Shown: positions 1 through 64,000 of the stretch, in pieces
Position numbering within the stretch: the first letter of the stretch is position 1
Layout: each line of letters begins with the position of its first letter
Source of the DNA: a virus
Lineage: Duplodnaviria; Caudoviricetes
Direction: 5' to 3' (one strand)
Length of the DNA: 64,000 bases
Virus record (IMG/VR): IMGVR_UViG_3300046674_000204
Coordinates: 764 to 64,763 of that record
Program-made: the position numbers and the translations under genes
The notes under the pieces: model-generated
Seen by the model: only the letters and a program-made list of their open reading frames with translations
Database searches by the model: none
What the model was told of the DNA's origin: nothing

Positions 1-277
1 TGATCGCATTCCCGCCGCCCTGATTGCGAGTGCAGGGAAGACCATAGATGATGCCGTGAGGCGTCTGGTTACCCTGCCCGTCGATCTGGTTGATCAGCGG
101 CTGCACATCGACTGTTGGCGCCGCCCCTATCCCACCGCCGTGGACCGCGATGATCTTGACCGGAACCGACGTTCTGACTTGTCCGATGGCCTGCCGGATG
201 TGAAAGTCGCGGGCATTATAATCGGAGGAATCGTCAAACGTGCCCTTCTGGCCAAAGAACTTCTCTGGTGAGGCCAT
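1..277 (-). CDS. Baseplate spike / Gp138-like protein, N-terminal part (runs off window)
   Basis: Not in ORF track. Manual translation from ATG at 277: MASPEKFFGQKG...VPVKIIAVHGGGIGAAPTVDVQPLINQIDGQGNQTPHGIIYGLPCTRNQGGGNAI; follows the hub gene. Confidence 0.8.
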   Translation of the reverse strand, partial: MASPEKFFGQKGTFDDSSDYNARDFHIRQAIGQVRTSVPVKIIAVHGGGIGAAPTVDVQPLINQIDGQGNQTPHGIIYGLPCTRNQGGGNAI

Positions 278-278
278 G

Positions 279-1139
279 TCACTGCGTCCCTGTCGCGATC
301 AATTCGAGAAGCTGGAACCATTTCCCGCCCGGAGTTTGTGATTCCAGTTCGTAGAAGATGCTTTTGACCTGCCATTTCCCGTTGGCCGGGGTGAGATCGG
401 ACTTCACTTCGACCAAGGAGAGTTGCTTGACTGCTGGATTGAACAGGCATCGAACGATGACGATATTCTGGTTGAACATTGGATAACCGACGAGGCCAGT
501 TTCGGGCGAGATCAAGATGGCATCGCCCTGCCGAGGTTGACCTCGAGGAGAGATCACCATCTTGTTCGGCTCAAAGATCAGGTCGAAATTGCCGTGGCGC
601 GCGATCGCCATGGCTTGCGTCCAGGCCGTCCCGCCGAAATATGGGTTCGATAGCTTGACGTTGACGCCATTGTTCTCGAAGGCAAAGCCCATCTGCTTTG
701 CAAGGTTCCCCATCATGCCGCCGGCGTCTGCTGACCCCTTGATACTGAGCGCTGGGACTGGTTTGACTGCTTGGAAGGGTCCAGGGGACGCTTCTACTCG
801 AAATGCGACCTGCGGCATGCTCTGAGCGTCTACGAAGGCAGAAAAGATCGTGCCGCCAAAGACAAGCGTCATGCCCGTTTCATCGTCGCCGGCCTCGACT
901 GCGATGTTGTTGAAATAGCGGGCGTTGGCCTGCGTTCCGACCGTCGATAGCTGGTTCATCAGCGATAGAGGCAGGCCGTAAACCGCGAGGCGCATGGTAT
1001 TGCTGGACACGCCGCCTGTCGCATCTATGTTGGCTGACGCTCGCAGCCCAGTCACCGTGGCCGTGTTATTTTTGCCACTTCCGAAACTTCCGTTTGCCAA
1101 ATTGAACTGGATCGTCAGTTTTTTCTCGGTAAACGACAT
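279..1139 (-). CDS. Baseplate hub protein
   Basis: 286 aa with ISPETGLVGYP motif; lies between TMP-downstream genes and the spike. Confidence 0.75.
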   Translation of the reverse strand: MSFTEKKLTIQFNLANGSFGSGKNNTATVTGLRASANIDATGGVSSNTMRLAVYGLPLSLMNQLSTVGTQANARYFNNIAVEAGDDETGMTLVFGGTIFSAFVDAQSMPQVAFRVEASPGPFQAVKPVPALSIKGSADAGGMMGNLAKQMGFAFENNGVNVKLSNPYFGGTAWTQAMAIARHGNFDLIFEPNKMVISPRGQPRQGDAILISPETGLVGYPMFNQNIVIVRCLFNPAVKQLSLVEVKSDLTPANGKWQVKSIFYELESQTPGGKWFQLLELIATGTQ

Positions 1140-1194
1140 TGGCGCGCGGTTCCCGCATCTTGTTTACGGCGCGATGTGAGCGCATGTTTCTGTT

Positions 1195-1596
1195 ATGTTC
1201 ATAGCGCCCTTGGTCATAGCCGCCGTTCTCGTCATCGCGTTTCCGCGTCTCATGAGATTTCTTTTGGGCTTGCTGGTGTTTGGGGCACTGTTTGTTGTGG
1301 CGTCTTGCATCGACCATGCCCGGGCTCAGGGCATGAGTACCGAGGATCACGAGACATTGATCAGGTATGCGGGCTACTTCTCGAATTGCGCTAAAGGCAA
1401 CGCATTCAACGAGAGAGACAAGATCCACGAGCTAAAGATGCTTGGCGGCAACGCAGAGGCAACGCTTATTCTTGTCTGCAAACCCGCTTCAGACGGTTAC
1501 CTCTATTGGTGCCAGAAGACAGGCCGAGACGAGAAGAGCTGCTATGGCGATCTTGGACTTATGGCGACAGACGTTCTGCGGCAAACGGGCAACTAA
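1195..1596 (+). CDS. Membrane/exported moron protein, antisense to the baseplate operon
   Basis: Two N-terminal hydrophobic segments then a Cys-containing soluble domain; fills the gap between two minus-strand genes. Confidence 0.65.
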   Translation: MFIAPLVIAAVLVIAFPRLMRFLLGLLVFGALFVVASCIDHARAQGMSTEDHETLIRYAGYFSNCAKGNAFNERDKIHELKMLGGNAEATLILVCKPASDGYLYWCQKTGRDEKSCYGDLGLMATDVLRQTGN

Positions 1597-1901
1597 GCCG
1601 CCGACAGCTCCTCTGCCGTGAGATACGTCAGAAAGAACCGAGTACCCAATCCGGTATAGATCGGGTCATCGCTGCCTTGCATATCCACAAAAGCCAGATC
1701 ACCCGAGAACCCGAGATAGTCCGACCGGACAATTCTGTTTTGGTTCTCGGCAATTACCCCACCGATGATCAGCACGTTCTCAACCAGAACGTCTATGAAC
1801 AGGCCGTTATAGGTCTGGTAGACATTCAACTGCGTGACTTGGTCACTCAATGTCACCGTCAACGTCTGGTTCGGTATTGCTTGTAGCGGAACGATCAGCA
1901 T
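1593..1901 (-). CDS. Small baseplate protein (plug-like)
   Basis: 102 aa, VPLQAIPNQTL start and GDLAFVDMQGSDDPIYTGLGTRF end; synteny. Confidence 0.7.
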   Translation of the reverse strand: MLIVPLQAIPNQTLTVTLSDQVTQLNVYQTYNGLFIDVLVENVLIIGGVIAENQNRIVRSDYLGFSGDLAFVDMQGSDDPIYTGLGTRFFLTYLTAEELSAA

Positions 1902-1906
1902 ATGCC

Positions 1907-2548
1907 CTACCCCGCCAATCGCCCACCAGAGGACCGTATAGCGCCGGCCTGCGCCGCTTGAGCCGATGTAGCCGTCGCCGTCTGAACCGTGCCACCGTTC
2001 ACCTGTGTGGCCGCTGTTGGGCTTGCAGTGTTTGACATCGCCTGCCCCCCGGTTTCCCGAACCTCTTCCGTCCAGACATCAACGGAAAGCAGCCCGACGC
2101 CATTGGTAGCTGTCTGGCTGTAATCGTAGTGGTTGATGTTCACGCTGGCATAGATCGCGATCGGCGTCACGATAGTGTAAAAATTCAGATCCCCAGCGAT
2201 GGCTGCGATGGAGGACAACAGGGTTTGCTTGTTTGCCTCCGATCCGCCGGCGGTAAACCGAAATCTACCGTCGAATGGGATCTGCACCTTGTTATAGCTG
2301 CCGAACGCGCCCTTCTCGACGGGATAATCCGAAATCGCCCATTGCTGCCTGTAGTCGAAACTCACTACATTGTCAGCCAACACGACCGGTGATCCGCCGA
2401 GATAGATGCCCCATGGCTGCTGTTGAAAGCCACCAGAGAACAGAGAAGTGGCGTCTTGCGTGAGCAGCGATATGACCTGGCCAATGCTGCTGGCAAACAG
2501 GACAGACGGCACCCCCGGAACATTGGGAACGTTGACCGGGAATGCCAT
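1907..2548 (-). CDS. Baseplate / tail-tube initiator (Dit-like) protein
   Basis: ISDYPVEKGAFGSYNKVQIP motif; directly after tape measure. Confidence 0.7.
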   Translation of the reverse strand: MAFPVNVPNVPGVPSVLFASSIGQVISLLTQDATSLFSGGFQQQPWGIYLGGSPVVLADNVVSFDYRQQWAISDYPVEKGAFGSYNKVQIPFDGRFRFTAGGSEANKQTLLSSIAAIAGDLNFYTIVTPIAIYASVNINHYDYSQTATNGVGLLSVDVWTEEVRETGGQAMSNTASPTAATQVNGGTVQTATATSAQAAQAGAIRSSGGRLAG

Positions 2549-4731
2549 TAGCGAGGTCCATAGTTTGCTGTTGCAGCCACTGTCGAGCGATAGAGGGCAT
2601 CAGTCGCCCGGTCAGCGATGCCTTGGGCATCCTTTGCTTGGGGGGCGTTGATGTTCATGTTGCCGATGCTGACGTTGTGCGACGATGTGCTGCTGGTCGA
2701 TCGGTTGTCGTTTGAGATGCTGGACAAGGATGCGGACACACCGGACCCGGTTGGTACATTCAAACCAGTGGGTTGATAACCTCGAAGATAATTGGCGGCT
2801 TGTGCCGATCTTCCTCGCTGGATAGGTCCCCTATATCCCTCGAACCGTTTGCCGATAGCATCGGCCTGCGAAAGATCAGTCTGCTTCTTCCAATTGGGGA
2901 TCATTTCTTCTGCCTCAGTGGCGAAGTAATCAACCTGTGTGTCGAAATCCTTCCAGTCGTTGCCTCGCAATTTTGCAAATTGCTTCAGGCGCGCTAGACG
3001 ACTCCTATTCCATTGGAAAAGTCCCCAAGAACCACCCGGAACTTGGGGGTCGCCCATGGTACCAGAACGAAAGCCTGATTCAGCATGGGCATTGCCGGCC
3101 GCTATTGCAGCCGCTGCCTTTGACCACCCGTGTTGATTAACCAGCCTGTCCATTAGACGCTTGGCAGACCCGGTTACCTTCCCAGACGGCGTTCCATTTG
3201 GGAGACCGGAATCGTCTATATCAAGGGCACTAGACCGTCCCCCTGTGGACCCCGTGGCATTCGCCGCTCCACCGAACAGAGCCCGCGCGGCGCCGCCAAT
3301 AGCGTTTCCAACGCTTTCTAGGAAACCGCCACCGGATGGCTGCTGCTGTAGAGCGACCGGCAACGGATTACTCTTGGAAACAGGCCTGCCATCAATCTTG
3401 GTGTCGCCATTCAAGAAGGCATCGAGCGCGCCATCTCGGCCGGAGCCGAGGGTGGAAGCACCAAGGGACGGGTTGTTCTGCAGCGCATCGGCGTGACCGC
3501 TTGCATCCGTTGGTTTACGGCCAAAGATCATGTCCCAGAGCGAACGATCAGATTTCTTGATCGTCTTCATGTCCGGTGCTGGCGCAGTGTCAGTCAACAT
3601 ATAGGCCGCTCCGGCGATGCCGAGCATCCGCGCTAGAGATGCGGACCCTGCACCCGCTGCGGCCCCACCAGCCGAACCACCACCCACGGTGGCGGCTAGG
3701 AGCCTGGCATTGGCAAGAACCTGAAGGAACTTAGCCCCGACCCAGAGGCCGAACAGAACCTCGACGGCTGTTGTGACCCCACCGATTGCATCAGCGACGT
3801 GCTTTGCCTCGGAGCCGAACTCCTTGAGGCCTTGACCCACCGCATTCCAATCGACGGCTTTCAGATAATCGGCGAACTTCTTGATCGCATCGACAATTCC
3901 GCTCTTGATCCAGTCCTGGTTCTTATCGACCCATGCCGTCATCTGCGTCAGCAGCTTGGCGATCTCTGGGCCGAGGGTATTCAGGATGGTGTTCGCCAGC
4001 GACACAGCGGTCTGCTGAAGCGTGTTCCACTTGTCCTGAAGGTCTTGCGCCGCCTTGATGGCATCGTTCGATGGCGACAGCTTCTTGATCTGATCGATGT
4101 AGGAGCCGATCGCAGCCCCATACTTGATCATGACGTTCGCGGTGCCGTCATCAATGCCCATACCTTGGGCGATGAAGTGAACCTGAGACGGATCTATCTG
4201 GTTCAACCGCTGGATAGCTGCCGACGTGTCCTGAAGGAACTTGTCTACGCCGTGTTCACGGTCGATGTTCAGACCGGTCAGAGCCTGGAGCTGCGAGTAT
4301 TCCTTCGGAAGGGCCTGACCATTGCGATGCAGATCATAGAGCGCCTTGCCGATGCGCTCGAAAGTGGCGGCTGTTTGCTCTGAAGAGCCGCCCACACGTT
4401 CTGCGGCGGCGCCCCATGCATACAGGGTCTGCGGCGACGTGTTCAGGTTGCGCGAGAACCGGCCGAGAGCTGCATCGGCACCAATCAGATCACCGATGAA
4501 TTCCTTTATGCCACGAGCGCCGACAAAGACGGCATAGAGACCGAGGACTTCGCGCGTGACTTTGCTGATGCTATCAGCGGCCTTCTTTGAGGCCTCTTCG
4601 ATGCCCTTGCCGGACTTCTCCGCCTCCTGCTTGGTCTTGAGGAACGCGTTGGCGGCTTGCTTCTGCCCCTTGTCGAACTGGGTGGGATCGAGGCCGAGCG
4701 TGATAATGAGGCTGTCGATTACGGTCGCCAA
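2548..4731 (-). CDS. Tape measure protein with C-terminal tail-lysozyme domain
   Basis: 727 aa, helical and Ala-rich, MATVIDSLIITLGLD start; GNAHAESG...GLFQWN lysozyme-like motif near the C-terminus. Confidence 0.85.
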   Translation of the reverse strand: MATVIDSLIITLGLDPTQFDKGQKQAANAFLKTKQEAEKSGKGIEEASKKAADSISKVTREVLGLYAVFVGARGIKEFIGDLIGADAALGRFSRNLNTSPQTLYAWGAAAERVGGSSEQTAATFERIGKALYDLHRNGQALPKEYSQLQALTGLNIDREHGVDKFLQDTSAAIQRLNQIDPSQVHFIAQGMGIDDGTANVMIKYGAAIGSYIDQIKKLSPSNDAIKAAQDLQDKWNTLQQTAVSLANTILNTLGPEIAKLLTQMTAWVDKNQDWIKSGIVDAIKKFADYLKAVDWNAVGQGLKEFGSEAKHVADAIGGVTTAVEVLFGLWVGAKFLQVLANARLLAATVGGGSAGGAAAGAGSASLARMLGIAGAAYMLTDTAPAPDMKTIKKSDRSLWDMIFGRKPTDASGHADALQNNPSLGASTLGSGRDGALDAFLNGDTKIDGRPVSKSNPLPVALQQQPSGGGFLESVGNAIGGAARALFGGAANATGSTGGRSSALDIDDSGLPNGTPSGKVTGSAKRLMDRLVNQHGWSKAAAAIAAGNAHAESGFRSGTMGDPQVPGGSWGLFQWNRSRLARLKQFAKLRGNDWKDFDTQVDYFATEAEEMIPNWKKQTDLSQADAIGKRFEGYRGPIQRGRSAQAANYLRGYQPTGLNVPTGSGVSASLSSISNDNRSTSSTSSHNVSIGNMNINAPQAKDAQGIADRATDALYRSTVAATANYGPR

Positions 4732-4734
4732 GGA

Positions 4735-4983
4735 TCAGCCTCCTTTATTCTTCTGGTACTCATGGATCAGGCGGGTGTTGTGGCCGTCAACCGTGGCCAC
4801 TTCGATGATGTCGTAGACGTCTTCGACCGAGAGATATTCGTCCATATCCCTCAGCGCGGTTGTTTTGCTCGGGGAGAGCGAGAGAACTGTACCGATGGAT
4901 CTTGGGAGGTTGGGGTATTCGAGGAGTTCAATGCCGAGGCGCCCGAGGTTGACGTCGATGGGCTGGCGGCCTGAGAAAAACCC
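4735..4983 (-). CDS. Tail assembly chaperone frameshift extension (GT-like)
   Basis: -1 frame opening at G GGT TTT continues FFSGRQPIDV...YLSVEDVYDIIEV...KNKGG and stops just before the TMP start. Confidence 0.7.
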   Translation of the reverse strand, partial: GFFSGRQPIDVNLGRLGIELLEYPNLPRSIGTVLSLSPSKTTALRDMDEYLSVEDVYDIIEVATVDGHNTRLIHEYQKNKGG

Positions 4984-5354
4984 AGATGGAGATTCAGCAC
5001 CTCCTTGCGGAGCTGAAACAGGGTTTTGACTTCTTCGATGTCGTCTTCGAACAAATTTCGAACGATGGCTGGATTTTCCGGGTTCGGCTTGATGCTGATG
5101 CATTCCAGCATCTCATCCAGAAGAGGTTCGGCGTCTTCGAAGTGAAGCTTCGTCAATGCTTCCAGACCCAGGATGGCGAGTGCCTGCATACCGCCGGCGC
5201 CAACCTGTCCGATGTCGACGCCAGATTTAGCCACGGCGAGAAATGCGCGTGTAGCCCACTTCTCTGCCCGAAGAGCCGGCATCTCCCGGATATGGAAGAC
5301 CTTCCCCAGATCTCGGCCTGTCTCCGTGATCTTGATATCGATTTCCTTACGCAA
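4851..5354 (-). CDS. Tail assembly chaperone (G-like)
   Basis: GRDLGKVFHIREMPA...DDIEEVKTLFQLRKEV; between tube and TMP; TTG start with AGGAGG RBS. Confidence 0.8.
   Translation of the reverse strand: MRKEIDIKITETGRDLGKVFHIREMPALRAEKWATRAFLAVAKSGVDIGQVGAGGMQALAILGLEALTKLHFEDAEPLLDEMLECISIKPNPENPAIVRNLFEDDIEEVKTLFQLRKEVLNLHLGFSQAASPSTSTSGASALNSSNTPTSQDPSVQFSRSPRAKQPR
4977..4983 (-). promoter_or_regulatory. -1 ribosomal frameshift slippery heptamer G GGU UUU
   Basis: X XXY YYZ heptamer in the chaperone frame (ctg ggt ttt); a -1 shift joins the 4735-ending frame. Confidence 0.7.
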
Positions 5355-5365
5355 AGATCACCTCC

Positions 5366-5797
5366 TTAAACCGGTACAGCAAAGCAGCTTTCCCAGCGGA
5401 CCATGTACCGGCGAGGCTGAAGAATGCGACCAGCGGCCGGAGCCGGCGGAAGACTGATCAGGAACCCCTTGGTCAACACGTAGGATCGACCAACAGAGGT
5501 GAGCGTCGTTTCGCCGTTGGCGATCAGCACATCCTTGATCTGCTTCTGTGTGGCCGCCCAAGTCTCGAAGATCGTATTCGAGTTGGAGTCGGCCTGCAGA
5601 TCAAACGTCTGTTCCACCGGGTTATAGACAAAGCCACCGGACAGGATGCCATCGACACCCATGGCGGTCTGGACGACCTCCTGAACCGCCATGTCATAGA
5701 TGTTGTCAGCCGAGAAGCCTTGAAGCTGCTGGGGCGTGTTGAACAACCCCGGAATGGTAAGCGTAATGATCGCGTTTGCCGAGGTGATGCTCGCCAT
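5366..5797 (-). CDS. Tail tube protein (DUF3277-like)
   Basis: 143 aa, ITSANA...LQGFSAD...MGVDG...LQADSNS; downstream of sheath. Confidence 0.8.
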   Translation of the reverse strand: MASITSANAIITLTIPGLFNTPQQLQGFSADNIYDMAVQEVVQTAMGVDGILSGGFVYNPVEQTFDLQADSNSNTIFETWAATQKQIKDVLIANGETTLTSVGRSYVLTKGFLISLPPAPAAGRILQPRRYMVRWESCFAVPV

Positions 5798-5806
5798 GAC
5801 GGTCTC

Positions 5807-6501
5807 CTATAGAGTGAACATGTCTGGCCAATAGCGATTGGACTTCGCTTGATTTTCCGAGCCAGGGATGACTTGAAGATTGGTGTGGACGCGCAGACCG
5901 CAAACCCATTTGGATTGGAGCGGGACGATGTGATCCACGTGATACTTGATGCCGGTTTCTTCAGAAAGACGGATGGCCTCTGCATAGAATGCAGTGATTT
6001 TCTCTTGATCCGCCCATGGAGGAGTAGCGCGGATCTTCGCAGCAATTCGTTTTGCCACCAATGCCTGGCATCGGGCTTTGTTCTGACGCTTCCATTCGCG
6101 AGCCTGCGCTAGTTCCTGCTCGCGTTTAAGTTCATATTGATCACGGCGGTATTGACGGCGATATTCTTTGTTCTCTTCAGCCCAAGCATGCCGCATTTCG
6201 GCGAACTGCTCTTTATTCGCTTCGCGCCACGCCTTTGTCGTTTCTTTGCATTGTTCAGGATTTTCATCACGCCACGACTGAGCGCGAGCTTTTCGCGTTC
6301 ACGATTTGCGGCATAGAAATCCTTATTGCGCGCCGTTACGCGATCAGGATGCGCCTCAACATACCGCTGCTGCGCTCGCTTTAGACTTTGCTTTTTTCGT
6401 ATGCCGGCACATGGCCGGCAATACTTCGATGTTTTGCCGAATTCGGTTTTAGGTTTTTCTTCCTGGCATTCGGCACATTTTTTAATGGGCCCGAGTAGCA
6501 T
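5807..6501 (-). pseudogene. HNH endonuclease split by a frameshift
   Basis: ORF 6109-6501 (CxxC...CxxC) and ORF 5807-6196 (TPPWAD...HVDHIVPL...VCGL...NLQVI...N) join in one frame near 6290. Confidence 0.75.
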
Positions 6502-8438
6502 TACTGGACCAAGATGCTCGCCAGCTCAATTTTTTGCACTGCCTGACCATCGAGATACCAGAACGAAATCGGCGGGCTCTGTCTGGCCTGACGGACCTGT
6601 GGGGTGGCATCCTTGACTTGCAGATACCAACCCTGGAGCTGAAGGACGTCGCTGATCTTGGTGCCGGCCGAGGAATTGACTTCCGCGACCTGCGCGTTGG
6701 AAAGCGTGACGCCGACGCGGATTGCTCCGAAATTCAGAGCCGCATTGATCGGATCGGCACAAGCCGCCTTGATCAGGGCATAACCAGCCGTGTTGTATGG
6801 AATGGAGTTCACGTTCACCAGAAGCTCCATCAATGCCAATTGCAGAGCATTGTTGAGCCAGATCTGGTTGACGTAGCTGTCCAGCCACTGGAACGAGCCA
6901 GACACGCTGCCGGTCTGGAATTCGAGGAACTGCTGGTTCGCCGTCGCATAGGCACCGTAGAAGTTATAGCCGTTGGCGATGAGGTTGTTGGCAACTGTCG
7001 CCGTGGTGACATCGGCCACCAAGCCATCCTGGCCACGGAAAGCGAAGGTGATCCGGCCATTCGTAGCGTCGAAGTCGATCGAGGCGGCTGTTCCGCAGAC
7101 GAAAGCAGCCTTGTCGTTCGGACCCCATACCGCCGCAGTGCCGTTGAGATTGGCCGCATCGATGATGTTGCTGAAGCTCGAGGTGGCATCATTGCTTTCG
7201 GTCGGGGTGACGTCCTGATCCCAAGCCACGTAGCACCAGCGCTTGTTCTGATCATTGGTCCATTCGGCAAAGGCCTGTTTCTGGACGCTTCCTGATCCGT
7301 CATCCGGGTCAAAGATAGTCATGAACGTCGCCCAGTTCTGGGTGATCTGAGTGATGTCGGTCATGAAGGCGGCTGGAACGGATGCTGCCGCACCTTGAGA
7401 CAGAATTGCGCCGGTTGCCTGGGTGAGGAAGATCAGGGCGGCGAGCGTACCGGTGGCGAAGGCAATGGTCGAAGACGATCCACGGACACCAGACGTGACG
7501 ACGAACCCGCCGGAGACGGTGTCATAGCTGACGTCCAGACCCGAGCCGGTGGCGTTCAGAGTTCCGCTCGTGACGGTCTGGGTTGTCTGAACGAAATAGG
7601 TCCCGAGCAGGCCTGTGCCTGTTCCGAGGCCGGTAATTATCGTGCCTGCCGCCGTGGTGCCACCAGAAAGGGTTTGCCCGACCGAGAGAGTACCAGAGGC
7701 AACAGCGGTGACGGTCAGTGTGCCATAGGAGGCAGTGATGGTCTCACTGACGACGACCTGCGTCTTCGACACGGCATAGCTGCCAATGCCGCCCGTGGTC
7801 CCATCGATCTGGGAATCGATCTGTGTCCCGGCCGTGACGCCAGTGCCAGCGATAATCGCACCCGGCACCAGCGTTCCAGACGATACGGCGGTGACATACA
7901 TCACGTTGCCGGCGATGGAAGCCGTAACCGAGGCCGTTCCTGCGGCGATGGACCCGGTGAAGGTCGCCGCGGCCGGAAGGCTGGTATTCAGGCCGGTCTT
8001 GATCAGTGCGGCGGCAGCGGAATAGCTGGTGGCACTGGACAGATTGATACTTGCCGCGCTGAAGGTATAGCCATCGACCACGACCGAGAGCGACCCGCTC
8101 AAACCCTGTAGCTGAGGAATGGTCAGCCCGTTGACCGCGCCACCACGAAGGTAAGCCGCGACCGCCGCCGAGTTGTATTGCGCGAATAGGATCGTGCTCG
8201 GCTTCTGCGTCGAATTGTTGAAGCCGTCGAAATAGACGTTCGCGATCTCAACTTCTGCGGCCGATGGGCCGAAGTAGTCAGAGACCGAGACGCCATCATT
8301 GGGGAACGAAAGCACCTGGCCGACAGGAACACGGGTGTTCTGGGTCAGGATCAATCCGTTCAGGACAAGCGCGCTTCCACCGGCACTGAGCACGTTCGGA
8401 ATTACAGAAACAAGTTGTGAGGCTGGGATCGTGGTCAA
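6501..8438 (-). CDS. Tail sheath protein (DUF3383-like) carrying two nested GTGTGGxGTY modules
   Basis: TTG start at 8438 with AAAGGA RBS; [30 protein letters not shown] and IPYN motifs. Confidence 0.85.
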
Positions 8439-9274
8439 GTTGATGATCCTTTCAGAAGAGAATCGTTCACGACGACGTAGGCCAAGTGGGCAGCCACGGG
8501 GCAATCGAAGACGCCGATGTTGATGTGTTTGCCAGAAAATTTGGTTCTGGCTCGAAACTTCCCTTGGTGTCTTACGACGCCTTTCAACCCCAACCTGTTG
8601 TTGGATTGGGGGTTGAGATTTACTCTGTGAGCTACGCTCTTCTTCTCAAGCGTTTCTGGACTATCAGTCATGCCGGTCTTGGATTTGTTCCCAAGAGACG
8701 CCACGCTCAGTTTCACGCGTGTTTGGTCGCTCGGGGATATCCCGCGCTTTGAATTCCCAATGCTGATGCAATGAGCCTCGCTCAGCTTGACGCCGATCTT
8801 CTTGATGGAGATCTTTCCACGCGTTTCGTCTGAAACAGCATGCCCCATCCCACTAAGACTGATGTTTTGTTTATGCTCTTCTGAAAGGACTTTCCCAGAA
8901 TGAGCCTTGCTCATCAAAATGAGAGATTCAGGCTTATGCTTCTTCCCCTTAAGTGGCGGGGTGGATCCTTTTTGGCCTTCACGCCCGGCCATCCGAGCTA
9001 CTTCGTATTGCCATGACGAAATCATCGCCTTGCGGTTCCCTATCATACAACCGAGAGCCTTGAGCATCTTCTTGCGATCGATGCCTTCAGTGCACTGCGT
9101 CAGTAGCCAATGAGCGAGGAAATGCTTGCGCAGCGTCAGCCGAACCAAGTTCGACTTCTCATTTGTTCCGCCCACAGAGCGGGGAATTCTGTGGTGCTTT
9201 TCTGTGACGCCAGACACGTCGTCTTTCGCCGTTACCCCCAGGTACCAGCGGTAATACTTGTTCTCGATAAACAT
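8435..9274 (-). CDS. HNH homing endonuclease with NUMOD3 repeats and C-terminal AP2-like domain
   Basis: [12 protein letters not shown]...[14 protein letters not shown]; HSEExK repeats; KGV...[14 protein letters not shown]. Confidence 0.85.
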
Positions 9275-9280
9275 GAGGCC

Positions 9281-10213
9281 CTAGGCTGGATATTCAGCAT
9301 CGACATCGATCACATCGACATCGAGTTCATCGGCGAACTGCTGCGGAGCACGGATGACCTGGTTCGATTGCATCACTGCATCAACCACCCATCGGTTTTC
9401 GGTTTGGTTATTCTCGTTTTCGAACGGCAACTGCCGAGGATCACTCACATAAAGCGGCGTCACATCGAACCCGGATGCCTTGAAGGCTTGCACCGCGAAA
9501 TCATCACGGAACAAGGTAGAGATAGTCTGCGCGTTCTCGGAGCTATTCGGGCCATGCACATCCAACTGGACCGTGACCCGAGTAGGCTGAAGGAATATCT
9601 GGCCACCAGACGCCATCTTGCGGGACGGCACGGTCTGAGACGGCGTAACAATGTATGTCCCTACCCCGCCGGTTCCGGAGCCAAGAGCAACCACTTTCGT
9701 AAGAGATGCGACCCCAATCCCGAAGACGATCTGCCCGACGGCAAGCGTCCCCGATGCTACGGCGGAAACCGTCATGGCAGTTGCAGAGATGTCCGCGGTA
9801 AACGAGACGTCCTCGTAGGTATCCACGTTCGTTTCGAGACGTGTCTGCATGAACGGCGTCATAGTCACGAAATCGGGCACAGAAGGCTCAGGAACGCGAT
9901 TGTCTTGGGCCTGAACACATTCCACGCCGGTATACATCTTCGCGCCGGCGAGCGTCTGTGAGGCGCTGAGCGTATACGTTCCGACACCACCCGTCCCGGT
10001 CCCGAAGGCCGTAATCATCACGCCTGGAACAACACCTTCCCCTAGGACTGCGTCTCCGATTGACAGAGCCCCTTGAGTGATTGCTGAGACAGTCAGTGTC
10101 GTGCCGGCGATGGTCCCGGTGAACACGGCGTTGCCGCTCGGCAGAACAGCCAAGATGAACGATCTCAACGCAGTCAGGATATTCGACTGCGTCGGCGATG
10201 GGGAGAAATTCAC
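9281..10213 (-). CDS. Tail terminator / neck protein with two GTGTGGxGTY modules
   Basis: QAQDNRVPEP, VQLDVHGP, PLYVSDPRQLP and ENRW core interrupted by two repeat modules. Confidence 0.75.
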   Translation of the reverse strand: MNFSPSPTQSNILTALRSFILAVLPSGNAVFTGTIAGTTLTVSAITQGALSIGDAVLGEGVVPGVMITAFGTGTGGVGTYTLSASQTLAGAKMYTGVECVQAQDNRVPEPSVPDFVTMTPFMQTRLETNVDTYEDVSFTADISATAMTVSAVASGTLAVGQIVFGIGVASLTKVVALGSGTGGVGTYIVTPSQTVPSRKMASGGQIFLQPTRVTVQLDVHGPNSSENAQTISTLFRDDFAVQAFKASGFDVTPLYVSDPRQLPFENENNQTENRWVVDAVMQSNQVIRAPQQFADELDVDVIDVDAEYPA

Positions 10214-10491
10214 CCTGCGATCCTGTAGTAGGAGATATTCAGAACGGGCGATCCAGTCTCGGCAATGAACTGTATTTTAGAGAGAGGGCCGGAGTATTGC
10301 AGCGGCTCCCCTGTATTGGAGAGATGCATGCCAATCGAAGCCGTCGGAGCCGTGCCGTCATCCCTCCAACGCACCGCTGCCGTATCGACTGCGATAACCG
10401 CGAAATTGGCGCCAACTGGAACCGTCAAAGCCGTTGCCCCCGATAGGATAATCTGCTGATAGCCGAGCGCTGCAAACTGTTGGGCGAACAT
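10210..10491 (-). CDS. Small virion-region protein
   Basis: LGYQQI...VRWRDDGTAPTASIGM; coupled in operon. Confidence 0.65.
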   Translation of the reverse strand: MFAQQFAALGYQQIILSGATALTVPVGANFAVIAVDTAAVRWRDDGTAPTASIGMHLSNTGEPLQYSGPLSKIQFIAETGSPVLNISYYRIAG

Positions 10492-10503
10492 TGGTTTTCC
10501 TCG

Positions 10504-10881
10504 TTATGGATTTTGCAAGACGCAGGCACACTTCGACCAATCGGGCCAAGTTTCGAGCACTTGGACCACGAGCCAATCACCGACATTCGGGCCATCGGCC
10601 AGAGTGACGATGTCGCCGCCCTTGGTTCTGGTTCTCAGCACGCCCTGGATATCGCCGTAGAAATAGATGCCTCGAGCCGCGCCGTTCAGGTTGAGGCCAT
10701 CGACCTGATGCAGATCTTTGAAGGTCATCGCCTGGACTTGAGCCATCCCAGTCACGGTGGCGTATGTCGGTGTGCGCGAGCCGTCTGGATTGGTGACGGA
10801 ACCGGTGCTCACCTGCATCGTGCAAGGAACATGGGGGTTAACCGTTCCGATGGCTCCAGATACCACGGCATGAAGATTCAT
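10504..10881 (-). CDS. Head-closure / head-tail joining protein
   Basis: MNLHAVVSGAIGTVNP...AQVQA...KGGD...WLVVQVLETWPDW. Confidence 0.7.
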   Translation of the reverse strand: MNLHAVVSGAIGTVNPHVPCTMQVSTGSVTNPDGSRTPTYATVTGMAQVQAMTFKDLHQVDGLNLNGAARGIYFYGDIQGVLRTRTKGGDIVTLADGPNVGDWLVVQVLETWPDWSKCACVLQNP

Positions 10882-10895
10882 CGGGTTTCCATCCT

Positions 10896-11453
10896 TTAGG
10901 GAGAGAGCACGCCCGCCGCCTGTAGCAGCGTAATAAGATCAGCAACGGTCGCGGTCAAAGGATCGGCGGGTGCCCCCTGCTGAAGGACGCCGCCACGAAG
11001 GGATGCGGTTGGCGTCGCAAGGGTTACCGAGATCGAGGCGTTTGCAGCACCTGTGAACGCGGCACTGGTTCCGGTAGCCCCATCCGTCAGCGAGAAAGTC
11101 CGTCCCGTAGCAAGAGCCGTTGCCGTTGCTGCATTGCCGGTAATTGTCGTCTGCGCCGGGTGAACGTGGTCACCTCTTGCATATGTCGTGGCCACACCGG
11201 GTGCTGCAGTGCCAGCCACAACCGGGTTTGTAGAGGATGCCGCAGGGATGGTAGTCGTGTCTGGAAGAGCGCTGACATCGGCTGCGTCAAGCACGACAAC
11301 GCCGGTCTGCCCATTCACCGAGGCCACCGAACCAGCACTGACACCGATGACCGCCTGCGCAGCGGCTTGCGACGATGCCTTGAGAAGACCGACGCCAATT
11401 TCAGAAATCGGAAGATCACCGGTCTGGGGCGAGAAAATGACTGTGCCAGGCAT
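10896..11453 (-). CDS. Head/neck fibre-like protein
   Basis: VASVNGQTG, ARGDHVHP, NAATATALATGR and LRGGVLQ...LLQAAGVL fibre motifs. Confidence 0.6.
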   Translation of the reverse strand: MPGTVIFSPQTGDLPISEIGVGLLKASSQAAAQAVIGVSAGSVASVNGQTGVVVLDAADVSALPDTTTIPAASSTNPVVAGTAAPGVATTYARGDHVHPAQTTITGNAATATALATGRTFSLTDGATGTSAAFTGAANASISVTLATPTASLRGGVLQQGAPADPLTATVADLITLLQAAGVLSP

Positions 11454-11469
11454 GGGTTATCCCTTCATT

Positions 11470-12006
11470 CTAAGATTTGACTTCGTAGTCGATGCTGTTG
11501 AGCAGTGTCCCGGAGTCCACCAAGGGCTTTGTTGAAACACCTTCAGTGCTCTCGCCAGACGCGACACGACGAGCTGCCTCGCCAACGGTCTTCCCTGACA
11601 CCACAAGATCAGGGTCCTCAGCCCGCATCTTGCGGAGCATGAGCGTGACTTGGCTAAGCGGCGGGGCATAAGTATCGATTATGGACTGTTGAAGCTGTCC
11701 TTGAATGGCCGCTCCGGTCTGCCCAAGCGTCTTTGCTGCGTCATAGCCATTGGCAACCAAGAGATTGCCGACAGCTTCCGGCCATTCGGGGCTTTTCGCC
11801 TCGATCATCGTCCGAAAGAACGGCCTTGGTGGAATTCCGGCCTTCGGGGCTCCGAATTCCTGGATGGCGGCAATATTGGCGACGTTTTCGCCCGAAGGAT
11901 AAGTGGCGTTCTCGAGGAACCCGACGTCCACCTCAGAGGCTTTCGAAACCTTCTGAGCAATCTCAGCCAGCGCCTTTGCGAGTTTGTCTCCACCAGTGAT
12001 TTTCAA
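11470..12006 (-). CDS. Neck / tail completion protein (HK97 gp10-like)
   Basis: VGFLENATYP...IAAIQEFGAP...IPPRPFFR...KPLVDSGTLLNSI. Confidence 0.75.
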   Translation of the reverse strand: MKITGGDKLAKALAEIAQKVSKASEVDVGFLENATYPSGENVANIAAIQEFGAPKAGIPPRPFFRTMIEAKSPEWPEAVGNLLVANGYDAAKTLGQTGAAIQGQLQQSIIDTYAPPLSQVTLMLRKMRAEDPDLVVSGKTVGEAARRVASGESTEGVSTKPLVDSGTLLNSIDYEVKS

Positions 12007-12878
12007 TATCTATCCAATCCATGATCAGCCCGATTTTTGGCTCTAGTTGCCTGCCGTCTGGCGATCTCTTCGGGAGATTTTGGCCCTTTTGCTTTGAAGA
12101 TGTAATTCTTTTTAAAGGTGGCTATCTGCCGCTGCTTTTGCTCTTCAGGGATGGGCTGTCCTTTGCGTACTTCGCGTGCCTTTTCAAGGTTAGCCAGTAT
12201 CTCTGGTGTCACCTCTTTGCTTTTAAGTGTGCGGGATATGCGGGCGCGATTTTCTGGGTCTTCCATGACCTTTTTGGTGGCCATTGCGACAGCTATACGG
12301 TTGGCCGGATCGGCCATGTATTTTTTCATTCTCTCAGATTGAGCCAAACGTTGCTCTTCGGACTGTTTTCTACCTGTTAGGGCGTCAGATATCTTCCGGC
12401 ATCGTTCTGGAGTAAACACACTTCCTGATGCACCTTCTCCGCCGTCAGTGAGATTGCAGAGCGTTCCCATCCCAAGGTCACGGCGGCCAAAAGCTGCTAT
12501 CAAATTCTTTTCGTACTCGAATGCATCAGTTTCGATGTCGTACCATGCGACGATCTCAACAATTGGTTCTAGCTTCAATCCTCGTATCTTTGCGAGGATT
12601 CTGCCGAACAATGGATTGTGCGGGTGTTGCGTCCCATGCTTGTGCTGGTCCGCTCTACGATGCTTTGCGGTTCCCTTCCCGACGTAGATCGGGCACCCCT
12701 TCTTTTTGGGTCTGGGATCACGGTAGACATAAACGTAAAACTTGCCTGCATCCGCAAAAAGCGGCAGGGTGTTATCAGCCATTTCGAACCTCGTACGTTC
12801 GTTATCGGTTAGAGGCCACCTAGCGCTGAGAACGCTTAGTGGTCTCGTTTTTATAACATTTTCAACGAGGTAGCTCAA
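12003..12878 (-). CDS. GIY-YIG-type homing endonuclease with NUMOD3 repeats
   Basis: FYVYVY...IYVGKG...R...E...LCNLTDGGEG followed by basic repeats. Confidence 0.85.
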   Translation of the reverse strand: MSYLVENVIKTRPLSVLSARWPLTDNERTRFEMADNTLPLFADAGKFYVYVYRDPRPKKKGCPIYVGKGTAKHRRADQHKHGTQHPHNPLFGRILAKIRGLKLEPIVEIVAWYDIETDAFEYEKNLIAAFGRRDLGMGTLCNLTDGGEGASGSVFTPERCRKISDALTGRKQSEEQRLAQSERMKKYMADPANRIAVAMATKKVMEDPENRARISRTLKSKEVTPEILANLEKAREVRKGQPIPEEQKQRQIATFKKNYIFKAKGPKSPEEIARRQATRAKNRADHGLDRY

Positions 12879-12896
12879 TAACTTTCAGCGTGACCA

Positions 12897-13274
12897 TTAG
12901 GCGGCAGTGGTCGCCGTTTCTTCTACGGTCGGTTCGCCAGAGGCTTGATCTGTCGCCTCAGTTGTCTGAGCTTCGGCATCGGCAGATGAGGCTTCCGTCT
13001 GTGGCAGATCGTCTGCTGTTTCCTGCTCTGCATCTTCGACCGGTGCTGGGTCTCTGCCTTCGGTCTCTTCCGTCTTCACCTGATCGGCGGCGTCGGGGGC
13101 AGCCTCATCGTGCGCTTCCGGCTCGATATCCGTTGTGGCCGGCGGCTCATCAGATGCGGGCTCATCGCCAACAAGACCAGATAGAATCTTCTCGGCCCAA
13201 GCCTTGAAAACCATCAGTTCCGCATTATCGGCCAGAAGCCGGCGGATATGCTTCTCATGAGCGTCGATATCCAT
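12897..13274 (-). CDS. Highly acidic low-complexity protein
   Basis: Short helical N-terminus then a long D/E/A/T/P-rich tail; coupled to upstream ORF. Confidence 0.6.
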   Translation of the reverse strand: MDIDAHEKHIRRLLADNAELMVFKAWAEKILSGLVGDEPASDEPPATTDIEPEAHDEAAPDAADQVKTEETEGRDPAPVEDAEQETADDLPQTEASSADAEAQTTEATDQASGEPTVEETATTAA

Positions 13275-13471
13275 CAGTTGGCTTCCTTTTCGGACGAGGC
13301 TGCCTCAGCAGCGCTTTTCTTGGGTGAGGTAGCGGATACAGCGGCAGAGGCGGCCTGCTCATCCACGGCGCTCTGTGCCTCAATGAGGTAAAGGCGATCT
13401 TCGATGCGCTTCAGACGATCTTCAGTTTCCGCCTTATGATCGCGGAATTCTTTGGCATAAGCTTTGTCCAT
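13274..13471 (-). CDS. Small coiled-coil hypothetical protein
   Basis: MDKAYAKEF... with AGGAGG RBS; shorter than the track ORF 13274-13696. Confidence 0.6.
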   Translation of the reverse strand: MDKAYAKEFRDHKAETEDRLKRIEDRLYLIEAQSAVDEQAASAAVSATSPKKSAAEAASSEKEAN

Positions 13472-13481
13472 GATAATCCTC

Positions 13482-13925
13482 CTACTGGTTGACCCATGGA
13501 TTGAAGTTGCGGCGCGGCCCCGGGATGTAGCGCATCGTGCGATATGGCGCAGTCGCAGCCCAAAACATCGCCCCGAATTCGGTTTGCAAAAACCATGCGT
13601 TGTTCGGTGTGCTCGGGAAATCCGCAGAGACAGACACGCTGCCTTCGGTGGCATCACTGATGCGGCCGACCAGTTGCGCACCGCCAGAGCCATCAATGCC
13701 TGTACCCTTTGGCCCGAACATCAACTGGGCGACATGCGCCACCATCAGGTTCAGAAGAACTGTTTGGGTGGCGGCAGTACTCACCGGGCCGCCACCGTCG
13801 TTGCGGCAATAGATTTCAGCGATCGGCAGAATAAGGCCGGTCACCTGTGTCTGATTAAGACCGGGAGTAAACTGTGGGAATGTCGCGGCCCAGTTCGCAT
13901 AGTCGAAAGTAACCTGCACACCCAC
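13482..13925 (-). CDS. Head-tail adaptor (DUF4054-like)
   Basis: GTG start with GAGGAG RBS; FDYANWAATFPQF...LLNLMVAH...VGRISDATEGSVSVS...QTEFG. Confidence 0.8.
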   Translation of the reverse strand: MGVQVTFDYANWAATFPQFTPGLNQTQVTGLILPIAEIYCRNDGGGPVSTAATQTVLLNLMVAHVAQLMFGPKGTGIDGSGGAQLVGRISDATEGSVSVSADFPSTPNNAWFLQTEFGAMFWAATAPYRTMRYIPGPRRNFNPWVNQ

Positions 13926-13941
13926 AGTCGTCTCTCCTCGA

Positions 13942-14370
13942 TTAGGCCGCTTCCTGCTTGTTCGCGGTCTGAATGCCGCGCGGCAGGTTATTCGGATCGA
14001 CCGGCTCCAGGCCGCTGCGTGTCGATTTGAACTCATTCGTCATGCTACGGACGGTGTCCTGCTTTTCGCTGGCGAAGATGAGTTTGTTTCTGACGGCGTC
14101 ATGATCCTTGTTCTGCGAGAGCCATGCGTCGAAGAATTCCTTGTCGACACTATGGGTGATGGCATAGCTCGATCCACGAGCCGCCATCGGCTGATCAGGG
14201 CGCTGCTTTTCCAGATAGCCTCGAATAGTCACGGCCTGGCCACGAGGTTGGGCCTTCTTCACGGCCCGGATTTCGCCCATAGCGTTGCTTTCGACGCTGT
14301 CGATCGTATCGAACACGCGCAGTTCAAGGCCATGCGGGAGTTTGCAGGCCACGGAAACTGTAGCAGTCAT
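13942..14370 (-). CDS. Conserved virion-associated protein downstream of the capsid gene
   Basis: VACKLPHGL...VDKEFFDAWL...SGLEPVDP. Confidence 0.7.
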   Translation of the reverse strand: MTATVSVACKLPHGLELRVFDTIDSVESNAMGEIRAVKKAQPRGQAVTIRGYLEKQRPDQPMAARGSSYAITHSVDKEFFDAWLSQNKDHDAVRNKLIFASEKQDTVRSMTNEFKSTRSGLEPVDPNNLPRGIQTANKQEAA

Positions 14371-14398
14371 GGTAGGCTCCATTGTTGAGATTGAGAAC

Positions 14399-14480
14399 GT
14401 CGGCGTCACGAGATGAGCAGGTATCGCGGGAGGAGGTACGAGCCGCGCATCCGTCTAGGCACTCGTCAGTGCCCGCCGAC
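14399..14480 (-). ncRNA. Candidate structured RNA element (three-way junction with CCUCCUCCC)
   Basis: GUCGGCG/CGCCGAC closing stem enclosing GGCAC/GUGCC and CGCGG/CCGCG hairpins; intergenic after the capsid stop. Confidence 0.4.
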
Positions 14481-14494
14481 TTATCGGTTGACGT

Positions 14495-15607
14495 TTAGAC
14501 GCCGAGCATCTGGCTGAGGCCAGCCGGCTGGCGGATGATGGCGCCCCACGAACCAGCAGTCATTTTCTTCTTCCACGAAGACATGGCGCGGATAATCGGG
14601 TGGCTGCGCAGCTTTTCATTGAACGCACAGTAGCCGACGTCCTGGCCATCGACGTCATCGAGGATGAGCTGGACCAGATTGCCACCGGCGATACCTGCGG
14701 GGTTGGTTGCGCTCTGCGCACCGTACTGCACGGCGGAGATGACACGAAGGTTCGGGAAGTTCTCCTTGAGGAGCGCCTTCACGTTGACGCCGAACGAATT
14801 GGTCGCGGTCATAGCCACCAGAGATTCCGGGGACATGGCGAGCGTCATCTTGGCATCGGCGTCGATCTGGTTCGGGGTCTGGCTGACACCAGAGGTCTGA
14901 GCAACGACCTTGATCCAGAGGGCCTGGATGTCGGCGAAGATCTCATTGGCAGTGGCGACGATCTGGCCATTGTTGGTCCATTTCACGCCGCCATATGCCT
15001 TGGTCGACGGGCTGAGAGGAGCCGACAGGTTGGGGTCGTTCAGGAGGCCGTAGTTCTGCAGGCCTTGAATGCCGAGGAAGTAGGTCTGGTTCAGGAAGCG
15101 AGCCAGGACCGTAGTGCCGGCGGTATCGACTTCGCCGACCCAATTGACGCGGCCAAGACCAGCACGTTCGATTTCCAGCTCACCGTATTCGGAGATGGTC
15201 TGGAAAAGGTAGGACTGACGCTGCGGCCAGTTCATGTTGGCGCCGGAGCGACCGTTTTCGTTGTAGTCGCCATAGGACGAAACTTCGCCCGTGGCTTCAA
15301 CAACCGGGAACATCGCGGTCTGATCGATCCATGTGCCCTTGCGAGTTTCGCCGAAGATCTTGGCGGCGCGGGTCGGGGCGAACACGACGCGATAGACGTC
15401 GGGATCGATAAGGGTCGTCAGAAAAGCCGGGATACCCGAGTTTGGCGCGGTGGAGAGCGCTGGCTGAGCATCCATTGCCATGAAGTTCACCTTCACGTCA
15501 GACCATGTGTAGGCCTGAGTATCGGGAAGATAAACGCCGGCCGCTTCGAACATCGGACGATGTGCATTCCAGGCAGCGGCAGCCTGATGGTAGTCATGAA
15601 ATTCCAT
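14495..15607 (-). CDS. Major capsid protein (DUF2184-like)
   Basis: 370 aa, GEVSSYGDY, RQSYLFQT, YGLLNDPNL and WGAIIRQP motifs. Confidence 0.88.
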   Translation of the reverse strand: MEFHDYHQAAAAWNAHRPMFEAAGVYLPDTQAYTWSDVKVNFMAMDAQPALSTAPNSGIPAFLTTLIDPDVYRVVFAPTRAAKIFGETRKGTWIDQTAMFPVVEATGEVSSYGDYNENGRSGANMNWPQRQSYLFQTISEYGELEIERAGLGRVNWVGEVDTAGTTVLARFLNQTYFLGIQGLQNYGLLNDPNLSAPLSPSTKAYGGVKWTNNGQIVATANEIFADIQALWIKVVAQTSGVSQTPNQIDADAKMTLAMSPESLVAMTATNSFGVNVKALLKENFPNLRVISAVQYGAQSATNPAGIAGGNLVQLILDDVDGQDVGYCAFNEKLRSHPIIRAMSSWKKKMTAGSWGAIIRQPAGLSQMLGV

Positions 15608-15681
15608 TGTTGCATCTCCTCAGGGAGCCGCCGGCGCGGAATGCGGCCGGCGATTGGGTTTGGGAATGACGAGGGCTGGGA

Positions 15682-16620
15682 TTAGCCCTGTAGCCATGAG
15701 CTGATCTTCATGAGTTCGCCCGGGAGAGCGGACGAGCGGACGACGAACTTGGTTTCGACATTGGTCGCCCCAGTGATCGCCGTAGACGCCACAACGGTGT
15801 TGTTGTTGACGATGTATGTCCCAGCACCACCAGTGCCGGTCCCAAGCGCAGTGATGGCCGTGCCAGCAACGACGTTGGTACCAGAAAGGGTCTGACCGAC
15901 GCCGAACACGCCGACAACAGTGCCGCCGACCGTGAGCGTGCCGTAAGTGCCGCTGATCGTGGTAGACGCCACGGTCTGCTCGGGAATGCTGACGGCGTAC
16001 GTTCCAATCCCACCGGTCGTACCGGAGAGCTGGGAAACGACCTGAGTGCCGCTTGCCACGCTGGTACCGGAGATCGTGCCGCCGGGGACAACCGTGCCAG
16101 AACCAACGGCGGAAACCGTCAGGACATTGTCAGCGATCGAACCGGTTACCGAGAACGTCGATGCGGCAATCGAGCTTGCTGAACCAGAGGCACCGCTCGG
16201 GGCACCCGTAGCAGCCGCGGTGAACTTGCCGTCGGCGAAGTTGGCATATGCCTTCATACCGGGGGTGGCTTGGGTCGCGCCGTTGTTCTTCACCCAGAAG
16301 TCGCCATTGTCGAACACGGTGACCGGGAAGCCGGCCGGAACGATCATGGTCGATTCCTGGAGATACTGCTGGATAAGGCCCTGTTGTTCGCGATGGGCGA
16401 TACCAGCGATAGGGCCAGAGCCAAAGGCATTGGCGACAGCCGGCGCACCGTCATCGTCAATGAAAGAGCTGGTCAGCCAAATGGCACGGGCGATAATGAA
16501 TGAAGCACCGGCGATAAGGCCACCGGGACCGGCGAGAACCACGGCACGCGGATTGGTGCTGGCAAAGTCGCCTTCAACCGCCGGAGCCTGGTTATAGTAA
16601 ATCTGCTGCTGGAATCCCAT
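15682..16620 (-). CDS. Capsid decoration / cement protein with two nested GTGTGGxGTY modules
   Basis: APAVEGDFASTNP...HREQQGLI...GDFWV core; immediately upstream of the capsid gene. Confidence 0.75.
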   Translation of the reverse strand: MGFQQQIYYNQAPAVEGDFASTNPRAVVLAGPGGLIAGASFIIARAIWLTSSFIDDDGAPAVANAFGSGPIAGIAHREQQGLIQQYLQESTMIVPAGFPVTVFDNGDFWVKNNGATQATPGMKAYANFADGKFTAAATGAPSGASGSASSIAASTFSVTGSIADNVLTVSAVGSGTVVPGGTISGTSVASGTQVVSQLSGTTGGIGTYAVSIPEQTVASTTISGTYGTLTVGGTVVGVFGVGQTLSGTNVVAGTAITALGTGTGGAGTYIVNNNTVVASTAITGATNVETKFVVRSSALPGELMKISSWLQG

Positions 16621-16633
16621 AAGGAAGCTCCTT

Positions 16634-17308
16634 CTAAAGTAAGTTTGTGGATTCGGCGGCTAGTCGCTTTCGTTCCCGATCCCGTATAGTTTGTCGGGCT
16701 CGCGCCTCGCGTATTTTGCGAAGTGCTTCTTCGGTGTGCTTGTGACCAGTGTTGCCAGGGTTGTTGAGCCGTTGCTTTTCCGCAGTTTCTGCTGATCGCT
16801 TGCGACCAACATTCTTTGCTCCGGCGCGGGCTCTTTCCGCCGGGTCTTCAAAGCGCTTCTTTTGGGTTGCGCTTATTGATAGTTTCGTTTCTTCTGAACT
16901 TAATCCGGCGCTGATGGCTGCTTTCCACTCATCAGAATGAGATCGCCCTCTATGGCGATCCCCAATCTTTTGTTTCGTTTCGTCCGAACAAACTCGACCT
17001 GATTGGCCTTCTCCACCATCCGTGAGATTGACGAGAGGGCCACCATGCAGTTCCCTGCCTATTGCAGCGATAAAAATTCGCTCCAACAAAAAGGCCTCCG
17101 TTTCAGAGAGGCCTTCTCTAATCTTGATTTTAGGAAGCTCTTCACCATTTGTGAGGGCCATTTCCACAATGGCATTTAGGTGACGATTGTGGATCCTATT
17201 GGCTCGTTTCTCGTGCTTGAACCAGCGGTTATCCTTACCTTTGCCCACATAGCAGGGCACCCCGTTCGGGCGGAACAGGATGTAGACGTAGTATGGACCA
17301 GTCGGCAT
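16634..17308 (-). CDS. GIY-YIG-type homing endonuclease with NUMOD3 repeats
   Basis: YYVYILF...YVGKG...LVNLTDGGEG; HSDEWK and HTEEAL repeats. Confidence 0.85.
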   Translation of the reverse strand: MPTGPYYVYILFRPNGVPCYVGKGKDNRWFKHEKRANRIHNRHLNAIVEMALTNGEELPKIKIREGLSETEAFLLERIFIAAIGRELHGGPLVNLTDGGEGQSGRVCSDETKQKIGDRHRGRSHSDEWKAAISAGLSSEETKLSISATQKKRFEDPAERARAGAKNVGRKRSAETAEKQRLNNPGNTGHKHTEEALRKIREARARQTIRDRERKRLAAESTNLL

Positions 17309-17311
17309 GCA

Positions 17312-19108
17312 TTAGAGCGTCTTGACCGTGTGCGACTTTGCTTCGGGGTAGAGTTCGAAGAAGGACGATGCCCCCTTGGCATCCATGGCAACCTTCGTGG
17401 TGCGCTGGATGTTGGCGCCGGGAAGAGGCTGGGCCTTGAGGATCGCCTTGAGAGCAGGCAATTCCTTGACGTCGGAAACATCGACGTTCATGGACGTCAG
17501 GGTCGAGCGGTAGATCGCGTCGGCGCTATCCATAGCCACCACCTTGCCGACGTATGGCCGAACGGCTTCTTCGGCATCGCGGATGGAATTCAGGCGGGCG
17601 ATGGTAGACTTTTCCGCTTGGCTGGCAGCCGTGCGAGCTACCGATACAAGGGCGGCGTCCATAGCCTTCTTGGAAACCATTTCTTCCTTGTCCTCATCTT
17701 CGGCCTTTTTGTCGTCATCCTCTTCGGATTCGTCCTCGGCCTTCTTGTCCTTGTCTTCTTCCTCGTCCATGGCTTCCTGGTCGTCTTCCATGTCCTCGTC
17801 TTCCGCCGCATTCTTCGGAAGGTCTTCATCGATCGCCAGAAGCTTCTTGACGACGTCTTCGATCTTGGCATCTTGCGCCAAGACGCCAGTGAGCGCTGCG
17901 GTTAGAGCCGCCGACCTGGCTGCATGTGCTGCGATTTTCTTAGCCATATCAGGCTCCTTTTCGCGTTTGATTGCTTCATCACCAACAACGACATCGGGAC
18001 CGGCTCGGCCCTCAACGACAAGGGCGAGGTGATTGCCGCCTATGTTTCTCATGACGCCATCGAACCTCTGTCCGTTGGCGATGCCTGGGGTCATGTCGGC
18101 CTCATAGCGATAACCGCATGACAATTCTTTCTGCTTGTCGGCCTCGATCAGATCGATCGCTTCCCCGTCCCAGATGTTGAGCGATGCCATCAGGTACGGA
18201 GCCTTGAACCCGACATTGCTCCCGATCGATCCCACCACGATCTCCCGCGGATGTTCTTCCGCACTGACCGGCTTGTGGATGATGAGGATAGGCTTGCCGG
18301 CGAAAGACTGGGCCGCCATGGCAAGCTCTTCTGGGTCACGGTACATCTGATAGATGCGATCAGGATCAAGACCCATTGCCGATGCGTTCGGGATCTCCCT
18401 ACCGTAATAGGGGCAGATATTCGCCTTCGATATCGGCGTCTCTTCCACGAACATGTGGCCGTCAGCGTCGATGCGGCGAACACTGCGGTCCATCGCAATC
18501 TTATCCATCGCGCCCATGATCTGGCTTTCCTGCTCTTCGGCATTCACCCAATTGACAAATCCGATGCGCAACATCGCCCAATCCTCAGGCGTCAGTTCGG
18601 CATCGATCCCGAGCCTATTGGTCAGAGTTTCCATCACGGCTGGGTGCATCGGTCCTGGCAGCATGTTCAGAGGGCACCAGGCATAGCCGGTATGCTCGTC
18701 GTTGAGCTGCGGCACGAACTTCGAAGGAACCGACTGTGCGAAGGTATGAAACGCCTTTCCTGTCGGCGTCACGCGGCTGTCAAGCAGATTCATCGCAGTC
18801 GCACTCTCCGGGATGAGCATTCCCATCTCTTCGTGCGCTTCGCGGTCGGCGGTCTGTTCAGGTGTCTCGCCTTCTTCGCCGCCACCGCCAGGCAAAGCCC
18901 AATGGCCGGCATAATTTGTCTCGGTCGATGCTCTGCGCAGAAGCAGCACGTCACCATCGGGCGCAACGTAGAGGATGCCGGCGGCATGCCCGTTGATCGC
19001 ATCGGCAGTGATGAACTCTTCGCCTACGGCCTTAGGGATGCCCAACTGGGACTTTCCTTCAGCGGCAGCATACATAGCGCGCCTTTGAGCCTCACTGGTT
19101 GCCGGCAA
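17312..19108 (-). CDS. Nudix hydrolase fused to DUF2213 prohead protease / scaffold
   Basis: TTG start; intact Nudix box GGGEEGETPEQTADREAHEEMG; ELSCGY...NHLALVVEGRAG protease motif; acidic scaffold tail. Confidence 0.85.
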   Translation of the reverse strand: MPATSEAQRRAMYAAAEGKSQLGIPKAVGEEFITADAINGHAAGILYVAPDGDVLLLRRASTETNYAGHWALPGGGGEEGETPEQTADREAHEEMGMLIPESATAMNLLDSRVTPTGKAFHTFAQSVPSKFVPQLNDEHTGYAWCPLNMLPGPMHPAVMETLTNRLGIDAELTPEDWAMLRIGFVNWVNAEEQESQIMGAMDKIAMDRSVRRIDADGHMFVEETPISKANICPYYGREIPNASAMGLDPDRIYQMYRDPEELAMAAQSFAGKPILIIHKPVSAEEHPREIVVGSIGSNVGFKAPYLMASLNIWDGEAIDLIEADKQKELSCGYRYEADMTPGIANGQRFDGVMRNIGGNHLALVVEGRAGPDVVVGDEAIKREKEPDMAKKIAAHAARSAALTAALTGVLAQDAKIEDVVKKLLAIDEDLPKNAAEDEDMEDDQEAMDEEEDKDKKAEDESEEDDDKKAEDEDKEEMVSKKAMDAALVSVARTAASQAEKSTIARLNSIRDAEEAVRPYVGKVVAMDSADAIYRSTLTSMNVDVSDVKELPALKAILKAQPLPGANIQRTTKVAMDAKGASSFFELYPEAKSHTVKTL

Positions 19109-19346
19109 CTTCGTCTTCCTTCTTGAGGCCGATCCAATCACCACCGCGACCCGGATTGTCACAAACCACTACCAGCCGAGGATCAGCGTCGATCGCTTTG
19201 GCAAGCACCTCATACTGTTCATCGACGGTTGCCCCTGGGATCTGATACCCCATGTTCGTGAAGCCATGCAGGATCATGCCGAGCGTGCGAGATCCATGAC
19301 GCGCAACGAGTTCGTGCGCGAAGTCTTGAAGATGCGACGGCATCAC
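19092..19346 (-). CDS. Hypothetical protein
   Basis: 84-aa ORF with AGGAG RBS between MuF and protease genes. Confidence 0.55.
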   Translation of the reverse strand: MMPSHLQDFAHELVARHGSRTLGMILHGFTNMGYQIPGATVDEQYEVLAKAIDADPRLVVVCDNPGRGGDWIGLKKEDEVAGNQ

Positions 19347-19359
19347 TCACTCCTGATTT

Positions 19360-20184
19360 TCAGCTAAAGCCTTTGATGACGGGCCGGCCAACACATTTGC
19401 AGTTGATCAGCTCACCAGGTTGGATCTTGTGACCAACCGCAGGGTCATACCAACCCTCTGAAATCTTGTATCGTGTCTGCTCGCGTCCGGCCTTCAGATG
19501 CGTGGGCCTAGGCTCTCGCCCCCCACCGCTATGCACCCATACAGCCTCATCCAGCCCCAACTCGATCTGGCGCGCCCGTGAGAGCGATGCTGTGGCCTTA
19601 TTGTTCTGGTCTCTGCTGATCAAGGCAGCGCGTCTCCGCGTCACCCCCAGCCGCTCCTGTAGTTCCTTCGAGACAACCCCGAGGTCGCGCCCGTTCTGGA
19701 CGCCACGCATCACGATCCCCTCTACCTGAGAGAGATATTGCTGCGGAATGCTTTTGATCAGGGCGACATTCTCATGGACCGTCGCATCGATCACGTCTCG
19801 CATGGCCGGCGTAATCTGAAAGGACACGGTCCAGCCGCCATCCTTCATGATCTTTTTCATTGCGGCAGTTGATCGCTTCTCCACCGACTGGGTGAAGTGC
19901 TCGGCCAACTTGGTCGACATCTCATCGAACCGCTTCAGCCAGCGCTTAGACAGGTCTTTCATCGATCGGCGCAGCGCGTCGGCCGGCGTCTCATCTTCCG
20001 CGATGATTCTCGGCGTGTTCTGGCGATAGGTTGCGGTCAGCCAGTATTCGACCGAAGCAGCCATCTCTCGGATCAGCGCATCAAGGCGGCGGCGATATTC
20101 AGCCTCAATCCCGGCATTTGGATGGATCGGCCTCAGGACGGTCTCTGCGGCCTTTGGCGTCTTCCGCCTCATCCTGCTTGCCAA
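19360..20184 (-). CDS. Phage head morphogenesis protein (MuF / SPP1 gp7-like)
   Basis: RAALISRDQNNK...WVHS...PRPTH...PGELINCKC. Confidence 0.85.
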   Translation of the reverse strand: MASRMRRKTPKAAETVLRPIHPNAGIEAEYRRRLDALIREMAASVEYWLTATYRQNTPRIIAEDETPADALRRSMKDLSKRWLKRFDEMSTKLAEHFTQSVEKRSTAAMKKIMKDGGWTVSFQITPAMRDVIDATVHENVALIKSIPQQYLSQVEGIVMRGVQNGRDLGVVSKELQERLGVTRRRAALISRDQNNKATASLSRARQIELGLDEAVWVHSGGGREPRPTHLKAGREQTRYKISEGWYDPAVGHKIQPGELINCKCVGRPVIKGFS

Positions 20185-20274
20185 CGGGCTTCTCCGGCTT
20201 CTCTAGGCTCTCTGGTATGGGTTCGCGTGCCTGTGGCTCGCGTGCATTTATCACATCCCATAAGTCGAGTTTGA

Positions 20275-20457
20275 TCACGTCGTCGGCGCCTCGTTGTCGG
20301 AAGAGTCGTTATCTTCGGTTTGGGGCGGCGTGACAACCCCAGCCGCGTTTACAAACTGCTCGAGGCTGAGAACGGCTCGGATGATGGTATCCGGATCGTC
20401 ATGGGTTCGGGAGCAGAGCTCAAGAAGGCGAAGGCGGACTTCTACGACATCCATCAC
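20275..20457 (-). CDS. Hypothetical protein
   Basis: 60-aa ORF whose start overlaps the portal stop (GTGA). Confidence 0.5.
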   Translation of the reverse strand: MMDVVEVRLRLLELCSRTHDDPDTIIRAVLSLEQFVNAAGVVTPPQTEDNDSSDNEAPTT

Positions 20458-22028
20458 GCGGCTTCCTTGTCAGTTATCTCTTCGGCCTTGAACATCGATC
20501 CGACAGCACTCCCGGCTCCCTTGGGCACCAGACCCTCCTCTTCCTCTTCGAGAAGGTCAGGAACGTCTTCGACATCGATTGAGGAGTAATCGGAGCCTGG
20601 ATCATTCGCGACACGCTTGCGGGATTCGTCGGGGGCAAGCACGCCGGAGTCGATCAGGATCTGGTCAGTCTCCGCCTTCAGCTTCTCGACTTCGGCCTCG
20701 CTCTTCTCATCAAGCGAGAACAACGGCTTGAACTGGAAATCGATAGTGTCGTCTATCTCACCCCACAGGGAAAGCATGACGAGACCCATCAACCGGCGGA
20801 TCGGGTTGCGGAACAGATGCTCCTGGTAAGCATGGATGTAATCGTAGAACACCCGCATCTGATCTTCCGATGATGCGTTCAGACCAGCAGGCTGGATGCC
20901 GAGAAGCTTGACGGTCGGAATATGGCTTACCGAGGCCATGTGCTCTTGTGCCTGCGCCTGCAACCCTTCCAGGCCGGCGAGAGAAGCCGACACATTCTGG
21001 AACTCCTCGCTGTCCTTATCGATCATCATAAGCCCGCGGTTATCCCGCAGGTTATTGAACAGTTCAGCCCGTTTGAACAACTGCTGACCATCGGCCTGCA
21101 ACGATTCTCCAAGGTTCGTGGAAAGCACGAAGACCGAGAAGGCCGAGATAATATCGTTGACCGACTGACGCGTTTGCAGCCAGTTGTCCACGTATGGCTT
21201 GGCCATCTGGGACAGTGACAGGCCGCCGAACGAATAGGTCGGCTTCAAAAGGTCGGGGACCTCGCGACCAATCAACGTGATGAGCCGCGACGAGTGAACG
21301 ATCTTCGACTGGACATACCAGCTATCCGGCCGATACCAGTTATCTTTCAACGGGTCGTTCGAATTGTAGCTCGTCGGATAGCACCAGACTGCCTCAACGG
21401 TACGTAGAGATTCGATGGGTTTCTTGCTGATCTTCGTCTTGCTGAGCTCGTCCCAGCCGTCACCAATCGACTTCTGAAGCTCAGCGGTGTCATCTGTATC
21501 GCCGGTATCAATGTAGATGTGCCCGCGGCCGAAGAACCCGTCTTGCTGGGTGGCCCGAGCGAACATATCTGAAACCTTCAGACGCTTGAATTCCGCCTCG
21601 ATCTCCTTGAGACGATCTGTCTTCATGTCATCGTCATCGGCCGAAGATGTGAATTCGATCCACTCCCTCGTCATTTCCGTTGCGATGGTCTCGGAAATAA
21701 CCCGGTATTCCGGACGTTGGGCAAGTTCGCTCAGGTAGGCATAGCCTAGGAACGTGATGCCTTCGGTCCAAAACCCACTGATTGCAAAGCTATTGGCCCA
21801 CTCGTTATTGCCGGCCAGATCCGAATCCATCGCCATCCCCGCATCGCCAGAAGGCAGAACGCCGGGAGGGGCGGCGGGGATGCTGAACACAGGCACGGTA
21901 CGAACTTCACCGGGCCGAAACCTCGAGCTAGCCACGGCGCCATCGGGGACACGGAAGGGCTTGCGCTCTTCAGCCTTGGTCTCTTCAACCTTGGCCTCCT
22001 TGCGCCTAAACCAGTCACGAATGCCCAT
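20454..22028 (-). CDS. Portal protein (DUF1073-like)
   Basis: FLGYAYLSELAQRPEYR, VHSSRL, IPTVKLLGIQPAGLNASS; follows the terminase large subunit. Confidence 0.88.
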   Translation of the reverse strand: MGIRDWFRRKEAKVEETKAEERKPFRVPDGAVASSRFRPGEVRTVPVFSIPAAPPGVLPSGDAGMAMDSDLAGNNEWANSFAISGFWTEGITFLGYAYLSELAQRPEYRVISETIATEMTREWIEFTSSADDDDMKTDRLKEIEAEFKRLKVSDMFARATQQDGFFGRGHIYIDTGDTDDTAELQKSIGDGWDELSKTKISKKPIESLRTVEAVWCYPTSYNSNDPLKDNWYRPDSWYVQSKIVHSSRLITLIGREVPDLLKPTYSFGGLSLSQMAKPYVDNWLQTRQSVNDIISAFSVFVLSTNLGESLQADGQQLFKRAELFNNLRDNRGLMMIDKDSEEFQNVSASLAGLEGLQAQAQEHMASVSHIPTVKLLGIQPAGLNASSEDQMRVFYDYIHAYQEHLFRNPIRRLMGLVMLSLWGEIDDTIDFQFKPLFSLDEKSEAEVEKLKAETDQILIDSGVLAPDESRKRVANDPGSDYSSIDVEDVPDLLEEEEEGLVPKGAGSAVGSMFKAEEITDKEAA

Positions 22029-22031
22029 CAA

Positions 22032-23573
22032 TTACCTCATCGCCGATCGGCGCAAAACCTCGTCGCTGATGACCAGCGGCTGTTTGATCTTCAACAGTTG
22101 CCCGAAAGCTCCCGACGATGCGTCTACCTGGTCCTTCAAGACCGCGCCGGGGAAGGCGCAGAGCTCATCGATGTAGTCCTGGTTCCAACCGTCATGTCTG
22201 ATCAGGTAGACGTTGCCGGCGGCGCACTGAGCAGCAAATGGTTCGGCACGCGTGAACTTGTCGCCACTTTCTGGCTCAACCACGATCTTGTATCCGGCGA
22301 ACGCAGCCACAAAGTCCTGAGCCTGCACCTTGCCGGCCTGTCCAGGATCTTGGGGCAGCGAGATCGTGACCTGCTTGCCGTCCACCTCGGCCGTCGTCTT
22401 GATGACCTTGCGGACACCGTTGCCGTCCCACCGGTCCTTGATGACGTGTCCGACGACATACCGTCCATCAGGGGTTCGCCCGAGTTTGACGCCGGCAGTG
22501 CGGGCTCCTTGGCCCTTCTTCGTCGCCGCCAAGTCCCAGTGACGCACCCAGACCGTGCCCGGCGGCGCTGCTTCAATGATCTGGTCTACGAACCATTCCC
22601 GCTTGAACAGGCCGCCTTCACGCGCCGTGGGGCGTTGTTGGTACTGACCGGCCCAAGAAAAACTGATGCTTTTCAGAATGTCCACCGACGATTGCGGCAT
22701 ACGAACCGGGTCCATCAGCTCGCCGTCAAAGCTACGCGGATCTGTCCACGGCAACGAAGTGGAGCAAGCCCGTTCAGGCTCAAACTCCATCGGGATCATG
22801 ATGTGGACGAATCCTAGCTGCCTGGCAAGCAATGCGCCGGTCAGATCGTTTTCATGCAAACGCTGCATCACGACGACAATGGCCGATGTCTGCTGGTCAT
22901 TAAGTCGGTTCAAACCGCCCTCAAGGAACAGCCTGACCGCTTCACCACGCTGCTGGTCGCTCTCGGCGCCCTTCAGCGAATGAGGGTCATCGATAACAAC
23001 CCGGTCACCGCGTTTACCGGTGATAGACGAGAATGGGACGCCTTCACGCGTTCCTCGATCACTGTTGGCGAACGAGAGTTCCGCCGCCCTCTTCATCTTC
23101 ACTTCGGGCCAAAGCGACTGAAACCACTCGCTCATGACCAGATCGCGGGTATTACGGGTATCGCGCTTGACGTTCTCCAACTCGAATGAGGTCGTCAGGA
23201 ACCGATTGGATCGCTTTCCGCAAGGCCCCCATTCCCATGCCTGCCACAGCACGGAGACAATTCTCGACTTCGAAGAGCCTGGCGGCACGTTGATGATGAG
23301 CCATGGCGTCAGTGTTCCGAGGGTGATTGCCTCGAGATGGTCACACATGCACGCCATGTGCCAGGACCATTTCAGCGGTGTATTCGGTTCGAGGACATGC
23401 CAAGCCTCTTTGACAAAGCCCGAGAACGTTCGGCATGCCGCCCGGATGCGATCCGCATCAAAGGCAATACGCTGTCTTTCTTTGTCAGCCTGCTCTAGCC
23501 GTTCGCGCTCAGCCCGCTTTCGATTTCGAGCATCGAGGAGCGCAAGATATTCACGCTTCTCCTGAAGGCTCAT
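22032..23573 (-). CDS. terL: Terminase large subunit
   Basis: NVPPGSSKS Walker A, VVIDDP Walker B, MQRLHENDL, QYQQRP, WDLAAT and DQVDA nuclease motifs; start could be 23615. Confidence 0.92.
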   Translation of the reverse strand: MSLQEKREYLALLDARNRKRAERERLEQADKERQRIAFDADRIRAACRTFSGFVKEAWHVLEPNTPLKWSWHMACMCDHLEAITLGTLTPWLIINVPPGSSKSRIVSVLWQAWEWGPCGKRSNRFLTTSFELENVKRDTRNTRDLVMSEWFQSLWPEVKMKRAAELSFANSDRGTREGVPFSSITGKRGDRVVIDDPHSLKGAESDQQRGEAVRLFLEGGLNRLNDQQTSAIVVVMQRLHENDLTGALLARQLGFVHIMIPMEFEPERACSTSLPWTDPRSFDGELMDPVRMPQSSVDILKSISFSWAGQYQQRPTAREGGLFKREWFVDQIIEAAPPGTVWVRHWDLAATKKGQGARTAGVKLGRTPDGRYVVGHVIKDRWDGNGVRKVIKTTAEVDGKQVTISLPQDPGQAGKVQAQDFVAAFAGYKIVVEPESGDKFTRAEPFAAQCAAGNVYLIRHDGWNQDYIDELCAFPGAVLKDQVDASSGAFGQLLKIKQPLVISDEVLRRSAMR

Positions 23574-23994
23574 CCTCGCCAACGCCTGAGACAATGGCGG
23601 CGATGCGAGCATCAATCTCTTCCTCAGTCATATTGGCATATTCGATAGGGCCACCGTTTCGGCCGGTGTGTTCCTGCTTGGTCGGCGCATAACTACCCTG
23701 CATCTTATTGGCCTCAGCGATGGCAGCGATGGCCGTACGACGGTCGTCGGCTGCGGAGGCGTCGAAGATAGTCTTGAGAGCCATAAGCCTGTCAGCGGCG
23801 CTCCACTCGGCTTTCTCGGCCACTCTATTCTTGATCTCATCTACCCGAGAGGTGATGTGGCCTTTTGTGGCCAACCTGGCAGCGTGGTGGCGATCCGGCT
23901 TGTACCCGGCTTCCTCGTAGGCATCAGTGGCGGTCTTGCCTTTGGCGAGCGCGTGAGCAAACCGTTCATGCCGTGCGTTTTTTAGGACTGGCAT
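23551..23994 (-). CDS. terS: Terminase small subunit
   Basis: LKNARHERFAHALAKG...AYEEAGY...AARL HTH; EHTGRNGGPI tail. Confidence 0.85.
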   Translation of the reverse strand: MPVLKNARHERFAHALAKGKTATDAYEEAGYKPDRHHAARLATKGHITSRVDEIKNRVAEKAEWSAADRLMALKTIFDASAADDRRTAIAAIAEANKMQGSYAPTKQEHTGRNGGPIEYANMTEEEIDARIAAIVSGVGEDEPSGEA

Positions 23995-24485
23995 GATTTA
24001 CCTACTGGTCTTCCTCGCCACAGTCACCAATCGACGGCAATCCCCGAGAACCGAGTTTAGCGCGTGGCCGCTGGCTATGCCGCCAGTCATCGGGTATGGC
24101 ATGCCCTCTTGCTTGAGGACTGCGATGAGGTTGTCGACCTCGGCTTGCTTCTCATGTTCGGTCATTCGAAACCGTCTTGATATATGTCTTCACGAACCAG
24201 TTGGACGGCAGGATCAGGAGGAACGGATAGACCAGCAGCGCGGTCGGCTTTGCGCACATCATGAACCTGAGCCATGAGCGCAATTCTGCGCAGACCACAA
24301 ACGAGATATTCTCTTGCGCCATCACCACCTCCTGAACCTAACCCGCCACCGGGGCCCGCTCATGCTGGTATCCCGTGGCATCCCTATCGGTCTCTCCGTC
24401 AGCCAGTTGGGGCGATGGAAGAGGGATTGGAGCCAGTTCATAGAATATTATTTCTATTTAGGGCGCGACATTGCGGTAGAATTTT

Positions 24486-25022
24486 CTAAAAATCATAAGA
24501 AATTCCATTCGCGCACATGATGCGGTCAATATGGCGAGCGGCCTCATCCAGAGTTTCATGGAACCATTCGGCTCCAAAGGCGCGAGGAGCCTCAAATGTT
24601 TGAAGAATATGCGCCTCAAGTCTTTCCAGATCCACAAACTCTTCATTGATGCAAAATACGCGCTCTTCAATGATTGCATCGCCGGGTGACAAATCCCAGT
24701 TAGCATAAGCCCGTCGTCTGGATGACCATTTTCGGGTCATTCCAATCTTTACCTTGTTCGGGTGTTGTTTCACGACAACTGCATATATGTACAACCCGCT
24801 TCTGCCCGCAGGAGTGAAGTCATGGATGATACTCTGTTTCCTAGCTGGCCTTAGCGCCTCCAGCCGCTTCACATTCTTCTTAATTATTTTTGGCGAGGCA
24901 TTCGCGCTACTACGCGGGACTATACACTTGATACAGACGAAAGACTCGACAGAATCGTGGCTATAACCGCTCTGTTTGCCGCATACCGTACAGACGGCGG
25001 CGTGAATAACTCCGCTACTCAT
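24486..25022 (-). CDS. T5orf172 / GIY-YIG-family nuclease
   Basis: YIYAV...VKIGMT...LERLEAHIL...EWF; ATG at 25022 with AGGA RBS. Confidence 0.75.
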   Translation of the reverse strand: MSSGVIHAAVCTVCGKQSGYSHDSVESFVCIKCIVPRSSANASPKIIKKNVKRLEALRPARKQSIIHDFTPAGRSGLYIYAVVVKQHPNKVKIGMTRKWSSRRRAYANWDLSPGDAIIEERVFCINEEFVDLERLEAHILQTFEAPRAFGAEWFHETLDEAARHIDRIMCANGISYDF

Positions 25023-25044
25023 ATGTGTTCCTAGTGGATATCGC

Positions 25045-25311
25045 TTAACACCGCTGCCGAACAATTTCAGACCCAACAACCAGCACCGTTCCATCCTTGG
25101 CCGTGATCATCCACGTCACGCGCTTTGGTGCTCTGGGGTGGGCGAAGCATGGCGGAACGTCAGAAACCGCGTCTATGGCCCGCTGTGGGGCCGGGAGAGC
25201 CATGTCAGGCTTTGTCTGAGCCTGTTTGGCGTACCCCATGGCAACGAGGACGAGGTAGATGCTAAAGGCGATGCCGATCGGAGCCGATGCAATGAACAGA
25301 CGGCGCAGCAT
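25045..25311 (-). CDS. Hypothetical membrane protein
   Basis: N-terminal hydrophobic helix; TGATG coupling to upstream ORF. Confidence 0.5.
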   Translation of the reverse strand: MLRRLFIASAPIGIAFSIYLVLVAMGYAKQAQTKPDMALPAPQRAIDAVSDVPPCFAHPRAPKRVTWMITAKDGTVLVVGSEIVRQRC

Positions 25312-25526
25312 CAGTTCAGCCAAACCAGTTTCAGCTCACGCTTATGAGCATAGAAGAACACATCGCTGCGGGTATCCGTCACAACTTCCGCATCGCCATC
25401 GCTGTTGAACAAGACCCAGCATAGCCGGCCGTCTTCCGCAGTGGCTCGGCGCATGTAACAGCAGTGATCGAGGCTGGCGAAATCGGCGTTGTCTCTCAGA
25501 ACGGAGGCGGTTTGATTTTCAACCAT
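25311..25526 (-). CDS. Hypothetical protein
   Basis: 71-aa ORF with GAGG RBS. Confidence 0.55.
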   Translation of the reverse strand: MVENQTASVLRDNADFASLDHCCYMRRATAEDGRLCWVLFNSDGDAEVVTDTRSDVFFYAHKRELKLVWLN

Positions 25527-25550
25527 GCTTGCCTCTCGATTGTGAAACGC

Positions 25551-25579
25551 AAAAGACCGACCAGCAGTTATGCCGATCG
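25551..25579 (-). terminator. Intrinsic terminator candidate after the RNA cluster
   Basis: CGAUCGGCA-UAAC-UGCUGGUCG hairpin followed by GUCUUUU. Confidence 0.5.
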
Positions 25580-25643
25580 TGCTTCAAAATGACCTACCTG
25601 ATGCGCTTCTGTGAGAGGCGTGGCGAGTTCTGTTTCATGCAAT

Positions 25644-26000
25644 TGGTACCGGGAAGCCATGCCGTGGCATGGGCGGATATATGTCACCTCTTCCCGATCT
25701 GCTTCGCGCCCCTGGCTCAGGATTGCCGTTTCCGGCCTACAGGCTATACCTGATCTGAGGTGTTCCAGCGCTTGCGCGAATTGCTCTGCGTGCCCGACGA
25801 CCAGCCCGGGGGTTAAGACGATCTAGGGCGTCCCCTCACGCATACTCGTTGCCTTGCGGCGAATTGCTGGCCGGCGTCCAATGGCCGGCCTTGGTGGCTA
25901 TGACTGGCTTCGACCCGCCCGCTAAGTCCCACCGTACGATATTGAGGCGACAAGGACTGGCGAGACATCAAAGCCTGTAGTCTCGCCGGCATTCGCCTCG
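25644..26000 (-). ncRNA. Cluster of candidate structured RNAs downstream of tRNA-Gly
   Basis: No convincing ORF; several long stems (GAGGCGA/UCGCCUC, GGCGAGAC/GUCUCGCC, GGUGG/CCACC, UGCGUG/CACGCA, CACCUC/GAGGUG); units end in CAAUU-like linkers. Confidence 0.5.
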
Positions 26001-26003
26001 AAT

Positions 26004-26075
26004 TGGAGCGGCGACCCGGAATCGAACCGGGCTTTTCACCTTGGAAGGGTGGTTCCTCACCTTGAGGATCGCTGC
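26004..26075 (-). tRNA. tRNA-Gly(TCC), 72 nt, compact D-arm, encoded CCA
   Basis: GCAGCGA...CCUC AAGGU GAGG...CACC CUUCCAA GGUG...CCCGG UUCGAUU CCGGG UCGCCGC U CCA; U discriminator fits Gly. Confidence 0.8.
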
Positions 26076-26082
26076 GTATTCT

Positions 26083-26754
26083 CTATGCCGCCCGCTGCTT
26101 GCGCTTTTCAGCGTCTCGTTGGCGTCGACGTTCGTTCTGTAGGTCAGCCCATTCGAACGATTGAAGCCCCTGATCGAAATCGCAGGCCATCGGCCTTGCG
26201 TCAGGCGCTCTCCAAAAATTGGGCGCGTCATTCGTGATGTTAACGTCTTTATCGCCGATTTCTGGGGTAAGCTGCAAGCTGGCAGATATACCAATTTCGT
26301 TATGTTGCGGCGCGCTACAATTCAAAGCCGTATATATTTCAATGATTGCCCGATTTTTCCGCTCAAGAGCGTAGTTGCGGCTGAACCGGACCATGTTGCC
26401 CGAGACATCCTTGAACCCCTCTCGACACCACTTGCTGAAGGATTTACCGCCTGCCTTGGCGATGGCCCAGTGCCATAGGCAATGACGATCCCGCGATTTA
26501 CTGACGAGGACAATCAGAGCATTCGCCAGTTCCCATTTGGAAACATCGGAGGTGCGCAGCCGGGTTGTCTTGTGCGAGAGGAAGTCGGCGCGCTCCTCGG
26601 CATATCTCTCAGCGCCCCATCCAGCCACGTCGGCTTGCGAATGGTAGTATTGGATAGCTTGAGCCTTCAGCCGCGCTGGACGGGCTGTATCAGGCAGTCT
26701 GTGGTCCGTCTCGGCCGCCTGAATGAACAACTCTTCAATCTGATCACGGGTCAT
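26083..26754 (-). CDS. Putative late-gene regulator (Q-position protein)
   Basis: Last gene of the replication operon, ahead of the tRNA and terminase; function inferred from position only. Confidence 0.5.
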   Translation of the reverse strand: MTRDQIEELFIQAAETDHRLPDTARPARLKAQAIQYYHSQADVAGWGAERYAEERADFLSHKTTRLRTSDVSKWELANALIVLVSKSRDRHCLWHWAIAKAGGKSFSKWCREGFKDVSGNMVRFSRNYALERKNRAIIEIYTALNCSAPQHNEIGISASLQLTPEIGDKDVNITNDAPNFWRAPDARPMACDFDQGLQSFEWADLQNERRRQRDAEKRKQRAA

Positions 26755-27230
26755 GCTCTTCTCCTGTCGCTCAATAGGTCGCCTTGGCCGGCCATTGGGC
26801 CGAAAAGGTAATACGCTCTCTCGTAAAGCATTCCGATGATGGCTCGTCGCTTGCTGGTAACGCCTTCGAGGTCAAGGGCGATGTGCTGAATATATCCAAC
26901 TGGCGTTTGATCCCAGAAGCCATACCAACGGTCTAGATCGTGCTCCATAATGGTCGGATAGTTCTTTTTGAAAGCTCTGACCATATCTGAGCAAACCCAG
27001 AATATTGTCTCGTCCAATAGCACACGGTTATTGGCGGTCTCTGCTAATGTCCCAACAACAAAACGCATATGATCGAGACCGTGCTTACGCTTGATCTTCT
27101 CAAGGGTGATCGGAGCCCTCGTCTGTCCAATCTGCGGCACGACATTCGCCGGGATGATCTGGACGCCGAACTCGGCACATACCGCCTGGACATCAGGATC
27201 TATCACCGAATCCTCTCCCGTATCGGCCAT
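26751..27230 (-). CDS. Hypothetical phage protein
   Basis: ATGA-coupled ORF; likely start MADTGEDS. Confidence 0.6.
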   Translation of the reverse strand: MADTGEDSVIDPDVQAVCAEFGVQIIPANVVPQIGQTRAPITLEKIKRKHGLDHMRFVVGTLAETANNRVLLDETIFWVCSDMVRAFKKNYPTIMEHDLDRWYGFWDQTPVGYIQHIALDLEGVTSKRRAIIGMLYERAYYLFGPMAGQGDLLSDRRRA

Positions 27231-27544
27231 CCCTGTTTCTGGCGTAGACGCCGGAAGGTCCGAGATGAAATATGAAACCGCTCGCAAATCGACTCGATGG
27301 GAGTTCCGCGCTCATAGGCGGCCTGGATCTCCGCTATGGTCAGAGGGTCCATTGCTATCTTGAACCCTTTGCGGATCGGCTTGTCGGTGGGAATGATTGT
27401 CCTCTTTGTGGGGCGGCCTCCCTTGCGCTCGGATATCCCGTTCTTTGGGTTCATGAGCCTTTGGCGGACTGCACGGGCTAATGCCTTGCAACGGGATTCG
27501 TAGGATTGTGGATCGATGGTTTTGGCTTCGAGCTGGATCATCAC
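27203..27544 (-). CDS. HTH-domain protein
   Basis: C-terminal EIQAAYERGTPIESICERFHISSRTFRRL HTH. Confidence 0.6.
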   Translation of the reverse strand: MMIQLEAKTIDPQSYESRCKALARAVRQRLMNPKNGISERKGGRPTKRTIIPTDKPIRKGFKIAMDPLTIAEIQAAYERGTPIESICERFHISSRTFRRLRQKQGWPIRERIR

Positions 27545-28308
27545 GCCCCCGGATATATGATAGAGGACGGCAGGCGGCACACACTACCGCGCGTAGGGCC
27601 GGCCAGAAGGCTTGTGATGGCGTCCGTCTGGCGATAGTCGCACTTGGGACAATTGAGGCCAGTGGACGTGGCTAGACCCGGAACATAGCGATCCTTGAAC
27701 GCTTCACGGTGCCCTTCGTGGCTACATTCATCGCAGCGCCACCGCATGCGCTCCCTCGCAGGCGGAGTTGGCGGCTTGAGGGTGCGTACTTCTCCGAACA
27801 TCACATCTTCATCGGCTTCGTCTGCCAACGAATGAAGGTGAGCGGCCACGGAAGCAGGTGTGTTCTTCAGCCAGACAGCATCGCACCATGTCTTGTCTCG
27901 GCATCTGCTTCCGATGAATCGGTTCCGCTTTTCACGCGGAAGGCAGTAGCGGTCCTTGAAAAGGACCCAATCCTTTTCGCCAAGGTGTCGGTTCAGTTCA
28001 TCAACAACGGATGTCCCGAAGAGAGCCTTCATGACCTCGTCAGATGCGACGTCATCGAGATTGTATCCAGACCAAGAATGCTTGGGGTCCATGGTCCACT
28101 TCGAACCAGAGTGGCCATGAGAGCCAGCGCCGTGGCCGGCAATCAAGGCTTGAACTTGGCGAAAACGGTCGCCGTTTGCATCAAGCCATGCGAGGTGAAA
28201 GCCGCCGACGTAGAGCGACAAGCTGTTGTGACGCCCTCCATAGCGTGTCTTTGACGAGGACATGGTAGCCGTCAGAGGCAGGAGGATTCGGGTGTCCACG
28301 ATGCTCAT
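27541..28308 (-). CDS. Hypothetical protein with C-terminal Zn ribbon
   Basis: CDEC...CPKC; coupled at both ends. Confidence 0.6.
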   Translation of the reverse strand: MSIVDTRILLPLTATMSSSKTRYGGRHNSLSLYVGGFHLAWLDANGDRFRQVQALIAGHGAGSHGHSGSKWTMDPKHSWSGYNLDDVASDEVMKALFGTSVVDELNRHLGEKDWVLFKDRYCLPREKRNRFIGSRCRDKTWCDAVWLKNTPASVAAHLHSLADEADEDVMFGEVRTLKPPTPPARERMRWRCDECSHEGHREAFKDRYVPGLATSTGLNCPKCDYRQTDAITSLLAGPTRGSVCRLPSSIIYPGA

Positions 28309-28604
28309 GCCGGCACCCTCCGGCGCTCGACTGCGATGACCTTCCCGCCACCCATGAAAATCTTCTCAGCAGCGGTTTTCGCGACGCTGTATTTTGTGCC
28401 GCCCATCGAAGATACCCCAGTGATAGGGCTGTTGAGGTATTTGAAAAACTCCTCATTGGCAGCTTTGAGAGCTTCGATCTCCGTCGGGAAGATGATGTCG
28501 TGACGGCCATTTCTCAGAACCGTGTTTTGGCTCTGGTGGACCTTGCGGTAATAAGCGATCCATCCAGTTTTGACGCGCTGTGCGCCCGCGGCGAACTCAT
28601 TCAT
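28305..28604 (-). CDS. Hypothetical phage protein
   Basis: ATGA-coupled 99-aa ORF. Confidence 0.6.
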   Translation of the reverse strand: MNEFAAGAQRVKTGWIAYYRKVHQSQNTVLRNGRHDIIFPTEIEALKAANEEFFKYLNSPITGVSSMGGTKYSVAKTAAEKIFMGGGKVIAVERRRVPA

Positions 28605-29650
28605 GCTGCGGTCCTTCCGTAGATTGCTGACAGAGCAACTTCCGTTCGCAAGATTGCCTTGCCTATCGCTTCTGGGATTTGCGGGACGACGGCGTCACCG
28701 AACGCTTCGACGATGAGACTTGCTGCAGATGTCCCTTTTGGAGTGCCAAGCGCAACGCGAGTGCCAGCCAACCAGGAGGAAAGCCCATCATCCAGCCGTA
28801 AGTGACCGGTAATGCCGTGGTTCCAGTCAGGCCATGGCTCTGAAGGATATTCGCAAGCGCCCTCGCTCCCGACCACCGTGGATCGTTGTTCTGCATCCTC
28901 GCTTTGATGTTCGGGCTGTGCGAGGTCATATCCGGCCCGTGATAAGCTTCCGAAGCGCGCGGCGTCGGCAGGTAGGATTCGTGCAACATGTGCCGAACCG
29001 TTCCTGTTCGCCCCGTCGCCCGGTGTCCACCAGCCTTCATGTCCGACGCCCGCGGCGTAGACAGTATCATCCGAAATGGATAGGTCGAACCCGCACCGCC
29101 CCCTGCCCCATCCTTCATTCCGTCCGAGGCCATCGGGGTCGGCAACTTGCTCGACATCGCATCCGATGATCCAGCATCGCGGCCGCTCGTGATTGGCTCC
29201 GATGTCGCCAGCACGGACCACGAACGACCAGCAGGCGTAGCCGAGGGCTTCCAATGCAGCGAGGACGGCGTCAGCTCCCCGAGTTCTGAGATTAGAGCTG
29301 TTTTCAAGAGCGAACCAACGAGGACGGACTTCTCCGATAATGCGGACAGCCTCGAAGTAGAGGCCGCTGCGTTCGCCTTCGACGCCTTTGCCCTTGGTAT
29401 TGGCGCTGCTGATGTCTTGGCAGGGAGGGCTTCCGACGACGACGGACGGAAGTCGTCCGAAATCTCGAAGAAGTTGATCTGCTGTGAGCGTACAGACATC
29501 GTCATAAATACGAACCTCTGGATTATTTTGCCGGTAAAGCGCCCGGCGCCAGTCGACGAACTCGCAAGCCGCTATCGTGCGGAACCCGGCACGGTGCATT
29601 CCGAGAGACCAGCCACCAGCCGCAGCGCTGAAAAGGTCAAGAACCTCCAT
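28601..29650 (-). CDS. dcm: DNA cytosine-C5 methyltransferase, alpha subunit
   Basis: Motifs I (DLFSAAAGG), IV (SPPCQ), VI (LENS), VIII (HERPRCW) and X (FGDAVVPQ); no motif IX in this frame. Confidence 0.88.
   Translation of the reverse strand: MEVLDLFSAAAGGWSLGMHRAGFRTIAACEFVDWRRALYRQNNPEVRIYDDVCTLTADQLLRDFGRLPSVVVGSPPCQDISSANTKGKGVEGERSGLYFEAVRIIGEVRPRWFALENSSNLRTRGADAVLAALEALGYACWSFVVRAGDIGANHERPRCWIIGCDVEQVADPDGLGRNEGWGRGRCGFDLSISDDTVYAAGVGHEGWWTPGDGANRNGSAHVARILPADAARFGSLSRAGYDLAQPEHQSEDAEQRSTVVGSEGACEYPSEPWPDWNHGITGHLRLDDGLSSWLAGTRVALGTPKGTSAASLIVEAFGDAVVPQIPEAIGKAILRTEVALSAIYGRTAA
28663..29505 (-). CDS. Nested out-of-frame beta subunit of the C5 methyltransferase
   Basis: 280-aa same-strand ORF inside dcm with three L(P/S)TPxAS(D/E) repeats and motif-IX-like WMMGFPPGW; true start uncertain. 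Confidence 0.72.
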   Translation of the reverse strand: MTMSVRSQQINFFEISDDFRPSSSEALPAKTSAAPIPRAKASKANAAASTSRLSALSEKSVLVGSLLKTALISELGELTPSSLHWKPSATPAGRSWSVLATSEPITSGRDAGSSDAMSSKLPTPMASDGMKDGAGGGAGSTYPFRMILSTPRASDMKAGGHRATGRTGTVRHMLHESYLPTPRASEAYHGPDMTSHSPNIKARMQNNDPRWSGARALANILQSHGLTGTTALPVTYGWMMGFPPGWLALALRLALQKGHLQQVSSSKRSVTPSSRKSQKR

Positions 29651-31089
29651 CAGAACAACTCCGCCGGCCGCTCATGCGCCATAGAGACATAGCGGGTGTA
29701 TCGGCCCTCGAATTTCAGCTTCTCGCGGATTGTAGGATCTCCAAATCTTGATTTTATCACGCCTATCTCGGCGATCCCTTCGATGTCGCTGCCGAACACC
29801 TTGTGGATTTTCTTCCAATCCTGATCAGTAGCGGCGATAGCCTCGCGCTCAGCTTTGTACTTCTCGGCGCGATAGAGGAAGAGGATGGCGTCATAGTCAG
29901 CCCTGGCGCCCTCCCCTCCGTAAAGATCCGCAGCGATCGGCCTTGGGTTGTCACGACGCGTTCCAAAGCCGTTGCGCTGGTTCAGCACGAGGAAAGCCGA
30001 TTCCGTCTCATCCGCGAGGGCCTTCAGTTCAACGGTGATGTCACTTGAGATACGGTCGGCGGAAAGCTTGGCATCAACCGGCTTCACCTTGCCGATATGA
30101 TCGATAACGATGAATGGCGTCATGCCATTGGGATGCTTCTTGATGAATCGGCGCGCATAGGCCTTGAGTTGTCCGACGCCTTCACGCTGGCACCGGATGA
30201 TCTCAAGCGGCTGCTGGTTGACCCATGTAGCGAAGAGGACGCATTTCTCGCGCTCTTGGTCCGTCATCAGACGCATCGGCTCATCTTGTTGCTTTACGCT
30301 GATGCCATGAACCTGGGCGATCATCTGGCGAATGCACTGATAAGCAGACTGGTCATAGGACAGGAAGAGAACGGCGTGGCCAGCGACGAGGGCGTCATAG
30401 ATAAGCTGGACCGTGAGGCTCGTCTTGCCCTCTCCCGAGGATGAAAGAAGCCCATAGAGGTTGCCGCCGGCGAAGACGCTTTCGGAGAGAACGCGGCGGA
30501 TCTCTTCAAGATCAATCGTCACGCCCTTGACGCCGCCACGCTTGCCAGAGGCGTTGAATGCTGAGAGATAGGAGTCGCCAGCCGCCTTGGTCGCGACAGT
30601 CTCCGAGAAGCGCGCTCTTAGGTCCTTCAGGCGACGTTCCATCTGTTCGATCTCATCACCCAAGGTGAGAAGGCTATGCCCTTCCTTGGCCATGCTGGCG
30701 GCAAACTCGGCCTCTCTGCCAAGCTCCCGAGCCAATGTCATGCCCTTGATGATCTGGAGGCAAGGCTCGTAGCGCGTAGCCATAGTGGGCGTCAGGCCAG
30801 CGGTCATCAGCCGTGCCAGATAAGCCGATGGCGAGATATCCAGACCTTGGAGTTGCTTGGGAACGAACGGCTTGAGAGAAACCGCATTGATATGCTGATG
30901 CCCGGCATGAAGCGTCAGAGCAGCGGCAAAGATCGTCTTATGTAGATCCTCAAGAAAATCATCTGCGACCAAGCCGCATTCGCTGATCAGATCATTGTTG
31001 GCGATGATGCATGACAAGACTGTTTGCTCGGCTTCAAGCACGTCCTGATCGGTGATCTTGTCCATGAAGTCGCGGGGCATATTCGTCAC
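29650..31089 (-). CDS. dnaB: DnaB-like replicative helicase
   Basis: EAEQTVL N-terminus, SSGEGKTS Walker A, IVIDHI, LNQ, PIAADL, D..LFLYR, KSRFG. Confidence 0.88.
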   Translation of the reverse strand: MTNMPRDFMDKITDQDVLEAEQTVLSCIIANNDLISECGLVADDFLEDLHKTIFAAALTLHAGHQHINAVSLKPFVPKQLQGLDISPSAYLARLMTAGLTPTMATRYEPCLQIIKGMTLARELGREAEFAASMAKEGHSLLTLGDEIEQMERRLKDLRARFSETVATKAAGDSYLSAFNASGKRGGVKGVTIDLEEIRRVLSESVFAGGNLYGLLSSSGEGKTSLTVQLIYDALVAGHAVLFLSYDQSAYQCIRQMIAQVHGISVKQQDEPMRLMTDQEREKCVLFATWVNQQPLEIIRCQREGVGQLKAYARRFIKKHPNGMTPFIVIDHIGKVKPVDAKLSADRISSDITVELKALADETESAFLVLNQRNGFGTRRDNPRPIAADLYGGEGARADYDAILFLYRAEKYKAEREAIAATDQDWKKIHKVFGSDIEGIAEIGVIKSRFGDPTIREKLKFEGRYTRYVSMAHERPAELF

Positions 31090-31730
31090 GCATCCCTCCC
31101 GGCATAGAGAATTATGGGAGCGCGAGGCAGGCGCGGCGCTTCAGTCTGTGATCTAGCCCTCAGCCCCGCCGAGATTTTAGCTTTGATCTCGGGCGTCATA
31201 ACGTGGCCAACCTGTTTGATAGATTTCCCTTTTTTCGCCTCGCTCAGCCTCTTGCATGCCTCTTCAGACCGGCGTTCTCCTGTTTTCGCAGCGCTGATCT
31301 TCCGACGCGTTTCGTCACTGAACTGGCGACCCTTCAGGGATGCGCTGATCAACTTTCGTTGCGTATCGCCTACTGTGCGATCTCTCTTCGACCACCCGCG
31401 CTTAGCCGCTAGGCGCATGGCTTCGATGGTTTCAGTGGAGTGCTTGTGCCCTACATTTCGGCCAGCAGTGGGAGAAAGATTGAGCCGCGGCTTGAGGCGG
31501 TCAATGGCGTCCTGCTCATGAATCAGTAATTCGGATTCATCGCACTCGCGCTCGACCCTGCAGGACGGCTCTCCATGCTTGTCAAACACACGCTGAAGGA
31601 AGCTGTTTGAGTGGGTTCCCCGCTTCATGTCCGCAATGTGTCGAAGGACGCGGCGTCTCATGTGCTTAGACGAGCCGACATAAATCCCACTGGGGAATTC
31701 AAGGATGTAAACACCTGGGGCGTTCTTCAT
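31086..31730 (-). CDS. GIY-YIG homing endonuclease with NUMOD3 repeats
   Basis: GVYIL...YVGSS...R...HSNSFLQR...EQ...LNLSPTAG; HSTETI and FSDETRRKIS repeats. Confidence 0.85.
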   Translation of the reverse strand: MKNAPGVYILEFPSGIYVGSSKHMRRRVLRHIADMKRGTHSNSFLQRVFDKHGEPSCRVERECDESELLIHEQDAIDRLKPRLNLSPTAGRNVGHKHSTETIEAMRLAAKRGWSKRDRTVGDTQRKLISASLKGRQFSDETRRKISAAKTGERRSEEACKRLSEAKKGKSIKQVGHVMTPEIKAKISAGLRARSQTEAPRLPRAPIILYAGRDA

Positions 31731-32290
31731 TCCTTTCCCTCCCAATAGAGCCTAGGGGTGTAATGAGCGTCGGCAATCGGTCCCCATACCAGCCAGCAAT
31801 GATCCTCAGTTCCCGTAGTGCCGTCCAATGTCCAGCTTATCCGGTCGACGAGATTGATTTTCGCCATGAAGCGAGGATTGTCCCGGAACAGGTGATGGCG
31901 CGTTTTACCGAAGTCGAATTTCGCTGTGAGCAGTAGCGCCACAAGACCCTTGCAGCGAGTTAGAGCGTATTCGGCGAACAGGCGCGCGTCCCGGTTCTGC
32001 TTGCCATATGGAGGGTTGGTGATGATCGCATCGCTATATGGCCAGCCCTCCTTTGGCTTGAGGAAATTGTAGATATGATCATGATCGCGGTCGTATCTGA
32101 CGATGTCCGAAGTGATCACAGACTTTGCCTGCTCCCGGAGAACGTCGGCCATGAGATGATTGCCGGCCGCCGGCTCCCAGACATCAAGGCCGTCGACAGG
32201 GAAGTTGCGCAGAAGCGCTTCCGTCACCCACGGCTCTGTCTGGTAGAGATCATTTTCGATGCGGGCGTATTTTGAGGCGACCACCGTCAT
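31727..32290 (-). CDS. Amino (N6-adenine-type) DNA methyltransferase
   Basis: DLYQTEPW, WEPAAGN SAM motif, ITNPPY catalytic motif. Confidence 0.8.
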   Translation of the reverse strand: MTVVASKYARIENDLYQTEPWVTEALLRNFPVDGLDVWEPAAGNHLMADVLREQAKSVITSDIVRYDRDHDHIYNFLKPKEGWPYSDAIITNPPYGKQNRDARLFAEYALTRCKGLVALLLTAKFDFGKTRHHLFRDNPRFMAKINLVDRISWTLDGTTGTEDHCWLVWGPIADAHYTPRLYWEGKE

Positions 32291-32928
32291 GCTACAGCCC
32301 TATCGTTGCGCGCCATACGGAGATCCATCCACGGCTGCTGGTAGCGCTTGGCGTGAAATTTGATTTCGTTGTCTTCCCAACACATGGCGATCGCGACAGC
32401 CTCAGCCGCGTCATCTGCCAGTGCTTTTGCTTTGGGGAGTTGGACACCCATCCGCTCGCATTCGCTGATGGCGGGGCTTTTCCAGTCGTTTTTCATCTGG
32501 ATTTTTCCAGCCTTTCTCACCTGCTTCTGTGGCGGCTTGAACCCAGCGCCGAAGAAGGTGGACCGCCACGTGTTGGGATGAAGAGTGGCGTAAGGAACCC
32601 CCCAATTCGCGAGGATACTAACGATGGCTGTGGCCGAAACCCAGGCGAAGATCATCGCCGAGGCTGACACCTTGCCGATGTTTGCTTGGGCGGCTTCCTC
32701 TAGGACGGCAAAGTCCGGAGCCTTGCCGTATTCCTTCTTGTGATCGGAAATGAGCCGCTGGACCTGCATAGAGATCTGATCGCCGGTAAAGTACGGATCA
32801 GCTTTATCGGGCACCTCAATCACACCACACCTGATGTGCGAACAGTTGCCGTCCTTGCGCCGCGCTTCTGGGCTGTAGACAGCGTATCCAGTAAATTTTG
32901 AAGGGTCAAAGCCCATGATCCAGGTCAT
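32287..32928 (-). CDS. RuvC-like Holliday junction resolvase
   Basis: IMGFDPS..TGYAV, VLEE, PNTWR and DDAAEAVAIA acidic motifs. Confidence 0.75.
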   Translation of the reverse strand: MTWIMGFDPSKFTGYAVYSPEARRKDGNCSHIRCGVIEVPDKADPYFTGDQISMQVQRLISDHKKEYGKAPDFAVLEEAAQANIGKVSASAMIFAWVSATAIVSILANWGVPYATLHPNTWRSTFFGAGFKPPQKQVRKAGKIQMKNDWKSPAISECERMGVQLPKAKALADDAAEAVAIAMCWEDNEIKFHAKRYQQPWMDLRMARNDRAVA

Positions 32929-33629
32929 GCGCGCCGCCCTCCACCGATCGCCATCTCCCGAGGCCGATAAGCCAACCTGTGATGGACATTGCAGTAGGGT
33001 GAATCCTCGCGGGATTCAGCGCCGCAACAGGCCATATCCGCCCCAGATGGGCCGTCAGCGCTCGATATTGGGAAATGGCACTGGCTGGTTGTCAGATCAA
33101 TGAAACGCACTGCTGTAACGCCAGGAATGGCATGTATCGAACTGTCGAAGCCGCGCTGTGCTCGTTCGGTCGCTTTTGCCTCTCGATCCGAGCGGCGTGA
33201 CAGGACATCAACTCTTGCTACTCTCCAGTTTTTAGCTTGAACGCGCTCAGGAAAGTGCTGCGGGTAGCGCTTGACGACATCAGTCATAGTAGACGTGGAA
33301 ACGTCCATGCTCTGCGCCATAGCGGGAACCGAGACATTACGCGCCCATAGAGCCGCCGCCTTCAGCAAGCGTTCCTGCGTCCATGGAAGGCGCTTCTTCA
33401 CGGCATTGGCGGCCGCTTCAGCCTTTTTCGCGAGGTTTCGCTTTACAAGAACCGCCGGAAGCCGAATTTCGGAATGAAATGGAGTGCCAAGGCGGCTTGC
33501 CTTGCCTACTGCCGCATTCCGTGAACATCCAAGGCGATCGGCAGCCTGTGTGGCGCTTGAACCGTCCCTGACCATCCGTTGAAGAACGGCCACATTCTGA
33601 TCCGTCCACTTAAAGGGTATGTTTAGCAT
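32925..33629 (-). CDS. gcrA: GcrA-family cell-cycle regulator homolog
   Basis: WTDQNVAVL...G.SATQAA..LG.SRNAAVGKASRLG N-terminus; CHFPI...CCG...PYCNVH C-terminus. Confidence 0.85.
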   Translation of the reverse strand: MLNIPFKWTDQNVAVLQRMVRDGSSATQAADRLGCSRNAAVGKASRLGTPFHSEIRLPAVLVKRNLAKKAEAAANAVKKRLPWTQERLLKAAALWARNVSVPAMAQSMDVSTSTMTDVVKRYPQHFPERVQAKNWRVARVDVLSRRSDREAKATERAQRGFDSSIHAIPGVTAVRFIDLTTSQCHFPISSADGPSGADMACCGAESREDSPYCNVHHRLAYRPREMAIGGGRRA

Positions 33630-34015
33630 TCCTCGCGTTCCCCTCTGTTCGCTTTGAAGTTCTGATTTTTCATGATGATGGCTTGTTCAACCGGGACGCC
33701 ACGCGAGATACGGTTGCGAATAGTGGTTTGAGGAACGCCCGCTATAGCGCTCAACTCTTCCAATTTGGCCGGTCGGCCATTGAATGTATATTTTGGTTCA
33801 CGAATGCCGTGCGGTGCGGCCCGCTTTGTCCTTGGGCGCCCACGGCCCCTTACGAACTCTTCAACCTGAACCCCTGCCAAGATATCCTGAACGATGCCTT
33901 CTCGAACTACGGTATCGAGGATGGCCCGAGCCATTGCCGTCGCTGGAGCACCAAAACTGGTACCTTCCTTTTCGAGGGCGGCTTCAATCTTTCCGCCAAG
34001 AGAAATCGTGGCCAT
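33623..34015 (-). CDS. DNA-binding protein (C-terminal HTH)
   Basis: RGRGRPR AT-hook-like motif; LEELSAIAGVPQTTIRNRISRG. Confidence 0.6.
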   Translation of the reverse strand: MATISLGGKIEAALEKEGTSFGAPATAMARAILDTVVREGIVQDILAGVQVEEFVRGRGRPRTKRAAPHGIREPKYTFNGRPAKLEELSAIAGVPQTTIRNRISRGVPVEQAIIMKNQNFKANRGEREEC

Positions 34016-34040
34016 GCGAACCTACTTGATGAGAGAAAGC

Positions 34041-34107
34041 TCCAGACATTTGCGTCTGGATAGGTGGCCCGCGCCGGGAGGAGGAAAGCGCGGGCTCGGG
34101 AGGAGAG
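34041..34107 (-). ncRNA. Cuckoo-like anti-Shine-Dalgarno hairpin module
   Basis: GCCCGCGC-UUUCCUCCUCCCG-GCGCGGGC perfect 8-bp stem, preceded by CUCUCCUCCC and followed by a UCCAGAC/GUCUGGA hairpin. Confidence 0.55.
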
Positions 34108-34112
34108 ACTAG

Positions 34113-34430
34113 TCAGTGGATAACTGAGCCGATCGGAACCTTTGGCATGATCACCAATGCTCCCTTGCGCCTGATCGGCTTTTCGATGGGGATGGCCGCA
34201 TCAAGGGCGGCCTCGCTCCCATTACCGTCGCGCAACGGGCAGAAGATGGTGTCGCTTGGCTCCGAACAATCGACTGGCCTCGCAAACGATAGGTAGTACA
34301 TGCGACCAAGGGAGGGATTTTCATAAACCCCGGAGAAGCGCCCAACATATCTCCGGCCATCAGCGAACGTGATGCAAAGCCATTCTTTAGACTCGACTAC
34401 TGTTCCATTTGATTGAACTACACCATGCAT
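34113..34430 (-). CDS. Hypothetical protein
   Basis: 105-aa ORF with AAGGAG RBS. Confidence 0.55.
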   Translation of the reverse strand: MHGVVQSNGTVVESKEWLCITFADGRRYVGRFSGVYENPSLGRMYYLSFARPVDCSEPSDTIFCPLRDGNGSEAALDAAIPIEKPIRRKGALVIMPKVPIGSVIH

Positions 34431-34464
34431 TTGTTAATGCTCCTTTTTCTGTAGCCAAGCCGCT

Positions 34465-35049
34465 TCAGTGGGAAGTGTTGGGAGCCGCCGAGGCCCACTC
34501 TTCGCTGTCTTCGGAACTGGCGAATGGATCATCACCACTTGCCGGCGGTTCCTCTTTCGAGGATGCAGCCTTGATTCGAGCTTCGAAGTCGGGGAGAACG
34601 GTTTCATATTCCTTGGCGCCGGCATCATACGATTCCAGCCAGAGGCGATCATCTGAGCTGCCGCCGTCGTATCCAGAGACGCGATCAAGGCCGTTCAGTC
34701 CGGCATGGAAGCCCTTGGCCTGGACAAGCTGTTCGCCGCTGACACGGTTGGAGAGGAGATCGCCTTGAGGATCTTCATGGATGTAGCCCAACCAAGACAA
34801 ATTTTCGCGTTCCGACCGGAGCTTGTCGACTGGCTTCTGCTGATCCTCTGCGAGGAATGACTTCAGATAATGGTCAAGCTTTTGAGCTGGGAAGCCGGCG
34901 GCCTTCGCGTTCTGCCGGTTCGATTTCTTCTGCTCATTGAGCTCGCGGATCTTCGCCGCGATGTCACGGTCTTTTCGATGGTAGTAGCTGAACGAGACTC
35001 TGCGTTCGCGGTCAGCCTTGCTACTGTTATCACCCATTGCTGCGCTCAT
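34465..35049 (-). CDS. GapR/DUF2312-like domain plus RMF-like motif
   Basis: IAAKIRELNEQKK...AKAAGF coiled-coil pattern, then KGFHAGLNG...Y......WLESYDAG. Confidence 0.5.
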   Translation of the reverse strand: MSAAMGDNSSKADRERRVSFSYYHRKDRDIAAKIRELNEQKKSNRQNAKAAGFPAQKLDHYLKSFLAEDQQKPVDKLRSERENLSWLGYIHEDPQGDLLSNRVSGEQLVQAKGFHAGLNGLDRVSGYDGGSSDDRLWLESYDAGAKEYETVLPDFEARIKAASSKEEPPASGDDPFASSEDSEEWASAAPNTSH

Positions 35050-35053
35050 TTAT

Positions 35054-35491
35054 CTATCTTCCTTTTTCGGGGATCCTTGCTTTCGCAGCGCGCGCTTTAG
35101 CTTCCAGAGCTTCCACGCCTGCGAGAATATCTGACACAGCATCATGGCCGTGCACCTCCTCAACCGCCTTAACCTCGTGCTCAAGCTGCTTGATGAGCGA
35201 TAGGCAGAAGTTCACATAGACAGATCGGACTCTGTTGCAGAGCACGGTGTCGTAGATCTTCCGCTCACCTTTCATCAGGCGTTTGAAGCTGACCGCCGAT
35301 ATGCCGCACTGGCGGGCAAGCTTCGTTATGGCGCGAGTTTCATCGCCCCATCCTGAGCATTCACGCTCAAACATCTTCCGGGCGAGTAACCTCGCTTCTT
35401 CTGGGCTATATGCGTCAACTAAAGACATCGCTTTCGCCTCATTCCCTGTTTTGATTTTGATTGCCAAATGTTGAGTTTCTGAACACGTCAT
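35054..35491 (-). CDS. Putative transcription regulator (HTH-like)
   Basis: AITKLARQCGISAVSFKRLMKG. Confidence 0.55.
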   Translation of the reverse strand: MTCSETQHLAIKIKTGNEAKAMSLVDAYSPEEARLLARKMFERECSGWGDETRAITKLARQCGISAVSFKRLMKGERKIYDTVLCNRVRSVYVNFCLSLIKQLEHEVKAVEEVHGHDAVSDILAGVEALEAKARAAKARIPEKGR

Positions 35492-35548
35492 GTCTGCCGA
35501 TCCCGATAGATTGATATTCGTCGGGAAGGCGGCGGCATTCGAAAGGAG

Positions 35549-35761
35549 CTACTCCCGCCCCGCATAGGAAACACGGCCGGAAGGCCACGGAACCTTGTAA
35601 GAAGGATATGGATTTGGACGGCCGAGAAGGGTGCTTCGCTCGCTGGAAACTTGATGAAGCGCCTCAGCCTCGGAAATATTGAGAACCGTAGCGATGGCCC
35701 GGGTATCGTGGCCATTGCGGAACAATTGAAGGGCCGTAGGGGATTGGGAGGAAGGCATCAA
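35549..35761 (-). CDS. Small HTH-like protein
   Basis: LQLFRNGHDTRAIATVLNISEAEA. Confidence 0.55.
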   Translation of the reverse strand: MMPSSQSPTALQLFRNGHDTRAIATVLNISEAEALHQVSSERSTLLGRPNPYPSYKVPWPSGRVSYAGRE

Positions 35762-35943
35762 CGCCCCTCCCCGTGAAACTCATCCTCGATGGCGCGGACG
35801 CAGAAATTCTGAAGGTCGCCTTCAGATGCTCCGTGTTCATCGCCGCTATCCTTGGGAGCGATCCTCCCAATCATGAAAATTCCAAAGCCGAAGAAAGCAC
35901 CAGTCAGAGCAGCAATGATAAGACAACCGATGGCGTCAGACAT
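35758..35943 (-). CDS. Small membrane protein
   Basis: One TM segment; overlapping coupling in operon. Confidence 0.5.
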   Translation of the reverse strand: MSDAIGCLIIAALTGAFFGFGIFMIGRIAPKDSGDEHGASEGDLQNFCVRAIEDEFHGEGR

Positions 35944-36118
35944 GCTTTCCCCTCCTTGTGCTGGAACGGTCAGGGAAAGGGATGATCACGGCCTCACGGC
36001 GCTGTATGGGCTTGCGAAAGGCCTTCGCCGTCCATTGTTCGATCATGGCCAGACCACAGCAGAAGATGAAGCTCACTGCGATGAAGAGAAATGCGCCGGC
36101 TTGGAGGAGAATGGTCAT
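35936..36118 (-). CDS. Small membrane protein
   Basis: One TM segment; ATGA coupling. Confidence 0.5.
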   Translation of the reverse strand: MTILLQAGAFLFIAVSFIFCCGLAMIEQWTAKAFRKPIQRREAVIIPFPDRSSTRRGKHV

Positions 36119-36366
36119 GCCGACACCTGCTCGTTCTGAGGGTTGAGCATGGTCTTGAAGATGGAGATATCGGTCTGGCGCTCACCGCAAACACGGTAGG
36201 CAAGAATGTCGTCAAACCCATTTTGAGGGCCGCCCCACGTCCACCGGGTTGCATACCCTTCGCCAGACGGCGAGCACTTCACCTTCCCGAAGCGGAGGTC
36301 AACTTCAACCAGCGTTCCAGGCGCTACCGGCATAGAGCCGCCAAACCAAGGGATCATCTCACTCAT
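36115..36366 (-). CDS. Hypothetical phage protein
   Basis: WFGGSMPVAPGTLVEV...W...DDILAYR motif typical of small phage proteins. Confidence 0.6.
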   Translation of the reverse strand: MSEMIPWFGGSMPVAPGTLVEVDLRFGKVKCSPSGEGYATRWTWGGPQNGFDDILAYRVCGERQTDISIFKTMLNPQNEQVSA

Positions 36367-36694
36367 GCCCCCCTCATAGGTCTGGAGACTTGAACCCGAT
36401 CAGCCGCGACATTGCGCTCTACGGCACGACGGGCGAGTTGATCCTCTGGGAATTCATCGGAGAACTTCTCTCGGAAAGTCTCGAGCCAATCGAATCCGAC
36501 CGGTTCGCGTGGGGAGTGTTTGGGGGACTGGTTCATTGGCCGATCTCCGTCACACGGTAGGCATGGCCTTGGTATTCGAAGTATCCAGCCTTGATGCGGT
36601 CATCAGTGATCAATCCGCCGCCCACGACTCCAGCCATGAACCCGGCGATAAATCCGACGAGCAGGCCAATAGAAAATGATGAAATGCTCATGGA

Positions 36695-37081
36695 TCAAAC
36701 TCCCCCGCCGACATCATCGAGAACTGGAAGGCTGATCGCAGAATGCTTGGTGACGATGTTCAGCCCGAGGTCGGATCGCTCCGCAATCACCCGGTCGGCG
36801 ATCCTCTCCACATACTCTCGGTCGGACAGCGGCGTGTCTGCACAAGCAGGTGTCCGTGGACTGGCGCCTGTAAAGGCTGCCGCGCCGCTGTCCGATTCAA
36901 AATTGGGGTGGGTTGGAACGATATAGGCTTGCCAAGCGATCGGCGTCTCACCAGTCGCGAGGCCATCCCATGCGCTGCGCTTTTCATTCCATCGAGTGAC
37001 GGAGACCTTCTCACATTTCGTGGCGAGCCAGATCCGGCGATCAAGGGGAGCCGTGGAGATATCTTGGTTCCATTGGGTCAT
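36695..37081 (-). CDS. Hypothetical phage protein (DUF551-like start)
   Basis: WNQDISTAPLD...W...PIAWQ. Confidence 0.6.
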   Translation of the reverse strand: MTQWNQDISTAPLDRRIWLATKCEKVSVTRWNEKRSAWDGLATGETPIAWQAYIVPTHPNFESDSGAAAFTGASPRTPACADTPLSDREYVERIADRVIAERSDLGLNIVTKHSAISLPVLDDVGGGV

Positions 37082-37446
37082 GCCGCCACCGCCTTGCGCC
37101 CGTTCAGCGTCGAAGAACCGTCAACAACGGCTTCCAACAGTCTCGCCCATTGCGAGTATTCATGATAAATCGAATTTAACTTATGGGAGAGATGAAGACC
37201 GTGGACGAGAAAAGCCGCCGCATCGAAGATGAAACCGTGGAATTTATTGATCTCGTCACGGAAAAATCCGTCATCCTTGGATGGATCGTGGTCGGCCTCG
37301 GTCGATCCCCTGACGAGGACGGAGAGGCTGTTACAAGCCACAGGTTCGTCATGGGCCTGATGACGGCCATTGAGCTTCGGAACGCTCTTAACGAGATGAT
37401 CGATGATCAAAGCGCTGGGATGGTGGATTAGGGAGGTGGCGGTCAT
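37078..37446 (-). CDS. Operon-coupled ORF overlapping an antisense gene
   Basis: ATGA overlaps at both ends, but the translation is atypical. Confidence 0.4.
   Translation of the reverse strand: MTATSLIHHPSALIIDHLVKSVPKLNGRHQAHDEPVACNSLSVLVRGSTEADHDPSKDDGFFRDEINKFHGFIFDAAAFLVHGLHLSHKLNSIYHEYSQWARLLEAVVDGSSTLNGRKAVAA
37192..37431 (+). CDS. Antisense hypothetical protein
   Basis: GGGAGAG RBS; globular-looking beta-beta-helix sequence. Confidence 0.5.
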   Translation: MKTVDEKSRRIEDETVEFIDLVTEKSVILGWIVVGLGRSPDEDGEAVTSHRFVMGLMTAIELRNALNEMIDDQSAGMVD

Positions 37447-37712
37447 CCTGCATCCTCCGAGAGGCTTTTATGAGCTGTTTTCGCCAAATCACTCAGGGTG
37501 ATGAGAGATTCACGTTGGCCGGGGTGACGCCATTTGGCTTCATCACCGGCTACAAAATTGCTGTGGAGTGCATTGCCGACCTCGTAGAGGACCTTCATCA
37601 ACTGATGGCGAAGGCGAGCGATATCGAGATCTTTTTCCGCTTCGCTCTCGCGAGCTTCTAATGCCGAAAGCTCAAAGCAGAGATAATCGCTGGTGAAAAC
37701 TTTCTCGATCAT
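37443..37712 (-). CDS. Hypothetical protein downstream of cro
   Basis: ATGA-coupled to cro. Confidence 0.55.
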   Translation of the reverse strand: MIEKVFTSDYLCFELSALEARESEAEKDLDIARLRHQLMKVLYEVGNALHSNFVAGDEAKWRHPGQRESLITLSDLAKTAHKSLSEDAG

Positions 37713-37912
37713 GCTGTTGTCTCCGCAGCCTTAAACAGATCGGGGCGGAGTGTCTCGAAGGATATTCCTGTCACACGGCTGACATCGCCAAGGCGCTCAG
37801 CAGGAACCTTGTCCCACTGCGCTACCGCGCCCCGCGTGATGCCGATCTCTCGAGCCAGGCGAGCCAATGGCATCCTGTCTCGAACGGCGTCCATTCCTTC
37901 CAACTTCTGCAC
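37709..37912 (-). CDS. cro: Cro-like repressor
   Basis: LARLAREIGITRGAVAQWDKVPAER...LRPDLF; divergent from cI. Confidence 0.85.
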   Translation of the reverse strand: MQKLEGMDAVRDRMPLARLAREIGITRGAVAQWDKVPAERLGDVSRVTGISFETLRPDLFKAAETTA

Positions 37913-37944
37913 TTCCGCACTCCCTGTGTAGCGAGAATGATCAA

Positions 37945-37973
37945 GATGTACAGTTTAACTAACGCGCCGTCAA
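37945..37973 (-). promoter_or_regulatory. Lytic promoter for the cro operon with an operator in the spacer
   Basis: TTGACG-17-TACATC on the minus strand; operator-like TGTACAG-N5-CTAACGC at 37947-37965. Confidence 0.55.
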
Positions 37974-38020
37974 GTGAGACTATCGAAGATTTTGTACAGG
38001 CAGATGGCTATGCTCCAGCC

Positions 38021-38686
38021 ATGGAACTAAACCAACGGATATTTAAGGCTCGGTCAGACGCAAAGATGACCCAAGAGCAGCTCGCCAACGCTGTCGGGAA
38101 AACCCGTGGCGCTGTGGCTCAATGGGAATCTGGTGAAGTGCGGCCGCGTCATTCAACGCTGCAGTCGATTGCCGAGGCGACGGGAAAGCCGCTTAATTGG
38201 CTCGTCAACGGCGTCGATGATGGTGACCCATCCTACCCAAGAATAGGGTTAGAGGTCGTCGGCGAAGTTGCCGCCGGCATGTGGAAGGAAGGAACGGTTC
38301 GCTTTGAAAGGATGTATGAGCCAGTAGCGACCCATCCTGATTACCCTGGTTATGGGCAAAGGCTTTATCGGGTCTCGGGAAATAGCATCAACAAGATAGC
38401 CGCAAACGGAGAGTATCTGCATGCAGTCGAGCTGCACGCTGGTGGCATGAAACCGGAACACGGGGATCTAGTGATTGTTCGACGCCTTCAGCACGGATTA
38501 GCGGAATACACAGCCAAAACTCTGATATGGGAAGAAGGGCATTGGTTATTACGCCCAGAAAGCACAGATCCAGACTGGCAAGTAGATATCGAAATGTCAG
38601 GCGACAGCGATACCGAGATCGAGATTACCGATATTGTCATCGCTAAATGGTCGCCGATCGATCGGCGGCGCAAAACTTCGAAATAG
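38021..38686 (+). CDS. cI: CI-like repressor (XRE HTH plus S24 peptidase)
   Basis: MTQEQLANAVGKTRGAVAQWESG HTH; VAAG cleavage site; VSGNSI Ser and TAKTL Lys. Confidence 0.9.
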   Translation: MELNQRIFKARSDAKMTQEQLANAVGKTRGAVAQWESGEVRPRHSTLQSIAEATGKPLNWLVNGVDDGDPSYPRIGLEVVGEVAAGMWKEGTVRFERMYEPVATHPDYPGYGQRLYRVSGNSINKIAANGEYLHAVELHAGGMKPEHGDLVIVRRLQHGLAEYTAKTLIWEEGHWLLRPESTDPDWQVDIEMSGDSDTEIEITDIVIAKWSPIDRRRKTSK

Positions 38687-38692
38687 AGAATT

Positions 38693-39031
38693 TCAAGATA
38701 CTGTTTCGAAATATCCCAATGCGGCTAGGACCATGACACTTACGATTTCGCTGTCATCGTTCTGGTCCGCGTCCCTCGCCATTCTCAAGGCTGCTATTGC
38801 TCCCGAAAAGGTGCGCGCTGGACCGACCCACGCCTCCAGCGCATTTCGTGGGGCGCGATATGACGCTTCTGCATAGTGATACGAAGCAGATGGATCTTCC
38901 GGTGCATGGGCTGCGAAATCCGCTAAACCATTACGATAAGCAATGATCAACTCAAGAAGCGGCTCCTGGGCAATTATTGCTACTCCCTCTGGGGAATCCT
39001 GCCCCCAAATACTTTGTTCTAACGCCGACAT
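38693..39031 (-). CDS. Hypothetical protein convergent on cI
   Basis: ORF with GGGGAAGG RBS; helical. Confidence 0.6.
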   Translation of the reverse strand: MSALEQSIWGQDSPEGVAIIAQEPLLELIIAYRNGLADFAAHAPEDPSASYHYAEASYRAPRNALEAWVGPARTFSGAIAALRMARDADQNDDSEIVSVMVLAALGYFETVS

Positions 39032-39264
39032 ACCTTCCCCTCGCTTTGGGCTTTTTCGCCTCAACTTTGCTATTTCCCACTTAAGAACCCAACGTTTTAT
39101 AGGTCGATCCGCTTATTCTTTTCTCGCGTTTTTTTTGAGGAAACGGACCAAGACTAAATTAGCGCCCTGTGTGATTACTACCTACTAACCACGCCTTCGC
39201 AAGTTGAAAAGTGGTAGATCGGTGGTGCATATCAGACGATATATTTTTGTGCCATTTGTGCACC

Positions 39265-39480
39265 ATGGCGAAGGATGACCCTCAATTCAATTTGCGGATC
39301 GCGGCCGACCTTAAACAAAAGGTTGCTGCTGCTGCTAAGGCAAATGATCGATCTGTAACCGCAGAGATAATCGCCAGGCTCGAATCAACGTTCAGCACAG
39401 AGCAGCCATATTCAGAAATCACCGCCGTGCATGAAATTATCGACAGAGCCAATTTTCTATTGAAGCATTTCAAGAGCTAA
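39265..39480 (+). CDS. Arc-family ribbon-helix-helix protein
   Basis: DDPQFNLRIAADLKQKV..AA..N.RSVTAEIIARLE. Confidence 0.85.
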   Translation: MAKDDPQFNLRIAADLKQKVAAAAKANDRSVTAEIIARLESTFSTEQPYSEITAVHEIIDRANFLLKHFKS

Positions 39481-39653
39481 ATTCTCTTGCAATCTTCAGG
39501 TTGATACGGCGCACCGCTTTTCATAAAAGCATCTTTCCAGCCCTTCGGCGGCGGCCACGGCACACCAAATTGTGCGAGCGTATCACGCGTCCATCCACCA
39601 TTCTCTGTCTTTTGAGATTCAATCTCTTCTTCAGTTATCTTTCTTCTATCCAT
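39477..39653 (-). CDS. Small hypothetical protein
   Basis: GGWTRDTLAQFGVPWPPPKGWK; AAGGA RBS. Confidence 0.65.
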   Translation of the reverse strand: MDRRKITEEEIESQKTENGGWTRDTLAQFGVPWPPPKGWKDAFMKSGAPYQPEDCKRI

Positions 39654-39689
39654 CTTGTTTTCCTTTGGTTTTGAAGGATGGAGAGGGAG

Positions 39690-39900
39690 GGTTCCGGCCA
39701 TAGCTTCCCCCTACCCCATGGAACCAAATCCATGAGGCGGGGAAACCATGGCCAAGTCCTGAAGGCCGGAGCCGGGATGGGACGCGTGCCAGAGGGGCTA
39801 TTAGCCTACCTCGTCCTGATTTTCTGACAGCGCACTTAAGGACTTTCGCTTCCCGCGCCTTGGGCTTCATCAGCTCGGGAATTGCACCCGGTCGCCCATC
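39690..39900 (-). ncRNA. Candidate ~210-nt structured RNA in the immunity region
   Basis: Long hairpin 39696-39753 that pairs fully only on the minus strand (G.U pairs); two mutually crossing stems. Confidence 0.5.
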
Positions 39901-39933
39901 GATTTGCTATGTGTAGTCCTCGCCATCGGCTAT

Positions 39934-39997
39934 TGTCTAGTCTTTCTAAACTTTTTTCTCAGCGCCTCTTGCATAATGTATAGTTAGTCTGTACAAC
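39934..39997 (+). promoter_or_regulatory. Early promoter with operators
   Basis: TTGCAT-17-TACAAC; inverted repeat TGTATAG-N5-CTGTACA at 39977-39995 and a weaker TGTCTAG-N5-CTAAACT at 39934-39952. Confidence 0.6.
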
Positions 39998-40071
39998 ATC
40001 CTCACACCAAACGGAATGAGCCAGCCACCAGGCGCCGAGCGAAACCGGGATGGAAACGAGAGGATGAGGGC

Positions 40072-40377
40072 ATGTCTGAGATTTTGTTCCAGTTTGATGA
40101 ACTCGCAATCGTCCTGAACGGCAAGACCGAGACCGGGATGCTGATCGGCGGCACGGCTGAGCTGGTGGATGCCGGCGCTGACTATCCCGGCGAGTTTTAC
40201 GTCCGCTCCGTCATGCTCGACGGCGGCACGATGCTTCATCGGGATCGCACTGTGGATGCTTTCGAGGCTGAGCTTTTCAAGCGCATCGAGGCCGTCATCT
40301 GCAACGACAAGTCGGTAATTGGTCGGCACGCCGCGCTTGAATGGAGCGATGCCTATTCCGAAGCCGTCGCCGCTTAA
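40072..40377 (+). CDS. Hypothetical early protein
   Basis: First ORF after the promoter; GAGG RBS. Confidence 0.65.
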   Translation: MSEILFQFDELAIVLNGKTETGMLIGGTAELVDAGADYPGEFYVRSVMLDGGTMLHRDRTVDAFEAELFKRIEAVICNDKSVIGRHAALEWSDAYSEAVAA

Positions 40378-40412
40378 CCACCACCACTAGATCCGCTTAG
40401 GGGCGGAAGGGG

Positions 40413-41663
40413 ATGAATATGAAAATCGAAAAACTCACACCGGAGCAGGAAGCCTACCTTCCGAAATTTCGAGCCGATTGGCTGGCCGTAGGGCTGTCTA
40501 CGGCGCGTGTTGATCGCGATCAGTCGACTGCCGCAGTCAAGGCTCTCTATGCCGCTGCTGGCGAAGCTGAGCCTATGGTGATGCATTTCGACAGCCCGGC
40601 ACAGTGCATTATGGCTATCAACTTCTTCCGGCACTTCAAGGCTGGCGCGGAAGAGAAGGCTAATCTCGGGGCTAATCTCAGGGCTAATCTCGGGGCTAAT
40701 CTCGGGGCTAATCTCGGGGCTAATCTCGGGGCTAATCTCTGGGCTAATCTCTGGGCTAATCTCTGGGCTAATCTCTGGGCTAATCTCGGGGCTAATCTCG
40801 GGGATAATCTCGGGGATAATCTCGGGGCTAATCTCAGGGCTAATCTCAGGGCTAATCTCAGGGCTAATCTCAGGGCTAATCTCGGGGCTAATCTCGGGGA
40901 TAATCTCGGGGCTAATCTCAGGGCTAATCTCAGGGCTAATCTCGGGGCTAATCTCGGGGCTAATCTCGGGGCTAATCTCTGGGCTAATCTCAGGGCTAAT
41001 CTCAGCTCTTTTGTCGATACGTGGTTCTGGGGCGGCATGGATGCGCCGTGGCTCGCGTTTTATGAGTTCGGCCGGCACATCGGCGTGAAATATGAAAAGT
41101 CGGCGCATTTTGACGCCTATCTTGAGTACGCCAGATCTAGCGGGTGGATGTACGCCTACAAGGGCATAGCGTTCATCAGCGATCGTCCTACCATCATCCG
41201 TAAGGACGATGAGAACAGACTTCATAGCGAGATCGGCCCGTCAGTCGCGTTCTCGGACGGCTACGAAATGTACTCATGGCACGGGACTACTGTGCCTGCG
41301 CATTGGATCAACGATCGCGAGAACGTCGATCCAGTCGAAATCCTGAAGACGGAAAATGTTGAGCAAAGAGCCGCTGGCGCGGCCATCGTCGGTTGGCCGA
41401 AAATGTTCGATGTTTTGGAAGCTAAGACTGTTGACAAACATGCAAACCCTGACATCGGCGAGCTTATCGAGCTGACATTGCCGGGATTGCCTGAGCCTGG
41501 ACGCTTCCTCAAGGCCGTATGTCCGAGAAACGGAATCATCTGTGAAGGCGTACCCCGCATCTCCGACATCGATGGGCTTCCGATCAATACCGCCTTGGCC
41601 GCACAGGCATGGCGGATCGGCGACCCACAATCTGAATACATCCACCCCGAGCGTAGAACCTGA
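40413..41663 (+). CDS. DUF6745-like protein with a tetrapeptide repeat tract
   Basis: KLTPEQEA...W...GLST N-terminus; [AD]NL[GRW] repeats; SDRP...LHSEIGPSVAFSDGY..YSWHG, ENVEQR and VCP motifs. Confidence 0.8.
   Translation: MNMKIEKLTPEQEAYLPKFRADWLAVGLSTARVDRDQSTAAVKALYAAAGEAEPMVMHFDSPAQCIMAINFFRHFKAGAEEKANLGANLRANLGANLGANLGANLGANLWANLWANLWANLWANLGANLGDNLGDNLGANLRANLRANLRANLRANLGANLGDNLGANLRANLRANLGANLGANLGANLWANLRANLSSFVDTWFWGGMDAPWLAFYEFGRHIGVKYEKSAHFDAYLEYARSSGWMYAYKGIAFISDRPTIIRKDDENRLHSEIGPSVAFSDGYEMYSWHGTTVPAHWINDRENVDPVEILKTENVEQRAAGAAIVGWPKMFDVLEAKTVDKHANPDIGELIELTLPGLPEPGRFLKAVCPRNGIICEGVPRISDIDGLPINTALAAQAWRIGDPQSEYIHPERRT
40659..41006 (+). repeat. 29 tandem copies of the 12-bp unit G(C/A)TAATCTC(G/A/T)GG
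   Basis: Counted from the sequence and the translation; last unit ends AGC. Confidence 0.97.
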
Positions 41664-41676
41664 AAGGAAAGTGCAT

Positions 41677-42024
41677 ATGAAACAGGTAATTGGACAGCAG
41701 GGCGAATGCAGGATCGTCAAGATCGATGCTCTTCCCGCCGGCATGGAGACGAAGAAAGTCGATCGTATCGCGAAAGGCTTCGTCATCTCCCACTCTGAAA
41801 GTGGTCACCATCATGTCTTGACCGGTGGCGACGTGATGGAGCGCATCAACAACGTCCCGGCTGGCATGCAGATATTCTTCGCAATTTTGGATGAACCGCA
41901 GTCGTTCTTTCAGGACGCGGCGAACCCGCACGGCGGATATGACCTTGATCCCGGCATCTACGAATTTCGTGTCTCGCGTGAATTCGATCCGTTCGCCGAA
42001 CAGGCCCGGAGAGTTGCCGACTAA
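41677..42024 (+). CDS. Small His-motif partner of the DUF6745-like protein
   Basis: QQGEC...SHSESGHHH...H....LDPGIYEFRVSREFDP...RRVAD; AAGGA RBS. Confidence 0.75.
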   Translation: MKQVIGQQGECRIVKIDALPAGMETKKVDRIAKGFVISHSESGHHHVLTGGDVMERINNVPAGMQIFFAILDEPQSFFQDAANPHGGYDLDPGIYEFRVSREFDPFAEQARRVAD

Positions 42025-42096
42025 GCCGATCAAGTTCGGCATCCCGCCTTTGGCAAGCGGGATTTCGAAAGTGATTTTCAACAGGAGGGTTTGCTT

Positions 42097-42327
42097 ATGA
42101 CCACCCGCGATCTCCAAATCCAATACCTCACCCCCATCGAAGGAACATGGTTCCTCATGGATGCCCAGATAGCCGTCCTCGGCTTCAAGCTGGTCAAGGA
42201 CGACCGTCGTCACCACAGGCATGACGACAGGGAGCGCGCCAGGGCTAAGGCCCGTCGTGAGGCTCTGTATGTCCGAGTGCCTGAGATCAGCCCTCGTGGT
42301 TCCGTTCACTCTGTTGCGGCGGAATGA
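42097..42327 (+). CDS. Hypothetical protein
   Basis: AGGAGG RBS; ATGA coupling downstream. Confidence 0.55.
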   Translation: MTTRDLQIQYLTPIEGTWFLMDAQIAVLGFKLVKDDRRHHRHDDRERARAKARREALYVRVPEISPRGSVHSVAAE

Positions 42328-42689
42328 CCATGACCGGCGAAGATTACTGGCAGGAAGCCTTCGAGATCGCTTTAGACGAGATGGGTTTGTTCCATATTGT
42401 CGAGACGATGACGGCAGAGCAACGCAAGGAAATGGGCCACGCTTTGGCGGGCTCTCACGAGTGCTACGGCATGGCGTTCTATAGCCCGCCGGCATCCGAC
42501 CGGCTCAACGAGATTGAGCGCGAGCATAAAGCAAAATTGGACGCCTTGCAGCGCGAGTTTGATGCCTATCGCGAGGACGCGGAGACGGCAGTCAAGAAGG
42601 CGTTGGGCCAATATTCCGACACTCAAGTCTCAATTGGCAAGTACGGCGAAGTTCTTCGCCACGGCGGCCGCACGGAGGTCATTCAATGA
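42324..42689 (+). CDS. Hypothetical protein
   Basis: 121-aa coupled ORF. Confidence 0.6.
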   Translation: MTMTGEDYWQEAFEIALDEMGLFHIVETMTAEQRKEMGHALAGSHECYGMAFYSPPASDRLNEIEREHKAKLDALQREFDAYREDAETAVKKALGQYSDTQVSIGKYGEVLRHGGRTEVIQ

Positions 42690-43003
42690 AAGAGATGATC
42701 GACAACGGAGGCCCAGCCTTCGGCATGAGAAAGCATACTCCGGGACCTTGGATCTACTACGCTGACCTGCCAAGCGACGATCCGAATTGGCACATTGTCA
42801 CAACCGCCAACAAAATGCGCGTTCTGGCAAATGTCCACATCGAGCCCGGCAACCTGATGGACGAAGCCAACGCTCGCCTGATCGCCGCTGCTCCTGATCT
42901 ATTGGCTGCGCTCAAGAATGCCGTCGCGCAGCTTGAGCGTCTTGGATCGGATGGTCTGTCTTCCGGGGCCATCGACGCGCTAGCCAAGGCGGAGGGACGT
43001 TAA
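42686..43003 (+). CDS. Phage protein of the HTPGPW...ANARLIAAAPDLL family
   Basis: Both hallmark motifs present. Confidence 0.75.
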   Translation: MKEMIDNGGPAFGMRKHTPGPWIYYADLPSDDPNWHIVTTANKMRVLANVHIEPGNLMDEANARLIAAAPDLLAALKNAVAQLERLGSDGLSSGAIDALAKAEGR

Positions 43004-43438
43004 ATGCCGCGTCTCAAATTATCATTGCAGGATAGAATTCGGGAAAGATCTGTAATCTCCGATTTTGGGTGTTGGGAATGGTCTCTTCGAAGGGACAGGG
43101 ATGGATATGGCCAAACCAAGGTCCATGGCCTTTCCAAACAAGCTCATCGTGCTTCTTATGAGGCGTTTATCGGCATAATACCCAACGGGTTAACCATTGA
43201 TCATCTGTGCAGGAATCCATCATGCGTAAATCCTGCTCATCTTGAGGCCGTTACAAATAAAGAGAACATTCTCAGAAGTAATGGGATTACGGCAATTGAA
43301 GCCCGTCTAACCCATTGCCGTTCCGGCCATGAATTCAATGACAAAAATACCTACATCGCGCCGAACGGGGCTCGGCATTGTCGTGCCTGCAATAGCGTTC
43401 GGACCTCGAAATATAAACAAAAGCGAGGCCGGTCATGA
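43004..43438 (+). CDS. HNH endonuclease
   Basis: CWEW...GYG...AHRASY...IDHLCRNPSCVNPAHL...EN; THCRSGH...CRAC. Confidence 0.88.
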   Translation: MPRLKLSLQDRIRERSVISDFGCWEWSLRRDRDGYGQTKVHGLSKQAHRASYEAFIGIIPNGLTIDHLCRNPSCVNPAHLEAVTNKENILRSNGITAIEARLTHCRSGHEFNDKNTYIAPNGARHCRACNSVRTSKYKQKRGRS

Positions 43439-43514
43439 CCTACATCTTCACCGAAATAACGATCGGCATTCTCTCCGGTCTGGTCAGCCTATCCTATCTG
43501 TATTGGAGCCGGTC

Positions 43515-43787
43515 ATGACCCATCGTTGCGATTTTCGCACCTACGGCGAATGCGGTTGCCCCGCCGGCCACTGCCAGCAGAAGACCTATATGGCCCGCGC
43601 CAAGCAGCTCACCGCCGATCAGAACGCAGAATGGCGCGCATACAATCGGGCGACATTCTCGGCACTCACTTTCACCGTTCTTTGCGCCGTAACGGCCGGC
43701 CTTCTCGCGTTCGGCGCCATCAAGGGTGAGCAGCAGGAGCGGACTTCAAATCTAATCAATCAGGAGAATGTCGCGTGGGCAAAGTAG
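43515..43787 (+). CDS. Small Cys-rich membrane protein
   Basis: CD...CGCPAGHC then one TM segment; GGAG RBS. Confidence 0.5.
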   Translation: MTHRCDFRTYGECGCPAGHCQQKTYMARAKQLTADQNAEWRAYNRATFSALTFTVLCAVTAGLLAFGAIKGEQQERTSNLINQENVAWAK

Positions 43788-43957
43788 CCGAATTTGACGC
43801 TGACCGGCTGCGTATCGGTTCGATTGTCGAACGAATAGTGAAGCCTTTGAATCCAGAGGGATTCATTGAATTCCAGCTTCGCCAGACAGTGACGGACGCC
43901 ATCAAGGAAATCGGACGCGAACGCGCCATGGAAATCATAAGGGAGGCAGCCGAATGA
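43775..43957 (+). CDS. Hypothetical protein
   Basis: AGGAG RBS; ATGA coupling to the next gene. Confidence 0.5.
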   Translation: MGKVAEFDADRLRIGSIVERIVKPLNPEGFIEFQLRQTVTDAIKEIGRERAMEIIREAAE

Positions 43958-44553
43958 CCTATTTCAGAACAGACTTTCATGAGTTCTGCGAACGCTCCGG
44001 ATGCAATCCCGAAGACGTTGATCGTGTCGTCAAAGCCATCGGTCAAGGATCTTGGTTAGCCGGCGGCGCTCTCCGTCGCACATTTATTGGCCACGCCATG
44101 GATAGCGACTTCGATTTCTTCTTTTCGTCTGCGGACGCCATGACAGCTTGGGAAGCTCGGCTTCCGTCGAATCTCAAGCTCGTGCGTGAGACCGAACATC
44201 ACAAGCATTGGCGCGGCGCGGTCGAGGGTTCTGACTTGCCGATCGACGTCCAGGCCATCCGCTTTCGCTTCTACGAGAATGCTGAACAGGTGATCGACAG
44301 CTTCGATTACACGATCACAATGTTCGCGCTCGACGGAGATCAGTTAGTCACCACACCATATGCCCTATGGGATCTGGGACGCCGCAAGCTGGCTGTTCAC
44401 AAGATCACCTATCCTGTCGCCACGATGCGTCGGCTGCTGAAATATACGAGGCAGGGCTTCACCGCTTGCGGCGGTTGCCTGTCATCCCTTCTCCGAGAAA
44501 CGGCCCAATCCCCTGAAGCGATGGGCCAGCTCGATATCCAGTACATCGATTGA
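43954..44553 (+). CDS. Minimal nucleotidyltransferase (CCA / poly(A) polymerase head-like)
   Basis: LAGGALR...DSDFDFF, IDVQAI, SFDYTITMFA, RRLLKY..QGF. Confidence 0.75.
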   Translation: MTYFRTDFHEFCERSGCNPEDVDRVVKAIGQGSWLAGGALRRTFIGHAMDSDFDFFFSSADAMTAWEARLPSNLKLVRETEHHKHWRGAVEGSDLPIDVQAIRFRFYENAEQVIDSFDYTITMFALDGDQLVTTPYALWDLGRRKLAVHKITYPVATMRRLLKYTRQGFTACGGCLSSLLRETAQSPEAMGQLDIQYID

Positions 44554-44563
44554 GGGCGCTGAC

Positions 44564-45241
44564 ATGAGTTATTTGTATCTCGATATCGAAACTGTGCCAG
44601 TCCAGAGCGAAGAGGCGAAAGCTTTTATCTCGGCCAAGGTAAAGCCGCCAGCGCAGATGAAGAAGGCTGAAACCATCCAGGCTTGGGAAACTGAGCAGAA
44701 ACCCGCAGCTCTCGAAGAGGCGATTGCCAAAACCTCTTTTGACGCGGCCTTTGGTCAGATTTGCTGCATCGGCTTGGCATTCAATGATAGCCCCGCAACA
44801 TCCATATCGTGGCCAATTAACGCCGCTTCTGAAATGCTGGCAATTAAAGGCTTTTTTGAAATAACCAGTGATCTGATCGGAAATGGATTCCCGACCATCG
44901 TCGGGCATTACATCGCCGGTTTTGATATCAAGTTTATCTGGCAGCGATGCATGGTTCTGGGCATCCGGGTTCCTGCATGGTTCCCCAAAGACCCCAAGCC
45001 GTGGGATGGCGGCATCTTCGACACTATGACGGCATGGGCGGGGCCGAGAGATACCATCAGCATGGATGATCTTTGCCGCGCCCTCGGCATTGAAGGCAAA
45101 GGCGATATTGACGGTTCGATGATCGGCAGGCTGTTCGCCGAAGGCAAACATGAGGTCATCGCCTCTTACTGCCGAGGTGATATTGATCGTACGCGGACGA
45201 TCCACCGCAAGATGATGGCTGCTCTTGGGGAGGCTGCGTAA
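44564..45241 (+). CDS. 3'-5' exonuclease (DnaQ / PolB-exo-like)
   Basis: LDIET, GHYIAGFD and YCRGD Exo I-III motifs. Confidence 0.85.
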   Translation: MSYLYLDIETVPVQSEEAKAFISAKVKPPAQMKKAETIQAWETEQKPAALEEAIAKTSFDAAFGQICCIGLAFNDSPATSISWPINAASEMLAIKGFFEITSDLIGNGFPTIVGHYIAGFDIKFIWQRCMVLGIRVPAWFPKDPKPWDGGIFDTMTAWAGPRDTISMDDLCRALGIEGKGDIDGSMIGRLFAEGKHEVIASYCRGDIDRTRTIHRKMMAALGEAA

Positions 45242-45906
45242 TGGCGACCACCGAAGACATCAAACTCTTGTTCTCCGAGTTCCCCCGAGACGCGATTAGC
45301 TGGCGTGCGCAGTCCGTAACCAAGAATGGCGATAAGGCACTTGCACTCGCCTATATCGACGCCCGCGACGTTATGGACCGCCTGGATAGCATCATCGGTT
45401 CGGATGGTTGGCAGGACCGCTATGAGTTCAGCGGGCCAAGGACGATCTGCTACCTGTCGATTAAGGTTGACGGTGAATGGATCACCAAAGCGGACGGTGC
45501 GGGCGATACAGACGTCGAGGCCGAAAAGGGTGCCATCTCAGACGCTTTCAAGCGCGCAGCGGTAAAGTGGGGCATAGGTCGATACCTTTATGCCATGCCG
45601 ACCCCATGGGTTCCTTGTGAAAGCTATGAATCTGGCGGAAAAAATCGCTGGAAGAGCTGGACCGATGATCCGTGGAACCATGTGCGCATGCCGAACGCGC
45701 CCAAGCCTTCCGCCGCTGCCCAAAAGAGAGACCTTGAGGAGATCGAAAAAGATCTGATCGATTGCGGATCTCTGGCGGCTGTAGATCGCTGTGCTTCCCA
45801 ATGGAAAGACAAAGCCATCAAGGACGGTTGGTCGTCTGAATATAAGCAAGCCGCCGCTTCTAAGTTTGCGGCTCGGCGCACCTACCTTGAAAAGGAAGCA
45901 GCATGA
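45241..45906 (+). CDS. Rad52/Sak-family single-strand annealing protein
   Basis: LAYIDARDVMDRLD...GW...EKGAISDAFKRAAVKWGIGRYLY. Confidence 0.9.
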   Translation: MATTEDIKLLFSEFPRDAISWRAQSVTKNGDKALALAYIDARDVMDRLDSIIGSDGWQDRYEFSGPRTICYLSIKVDGEWITKADGAGDTDVEAEKGAISDAFKRAAVKWGIGRYLYAMPTPWVPCESYESGGKNRWKSWTDDPWNHVRMPNAPKPSAAAQKRDLEEIEKDLIDCGSLAAVDRCASQWKDKAIKDGWSSEYKQAAASKFAARRTYLEKEAA

Positions 45907-46187
45907 CCACGAGATACGATGCAGTAGCCGTGCGCCGCTATAAGGACCGCGACGGAAACGAAAAGAGCCAATTCACTACGATTGGCACGGCATGGCCCAT
46001 GAAGGATAAGGATGGCTTTACAGTTCGACTGAACGCCGTTCCGGCCCCTGCAGACGGCGAGTTCGTTATCCTTCTGATGCCACCTCGCCCAAAGGACGAC
46101 AATCGTTCCAGCAGTCAATCTCGTGGCGAAGCATCAGGCAGGAATGCCAACTTCTCTCGCGATCTTGACGACGATATCCCATTTTAG
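45903..46187 (+). CDS. Small single-stranded DNA-binding protein
   Basis: IGTAW core and acidic DLDDDIPF tail; follows the annealase. Confidence 0.75.
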   Translation: MTTRYDAVAVRRYKDRDGNEKSQFTTIGTAWPMKDKDGFTVRLNAVPAPADGEFVILLMPPRPKDDNRSSSQSRGEASGRNANFSRDLDDDIPF

Positions 46188-46201
46188 CAGAGGGCATCCT
46201 G

Positions 46202-46702
46202 ATGAAGGAAGTATGGAAAACTGTGCCAAGTGCACCGCATTTTTTAGTCTCTGACGAGGGTCGGATAATGGTTTCGCCACACTACAAGGAAATGCCCTAC
46301 GGTGGGATGAGACGATATGGCGGGCACCCTTATTTGGGAGTCTGGAACAAAGCTGATGGCCGATTCATAATTGTCCATAAAGGGCGGACATATAAGGTTG
46401 CTCCTCTGGTGTGCGAAGCTTTCAACGGGGGTAAAGTAGACCCAACCCACGTGTGCATGCACATTGACGAAGATGCCCGCAACAATAGGCCTGCGAACCT
46501 CGCTTGGGGTACTCAAAAAGAGAACTTGAACGCACCGAAATACATAGCGCGGCTTAAGAATCGACCTGATTCAGCAATTTGCAAATGCTGTAAAGAGACA
46601 TTTTCTCCACGGTACTCTAAGCAGATGTTTTGCTCGTGCCATTGTTCGGGTCATTTCAACAATAAAACAAGAGCTGGGCTTTCAGCCGAGTGGAGGCGCT
46701 GA
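46202..46702 (+). CDS. NUMOD4-HNH endonuclease
   Basis: EVWKTV...VSDEGRI; VCEAF...CMHIDEDARNNRPANLAWGTQKEN. Confidence 0.85.
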   Translation: MKEVWKTVPSAPHFLVSDEGRIMVSPHYKEMPYGGMRRYGGHPYLGVWNKADGRFIIVHKGRTYKVAPLVCEAFNGGKVDPTHVCMHIDEDARNNRPANLAWGTQKENLNAPKYIARLKNRPDSAICKCCKETFSPRYSKQMFCSCHCSGHFNNKTRAGLSAEWRR

Positions 46703-47535
46703 TGGGCACGGTCAACCGGACAATCGAGAATGACCAACAAAAGGCGATGGTTATTCGCCTTATCGAAAACAGGGAATTCCCATTCACGTTGTCGTTGACA
46801 GATGGGAAGCACCGTAGCACGGCACAGAACCGCCTCCAGATGCTTTGGATGAAGGAGATTGCCGAGCAGCGCGGGGATATGACCCCGGCTGAGGTGCGAG
46901 CCTATTGCAAGCTCACCATTGGCGTTCCGATCCTTCGCGATGACAATGAAGCGTTCCGCATCCGGTATGACGAAATCCTCAAGCCGATGCCCTATGAGCA
47001 CAAGATGAAGATCATGGGAGAGCCTATTGATCTGCCCGTCACGCGTCTTATGACAACGGCGCAGAAGACAAAATATCTTGACGGTATCATCCGTCATTTC
47101 TCTGAGCAGGGTATCATCCTCACCCTGCCAGACGATCACATTCAAGAATCCGGCTCCTCCGCCCCCCTGGAGCCGGTACCAGCGGATGACCGCCCCCCTT
47201 CGGTCTCCGCAGCACCAGACGACGCCGCCCCCTCTCCGTCGTCTGGTGCTCCCTCTTCTGTCGATCTGGAATGGCTCAGGAACGTGGTCCGCATGCTGTG
47301 GGCCGCTACCAACTACCGAGGCGATATCGGCGTCCTGAAGGCCCAGAAAGTCGCGGCGCTGGCATCCTATCCAAAGCCGGATGGATGTTCCGAGATCGTC
47401 ACCCGCAAGGCCGAGGCAGCCTATGGCTATTGCCGTCAGATCGTCTTGGGAGAACTCGAAAAGTCCGATGGGCTCGCCATGGTGGCCGGTGTTGTGGGCT
47501 GTGATCAACATGAGATCGGATGCGGCAATGGCTGA
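46702..47535 (+). CDS. NinB-like recombination protein with C-terminal extension
   Basis: RSTAQNRL..LWMKEIA...CKLTIGVPIL...VTRLMT...YLD; Pro/Ser linker. Confidence 0.6.
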   Translation: MGTVNRTIENDQQKAMVIRLIENREFPFTLSLTDGKHRSTAQNRLQMLWMKEIAEQRGDMTPAEVRAYCKLTIGVPILRDDNEAFRIRYDEILKPMPYEHKMKIMGEPIDLPVTRLMTTAQKTKYLDGIIRHFSEQGIILTLPDDHIQESGSSAPLEPVPADDRPPSVSAAPDDAAPSPSSGAPSSVDLEWLRNVVRMLWAATNYRGDIGVLKAQKVAALASYPKPDGCSEIVTRKAEAAYGYCRQIVLGELEKSDGLAMVAGVVGCDQHEIGCGNG

Positions 47536-47725
47536 ATATCGGACCGCCATCCAGATCGCCGCCGACAAGCTGGACTTGGACGTTTTCAATCTCGTCTCCG
47601 CTTTGGATCGCTTCGCCAATCAGCATCGGCTCGAAGATGTTCGTGAGATGTCATCCATCATCGACGGCATGCGCCACAGGGTTCGCCGGCATATGCATCG
47701 CAAGGATGCGGAGGTGTCATCATGA
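47528..47725 (+). CDS. Hypothetical protein
   Basis: Short ORF overlapping both neighbours. Confidence 0.5.
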   Translation: MAEYRTAIQIAADKLDLDVFNLVSALDRFANQHRLEDVREMSSIIDGMRHRVRRHMHRKDAEVSS

Positions 47726-48324
47726 CGCAAGCCTATCCTCTCCAATGGCCGATGAGCCGGCCGCGCACGAAGTCACCGACCAGAGCGGCATTCGGAAAGA
47801 CTGTGAGAACAAGCAGGGAATCTCTGACGGTTGCCGACGCACTCGGACGGCTGCAAGGCGAGATCGATCGGCTTGGTGCCAGGAACTATGTCATATCCTC
47901 GAACGTCCAGCTTCGGCTTGATGGCCTCCCGCGCTCTGGCCAGCCCGAACCGACCGACCGAGGCGTTGCCCTGTACTTCACGCTCTCCGGCAAGCCTCAT
48001 TGCCTGCCTTGCGATCGATACGACCGGGTTGCTGACAACATTGCGGCTATTGCCAAGCATATCGAGGCTACGCGCGCGATAGAGCGCTACGGCGTTGCAT
48101 CCATCGCCGAGATGTTCACCGGCTTTACAGCTCTGCCATCAAACGAAGCTCAGCACTGGTCTGAAGTACTCGGCGTATCCAGAACCGCGACCGCCGATGA
48201 AATCAACACAGCATGGCGGCACAGGGCCAAGCAGGCGCATTCCGATACCGGCGGCAGTGATGCAGCCATGTCGAGGCTGAACGTCGCTCGTGACGCTGCC
48301 TTGAAGGAAAGGAGCGAGTCATGA
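47722..48324 (+). CDS. J-domain protein (HSD variant)
   Basis: AYPLQWP N-terminus; WSEVLGV...A...EINTAWR..AKQAHSDTGGS. Confidence 0.8.
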   Translation: MTQAYPLQWPMSRPRTKSPTRAAFGKTVRTSRESLTVADALGRLQGEIDRLGARNYVISSNVQLRLDGLPRSGQPEPTDRGVALYFTLSGKPHCLPCDRYDRVADNIAAIAKHIEATRAIERYGVASIAEMFTGFTALPSNEAQHWSEVLGVSRTATADEINTAWRHRAKQAHSDTGGSDAAMSRLNVARDAALKERSES

Positions 48325-48548
48325 AGCGACCAACCCCCGCAACGCTGCAAGCGCAGTGCGACGCCTTCAACTCCCGCTATCCGGTCGGCCAAAAGGTATC
48401 GTTCCGCAAAGATGACGGCGCCGGATCGATCACCGTCACACGGTCGAAAGCTGAAGTCCTATCCGGTCACTCTGCCGTCATTTGGTTGGAAGGGATTTCC
48501 GGCTGCTATCTGCTCGACCGGGTAACGCCCATCAAGGAGGCAGCATGA
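48321..48548 (+). CDS. Hypothetical phage protein
   Basis: FNSRYPVG...TRSKAEVLSGHSAVIWL. Confidence 0.65.
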   Translation: MKRPTPATLQAQCDAFNSRYPVGQKVSFRKDDGAGSITVTRSKAEVLSGHSAVIWLEGISGCYLLDRVTPIKEAA

Positions 48549-49027
48549 CTTATCGAACCTGCACAGGCTGCATTTTCGGAGCCGGCTATTGCCACGCTCG
48601 CGAAGCTGTAAAGGCTCAAGTAGCCGGCCTCGGCGTCACTTCGCTGAAATGGAAGTGCAAGTGGAAGCGCTTGGCCTTCAATCCCGGCGATGCGGTTTTC
48701 GTCGAGACGATCGGCTATCAGCCTGAAGGCGATGAAGATGCCTATATCAGCAAATGGCCAGCAACGGTCATCCAAGCCAAGGGCTCGAAGCTGATTTGCT
48801 TCATCGAGCCGGGGGCTCTTGATGATGGCGAAGTTCCATTCGAGCCTAAAGCTCACGGCAATGGCCATGTCAAAGTTCCGTTGTCCCGCGTATCGCCTCG
48901 GGATGCCGTCCGTGAACACGTCTGCGATTTTTGCAAGCGCATCGCTCGGCTTGCCGGGCATGAGGACTATTGCCGGCATGCGCCACAGGAACCGCGCCGG
49001 GCTCATCAACAGGAGTATTACTTCTGA
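48545..49027 (+). CDS. Cys-rich hypothetical protein
   Basis: CTGC...C, CDFC...H...C; AAGGAGG RBS. Confidence 0.6.
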   Translation: MTYRTCTGCIFGAGYCHAREAVKAQVAGLGVTSLKWKCKWKRLAFNPGDAVFVETIGYQPEGDEDAYISKWPATVIQAKGSKLICFIEPGALDDGEVPFEPKAHGNGHVKVPLSRVSPRDAVREHVCDFCKRIARLAGHEDYCRHAPQEPRRAHQQEYYF

Positions 49028-49401
49028 TGGCGAACCGTCTCGAGTTCAATCGCAAGACCAGAGCCGCGATCATCGCCCGCGCCGCCGGCCGCTGTGAAAA
49101 GTGCAGCGCCACTCTCAAGCCCGGCGAAGGCGAGGTTGACCATATCCTGCCATGCGCTCTCGGCGGCGAACCGACGGTTGCCAATGGTCGGCTCATCTGC
49201 CGCGTCTGCCATTCTGAAAAGACGGCTAACGATATCCGCCAGATCCGCAAGTCTGATCGGCAGCGCGATAAAGCGTCCGGCGCGGTGCGCGCAACTGGCA
49301 AGATCAAGAGCCAGGGCTTTCCGAAGACCGAGAAGGACGCACCCGCCGCTTCCAAGCAATCCCTCCCATATCGCCCGCTCTACCGCGAGGAACAGCCATG
49401 A
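49027..49401 (+). CDS. HNH endonuclease (short, Zn-finger type)
   Basis: GRCEKC...EVDHILP..LGG.....N...ICRVCH..KT. Confidence 0.85.
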   Translation: MANRLEFNRKTRAAIIARAAGRCEKCSATLKPGEGEVDHILPCALGGEPTVANGRLICRVCHSEKTANDIRQIRKSDRQRDKASGAVRATGKIKSQGFPKTEKDAPAASKQSLPYRPLYREEQP

Positions 49402-49805
49402 ACGCCTCCAACGACATCCAACTGTCCGCCGACTCCCGCATAGCCGAGCTTGAGCAGCAAATAGCGAATATAAAGGCACGCCGTGATCTGCAGCTTACTG
49501 CAACAGCGCAGAAACCTGCCTTCATGATGTGCGATACGTGCGGAACTTTGGTCGACGACCAAAAAGAGTGTGATTGCACAAATCTGGGAACAGATACCCA
49601 AGACATCGTAGGCCTTTATCGCGGTCCGGTAGACAGAGATGGGCTGCTGGAAGAAATGCGGAGAGTGATCGAACCGTTTGCCAGAGGATCGATCGATATC
49701 AGCGGCACTGCGGTCATCGTCGGCTATCCCGAGACGCGGGCCGCGCTCGATACCGCACGCGCCTTTCTCTCCAAACTGGAGGGCTCTTCCAATGCAAAAG
49801 CTTGA
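49398..49805 (+). CDS. Hypothetical protein
   Basis: ATGA-coupled; CDTC...CDC. Confidence 0.55.
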   Translation: MNASNDIQLSADSRIAELEQQIANIKARRDLQLTATAQKPAFMMCDTCGTLVDDQKECDCTNLGTDTQDIVGLYRGPVDRDGLLEEMRRVIEPFARGSIDISGTAVIVGYPETRAALDTARAFLSKLEGSSNAKA

Positions 49806-50184
49806 AGAGCTGATTGCCGCGCTGGAGAGCGCGAAGGGGCCGAGCCGGGAGTTGGATTTCTGGTTGTCCGTCCGCGTTTGGGAGATTTCGGAAGAGACCG
49901 ACGCGGCTTTGGAAGCTGAGGCTGACGAGATCGCCATCGGCGGCAGGTGCACCGCGAAGCCATTCACCTCATCCATCGACGCCGCCGTTGCTCTGGTAGG
50001 GCGCGTGCTTCCGGATGCCAACTGCTGGGGCATCGACAAGGACGAACGCGGCATTGAAGCCCACGTCCAGCGCAACGGCGTTGCAACGGGTCATTGGGCG
50101 AAATTTGCTGAGCATGCGACCTCGCCGGCCATAGCCCTCGTCCTCGTCACCGTCCTCGCCCTCTCTACCAAGGAGCAACCATGA
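49792..50184 (+). CDS. Phage protein (ABA-sandwich-like)
   Basis: GPSRELD...FTSSIDAAVALV...SPAIAL. Confidence 0.6.
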   Translation: MQKLEELIAALESAKGPSRELDFWLSVRVWEISEETDAALEAEADEIAIGGRCTAKPFTSSIDAAVALVGRVLPDANCWGIDKDERGIEAHVQRNGVATGHWAKFAEHATSPAIALVLVTVLALSTKEQP

Positions 50185-51197
50185 CCACGATACCGAAGGA
50201 AGCCGCAGAGGCTGCACGCTTGGTTGTAATGCTGCAATACGGCGAAGTTCATTGCGGCCCGATCGCAACAAAGACGCTGCATGAATTTGCTGATGCGGCT
50301 CTCTCCGCCGCCCTGCCTCATCTCGTCAAGCCCGTAGATGCTGAACGGCATGAGAGGGCAATCGAGGTGGTAGCCGCTAAGCTGCGCAGCCCTTCCACGT
50401 TCCCCGGCGAGACCGCCACCAAAGTCGCCGTCGAACTGATCGACGCCTACCACTACGCCCTTGGAGCCGGGACGGTAGTGCAGGCGGCGGTGGCATATCG
50501 TTGGCGGTGGAAAGACCACTTCAACGATTATTGGGTCACGTCGAACAAGCTTCCAGCATTTGATCCGTCAAAGATCATCGAACCCCTATACGCCGCCCCA
50601 CCCCCACCCGCAGCGGTGCAAGAGCCGGTGGCCGTGAAGGCGTTGGACACGATTGCCGCGAGCCTTCAGCGCCACATCGAACGAGCCGAGGATGAGTTTG
50701 GCGAGTGCTCGTACCTGAATTGGATCAAGCGGGATTTGTCGGATATCCGCGCCCTATCCACCTTCCAAAGCGACCCCGCACCCGAGATAGCTGCGCTACC
50801 GCAGGACGTGATTAATCTCGTCATCGCAGCGCGCGAGGCTTTCGACACTGGCTGGTTGGAAGATCCGGAAAGCAGCGCCCTGGACAAGGCCCTTGAGGTG
50901 TTTTCATCACGCGTTCCATATGAGAATGAGCCTGACGATGTCGCTTCAACGGCGCCCGAGATAGAACCCGAAGAAATACAGCATGAGAACAATCTCATGA
51001 ATGAAAATGACGCGCTTAGGGCTGAGAACGAGCGGTTGCGGAAGATTAAGGATGCGGCAAACGTTTACGTCGCATCGGTCAATGGTGGCCCAGGCCCGTT
51101 AGCATCCGATGCGGTGTGGAAGGCCTACGACAACGCAAAGCAAGCGGCCTTCGATGTTCTGGCCGTCGTCGTCGCCCCTGAGCAAGGGGAGGTGTGA
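50181..51197 (+). CDS. Mosaic hypothetical phage protein
   Basis: 338 aa made of short modules (PVAYRW...EPLYAAP, LRAENERLR). Confidence 0.65.
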   Translation: MTTIPKEAAEAARLVVMLQYGEVHCGPIATKTLHEFADAALSAALPHLVKPVDAERHERAIEVVAAKLRSPSTFPGETATKVAVELIDAYHYALGAGTVVQAAVAYRWRWKDHFNDYWVTSNKLPAFDPSKIIEPLYAAPPPPAAVQEPVAVKALDTIAASLQRHIERAEDEFGECSYLNWIKRDLSDIRALSTFQSDPAPEIAALPQDVINLVIAAREAFDTGWLEDPESSALDKALEVFSSRVPYENEPDDVASTAPEIEPEEIQHENNLMNENDALRAENERLRKIKDAANVYVASVNGGPGPLASDAVWKAYDNAKQAAFDVLAVVVAPEQGEV

Positions 51198-51342
51198 GAA
51201 TGAGCGGAATCCTCTACGGTTTGATAGCCGCCGGCTACTGCAACGAAACCGGAAGGTTTTGGGATGCGCTCATCTGGCCCGTTTTTCTCGGGAAGGCCAG
51301 CGCGCGCGCCACCCTCTCAGAGGCACAGGAGGGGCGGAAGCC

Positions 51343-51696
51343 ATGACTGACATCGTGAACCGACTGCGGGAAGTCGCCGAGATTGAGACCGGATTGCTCT
51401 ATTCGCGCCGGCAGATGCTGAAAGATGCGGCCAACGAGATAACTGCTCTCCGCTCCGAACGAGACTCCCTCAAGGCCCTATGCGACGAGATGGCGAAGGC
51501 GTTGGAAGACGAGAAGGAGCGCTGCGCCGTTTTCCTTGCCCATCGCGAAGAACTGATCGGGCTGCTGAGATCATTCCGTGGCGACGTGTTCGAGGAAGTG
51601 GCGAGCTTCGCCGAGAATTACGGAGACACCTATTCCGTTGGCCGGGGCATCGCCCAATCTATCCGAGCCCTTGCTAAGGCAAAGGAGGCGGAATGA
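51343..51696 (+). CDS. Hypothetical protein (MTDIVxRLR family)
   Basis: MTDIVNRLR...DAANEITALR. Confidence 0.6.
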   Translation: MTDIVNRLREVAEIETGLLYSRRQMLKDAANEITALRSERDSLKALCDEMAKALEDEKERCAVFLAHREELIGLLRSFRGDVFEEVASFAENYGDTYSVGRGIAQSIRALAKAKEAE

Positions 51697-51869
51697 CAGC
51701 CTCAGCCCTCGTCAAGCAATCCGATCTGAAACGCATGGCCCACATCGCCAAAAGCGAAGGCGTGCGCGTCGAGATCGAAGTCAATGGGAAAATCATCAGA
51801 GTTTCCCCCGATATCCCCAATATCCACAATCCAACCAAGGTTGAACTGCCGGATGACTTTGCTCTCTGA
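51693..51869 (+). CDS. Putative excisionase / small protein preceding the integrase
   Basis: 58 aa, below track cutoff: MTASALVKQSDLKRMAHIAKSEGVRVEIEVNGKIIRV...; AAGGAGG RBS; function inferred from position. Confidence 0.6.
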   Translation: MTASALVKQSDLKRMAHIAKSEGVRVEIEVNGKIIRVSPDIPNIHNPTKVELPDDFAL

Positions 51870-51876
51870 TGAGGGG

Positions 51877-52953
51877 ATGTCCAAGCCCCTGCCGAAACAC
51901 GTTACGAAGACCGTCACCCGGTATGGCAAGGTGCTGTTATATTTCCGCGTCGACAAGGGGCCGCGCGTCAGGCTACCGGAAGATCCGAACAGCCATGAAT
52001 TTGATATGGCCTACGCCGCATGCTTGGCGTCGAAGCCACGGCCACGTAGCAAGGCGCCAGCGGCCTCCAGAACAATGCGATGGCTCATCGATCGCTACAT
52101 GGAAAGCGGCGCGTGGGTGACGCTCTCTGCCGGCACGAGACGCCAACGGTCGAACATCTTCAAGCATGTTGTAGCAAAGAACGGGGAAATAGAGTTTTCC
52201 AAGATCGTTGCCAAGCACATCCGCAACCGTATGGACCATATGGCAAAGACGCCGGTTCAGGCCAACAACTACCTCAAGGCCATGAACGGGCTTTTCCAAT
52301 GGGCGGTGAAGAACGATCACGTCACAAGAAACCCATGCGAAGGCGTCGATAGACTGCCGGTGAAATCGAATGGATTCCCGGCGTGGACGATCGATGAGGC
52401 GATGGCCTTCCGGGAGATTTGGAAGGAAGGCACGATGCAGCGGCTCGCTTTCGAGCTATTGCTACATGTGGGAAGCAGGCGGGGAGATTTGACCGATCTG
52501 GGCCGGCAGCATTTGCGCGGCGATGTTCTGTCCTTCAGGACAAGCAAGACGGGATCTGTCGTTACCGTCGAATTGCCTCAATCCGTCATGGACATGATCG
52601 AGACAATGAAGACCGGCGATTTGCACTTGATCGTGACATCGCACGGTAAGCCTTTCAGTAAGGCAGGCTTTGGAAACTGGTTTGGGTCTGCGGCCCGTGA
52701 GGCCGGCGTTCAGAAGAATGCTCACGGCCTTCGGAAGCTGGCTGCTACCATAGCCGCCGATGAGGGAGCGACAGCTCACGAACTGATGGCTCAATTCGGC
52801 TGGGCGAACCCAAAACAGGCGGAAGTTTACACTAGAGGCGCGGATCGGGCGAAGCTTGGAATTAGATCATCCAAGAGGGTTGCCGAACGGGTGGCGAACG
52901 AAACTCCCCCAAACAATAACCCAGAGCCCCCAAACATGAAGCGGAAAGCCTGA
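51877..52953 (+). CDS. int: Tyrosine integrase
   Basis: GSRRGD (R), SKTG (K), HGLRK, FGW, EVY (Y). Confidence 0.92.
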   Translation: MSKPLPKHVTKTVTRYGKVLLYFRVDKGPRVRLPEDPNSHEFDMAYAACLASKPRPRSKAPAASRTMRWLIDRYMESGAWVTLSAGTRRQRSNIFKHVVAKNGEIEFSKIVAKHIRNRMDHMAKTPVQANNYLKAMNGLFQWAVKNDHVTRNPCEGVDRLPVKSNGFPAWTIDEAMAFREIWKEGTMQRLAFELLLHVGSRRGDLTDLGRQHLRGDVLSFRTSKTGSVVTVELPQSVMDMIETMKTGDLHLIVTSHGKPFSKAGFGNWFGSAAREAGVQKNAHGLRKLAATIAADEGATAHELMAQFGWANPKQAEVYTRGADRAKLGIRSSKRVAERVANETPPNNNPEPPNMKRKA

Positions 52954-53087
52954 GATACAAGGGCTTTCGAAAATGAATGGTGCCCCCGCCAGGAGTATCA
53001 TTATCAGACAATTTCAGTAGGATACGCCCCCAAACAGGAAAAATTGACCCATTGAAAAGATTGGCGTCTTAAGCGCTTCCCCCAAAC
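52906..53087. other. attP: tRNA-3'-like core (52978-52996) flanked by four CCCCCAAAC arm repeats
   Basis: Reverse complement of core = ACTCCTGGCGGGGGCACCA; repeats at 52906, 52927, 53027 and 53079. Confidence 0.75.
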
Positions 53088-53104
53088 TTCGAGAGACGGT
53101 TTTC

Positions 53105-53401
53105 CTAAGCCTTGATCTTCTTGTGCTTCAAATGCGGTGTGAAATTCCCGCCAGCATTCGTATAGACCGCCAAGACTTCGGCCGGCAGAAGCTGATGAGA
53201 TTCCATCTCGCGAAGGCTATTCAGATAATTCTCGATGATGGCGTTCTTGATGGCAGCTTCCGCAGCCTTGGCGCGACGATCCTTCTCAGCCTGCCTACGA
53301 TCAACTTCCATCTGGAACTCGGCCATACGGCGTTGAAGTTCGTTGTCGGATAGCTCCTGAAGATCTGGGCGCAGTTTGGTAACGTCGGAAATTTCGGCCA
53401 T
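53105..53401 (-). CDS. Coiled-coil hypothetical protein next to attP
   Basis: GGGAG RBS; DLQELSDNELQRRM..FQ.EVDRR. Confidence 0.65.
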   Translation of the reverse strand: MAEISDVTKLRPDLQELSDNELQRRMAEFQMEVDRRQAEKDRRAKAAEAAIKNAIIENYLNSLREMESHQLLPAEVLAVYTNAGGNFTPHLKHKKIKA

Positions 53402-53802
53402 GGCAGTCTCCCGTTGTTTTTCGGGTTCAAGCATGGCGATGAAGGCGAGTCAATCTTTCGGGGGATTTCGCGCCTATGAGCGGCGCATGGCATCTATCCC
53501 TTTATCAGCGGGGATCGGACCCGTTGGGGGATAATGCGGGCGGTTCAACGGGCTTGCCGTTGTCGCAGACGATGAACCTATATCGGTCCACGTCGGGAAG
53601 GCGGATAAGACCGCTTCCGTGACACCGCGAACAATCGCGATAATCTTTCATTTCACCCACCGGAGCGCACCGGCGAGCTGGTGGATCATTTCAACGACCC
53701 ACTGAACAGAGACCTCGCCGAGATAGCGATCGTCCTCCCATAGCTCATAGATGGGAGTTGAGCCGTTCATCTTCACTTTGACTTTGAGGGATGGGCCGAT
53801 GA

Positions 53803-55023
53803 TCATATTTCCACCTCGGAATATCCCCTGGCTCCCTTTTCCAGATGATAGGTGAAGCTCTTCACGGATCGGCCGGCGAGATAGCCATGGGCCGCATGAT
53901 AGGTGTCTTGAGCGACTGGAGCCCGATGAGAAAAGACGGTGACACCGCCGATCTCTCTGGCGGTGTCATGATGGATGTGCCCGGAATGGATGTGGCGGGT
54001 CGAAGATGCCGCCCAATCATCCTTGCGGCGGTTAGCCATGATGAGGGGCAGATCGGGGATCTTGGCCTTGTCGCCATGCGTCCCGCCGATCAGGCTGACG
54101 CCGAACCGGCGCCAATAGAATGGATCTGGGGAGGTGTCGACCTTCATCCGGTCTTGGTTGCGCCAGTACATTCGAAGAGCCTGTCGGATACCGCTCGTAC
54201 TGTTTTCATCATGGTTGCCCGGCTTGAACGTTGCCTCGATGTGGCGATGCTTTGAGGCAATAAGTTCCGATGTCTCCACCAGGAGATCGCAAACGGTCTC
54301 GAGACACTTCGAATAGCGAGTGTCCACGTCAAGGACATTCCCCGACCGTTCAGTCTGATTTCGGCTATTGTCGGCATGGAGAAGGTCGCCTAGCCCGAGA
54401 ATGATGGCGTTCGCGCTTGGCGGCGATGTTTCTACGATTTCCCGCATGGCTTCCGAGAGCACCTTGCGAGCGATCGACAGATCCCAATCGGCTCCACCGG
54501 TTTCTTTGCCGTAAGCGAATAGCCCGACATGCCAGTCACACAGGATGTATGCCGTCAGGCGGTCATCGTCATTATCTTTCGGAGGTGCGATATATGGCGC
54601 GCAGGGCGTGAAGTTCTCGAACGCCGCTCTAATGATCGTAGAAACGTCTTCGGCGGATCGTTCACCCTCCTTCGTCTTGATCCACTCGCCGATCTTGCGG
54701 CCTTCGGGATCAACAAAAGCGGATACGCCGGCAATCCGATGTCCCAATGGGATTTTGAAGACTTCGCCACGGCGAGGACGCTGCTCGACAGTTGTTCCGC
54801 GCGGCCCAACGGCCACCTTAGCAACTTCGAAGCCGTCCATGATCTTGACGCCAGAACTGCGCACCGGTTCAGCCAGTCCACGCCGAACAGCTTCTTTCAC
54901 GCGTCTGTCAAGCCAGCTCCATTGTTTATCGGCGGCCCTGGCGGCATCTGATATCGAGCCGAATTGCGCACGAAGTTGCGCCGCTTCGATGCATTCATCA
55001 TCGCTGTATGTGGGTGTGGGCAT
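53803..55023 (-). CDS. Calcineurin-like metallophosphoesterase with N-terminal HTH
   Basis: DWHVG, GDLLH, GNHD, HGD and GHIHH motifs; FGSISDAARA HTH. Confidence 0.85.
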   Translation of the reverse strand: MPTPTYSDDECIEAAQLRAQFGSISDAARAADKQWSWLDRRVKEAVRRGLAEPVRSSGVKIMDGFEVAKVAVGPRGTTVEQRPRRGEVFKIPLGHRIAGVSAFVDPEGRKIGEWIKTKEGERSAEDVSTIIRAAFENFTPCAPYIAPPKDNDDDRLTAYILCDWHVGLFAYGKETGGADWDLSIARKVLSEAMREIVETSPPSANAIILGLGDLLHADNSRNQTERSGNVLDVDTRYSKCLETVCDLLVETSELIASKHRHIEATFKPGNHDENSTSGIRQALRMYWRNQDRMKVDTSPDPFYWRRFGVSLIGGTHGDKAKIPDLPLIMANRRKDDWAASSTRHIHSGHIHHDTAREIGGVTVFSHRAPVAQDTYHAAHGYLAGRSVKSFTYHLEKGARGYSEVEI

Positions 55024-55029
55024 TGGCCG

Positions 55030-55350
55030 TCACCCCTGATTGCTGCGTGAGCGGCGCGTTGGCGCAGATGGTACCGTGCGCTCGAAAGCGCGGTCCAATC
55101 GCTCACTCATCCCATCTATTCGGTTTCCCACGCCTTCGATGGCGCGTAGAAGTTGACCAGTCTGCTCCTGCATCCCCTGTTTCGTCGCAAATGTCTCGGC
55201 AACGTGAATTTTGTATTCGTCAAGTTGCTTTTCTACGTCCCTCACCTTTCCATGGAAAAACCGCGAGATGGCGAAACAGGCCCCAATGATGGAGGATAGC
55301 CACACGAGAGCAGACCCCACCATTCCGGCCGTCAAGGGAACGTTTTCCAT
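55030..55350 (-). CDS. Membrane protein with coiled coil in the lysis cassette (holin/antiholin-like)
   Basis: N-terminal TM, then LDEYKIHVAETFATK coiled coil. Confidence 0.6.
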   Translation of the reverse strand: MENVPLTAGMVGSALVWLSSIIGACFAISRFFHGKVRDVEKQLDEYKIHVAETFATKQGMQEQTGQLLRAIEGVGNRIDGMSERLDRAFERTVPSAPTRRSRSNQG

Positions 55351-55451
55351 GCATTATGCCTTTCAATGCGGGATGGACATGAGCCCGGCGGCAAGTGCGC
55401 AAGCGAGAGTGCCGGCCAAGAGCAGGAAGAGAATGAAGTTGATGCGGGGGC

Positions 55452-55754
55452 TCATTGAGACTTGCTCTGATAGCTGGTCTTCATATCGACGCCCCATGCT
55501 GCGCAATCGGCCGAAAGGCGGTCGCGATTTTCGGCAAGAAACTCCCATCGCTTCATTGTTACGACCCAAGGCTCGCCACCAGCCTTGACGCGGCCCATCT
55601 TGGCGATGCAAGCCGCCGGCAGATCTGGGAACGGCACAGAGGCCTTTGCAACGCCCTGAGTGATGGCGGCCTGACTGAGCCGAGCGCTGGTCGTCTGGCA
55701 TCCCGATAGCGCGGCTGCGCCAAGGGCAACGGAAATCAATGCTCTGAAAGCCAT
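55452..55754 (-). CDS. o-spanin (Rz1-like lipoprotein)
   Basis: Signal peptide with LSGC lipobox; overlaps the end of the i-spanin. Confidence 0.75.
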   Translation of the reverse strand: MAFRALISVALGAAALSGCQTTSARLSQAAITQGVAKASVPFPDLPAACIAKMGRVKAGGEPWVVTMKRWEFLAENRDRLSADCAAWGVDMKTSYQSKSQ

Positions 55755-56218
55755 TGAATATCCTCCGGAGTTGGGCTCGAAAGCTTCTTGTTCTGGCTGG
55801 CCTCGATCCGGAGGCGCGCAAGTTCGCCGTCTGCCGTCTCCTTAGCCTGCTGAGAGGCCGCAGCGCGCTTCGAAGCTTCGGTGTTGGCTTGTTCCGCCGC
55901 AGTGCGCAGGCGCGTCTCTTGGGCCATCTGAGCGTCGAGAGCATCGTATTCGAAGGTGGAGACGGTTTTCTCAAGCTTGGCGTCATAGATGGCTGCCTGC
56001 TTGGCCGTGGCTAGCTTCACTTGTTCAGTGGCGTAGCTCTCGACATGGCCGACCGCGAACTGCCCGATGATTGGGACATTGGCGAGCCATAGATATCGGT
56101 TCAGCAGCGGCAGCCCGTTGTAATAGACGAGAACGATGGCCAGCGCGCAGCCGGCGAGACCGAACGTCTTCAGAGCCCATGATGCGATGGACGAGAGGAT
56201 GGTGATGATCGCGCTCAT
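55736..56218 (-). CDS. i-spanin (Rz-like)
   Basis: N-terminal TM and long Ala/Gln/Glu coiled coil; follows the endolysin. Confidence 0.7.
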   Translation of the reverse strand: MSAIITILSSIASWALKTFGLAGCALAIVLVYYNGLPLLNRYLWLANVPIIGQFAVGHVESYATEQVKLATAKQAAIYDAKLEKTVSTFEYDALDAQMAQETRLRTAAEQANTEASKRAAASQQAKETADGELARLRIEASQNKKLSSPTPEDIQWLSEH

Positions 56219-56811
56219 AGGCCAGACACGCACAATTCGGCTTCGCCGGTTCGTTGGGCGTCTCCATTTTCGCGGCGCTTCACGAGGCCACTGACGACTT
56301 GGCCGCCGGCTTGGTTGAACCGGGTTTGCATTTCGCAGGCCAGCCGATAGTTGCCTTTCCCTGCTTCACGCATCCCGCTCGATCGGATCAGGGCACCGAC
56401 GCCGAAATTATAGCCACCGGATAGCTGCGACGCCTGCAAGCTCACCGGGAAGCTCGTATATTTCGGAACCTGCTTCGTGATCGGAAGATAATAATCGGCA
56501 TAGACCTCCTCCTCGAGGAAGGCATCGCATTGAGCCTTGGTAAAGATCATTTTGGCTGTGACCGGCTTGCCGTTGATCCGGGTCTTGCCGTAGCAGATGT
56601 CGTAGATCTTCGCGAAGGGATCCCAATGCGCCTTGAGGACAAGACCCTCCCAGGGTTTGATCAGCGTGTTGGTGGCGAGAACGACAGCCGGCGGGTGAAC
56701 GGTCGGCGAATTATCCTTGAGGCTATGCCAGCCGCCGACAGCCGCCGCGATGAGAGCAGCCGCAATCGCAGCCTTCCCACGCTTGGAAGGAACAATCTTA
56801 TTTATCGGCAT
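56215..56811 (-). CDS. GH24 lysozyme endolysin, probable SAR type
   Basis: Ala-rich N-terminal anchor; WEG........D...ICYGKT, YNFG, GLVKRR. Confidence 0.88.
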   Translation of the reverse strand: MPINKIVPSKRGKAAIAAALIAAAVGGWHSLKDNSPTVHPPAVVLATNTLIKPWEGLVLKAHWDPFAKIYDICYGKTRINGKPVTAKMIFTKAQCDAFLEEEVYADYYLPITKQVPKYTSFPVSLQASQLSGGYNFGVGALIRSSGMREAGKGNYRLACEMQTRFNQAGGQVVSGLVKRRENGDAQRTGEAELCVSGL

Positions 56812-57007
56812 GGAGGTTTCCTTGGTAGATGATGGCGCCGATTGGGGAGGCCAGCAGGGCGACGAGGGACGCCCAGCGCGGAATATATCCGTCGAGATAC
56901 GGGAGGGCGTACGGAACGATCTGGAGCAGCCCGGAGAGGTAAACGCACCACATGGATAACGACCACGCGAGAACGCGTCCGGGCTTGCGCACGAGTTTCG
57001 GTTTCAT
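56798..57007 (-). CDS. Holin
   Basis: 69 aa, two TM segments, immediately upstream of the endolysin. Confidence 0.7.
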   Translation of the reverse strand: MKPKLVRKPGRVLAWSLSMWCVYLSGLLQIVPYALPYLDGYIPRWASLVALLASPIGAIIYQGNLHADK

Positions 57008-57084
57008 GGGATGTCCTTGGAAAGAAAGGCCCGTATAAACGAGCCTTAGTGATGTCATTCCAATGTTAATCTTCGTCTAGATTG

Positions 57085-59436
57085 TTACCAAGTCGCGGTT
57101 GATAGCGGCACATAATAGACAGTTCCGGTGCTATCCTTGATTTGCAGGCTGCGGCTTGCAGAAAAGTTCGCAGGGGTAGTTGCGGCCGCAGAAGCGTATC
57201 CGGCTCTCAAAACGCCAGTGCCTTTGGCAAATAGAAGCAGGTCGATGTTTGTGGCTGACCCGACTGCCCGAATTGCTGAGGTCGTCGGATCAAGTTGAAC
57301 CTGGGAAACGGAATTATCAACTCGCTGATTATTGAGATTGACATTGGTCCCGAGATCATAAGCCAATGTTGCAAAAGTACCGGATGCACTGTTGTTCACA
57401 ACGGCACTACCGGTAAGTGCCAAAGTCCGAATCCCGTAAGAGGCTGATCCAGACATCGGCATGACGAGGTTCCCGGAAATAACGGCTCCGGTAGTTGTGA
57501 CGGAACCAGTTGTTACAATTCCATAGGAATTGCTGGTGACGGTGCCATAACCTTCAAACCTGTTGGAAATGAGCGTCAGGCCGGTGCTATCGACCGTGCC
57601 ACTGTCGAAAAGATGGATGCCATCGGCGCCGATACTGACAAATCGATTATTGGATGCGTCGAGGTTTAGGCAAGAGACTGAGCCAAACAAACCGTGCTGT
57701 CCGGCATTGGCGACCTGATTGTCGACGTAGCTCAAGCCCTCGACGCCAGTTTCCGCGAACTGAAGACCGTGGGCCGCCACATATCGGATATCATTGCTTT
57801 GAACCCTAGTTCGGCGTGAACGAACATTGATGCCAGAACCACCGGAACGACAAATATCATTTGTGGAGATCAGAATATCATCGCCGGCGTTATGCGTATC
57901 TATGCCAGCCTGAGTCGTATCTCGTGTTTGATTTCCATTGACGAGGACATCATGAGAATAGCCCGTAACACCACCGATCGTGGTAAACCCATGCCGGCAA
58001 CGCGACATGGTGTTGTTCTGAACACGCAAGCCGAGAGTTGGGCCGCCTGAGCATATCGCATATCCCGCATGGCCGTTGGCGATATCGTCCACGAGATCAT
58101 CGACAAAGCACCCAATGACCTGGCTGCTTATCGCGCCACGCATAAGAACGGCGGTATTGCCGTAATTTTGAACCCGAACCGATACCGTTGAATTCAAGGC
58201 ATAGGCGAATTGCATAGCAGTGGATGTGCTTGTCTTATCCCCATAAAACTGAACGTCATGAATGCTTGGAGCCACGACAGGAGAAATACGCTGGATCACG
58301 GCAGAATTGGCAACGGTATAGGCGTTCCCAGGCGCCATTGACCCGTAGATCTGCCCAACCAGTGTCAATACAGTGGAGCTGGTGACCGCCGAAATCTGAA
58401 CGGTTTCCCCTGATTTGTAATTGGCATCAGTAGCAGCATAGGAATAATTGTCGGACAGAAGGACATAATCACCAACCGAAAACCCGGTTGTGCTGGCCAT
58501 AGTCAGTGTCATCGCAGCAGCTGCGGCATCGACGGTCAGACTTACAGGGCTTCCCAATGATCCCTGTGCGCTAAGAAAATAGGTCGCTGTTCCGATATTA
58601 AGAAGGGTCGACCCACCACCGGACGGGACAAGATTTACATTGCCCAGTAGGGTAATTGCTGTGGCCTGAGTGGTGCCTGGGGGGAGGATGACATCCCCAC
58701 CACCAGCGGCATTGGCAGCCACGATCGCGGCATTGATGACAGCAGAGTTGTCGCCGACAATGATGGTTCCGTAGTTCTTTACTGGATACGAACCGATGCC
58801 AAGATTGAGCAATGCCGCTTGTGGGCTCGCTATATCGCCGAGATTCGCCGCTTTCTGTGCAGCAGTATCAGCTTTCACCCCCTGTGCCGCCGTCGCAATA
58901 GTCGTTCCTATATCACTAGGCTGCAATGAATTGTCAGCCAATGCCAAAGACGCTACAGACGCCGAGCTAAGCCCAACCGTCACGTCCGAAGCGAGAGAGC
59001 CGCCGCCGGTCAGGCCGGTTCCGGCCGTCAACTGACGGGAAGTAGGAACCAAGGCGCTTACCGAAGTGCCGCTGTCCTTGATCACGCCACCGGTAACATC
59101 AGCGAATGTCGCGATGTTGTTAGCTACGGCTACATTTGGACCGGAGACATTGCCATTCCGGATCGGGCCGATCGTATTGCCAGCAATCTGCGCAAACAGT
59201 CCGGTGTTTGTGGTCCACAGATCACCGTCGATGGGAGAATTCGGAGGAGTGCCAGAAGCAAGATTGATCCCTGCATTTGCCGTTGATGAGGCAAGAATAT
59301 TCAGCTTGCCAAACATCGTGTCGCCAGCCCGGTTAACTGGGACATAGCCGAGCGCATCTTGCTTGGTCGAGAAATAGCTATTCCATTGGCCAGCAGTGGG
59401 CACTTGCGAATAAGTCAGGTTAGGAGGACCGGCCAT
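57085..59436 (-). CDS. Tailspike / right-handed beta-helix depolymerase
   Basis: Start MAGPPNL with AAGGA RBS; VKNYG...DNSAVINAAI...GGGDVILPPG then parallel beta-helix repeats. Confidence 0.85.
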   Translation of the reverse strand: MAGPPNLTYSQVPTAGQWNSYFSTKQDALGYVPVNRAGDTMFGKLNILASSTANAGINLASGTPPNSPIDGDLWTTNTGLFAQIAGNTIGPIRNGNVSGPNVAVANNIATFADVTGGVIKDSGTSVSALVPTSRQLTAGTGLTGGGSLASDVTVGLSSASVASLALADNSLQPSDIGTTIATAAQGVKADTAAQKAANLGDIASPQAALLNLGIGSYPVKNYGTIIVGDNSAVINAAIVAANAAGGGDVILPPGTTQATAITLLGNVNLVPSGGGSTLLNIGTATYFLSAQGSLGSPVSLTVDAAAAAMTLTMASTTGFSVGDYVLLSDNYSYAATDANYKSGETVQISAVTSSTVLTLVGQIYGSMAPGNAYTVANSAVIQRISPVVAPSIHDVQFYGDKTSTSTAMQFAYALNSTVSVRVQNYGNTAVLMRGAISSQVIGCFVDDLVDDIANGHAGYAICSGGPTLGLRVQNNTMSRCRHGFTTIGGVTGYSHDVLVNGNQTRDTTQAGIDTHNAGDDILISTNDICRSGGSGINVRSRRTRVQSNDIRYVAAHGLQFAETGVEGLSYVDNQVANAGQHGLFGSVSCLNLDASNNRFVSIGADGIHLFDSGTVDSTGLTLISNRFEGYGTVTSNSYGIVTTGSVTTTGAVISGNLVMPMSGSASYGIRTLALTGSAVVNNSASGTFATLAYDLGTNVNLNNQRVDNSVSQVQLDPTTSAIRAVGSATNIDLLLFAKGTGVLRAGYASAAATTPANFSASRSLQIKDSTGTVYYVPLSTATW

Positions 59437-59452
59437 CGGGTTTCCTTGAATC

Positions 59453-59476
59453 AAAAAGGCCCGTGGTGAACGAGCC
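59453..59476 (-). terminator. Intrinsic terminator ahead of the tailspike gene
   Basis: GGCUCGU-UCACC-ACGGGCC-UUUUU. Confidence 0.65.
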
Positions 59477-59507
59477 AGAGAACATGGTGAATGATCGGAT
59501 GGAAATA

Positions 59508-60041
59508 CTAGTTGTTCGAAGACCACGCGAAGACGTCGATCTCCTCCGTCTTGGTGATCGTGCCAGAGATGATCTGCTGATCGATCGCACATTCAGCGGC
59601 AAAGCTCGCCTGGACGTGGGCCGCGACTGCATTGGCCAAGGTCTTAACCTGAGCGGCAGTCAACTCGATAAATCCGCTGGCTGTCTTGAATTGCACCATC
59701 ACACCGGAGTTGGCGTCTACGTAGTTATAGGCTCCTGTGATGAGCGCTTGGCTGACCCGATCGGTCATGACAGACATGCCGTTGATGACAATGCCACCCG
59801 TTTCGATGGCGTAGCGTTTCGCCGCCGCATAGGCGCTTAGATCATCAGTAGTGATCGCGGGAACAACAGGGGCTGAGAATTTCTTCCCGTCATAGGTATA
59901 TCCCTGCTTTACGGACGTCCCACAAGCTTGAAACATCGCGGCAATGTTAGCCTGAAAGCAATCGGTGATTTTGGTATCGTCAGGGAATGACGCTATCTCA
60001 ACAACAATGCCATCAACAATACGTGCGAAAGTTTGAGTCAT
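59508..60041 (-). CDS. Tail fibre-associated protein (DUF4376-like)
   Basis: FARIVDGIVVE...GYTYDG; AAAKRYAIETGGI...TDRVSQ...HVQASFAAE. Confidence 0.75.
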   Translation of the reverse strand: MTQTFARIVDGIVVEIASFPDDTKITDCFQANIAAMFQACGTSVKQGYTYDGKKFSAPVVPAITTDDLSAYAAAKRYAIETGGIVINGMSVMTDRVSQALITGAYNYVDANSGVMVQFKTASGFIELTAAQVKTLANAVAAHVQASFAAECAIDQQIISGTITKTEEIDVFAWSSNN

Positions 60042-60050
60042 GGAGGTTCC

Positions 60051-61115
60051 TCAATATTGCAGAATAACGATGCCGGCGGCACCATTGCCGCCGCTTCTGT
60101 TGGAAGCCCAACCATTGTAATAACAGGATGCACCGCCGCTGCCCGCTGCTCCACCATTCTGTATAGTACTCACAATAATTGAAGAGCGACCGCCGCCACC
60201 CATAGAGCTACTTCCACCATTGCCGCCATAAAGATTTGATCCAACCGTTCCGCTGCCATCGGTGCCGTTGCCGCCTATTTGATTAATCTGGCCACCAGAA
60301 CCAATACCACCAGCGCCGCCGTTACTTCCGGTAGTGTTCTGATTTGCACCACCTCCGGCACCACCGGTTGCGGACATAAATGCACCGATACTTGAAGTGC
60401 CTCCATTGGAGCCGGGGATGCCATAGGCACCAGATGCCCCGGATACGGCCGCCGCCCCACCGGGACCGCCGGCACCTACCGTTATAGTAATCGCCTGCCC
60501 TGGGATTACGCTTAGCCAACCAGAGGAAGTTCCACCCGCTCCCCCCCCTCCTGCAGGATAAGGGCCGCCTGTAGTATTCGTGCCAGAACCACCAGCGCCA
60601 CCTCCCCCACCTACGCACGTTCCATACAATTGGTACTTGTTGGCTGGAACAGTGAATGTATATGTTCCAGCCGCCGAATATGCGGTAGCTATGGTTGCGG
60701 CTGGGCCGATCAGAACCCAATTCGCTGGGCTAACCCCGTCAGGATTAGTCGTGTTATTGTCTGCGGTGCTCATCCAAATGACGCCAACTGCCGTCGAGCT
60801 GGCTACGATCGCACCTTTCGGATATCCACCAACAGCGGTTGAAAAAGTGGCATCATAAGTGACGAGAGCACCGGCATTCTGCCATCGGCTCCACTGCGTA
60901 ATCTGGTTCAGGAGACCATTGAAATCCTGCCCCCACGGTGGTGTCCCCCCCGCCCCTACAGGCAAGAAGGTGACAGGAGGGAAACCATCTGTCAGAGAGG
61001 CGGCACCATTCGTGATGCCGATCTGGGAAGCCTCGGGAACGGTTCTGATATAACCAGTCCCCGCAGAGTCCGCGAACGGAATCGGGAATTTGCTCGGGAT
61101 ATCCGAAGATTGCAT
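60051..61115 (-). CDS. Gly-rich tail fibre protein
   Basis: GAASLTDGFPP...GGTPP.GQDFNGLL...GGYPKGA base domain; GGGGGAGG-rich C-terminus. Confidence 0.85.
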   Translation of the reverse strand: MQSSDIPSKFPIPFADSAGTGYIRTVPEASQIGITNGAASLTDGFPPVTFLPVGAGGTPPWGQDFNGLLNQITQWSRWQNAGALVTYDATFSTAVGGYPKGAIVASSTAVGVIWMSTADNNTTNPDGVSPANWVLIGPAATIATAYSAAGTYTFTVPANKYQLYGTCVGGGGGAGGSGTNTTGGPYPAGGGGAGGTSSGWLSVIPGQAITITVGAGGPGGAAAVSGASGAYGIPGSNGGTSSIGAFMSATGGAGGGANQNTTGSNGGAGGIGSGGQINQIGGNGTDGSGTVGSNLYGGNGGSSSMGGGGRSSIIVSTIQNGGAAGSGGASCYYNGWASNRSGGNGAAGIVILQY

Positions 61116-61126
61116 CTGATTTTTTC

Positions 61127-61876
61127 CTAAAGGAGGACGACCGAAGCGGCTACGCCGGTCGATTTTGGCAAGACACCAGATTGCTGGACAATCGCCAGTT
61201 CAACCGGCGAAAGTGGGAAGGTGAAGACGTATTCCATGACCATCGATTGGACAGTCTGCCCGTTATAGAAAGTGCCTTGGTTAAACCCCAAAGCGTTCTG
61301 GGATTCCTGAAATCCGAACCAGCTACCACCTTGAAACCCATCCGTGACGTAGCAATTCCCCCTGTTGGGAAAGAGCGTCATCAAGATGCGATTGATGGCC
61401 GGGATAGATCCGTCTGTGATATTGGCTGCTGCCTTGGCAAGGATGAGTTGGCGATAGGATTGATCCGACAAGGCATAGTTGCTGGTGAGCGCAGAACCGC
61501 TGTAGAAAGCTCCCTGCCCGAACGTGAAGGCTCCGGGGAGAGATTCTTCGAAGCCGAACCAGTTGCCTATCTCGACTTGGAGGACGCGGTTGACGCCCAC
61601 AATCCTGCCCCAAATGTTCAAACCTTCGCCTACGGCGGTATCGATATTCCAGATCGCATCGAAAAAAGCGTCAAAGTTTTTGGTTTGATCGAGATATTCG
61701 AAGATATTCTCAATTAATCGGATCAGGATCGGCGAATTTGCATATTGACTCAGCACTGTCGACCAAATTGAAAATGACGGGATAGTCCCGATTTGGCTTA
61801 CACCAATCTCAAAAATCCCGATGCCATTCGACCCAGGGGCGGGACCCCCAGGGTACGGCGGACCCGTGTCTGTCAT
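61127..61876 (-). CDS. Baseplate wedge protein (DUF2612-like)
   Basis: SQYANSP...WNIDTA.G.GL.IWGRIVG..R, YRQLILAKAAANI. Confidence 0.85.
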   Translation of the reverse strand: MTDTGPPYPGGPAPGSNGIGIFEIGVSQIGTIPSFSIWSTVLSQYANSPILIRLIENIFEYLDQTKNFDAFFDAIWNIDTAVGEGLNIWGRIVGVNRVLQVEIGNWFGFEESLPGAFTFGQGAFYSGSALTSNYALSDQSYRQLILAKAAANITDGSIPAINRILMTLFPNRGNCYVTDGFQGGSWFGFQESQNALGFNQGTFYNGQTVQSMVMEYVFTFPLSPVELAIVQQSGVLPKSTGVAASVVLL

Positions 61877-62437
61877 TTAAGCCCTCGGAACTGGCTGGAA
61901 TGGATGGAATTCTATTTTGGCCTTCAAATAGGCCGCGCTGGCTTCGGCGGGATCATCGAACAATCCAAGATGGACATAACGTCCTTGGAAGTTTATTCGT
62001 GCTCCCCATTTTGAGGCTGCCTTTGACCAACTGACGCCAATGAAGCCGCTCTTGTTGTTTCTCTTCATTCGAGCGTTTTGCATATTTTCGGCATGCGTGG
62101 CGGGTCTAAGATTTGAAATCACATCGCCTTTGTCGACGCCATCTCGATGATCAATTTCATCGCTTGGCCAGTCTCCAGTTTTTATCAACCACGCGATCCG
62201 ATGTCGGAAATGTAAAATATCATCGATACGAAGAACCCAATAACCATCTCCACGGTCGCACCCCGCAACCTTTCCGGCACATTTGCTGTTCCAATTCCGG
62301 CAACGCCATTCCTTTGGGCGTTTCCCATCCTTGAACATATCAGGCGTCCTAGCCTTCCACGTCAGCACTCCGGTTTCCGGATTGTAATCGAGCAGTTGCC
62401 GCGCATATTCTGCGCTGATATCGTGGCGCTTAGCCAT
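61877..62437 (-). CDS. HNH-AP2 homing endonuclease
   Basis: LDYNPETG, HRIAW...IDHRDG....D.ISNLR..T..EN, NKSGFIGV...LGLFD..EA..AY. Confidence 0.88.
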   Translation of the reverse strand: MAKRHDISAEYARQLLDYNPETGVLTWKARTPDMFKDGKRPKEWRCRNWNSKCAGKVAGCDRGDGYWVLRIDDILHFRHRIAWLIKTGDWPSDEIDHRDGVDKGDVISNLRPATHAENMQNARMKRNNKSGFIGVSWSKAASKWGARINFQGRYVHLGLFDDPAEASAAYLKAKIEFHPFQPVPRA

Positions 62438-62465
62438 AGGTCCGGTTCCTTCGGATTTGTGGTTA

Positions 62466-62499
62466 GAAGCCGTCAAATCCTGCAAGAAATGACGGCTTC
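62466..62499 (-). promoter_or_regulatory. Leader hairpin upstream of the HNH gene
   Basis: Perfect 10-bp GAAGCCGUCA/UGACGGCUUC stem followed by UAACC; TTGTCT-16-TAGATT promoter candidate just upstream. Confidence 0.5.
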
Positions 62500-62546
62500 G
62501 CTAATCTAGCACAAAAGTAGAACAAGACAAAGATTCTGCAGCGTTT

Positions 62547-63986
62547 TCAGCTCAGCGTTACGATGATGTCTTCAGCGGATACAGTCGGGACCTGATCGAT
62601 CCGAACATCGATATCGAATAGATTAGCTACTGCGGACCGCATGGCTTCTGGGGCTATCGTCTGGCTATTGCTAACCGCATAGGTTCCCGTCCCACCGGTT
62701 CCGGTGCCAAGCGCAGTTATTGTAGTCCCAACAACAAGATTTCCGGTAATATCGGAGATCGTCTGACCCACAGCCAGTGCTCCCGAGGCGACAGCCGAGA
62801 CGGTCATCGTTGTGCCTGAGATCGACGCGGTGAATGATGCAGATGCATTGTTTGTCGAGCCGATTTCAATCGAAACAAGCTGGACCCAAGACCCGAGCGC
62901 CGCGATCGGCGCATAGAAACGGCTGGCATACAGCGTTGTACCTATTTTTGCTCTGGCCCCCCCATCCCCGCCGGCAAAAGCATTGATGATGGCATTCTGG
63001 ATCTGTACCGCCGCATCTGCCGGAACCAAGGAACTGTTCGTGATGTTCACAGCAAAGAGGATTGGAAGCGGATTTGGAATTTCAAACTGGACGGTATAGG
63101 TCGGATACGGCGGCACATATCCTGTGCTAGTATCTTGGACCTGCACAGACGTGTTGCCGTTGTATGCACATCCCGGCGCTTTCTTTGACCAGATGGCCTG
63201 AGCTACGGCAGATGCATCGCCCCCAACGACGGCGACATAGATGGAATTTGGGACGAGCGAGACGCCGCCAATAGTCACCAGACTATTGCTATTGTTTTCA
63301 GTCACATAAGCGTCGATGACGTTTGAAACCGTCAATACAGCGCCTTTAACAGACGGCAGCGAGCCGATCGAATTGACGGCAACAGAAGCTGACCTTCTCG
63401 CCTCGAAGGCTTGGCGACTTTCAACGTCGTTGCCGATAACTCCATCCGCGACATTGTCGATGGAATCCCAGCCGGGGATGGACTGATAGATTTGGTTAAG
63501 TGTCCCAGCCGCGCACGCGATAGGGCCTGGCACCAAGCATTCAAACGTGAGTGTAATATTTCCAGAGGCTGGAATAGTGCCTGCCTCGGTGCAAATATAC
63601 TGATTGCCATCGGATGCTATGGCTAGAGCGCCCTCTGAGATGACAACTCCCTCTAGTCCGGTGCAAAGCGCCTGAACAACAGTCGGCTGTGACGGGTTGC
63701 GCTCAATGAAGTAGATCCGCGCAATGGCGTCTTGCATGCGCCCCGAGGCATAGGCTGGGTCAACCTGATGGGTGTATTTCAAGAATGTCTGATTTACCTC
63801 GTCAATCACGGCTGTTTCGCTTGATGCGAGCTGCCCCTGAGGAGTCGTCAGATCGGTATTCAAATTGCCGCCGAACGCAGCATTAATGTCTTCTAAAACG
63901 CCGGCAAGAACAGTCTCCGCCGAGGGAATAATAAACCCGTTGTCCGTCCACGAAGGGCTCGGCACATTGGTCGTAACAGCCATCAA
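62547..63986 (-). CDS. Baseplate J / gp47-family protein with one GTGTGGxGTY module
   Basis: TPQGQLA, ASGRMQDAIARIYFIER, GWDSI.N...G...ES, IWSKKAPGC. Confidence 0.88.
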   Translation of the reverse strand: MMAVTTNVPSPSWTDNGFIIPSAETVLAGVLEDINAAFGGNLNTDLTTPQGQLASSETAVIDEVNQTFLKYTHQVDPAYASGRMQDAIARIYFIERNPSQPTVVQALCTGLEGVVISEGALAIASDGNQYICTEAGTIPASGNITLTFECLVPGPIACAAGTLNQIYQSIPGWDSIDNVADGVIGNDVESRQAFEARRSASVAVNSIGSLPSVKGAVLTVSNVIDAYVTENNSNSLVTIGGVSLVPNSIYVAVVGGDASAVAQAIWSKKAPGCAYNGNTSVQVQDTSTGYVPPYPTYTVQFEIPNPLPILFAVNITNSSLVPADAAVQIQNAIINAFAGGDGGARAKIGTTLYASRFYAPIAALGSWVQLVSIEIGSTNNASASFTASISGTTMTVSAVASGALAVGQTISDITGNLVVGTTITALGTGTGGTGTYAVSNSQTIAPEAMRSAVANLFDIDVRIDQVPTVSAEDIIVTLS

Positions 63987-64000
63987 TGAAACCTTTAGAA

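Follow-up and report, generated by a model that had tools for sequence, protein, structure and literature searches.

Can one stretch of phage DNA, read in two frames of the same strand, encode both subunits of a single DNA methyltransferase? The question is raised by a gene in a 64,000-nucleotide stretch (here the window) that makes up nearly all of a 64,763-bp IMG/VR virus record, which is linear and 97% complete by CheckV. A sequence-only reading of the window had described a 349-aa frame with motifs I, IV, VI, VIII and X of C5 methyltransferases, and a 280-aa open reading frame (ORF) on the same strand, nested inside it and carrying three TP repeats and the element WMMGFPPGW. Both were read again directly from the sequence, the match of the longer product to PF00145 being partial. 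The proposal built on them, that the locus has the architecture of M.EcoHK31I, is supported by nested frames that are open in 42 of 42 complete homologous loci, by signatures of selection in both frames, and by a model of the complex. Here we report this analysis, in which we consider it likely that the two frames, A (alpha) and B (beta), give two polypeptides that form one C5 cytosine methyltransferase. The best reading of the sequences and models is a two-chain enzyme like M.EcoHK31I, but with the probable recognition region on the nested beta chain.

In bacteria and phages it is rare for long genes to overlap on one strand with both products functional, and gene callers leave such overlaps out. 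Phage C5 methyltransferases of the SPR, phi3T and rho11s type carry tandem short recognition modules between motifs VIII and IX, with cassette-like exchange. A 2012 paper names M.AquI and M.EcoHK31I as the sole exceptions to monomeric C5 methyltransferases (PMC3404938). The same paper describes M.AquI as a natural enzyme of two polypeptides, and the assembly of separate N- and C-terminal fragments of M.HhaI, M.SssI and M.BspRI into active enzymes (PMC3404938). M.EcoHK31I, as described in two papers, is a heterodimeric C5 methyltransferase of YGGCCR specificity whose beta chain has motif IX (PMC2836561, PMC3404938); it requires both alpha and beta, the latter being read from another frame inside the alpha gene (PMC2836561). 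In these descriptions the predicted recognition domain is assigned to alpha, and only motif IX to beta (PMC2836561, PMC3404938). The precedent as stated in the sequence-only reading agrees with these accounts.

In the window both ORFs lie on the minus strand, within the replication module, where the ATG of the alpha gene overlaps the stop codon of a DnaB-type helicase gene (29650-31089); a 99-aa ORF is found downstream, and the terminase and portal genes further downstream. The beta gene has 843 nt, or 80% of the length of the alpha gene, and its stop falls 62 nt before the alpha end. When the 56 open frames in the window that reach 200 codons are compared, the alpha gene stands out by far, with a +1 stretch of 302 open codons that spans 0.85 of its length; the runner-up has 170 codons and the median fraction is 0.25. 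The open stretch in the +2 frame of the alpha gene is just 65 codons long. The nested frame, with about 840 nt of proposed dual coding, is more than chance.

Table 1. Features of the alpha/beta gene, in positions of the window.
Feature	Coordinates	Strand	Remarks
Alpha gene (frame A), 349 aa	28601..29650	-	ORF call; catalytic domain, then spacer, then motif X helix
Alpha motif I, DLFSAAAGG	29612..29638	-	Nearly invariant in alpha alignment
GAGG, SD-like site	29515..29518	-	9 nt upstream of beta ATG (29503-29505); read from sequence
Alpha motif IV, SPPCQDIS, catalytic Cys77	29408..29431	-	C77, Q78 invariant in alpha alignment
Alpha motif VI, ALENSS	29294..29311	-	E116 invariant in alpha alignment
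Alpha motif VIII, ANHERPRCW	29171..29197	-	H154, R156, R158, W160 invariant in alpha alignment
Alpha spacer, residues 166-275	28826..29155	-	Open, sequence unconstrained, predicted disordered
Alpha motif X (FGDAVVPQ) and start of C-terminal helix, FGDAVVPQIPEAIG	28661..28702	-	G318, V321, P323, Q324 invariant
Beta gene (frame B), 280 aa	28663..29505	-	ORF call; +1 of alpha, wholly inside alpha
Beta residues 61-103, helix and beta-hairpin, predicted alpha-docking element	29197..29325	-	Overlaps alpha motifs VI-VIII; pLDDT 76-85
Beta TP module 1, KLPTPMASDG	29119..29148	-	Recurrent cassette type in homologs
Beta TP module 2, LSTPRASDM	29038..29064	-	Recurrent cassette type in homologs
Beta TP module 3, LPTPRASEA	28945..28971	-	Recurrent cassette type in homologs
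Motif IX-like element of beta, LPVTYGWMMGFPPGWL	28765..28812	-	W238, G241, P243, W246 nearly invariant (49 beta sequences)
Beta C-terminal tail	28666..28764	-	Overlaps alpha before and through motif X

PF00145 matches alpha residues 1-168 (E=3.6e-31) and only positions 1-165 of the 324 in the profile, so that a full-profile match spanning motifs I-X is absent; in canonical C5 methyltransferase genes of related genomes, positions 2-323 are matched. A longer match, over residues 1-338, was obtained with phrog_363 (E=1e-50), and the motif X residues are invariant across 34 alpha sequences. In the AlphaFold model of alpha alone, pLDDT is 74-96 for residues 1-170, 24-32 for residues 174-296 and 78-86 for residues 320-349, from which a folded catalytic domain and a C-terminal helix are predicted, with disorder between them (174-296). 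In each of 36 distinct loci the alpha frame crosses the spacer without a stop, the number expected under beta-synonymous shuffling being 0.75-8.5 and the median fraction of such shuffles without an alpha stop 0.0185; the third frame has 1-13 stops in the same region. Because the spacer is stop-free in all of these loci, we conclude that alpha is selected for read-through to motif X, and the sequence pattern suggests that the spacer is selected to stay open, not for its amino-acid content.

Database searches with beta at E<=1e-3 matched 284 proteins, nearly all unnamed and without Pfam domains, and 375 cluster representatives, 108 of which remain at E<=1e-10. They share a common N-terminal part, a variable TP array and a C-terminal ...LPxTYGWMMG(F/Y)PPGW. 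The array is composed of about 11 recurrent cassette types, present in 2-7 copies per protein and in varying order; the beta of the window has three, arranged A-A-D. Beta is a protein of shuffled cassettes: insertions between relatives correspond to whole beta cassettes, and the inserted DNA reads in frame A as filler rich in G, R, D and E. The cassette array in beta probably reads the DNA target, as its modular sequence suggests, and beta is probably the DNA-recognition subunit that the methyltransferase otherwise lacks. A look-up in a protein atlas returned only unnamed, mostly viral clusters. Among the 120 best beta matches of near length, a single protein (P0065) carries PF00145, and it is a chimera in which a frameshift joins frame A to frame B, in that order; a second chimera of the same kind (P0234) was also seen. 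No fused single-chain alpha-beta form was found among proteins of 491-2000 aa, which is weak evidence.

The likeness of WMMGFPPGW to motif IX, noted in the sequence-only reading, is that of a short pattern: the element fits the (L/M)xGFP(D/P)x(Y/W) core of three canonical C5 methyltransferases. Profile and fold comparisons added nothing to it, and in relatives, where frame A has a GFP-containing motif in the same bases, either chain may hold the working motif IX. An hhalign comparison of the beta alignment with the three canonical enzymes (L051, L052 and L058) gave a probability of 0.1, the alpha alignment as positive control giving 99.5%; therefore the link of beta to motif IX and to a recognition domain consists of the short pattern and the logic of the gene. 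Searches with beta of Pfam and NCBIfam returned no family, those of PDB sequences with beta and with its profile returned nothing below E=0.1, and Foldseek, run with the stand-alone beta model, matched nothing in the PDB at E<=0.001. That model has an overall pLDDT of 57 and is confident only in residues 60-105 and 200-260.

Modelled together, alpha and beta scored 0.91, 0.90 and 0.90, the best of three controls scoring 0.00; the mark is reached by 58 of 80 solved complexes and by 2 of 110 mismatched pairs, counts that are rough here given the custom alignments. At least 79% of the contacts agree between runs, and the partner pLDDT is at least 58. The predicted interface joins beta residues 56-101 with alpha residues 305-343, including contacts of the beta helix 59-79 with the alpha C-terminal helix 328-336, and beta residues 229-263 are placed on alpha 305-325 and 269-300. 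Both the motif X region of alpha and the motif IX-like element of beta fall in this predicted interface. The model supports binding of alpha and beta, and its high score may reflect likeness to solved monomeric methyltransferases. The placement of the N-terminal part of beta is in line, by analogy, with the report that N-terminal deletions of M.EcoHK31I beta weaken alpha binding (PMC2836561).

An M.EcoHK31I-like mechanism for the locus would then run as follows. Translation of beta would begin at an internal ATG in the +1 frame, within alpha codons 45-51 and with its own ribosome-binding site. Beta would supply three things that alpha lacks: an N-terminal helix and hairpin for docking on the C-terminal helix of alpha, TP cassettes that would most likely read the DNA target, and a GFP motif resembling motif IX. 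We infer that beta is made as a protein and binds alpha, that specificity resides in beta, and that the enzyme is active only with both chains.

The same beta could be a real, translated and overprinted protein with another task, for example a regulator or a counter-defence protein. Such a reading would account for the want of significant sequence, profile or fold similarity of beta to recognition domains or motif IX, and for the prediction that beta alone is largely disordered. We nevertheless regard it as unlikely, since alpha has no folded region between motifs VIII and X that could read DNA, the complex model puts beta on alpha where the controls fail, every lineage examined has its beta inside a C5 methyltransferase gene, and M.EcoHK31I, as far as its published description goes, is a precedent for such a subunit.

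The resemblance of the two-chain reading to M.EcoHK31I has limits. In both cases alpha bears motifs I-VIII together with X, and a nested beta carries motif IX or an element like it. Unlike the published assignment, however, the variable region of the phage alpha is an unconstrained, predicted disordered spacer and beta has a conserved modular TP array; a recognition domain on alpha with motif IX alone on beta was not found here. The phage beta spans 80% of alpha and starts near motif IV, M.EcoHK31I being compared by its published description only. A linear split of the M.AquI type, with motifs IX and X both on the second chain, was not found either: motif X (FGDAVVPQ) stays on the phage alpha, and beta is nested in another frame. 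The predicted tandem, shuffled modules of beta resemble those of the multispecific phage methyltransferases, but these are single chains read in one frame, whereas the cassette array here is on a separate chain in an overlapping frame. In contrast to the engineered fragments of artificially split enzymes, the proposed phage pair is natural and dual-coded. M.EcoHK31I was absent from the source names among the listed matches of beta and of a corresponding +1 ORF from a Salmonella phage (below), and the gene of a relative, compared as DNA with complete E. coli genomes, matched none of them.

A tblastn search with frame B matched three Rhizobium phages, each in the +1 frame of an annotated methyltransferase gene. 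Avoiding selection for frame B, we fetched 47 loci by frame A alone, 35 from IMG/VR and 12 from genomes of Rhizobium, Metarhizobium, Ensifer, Shinella, Sphingomonas and one gammaproteobacterial MAG. Seven partial loci were left out (L009, L010, L013, L041, L046, L047 and L049), and 40 complete ones remain. Of these, 39 were combined with the window and two Rhizobium phages found via frame B into a set of 42; L037, in which both frames are swapped by an indel in a G-run, is not among them. The sequence-only reading would be contradicted by a nested frame that is interrupted in close homologs. We looked for such interruptions, and in 42 of 42 complete loci, which are mutually related and do not count as independent events, frame B is open for 228-444 codons and starts from an ATG placed at alpha codon 45-51, against some 65 open codons in the third frame. 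L048, at the low end of frame A identity (36%), has a canonical motif I (DLFAGIGG) and a nested frame of 253 codons that ends in WLMGFP.

The start of frame B is conserved as well. In 15 of the 42 loci a frame-B stop at codon 47/48 directly precedes the ATG, and in loci without an ATG in the YDD (Tyr-Asp-Asp) codons, a CAT-GTx (His-Val) five codons upstream supplies it. The ATG is preceded by a run of purines like an SD site. Predicted anti-SD pairing upstream of the beta ATG has a median of -5.0 kcal/mol, versus -2.7 kcal/mol at other in-gene positions (p=5e-10; 36 loci and a generic anti-SD), with a small upward bias from taking the best of up to three ATGs. A sequencing error or a pseudogene with two compensating frameshifts was rejected as the origin of the nested frame, because dozens of independent contigs, and isolate genomes too, show this arrangement of frames.

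Codon conservation in homologs was examined in both frames, as the sequence-only reading had suggested, and selection on the two frames is complementary. In 38 distinct sequences, the heterozygosity of alpha four-fold sites is 0.60 before the beta start (n=23), 0.32 over codons 52-165 (n=55, p=4e-6) and 0.27 over codons 71-145 (n=37, p=1e-7), where many sites are invariant; alpha four-fold variability is halved under beta. The better-conserved frame changes along the gene from A to B and back to A, and GC content by codon position follows the same switch. Codon periodicity is that of A in the N zone, over alpha motifs IV-VIII, that of B in the middle zone of the TP modules (B3 0.543, B1 0.41, B2 0.365) and in the zone of the GFP motif, and that of A again in the tail zone; the beta four-fold heterozygosity in these four zones is 0.134, 0.522, 0.452 and 0.139, respectively. 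Beta four-fold sites thus mirror those of alpha: they vary freely across the TP and GFP zones and are held in place over the alpha motifs. The depletion in alpha together with the mirror pattern in beta indicates, therefore, that the region of motifs VI-VIII is constrained in both frames and the middle in beta only. The modelled docking of beta would give a role to this doubly constrained N zone. That frame B stays open over alpha motifs IV-VIII is in itself no surprise, a median of 0.51 of alpha-synonymous shuffles being stop-free there.

The conservation order A, B, A is also that of a canonical single chain (motifs I-VIII, recognition domain, IX, X), and such a chain could be made by a double ribosomal frameshift, into frame B once motif VIII has been read and back into frame A once the GFP motif has been read; at the second junction W-L-A is read in both frames. 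We hold this to be highly improbable. It requires two opposite shifts, and no slippery heptamer was seen on reading the second junction by eye. The conserved frame-B ATG and its SD-like site precede any useful shift point by about 115 codons, frame B is constrained in the N zone, which is likewise upstream, and a shifted ribosome would have no need of a frame A without stops across the spacer, as seen in 36 of 36 loci.

That alpha is the sole product, and that frame B merely happens to be open in a gene rich in GC, is barely credible; we rejected this reading because the comparative data contradict it. Long open frames of this alternative sort are found at 57% GC, and about half of the alpha-synonymous shuffles leave frame B open over motifs IV-VIII. 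But all 42 loci have frame B open, even where alpha identity falls to 36% (L048), as do 73 of 74 genes in a more remote set, codon periodicity is that of frame B and beta four-fold sites vary freely in mid-gene, insertions come as whole conserved beta cassettes, and the alpha gene is the top outlier for an open +1 frame in its own genome.

The nested frame extends to more distant methyltransferases. Two distant beta-like proteins (P0192 and P0170) led to nine viral loci. Eight of them have the beta-like ORF in the +1 frame relative to one that carries C5 methyltransferase motifs, the ninth (L063) being irregular. An alignment of four distant alpha proteins matched more than 578 IMG/VR stretches, at least 560 of them confirmed relatives. 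From the best 80 of these more than 578 matches we drew 74 complete, distinct genes with motif X, all of the kind of "short" methyltransferase; frame B is open over at least 60% of the gene in 73 of them, L088 with one frame-B stop being the exception, and the median open fraction is 0.79 for frame B versus 0.21 for the third frame. The strict motif pattern matched 55 of the 74 genes, and all eight pattern-negative genes inspected have xMGFPxxW variants (11 uninspected).

A tblastn search with one distant beta found 87 isolate phages, of Mycobacterium (37), Stenotrophomonas (7), Salmonella (6), Propionibacterium (6), Vibrio (5), Bacteroides (4) and further hosts; the matched stretches fall under features annotated as "DNA methyltransferase" or "hypothetical protein". 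In the P22-like Salmonella phage S9-5 (Lederbergvirus), a 244-aa methyltransferase gene contains a 247-aa +1 ORF that ends in NPQWVEWFMGWPIGWTEL. This ORF matches 1,677 database clusters at E<=1e-5, and among the 120 best none has a name beyond "hypothetical". The nested frame appears, from these sequence comparisons, to be a family-wide trait, absent from annotations, that a large group of phage methyltransferases shares. A search of the full-text literature, with subscription journals and REBASE notes outside it, found no description of it as a family-wide feature. The two-chain class that we propose comprises at least 560 IMG/VR stretches and 87 isolate phages, including the P22-like Salmonella phage and mycobacteriophages. 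On the broader claim, that most "short" C5 methyltransferases of phages and prophages are obligate two-chain enzymes with the recognition subunit hidden in the +1 frame, our judgement is evenly balanced.

If the two-chain reading is confirmed, phage methyltransferases annotated as a single small protein would be two-subunit enzymes, thousands of "hypothetical proteins" in the databases would be their recognition subunits, and the prediction of specificity should use frame B. For the class as a whole, if it holds, the TP cassettes would set the target, possibly several targets, and their shuffling would yield new specificities, the overlapping alpha frame being merely kept stop-free; the recognition domain of M.EcoHK31I would then have been assigned to the wrong chain.

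The alpha/beta gene also offers a clean natural system for the sharing of constraint between two frames. The overlap of the two frames extends over about 840 nt here and up to about 1,330 nt in relatives, and the gene can be divided into a zone constrained in both frames, a zone constrained in beta only, and a spacer selected to stay open. In relatives, the same bases give GFP in both frames, for example DGFPGR in frame A and MGFPVD in frame B.

In the more distant, 'short' phage C5 methyltransferase genes that carry the same nested frame (L066 and L067), the bases GGGTTTCCC encode Gly-Phe-Pro in both the methyltransferase frame (alpha) and the nested frame (beta). One stretch of nucleotides here writes a well-conserved signature in each frame: VGRLVDGFPGRLDRLK for alpha and NPxWVDWLMGFPVDWT for beta.

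Several homologous loci depart from an intact pair of frames (see the table). In the IMG/VR relative L037, the alpha and beta frames trade places at an indel, which lies in a G-rich run (DGAGGG...) of the first TP cassette and may stem from a sequencing error or from slippage in the homopolymer. The viral contig L063 has a beta-like TP region that directly continues from motifs I-VI in a first frame, motif VIII, TP modules and the GFP motif in a second, and motif X with a duplicated pre-X segment in a third; the copy may be degenerate, or the contig misassembled. In mycobacteriophage Llama, a single frame change past motif VI shifts alpha and beta jointly to the next frame, and as a result pieces of the gene are found in all three frames. 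The two parts are annotated as gp74 and gp75, each called 'DNA methylase', and the Llama gene is either broken or frameshift-dependent. Other mycobacteriophages have the methyltransferase annotated as a single gene. In the Sphingomonas relative L007, the extra codons follow the GFP-motif zone and precede motif X, and through this insertion beta ends early, at ...WMLGYRPG.

The only apparent alpha-beta fusions seen were two database proteins, P0065 and P0234. Both start in the alpha frame with motifs I and IV, continue in the beta frame, and lack motifs VI, VIII, and X; the underlying contigs presumably contain a frameshift near motif IV.

Coordinates of disrupted or extended homologous loci and of other features of the phage window
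Feature	Position	Strand	Description
L037, IMG/VR relative	1998-3204		alpha and beta both broken at one point
L063, viral contig	677-2003		several frame changes along the gene
L152, Mycobacterium phage Llama (KM402757)	833-1592		methyltransferase gene annotated as two
L007, Sphingomonas relative	2001-3689		~150 extra codons, in frame for alpha
Window, 202-aa ORF	24486-25094	-	T5orf172 / MUG113 domain
Window, tRNA-Gly	26004-26075	-	anticodon TCC
Window, GIY-YIG / NUMOD3 gene	31086-31745	-	homing-endonuclease-like
Window, 187-aa ORF	31727-32290

Elsewhere in the phage window, the GIY-YIG / NUMOD3 gene is flanked by the DnaB-type helicase gene and the 187-aa ORF. The latter had no match in a Pfam search, and its match to phrog_799, a PHROG DNA methyltransferase family of 458 positions, is limited to positions 202-378. 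The tRNA-Gly is the sole tRNA found within the window, and the domain of the 202-aa ORF is a member of the GIY-YIG-like superfamily.
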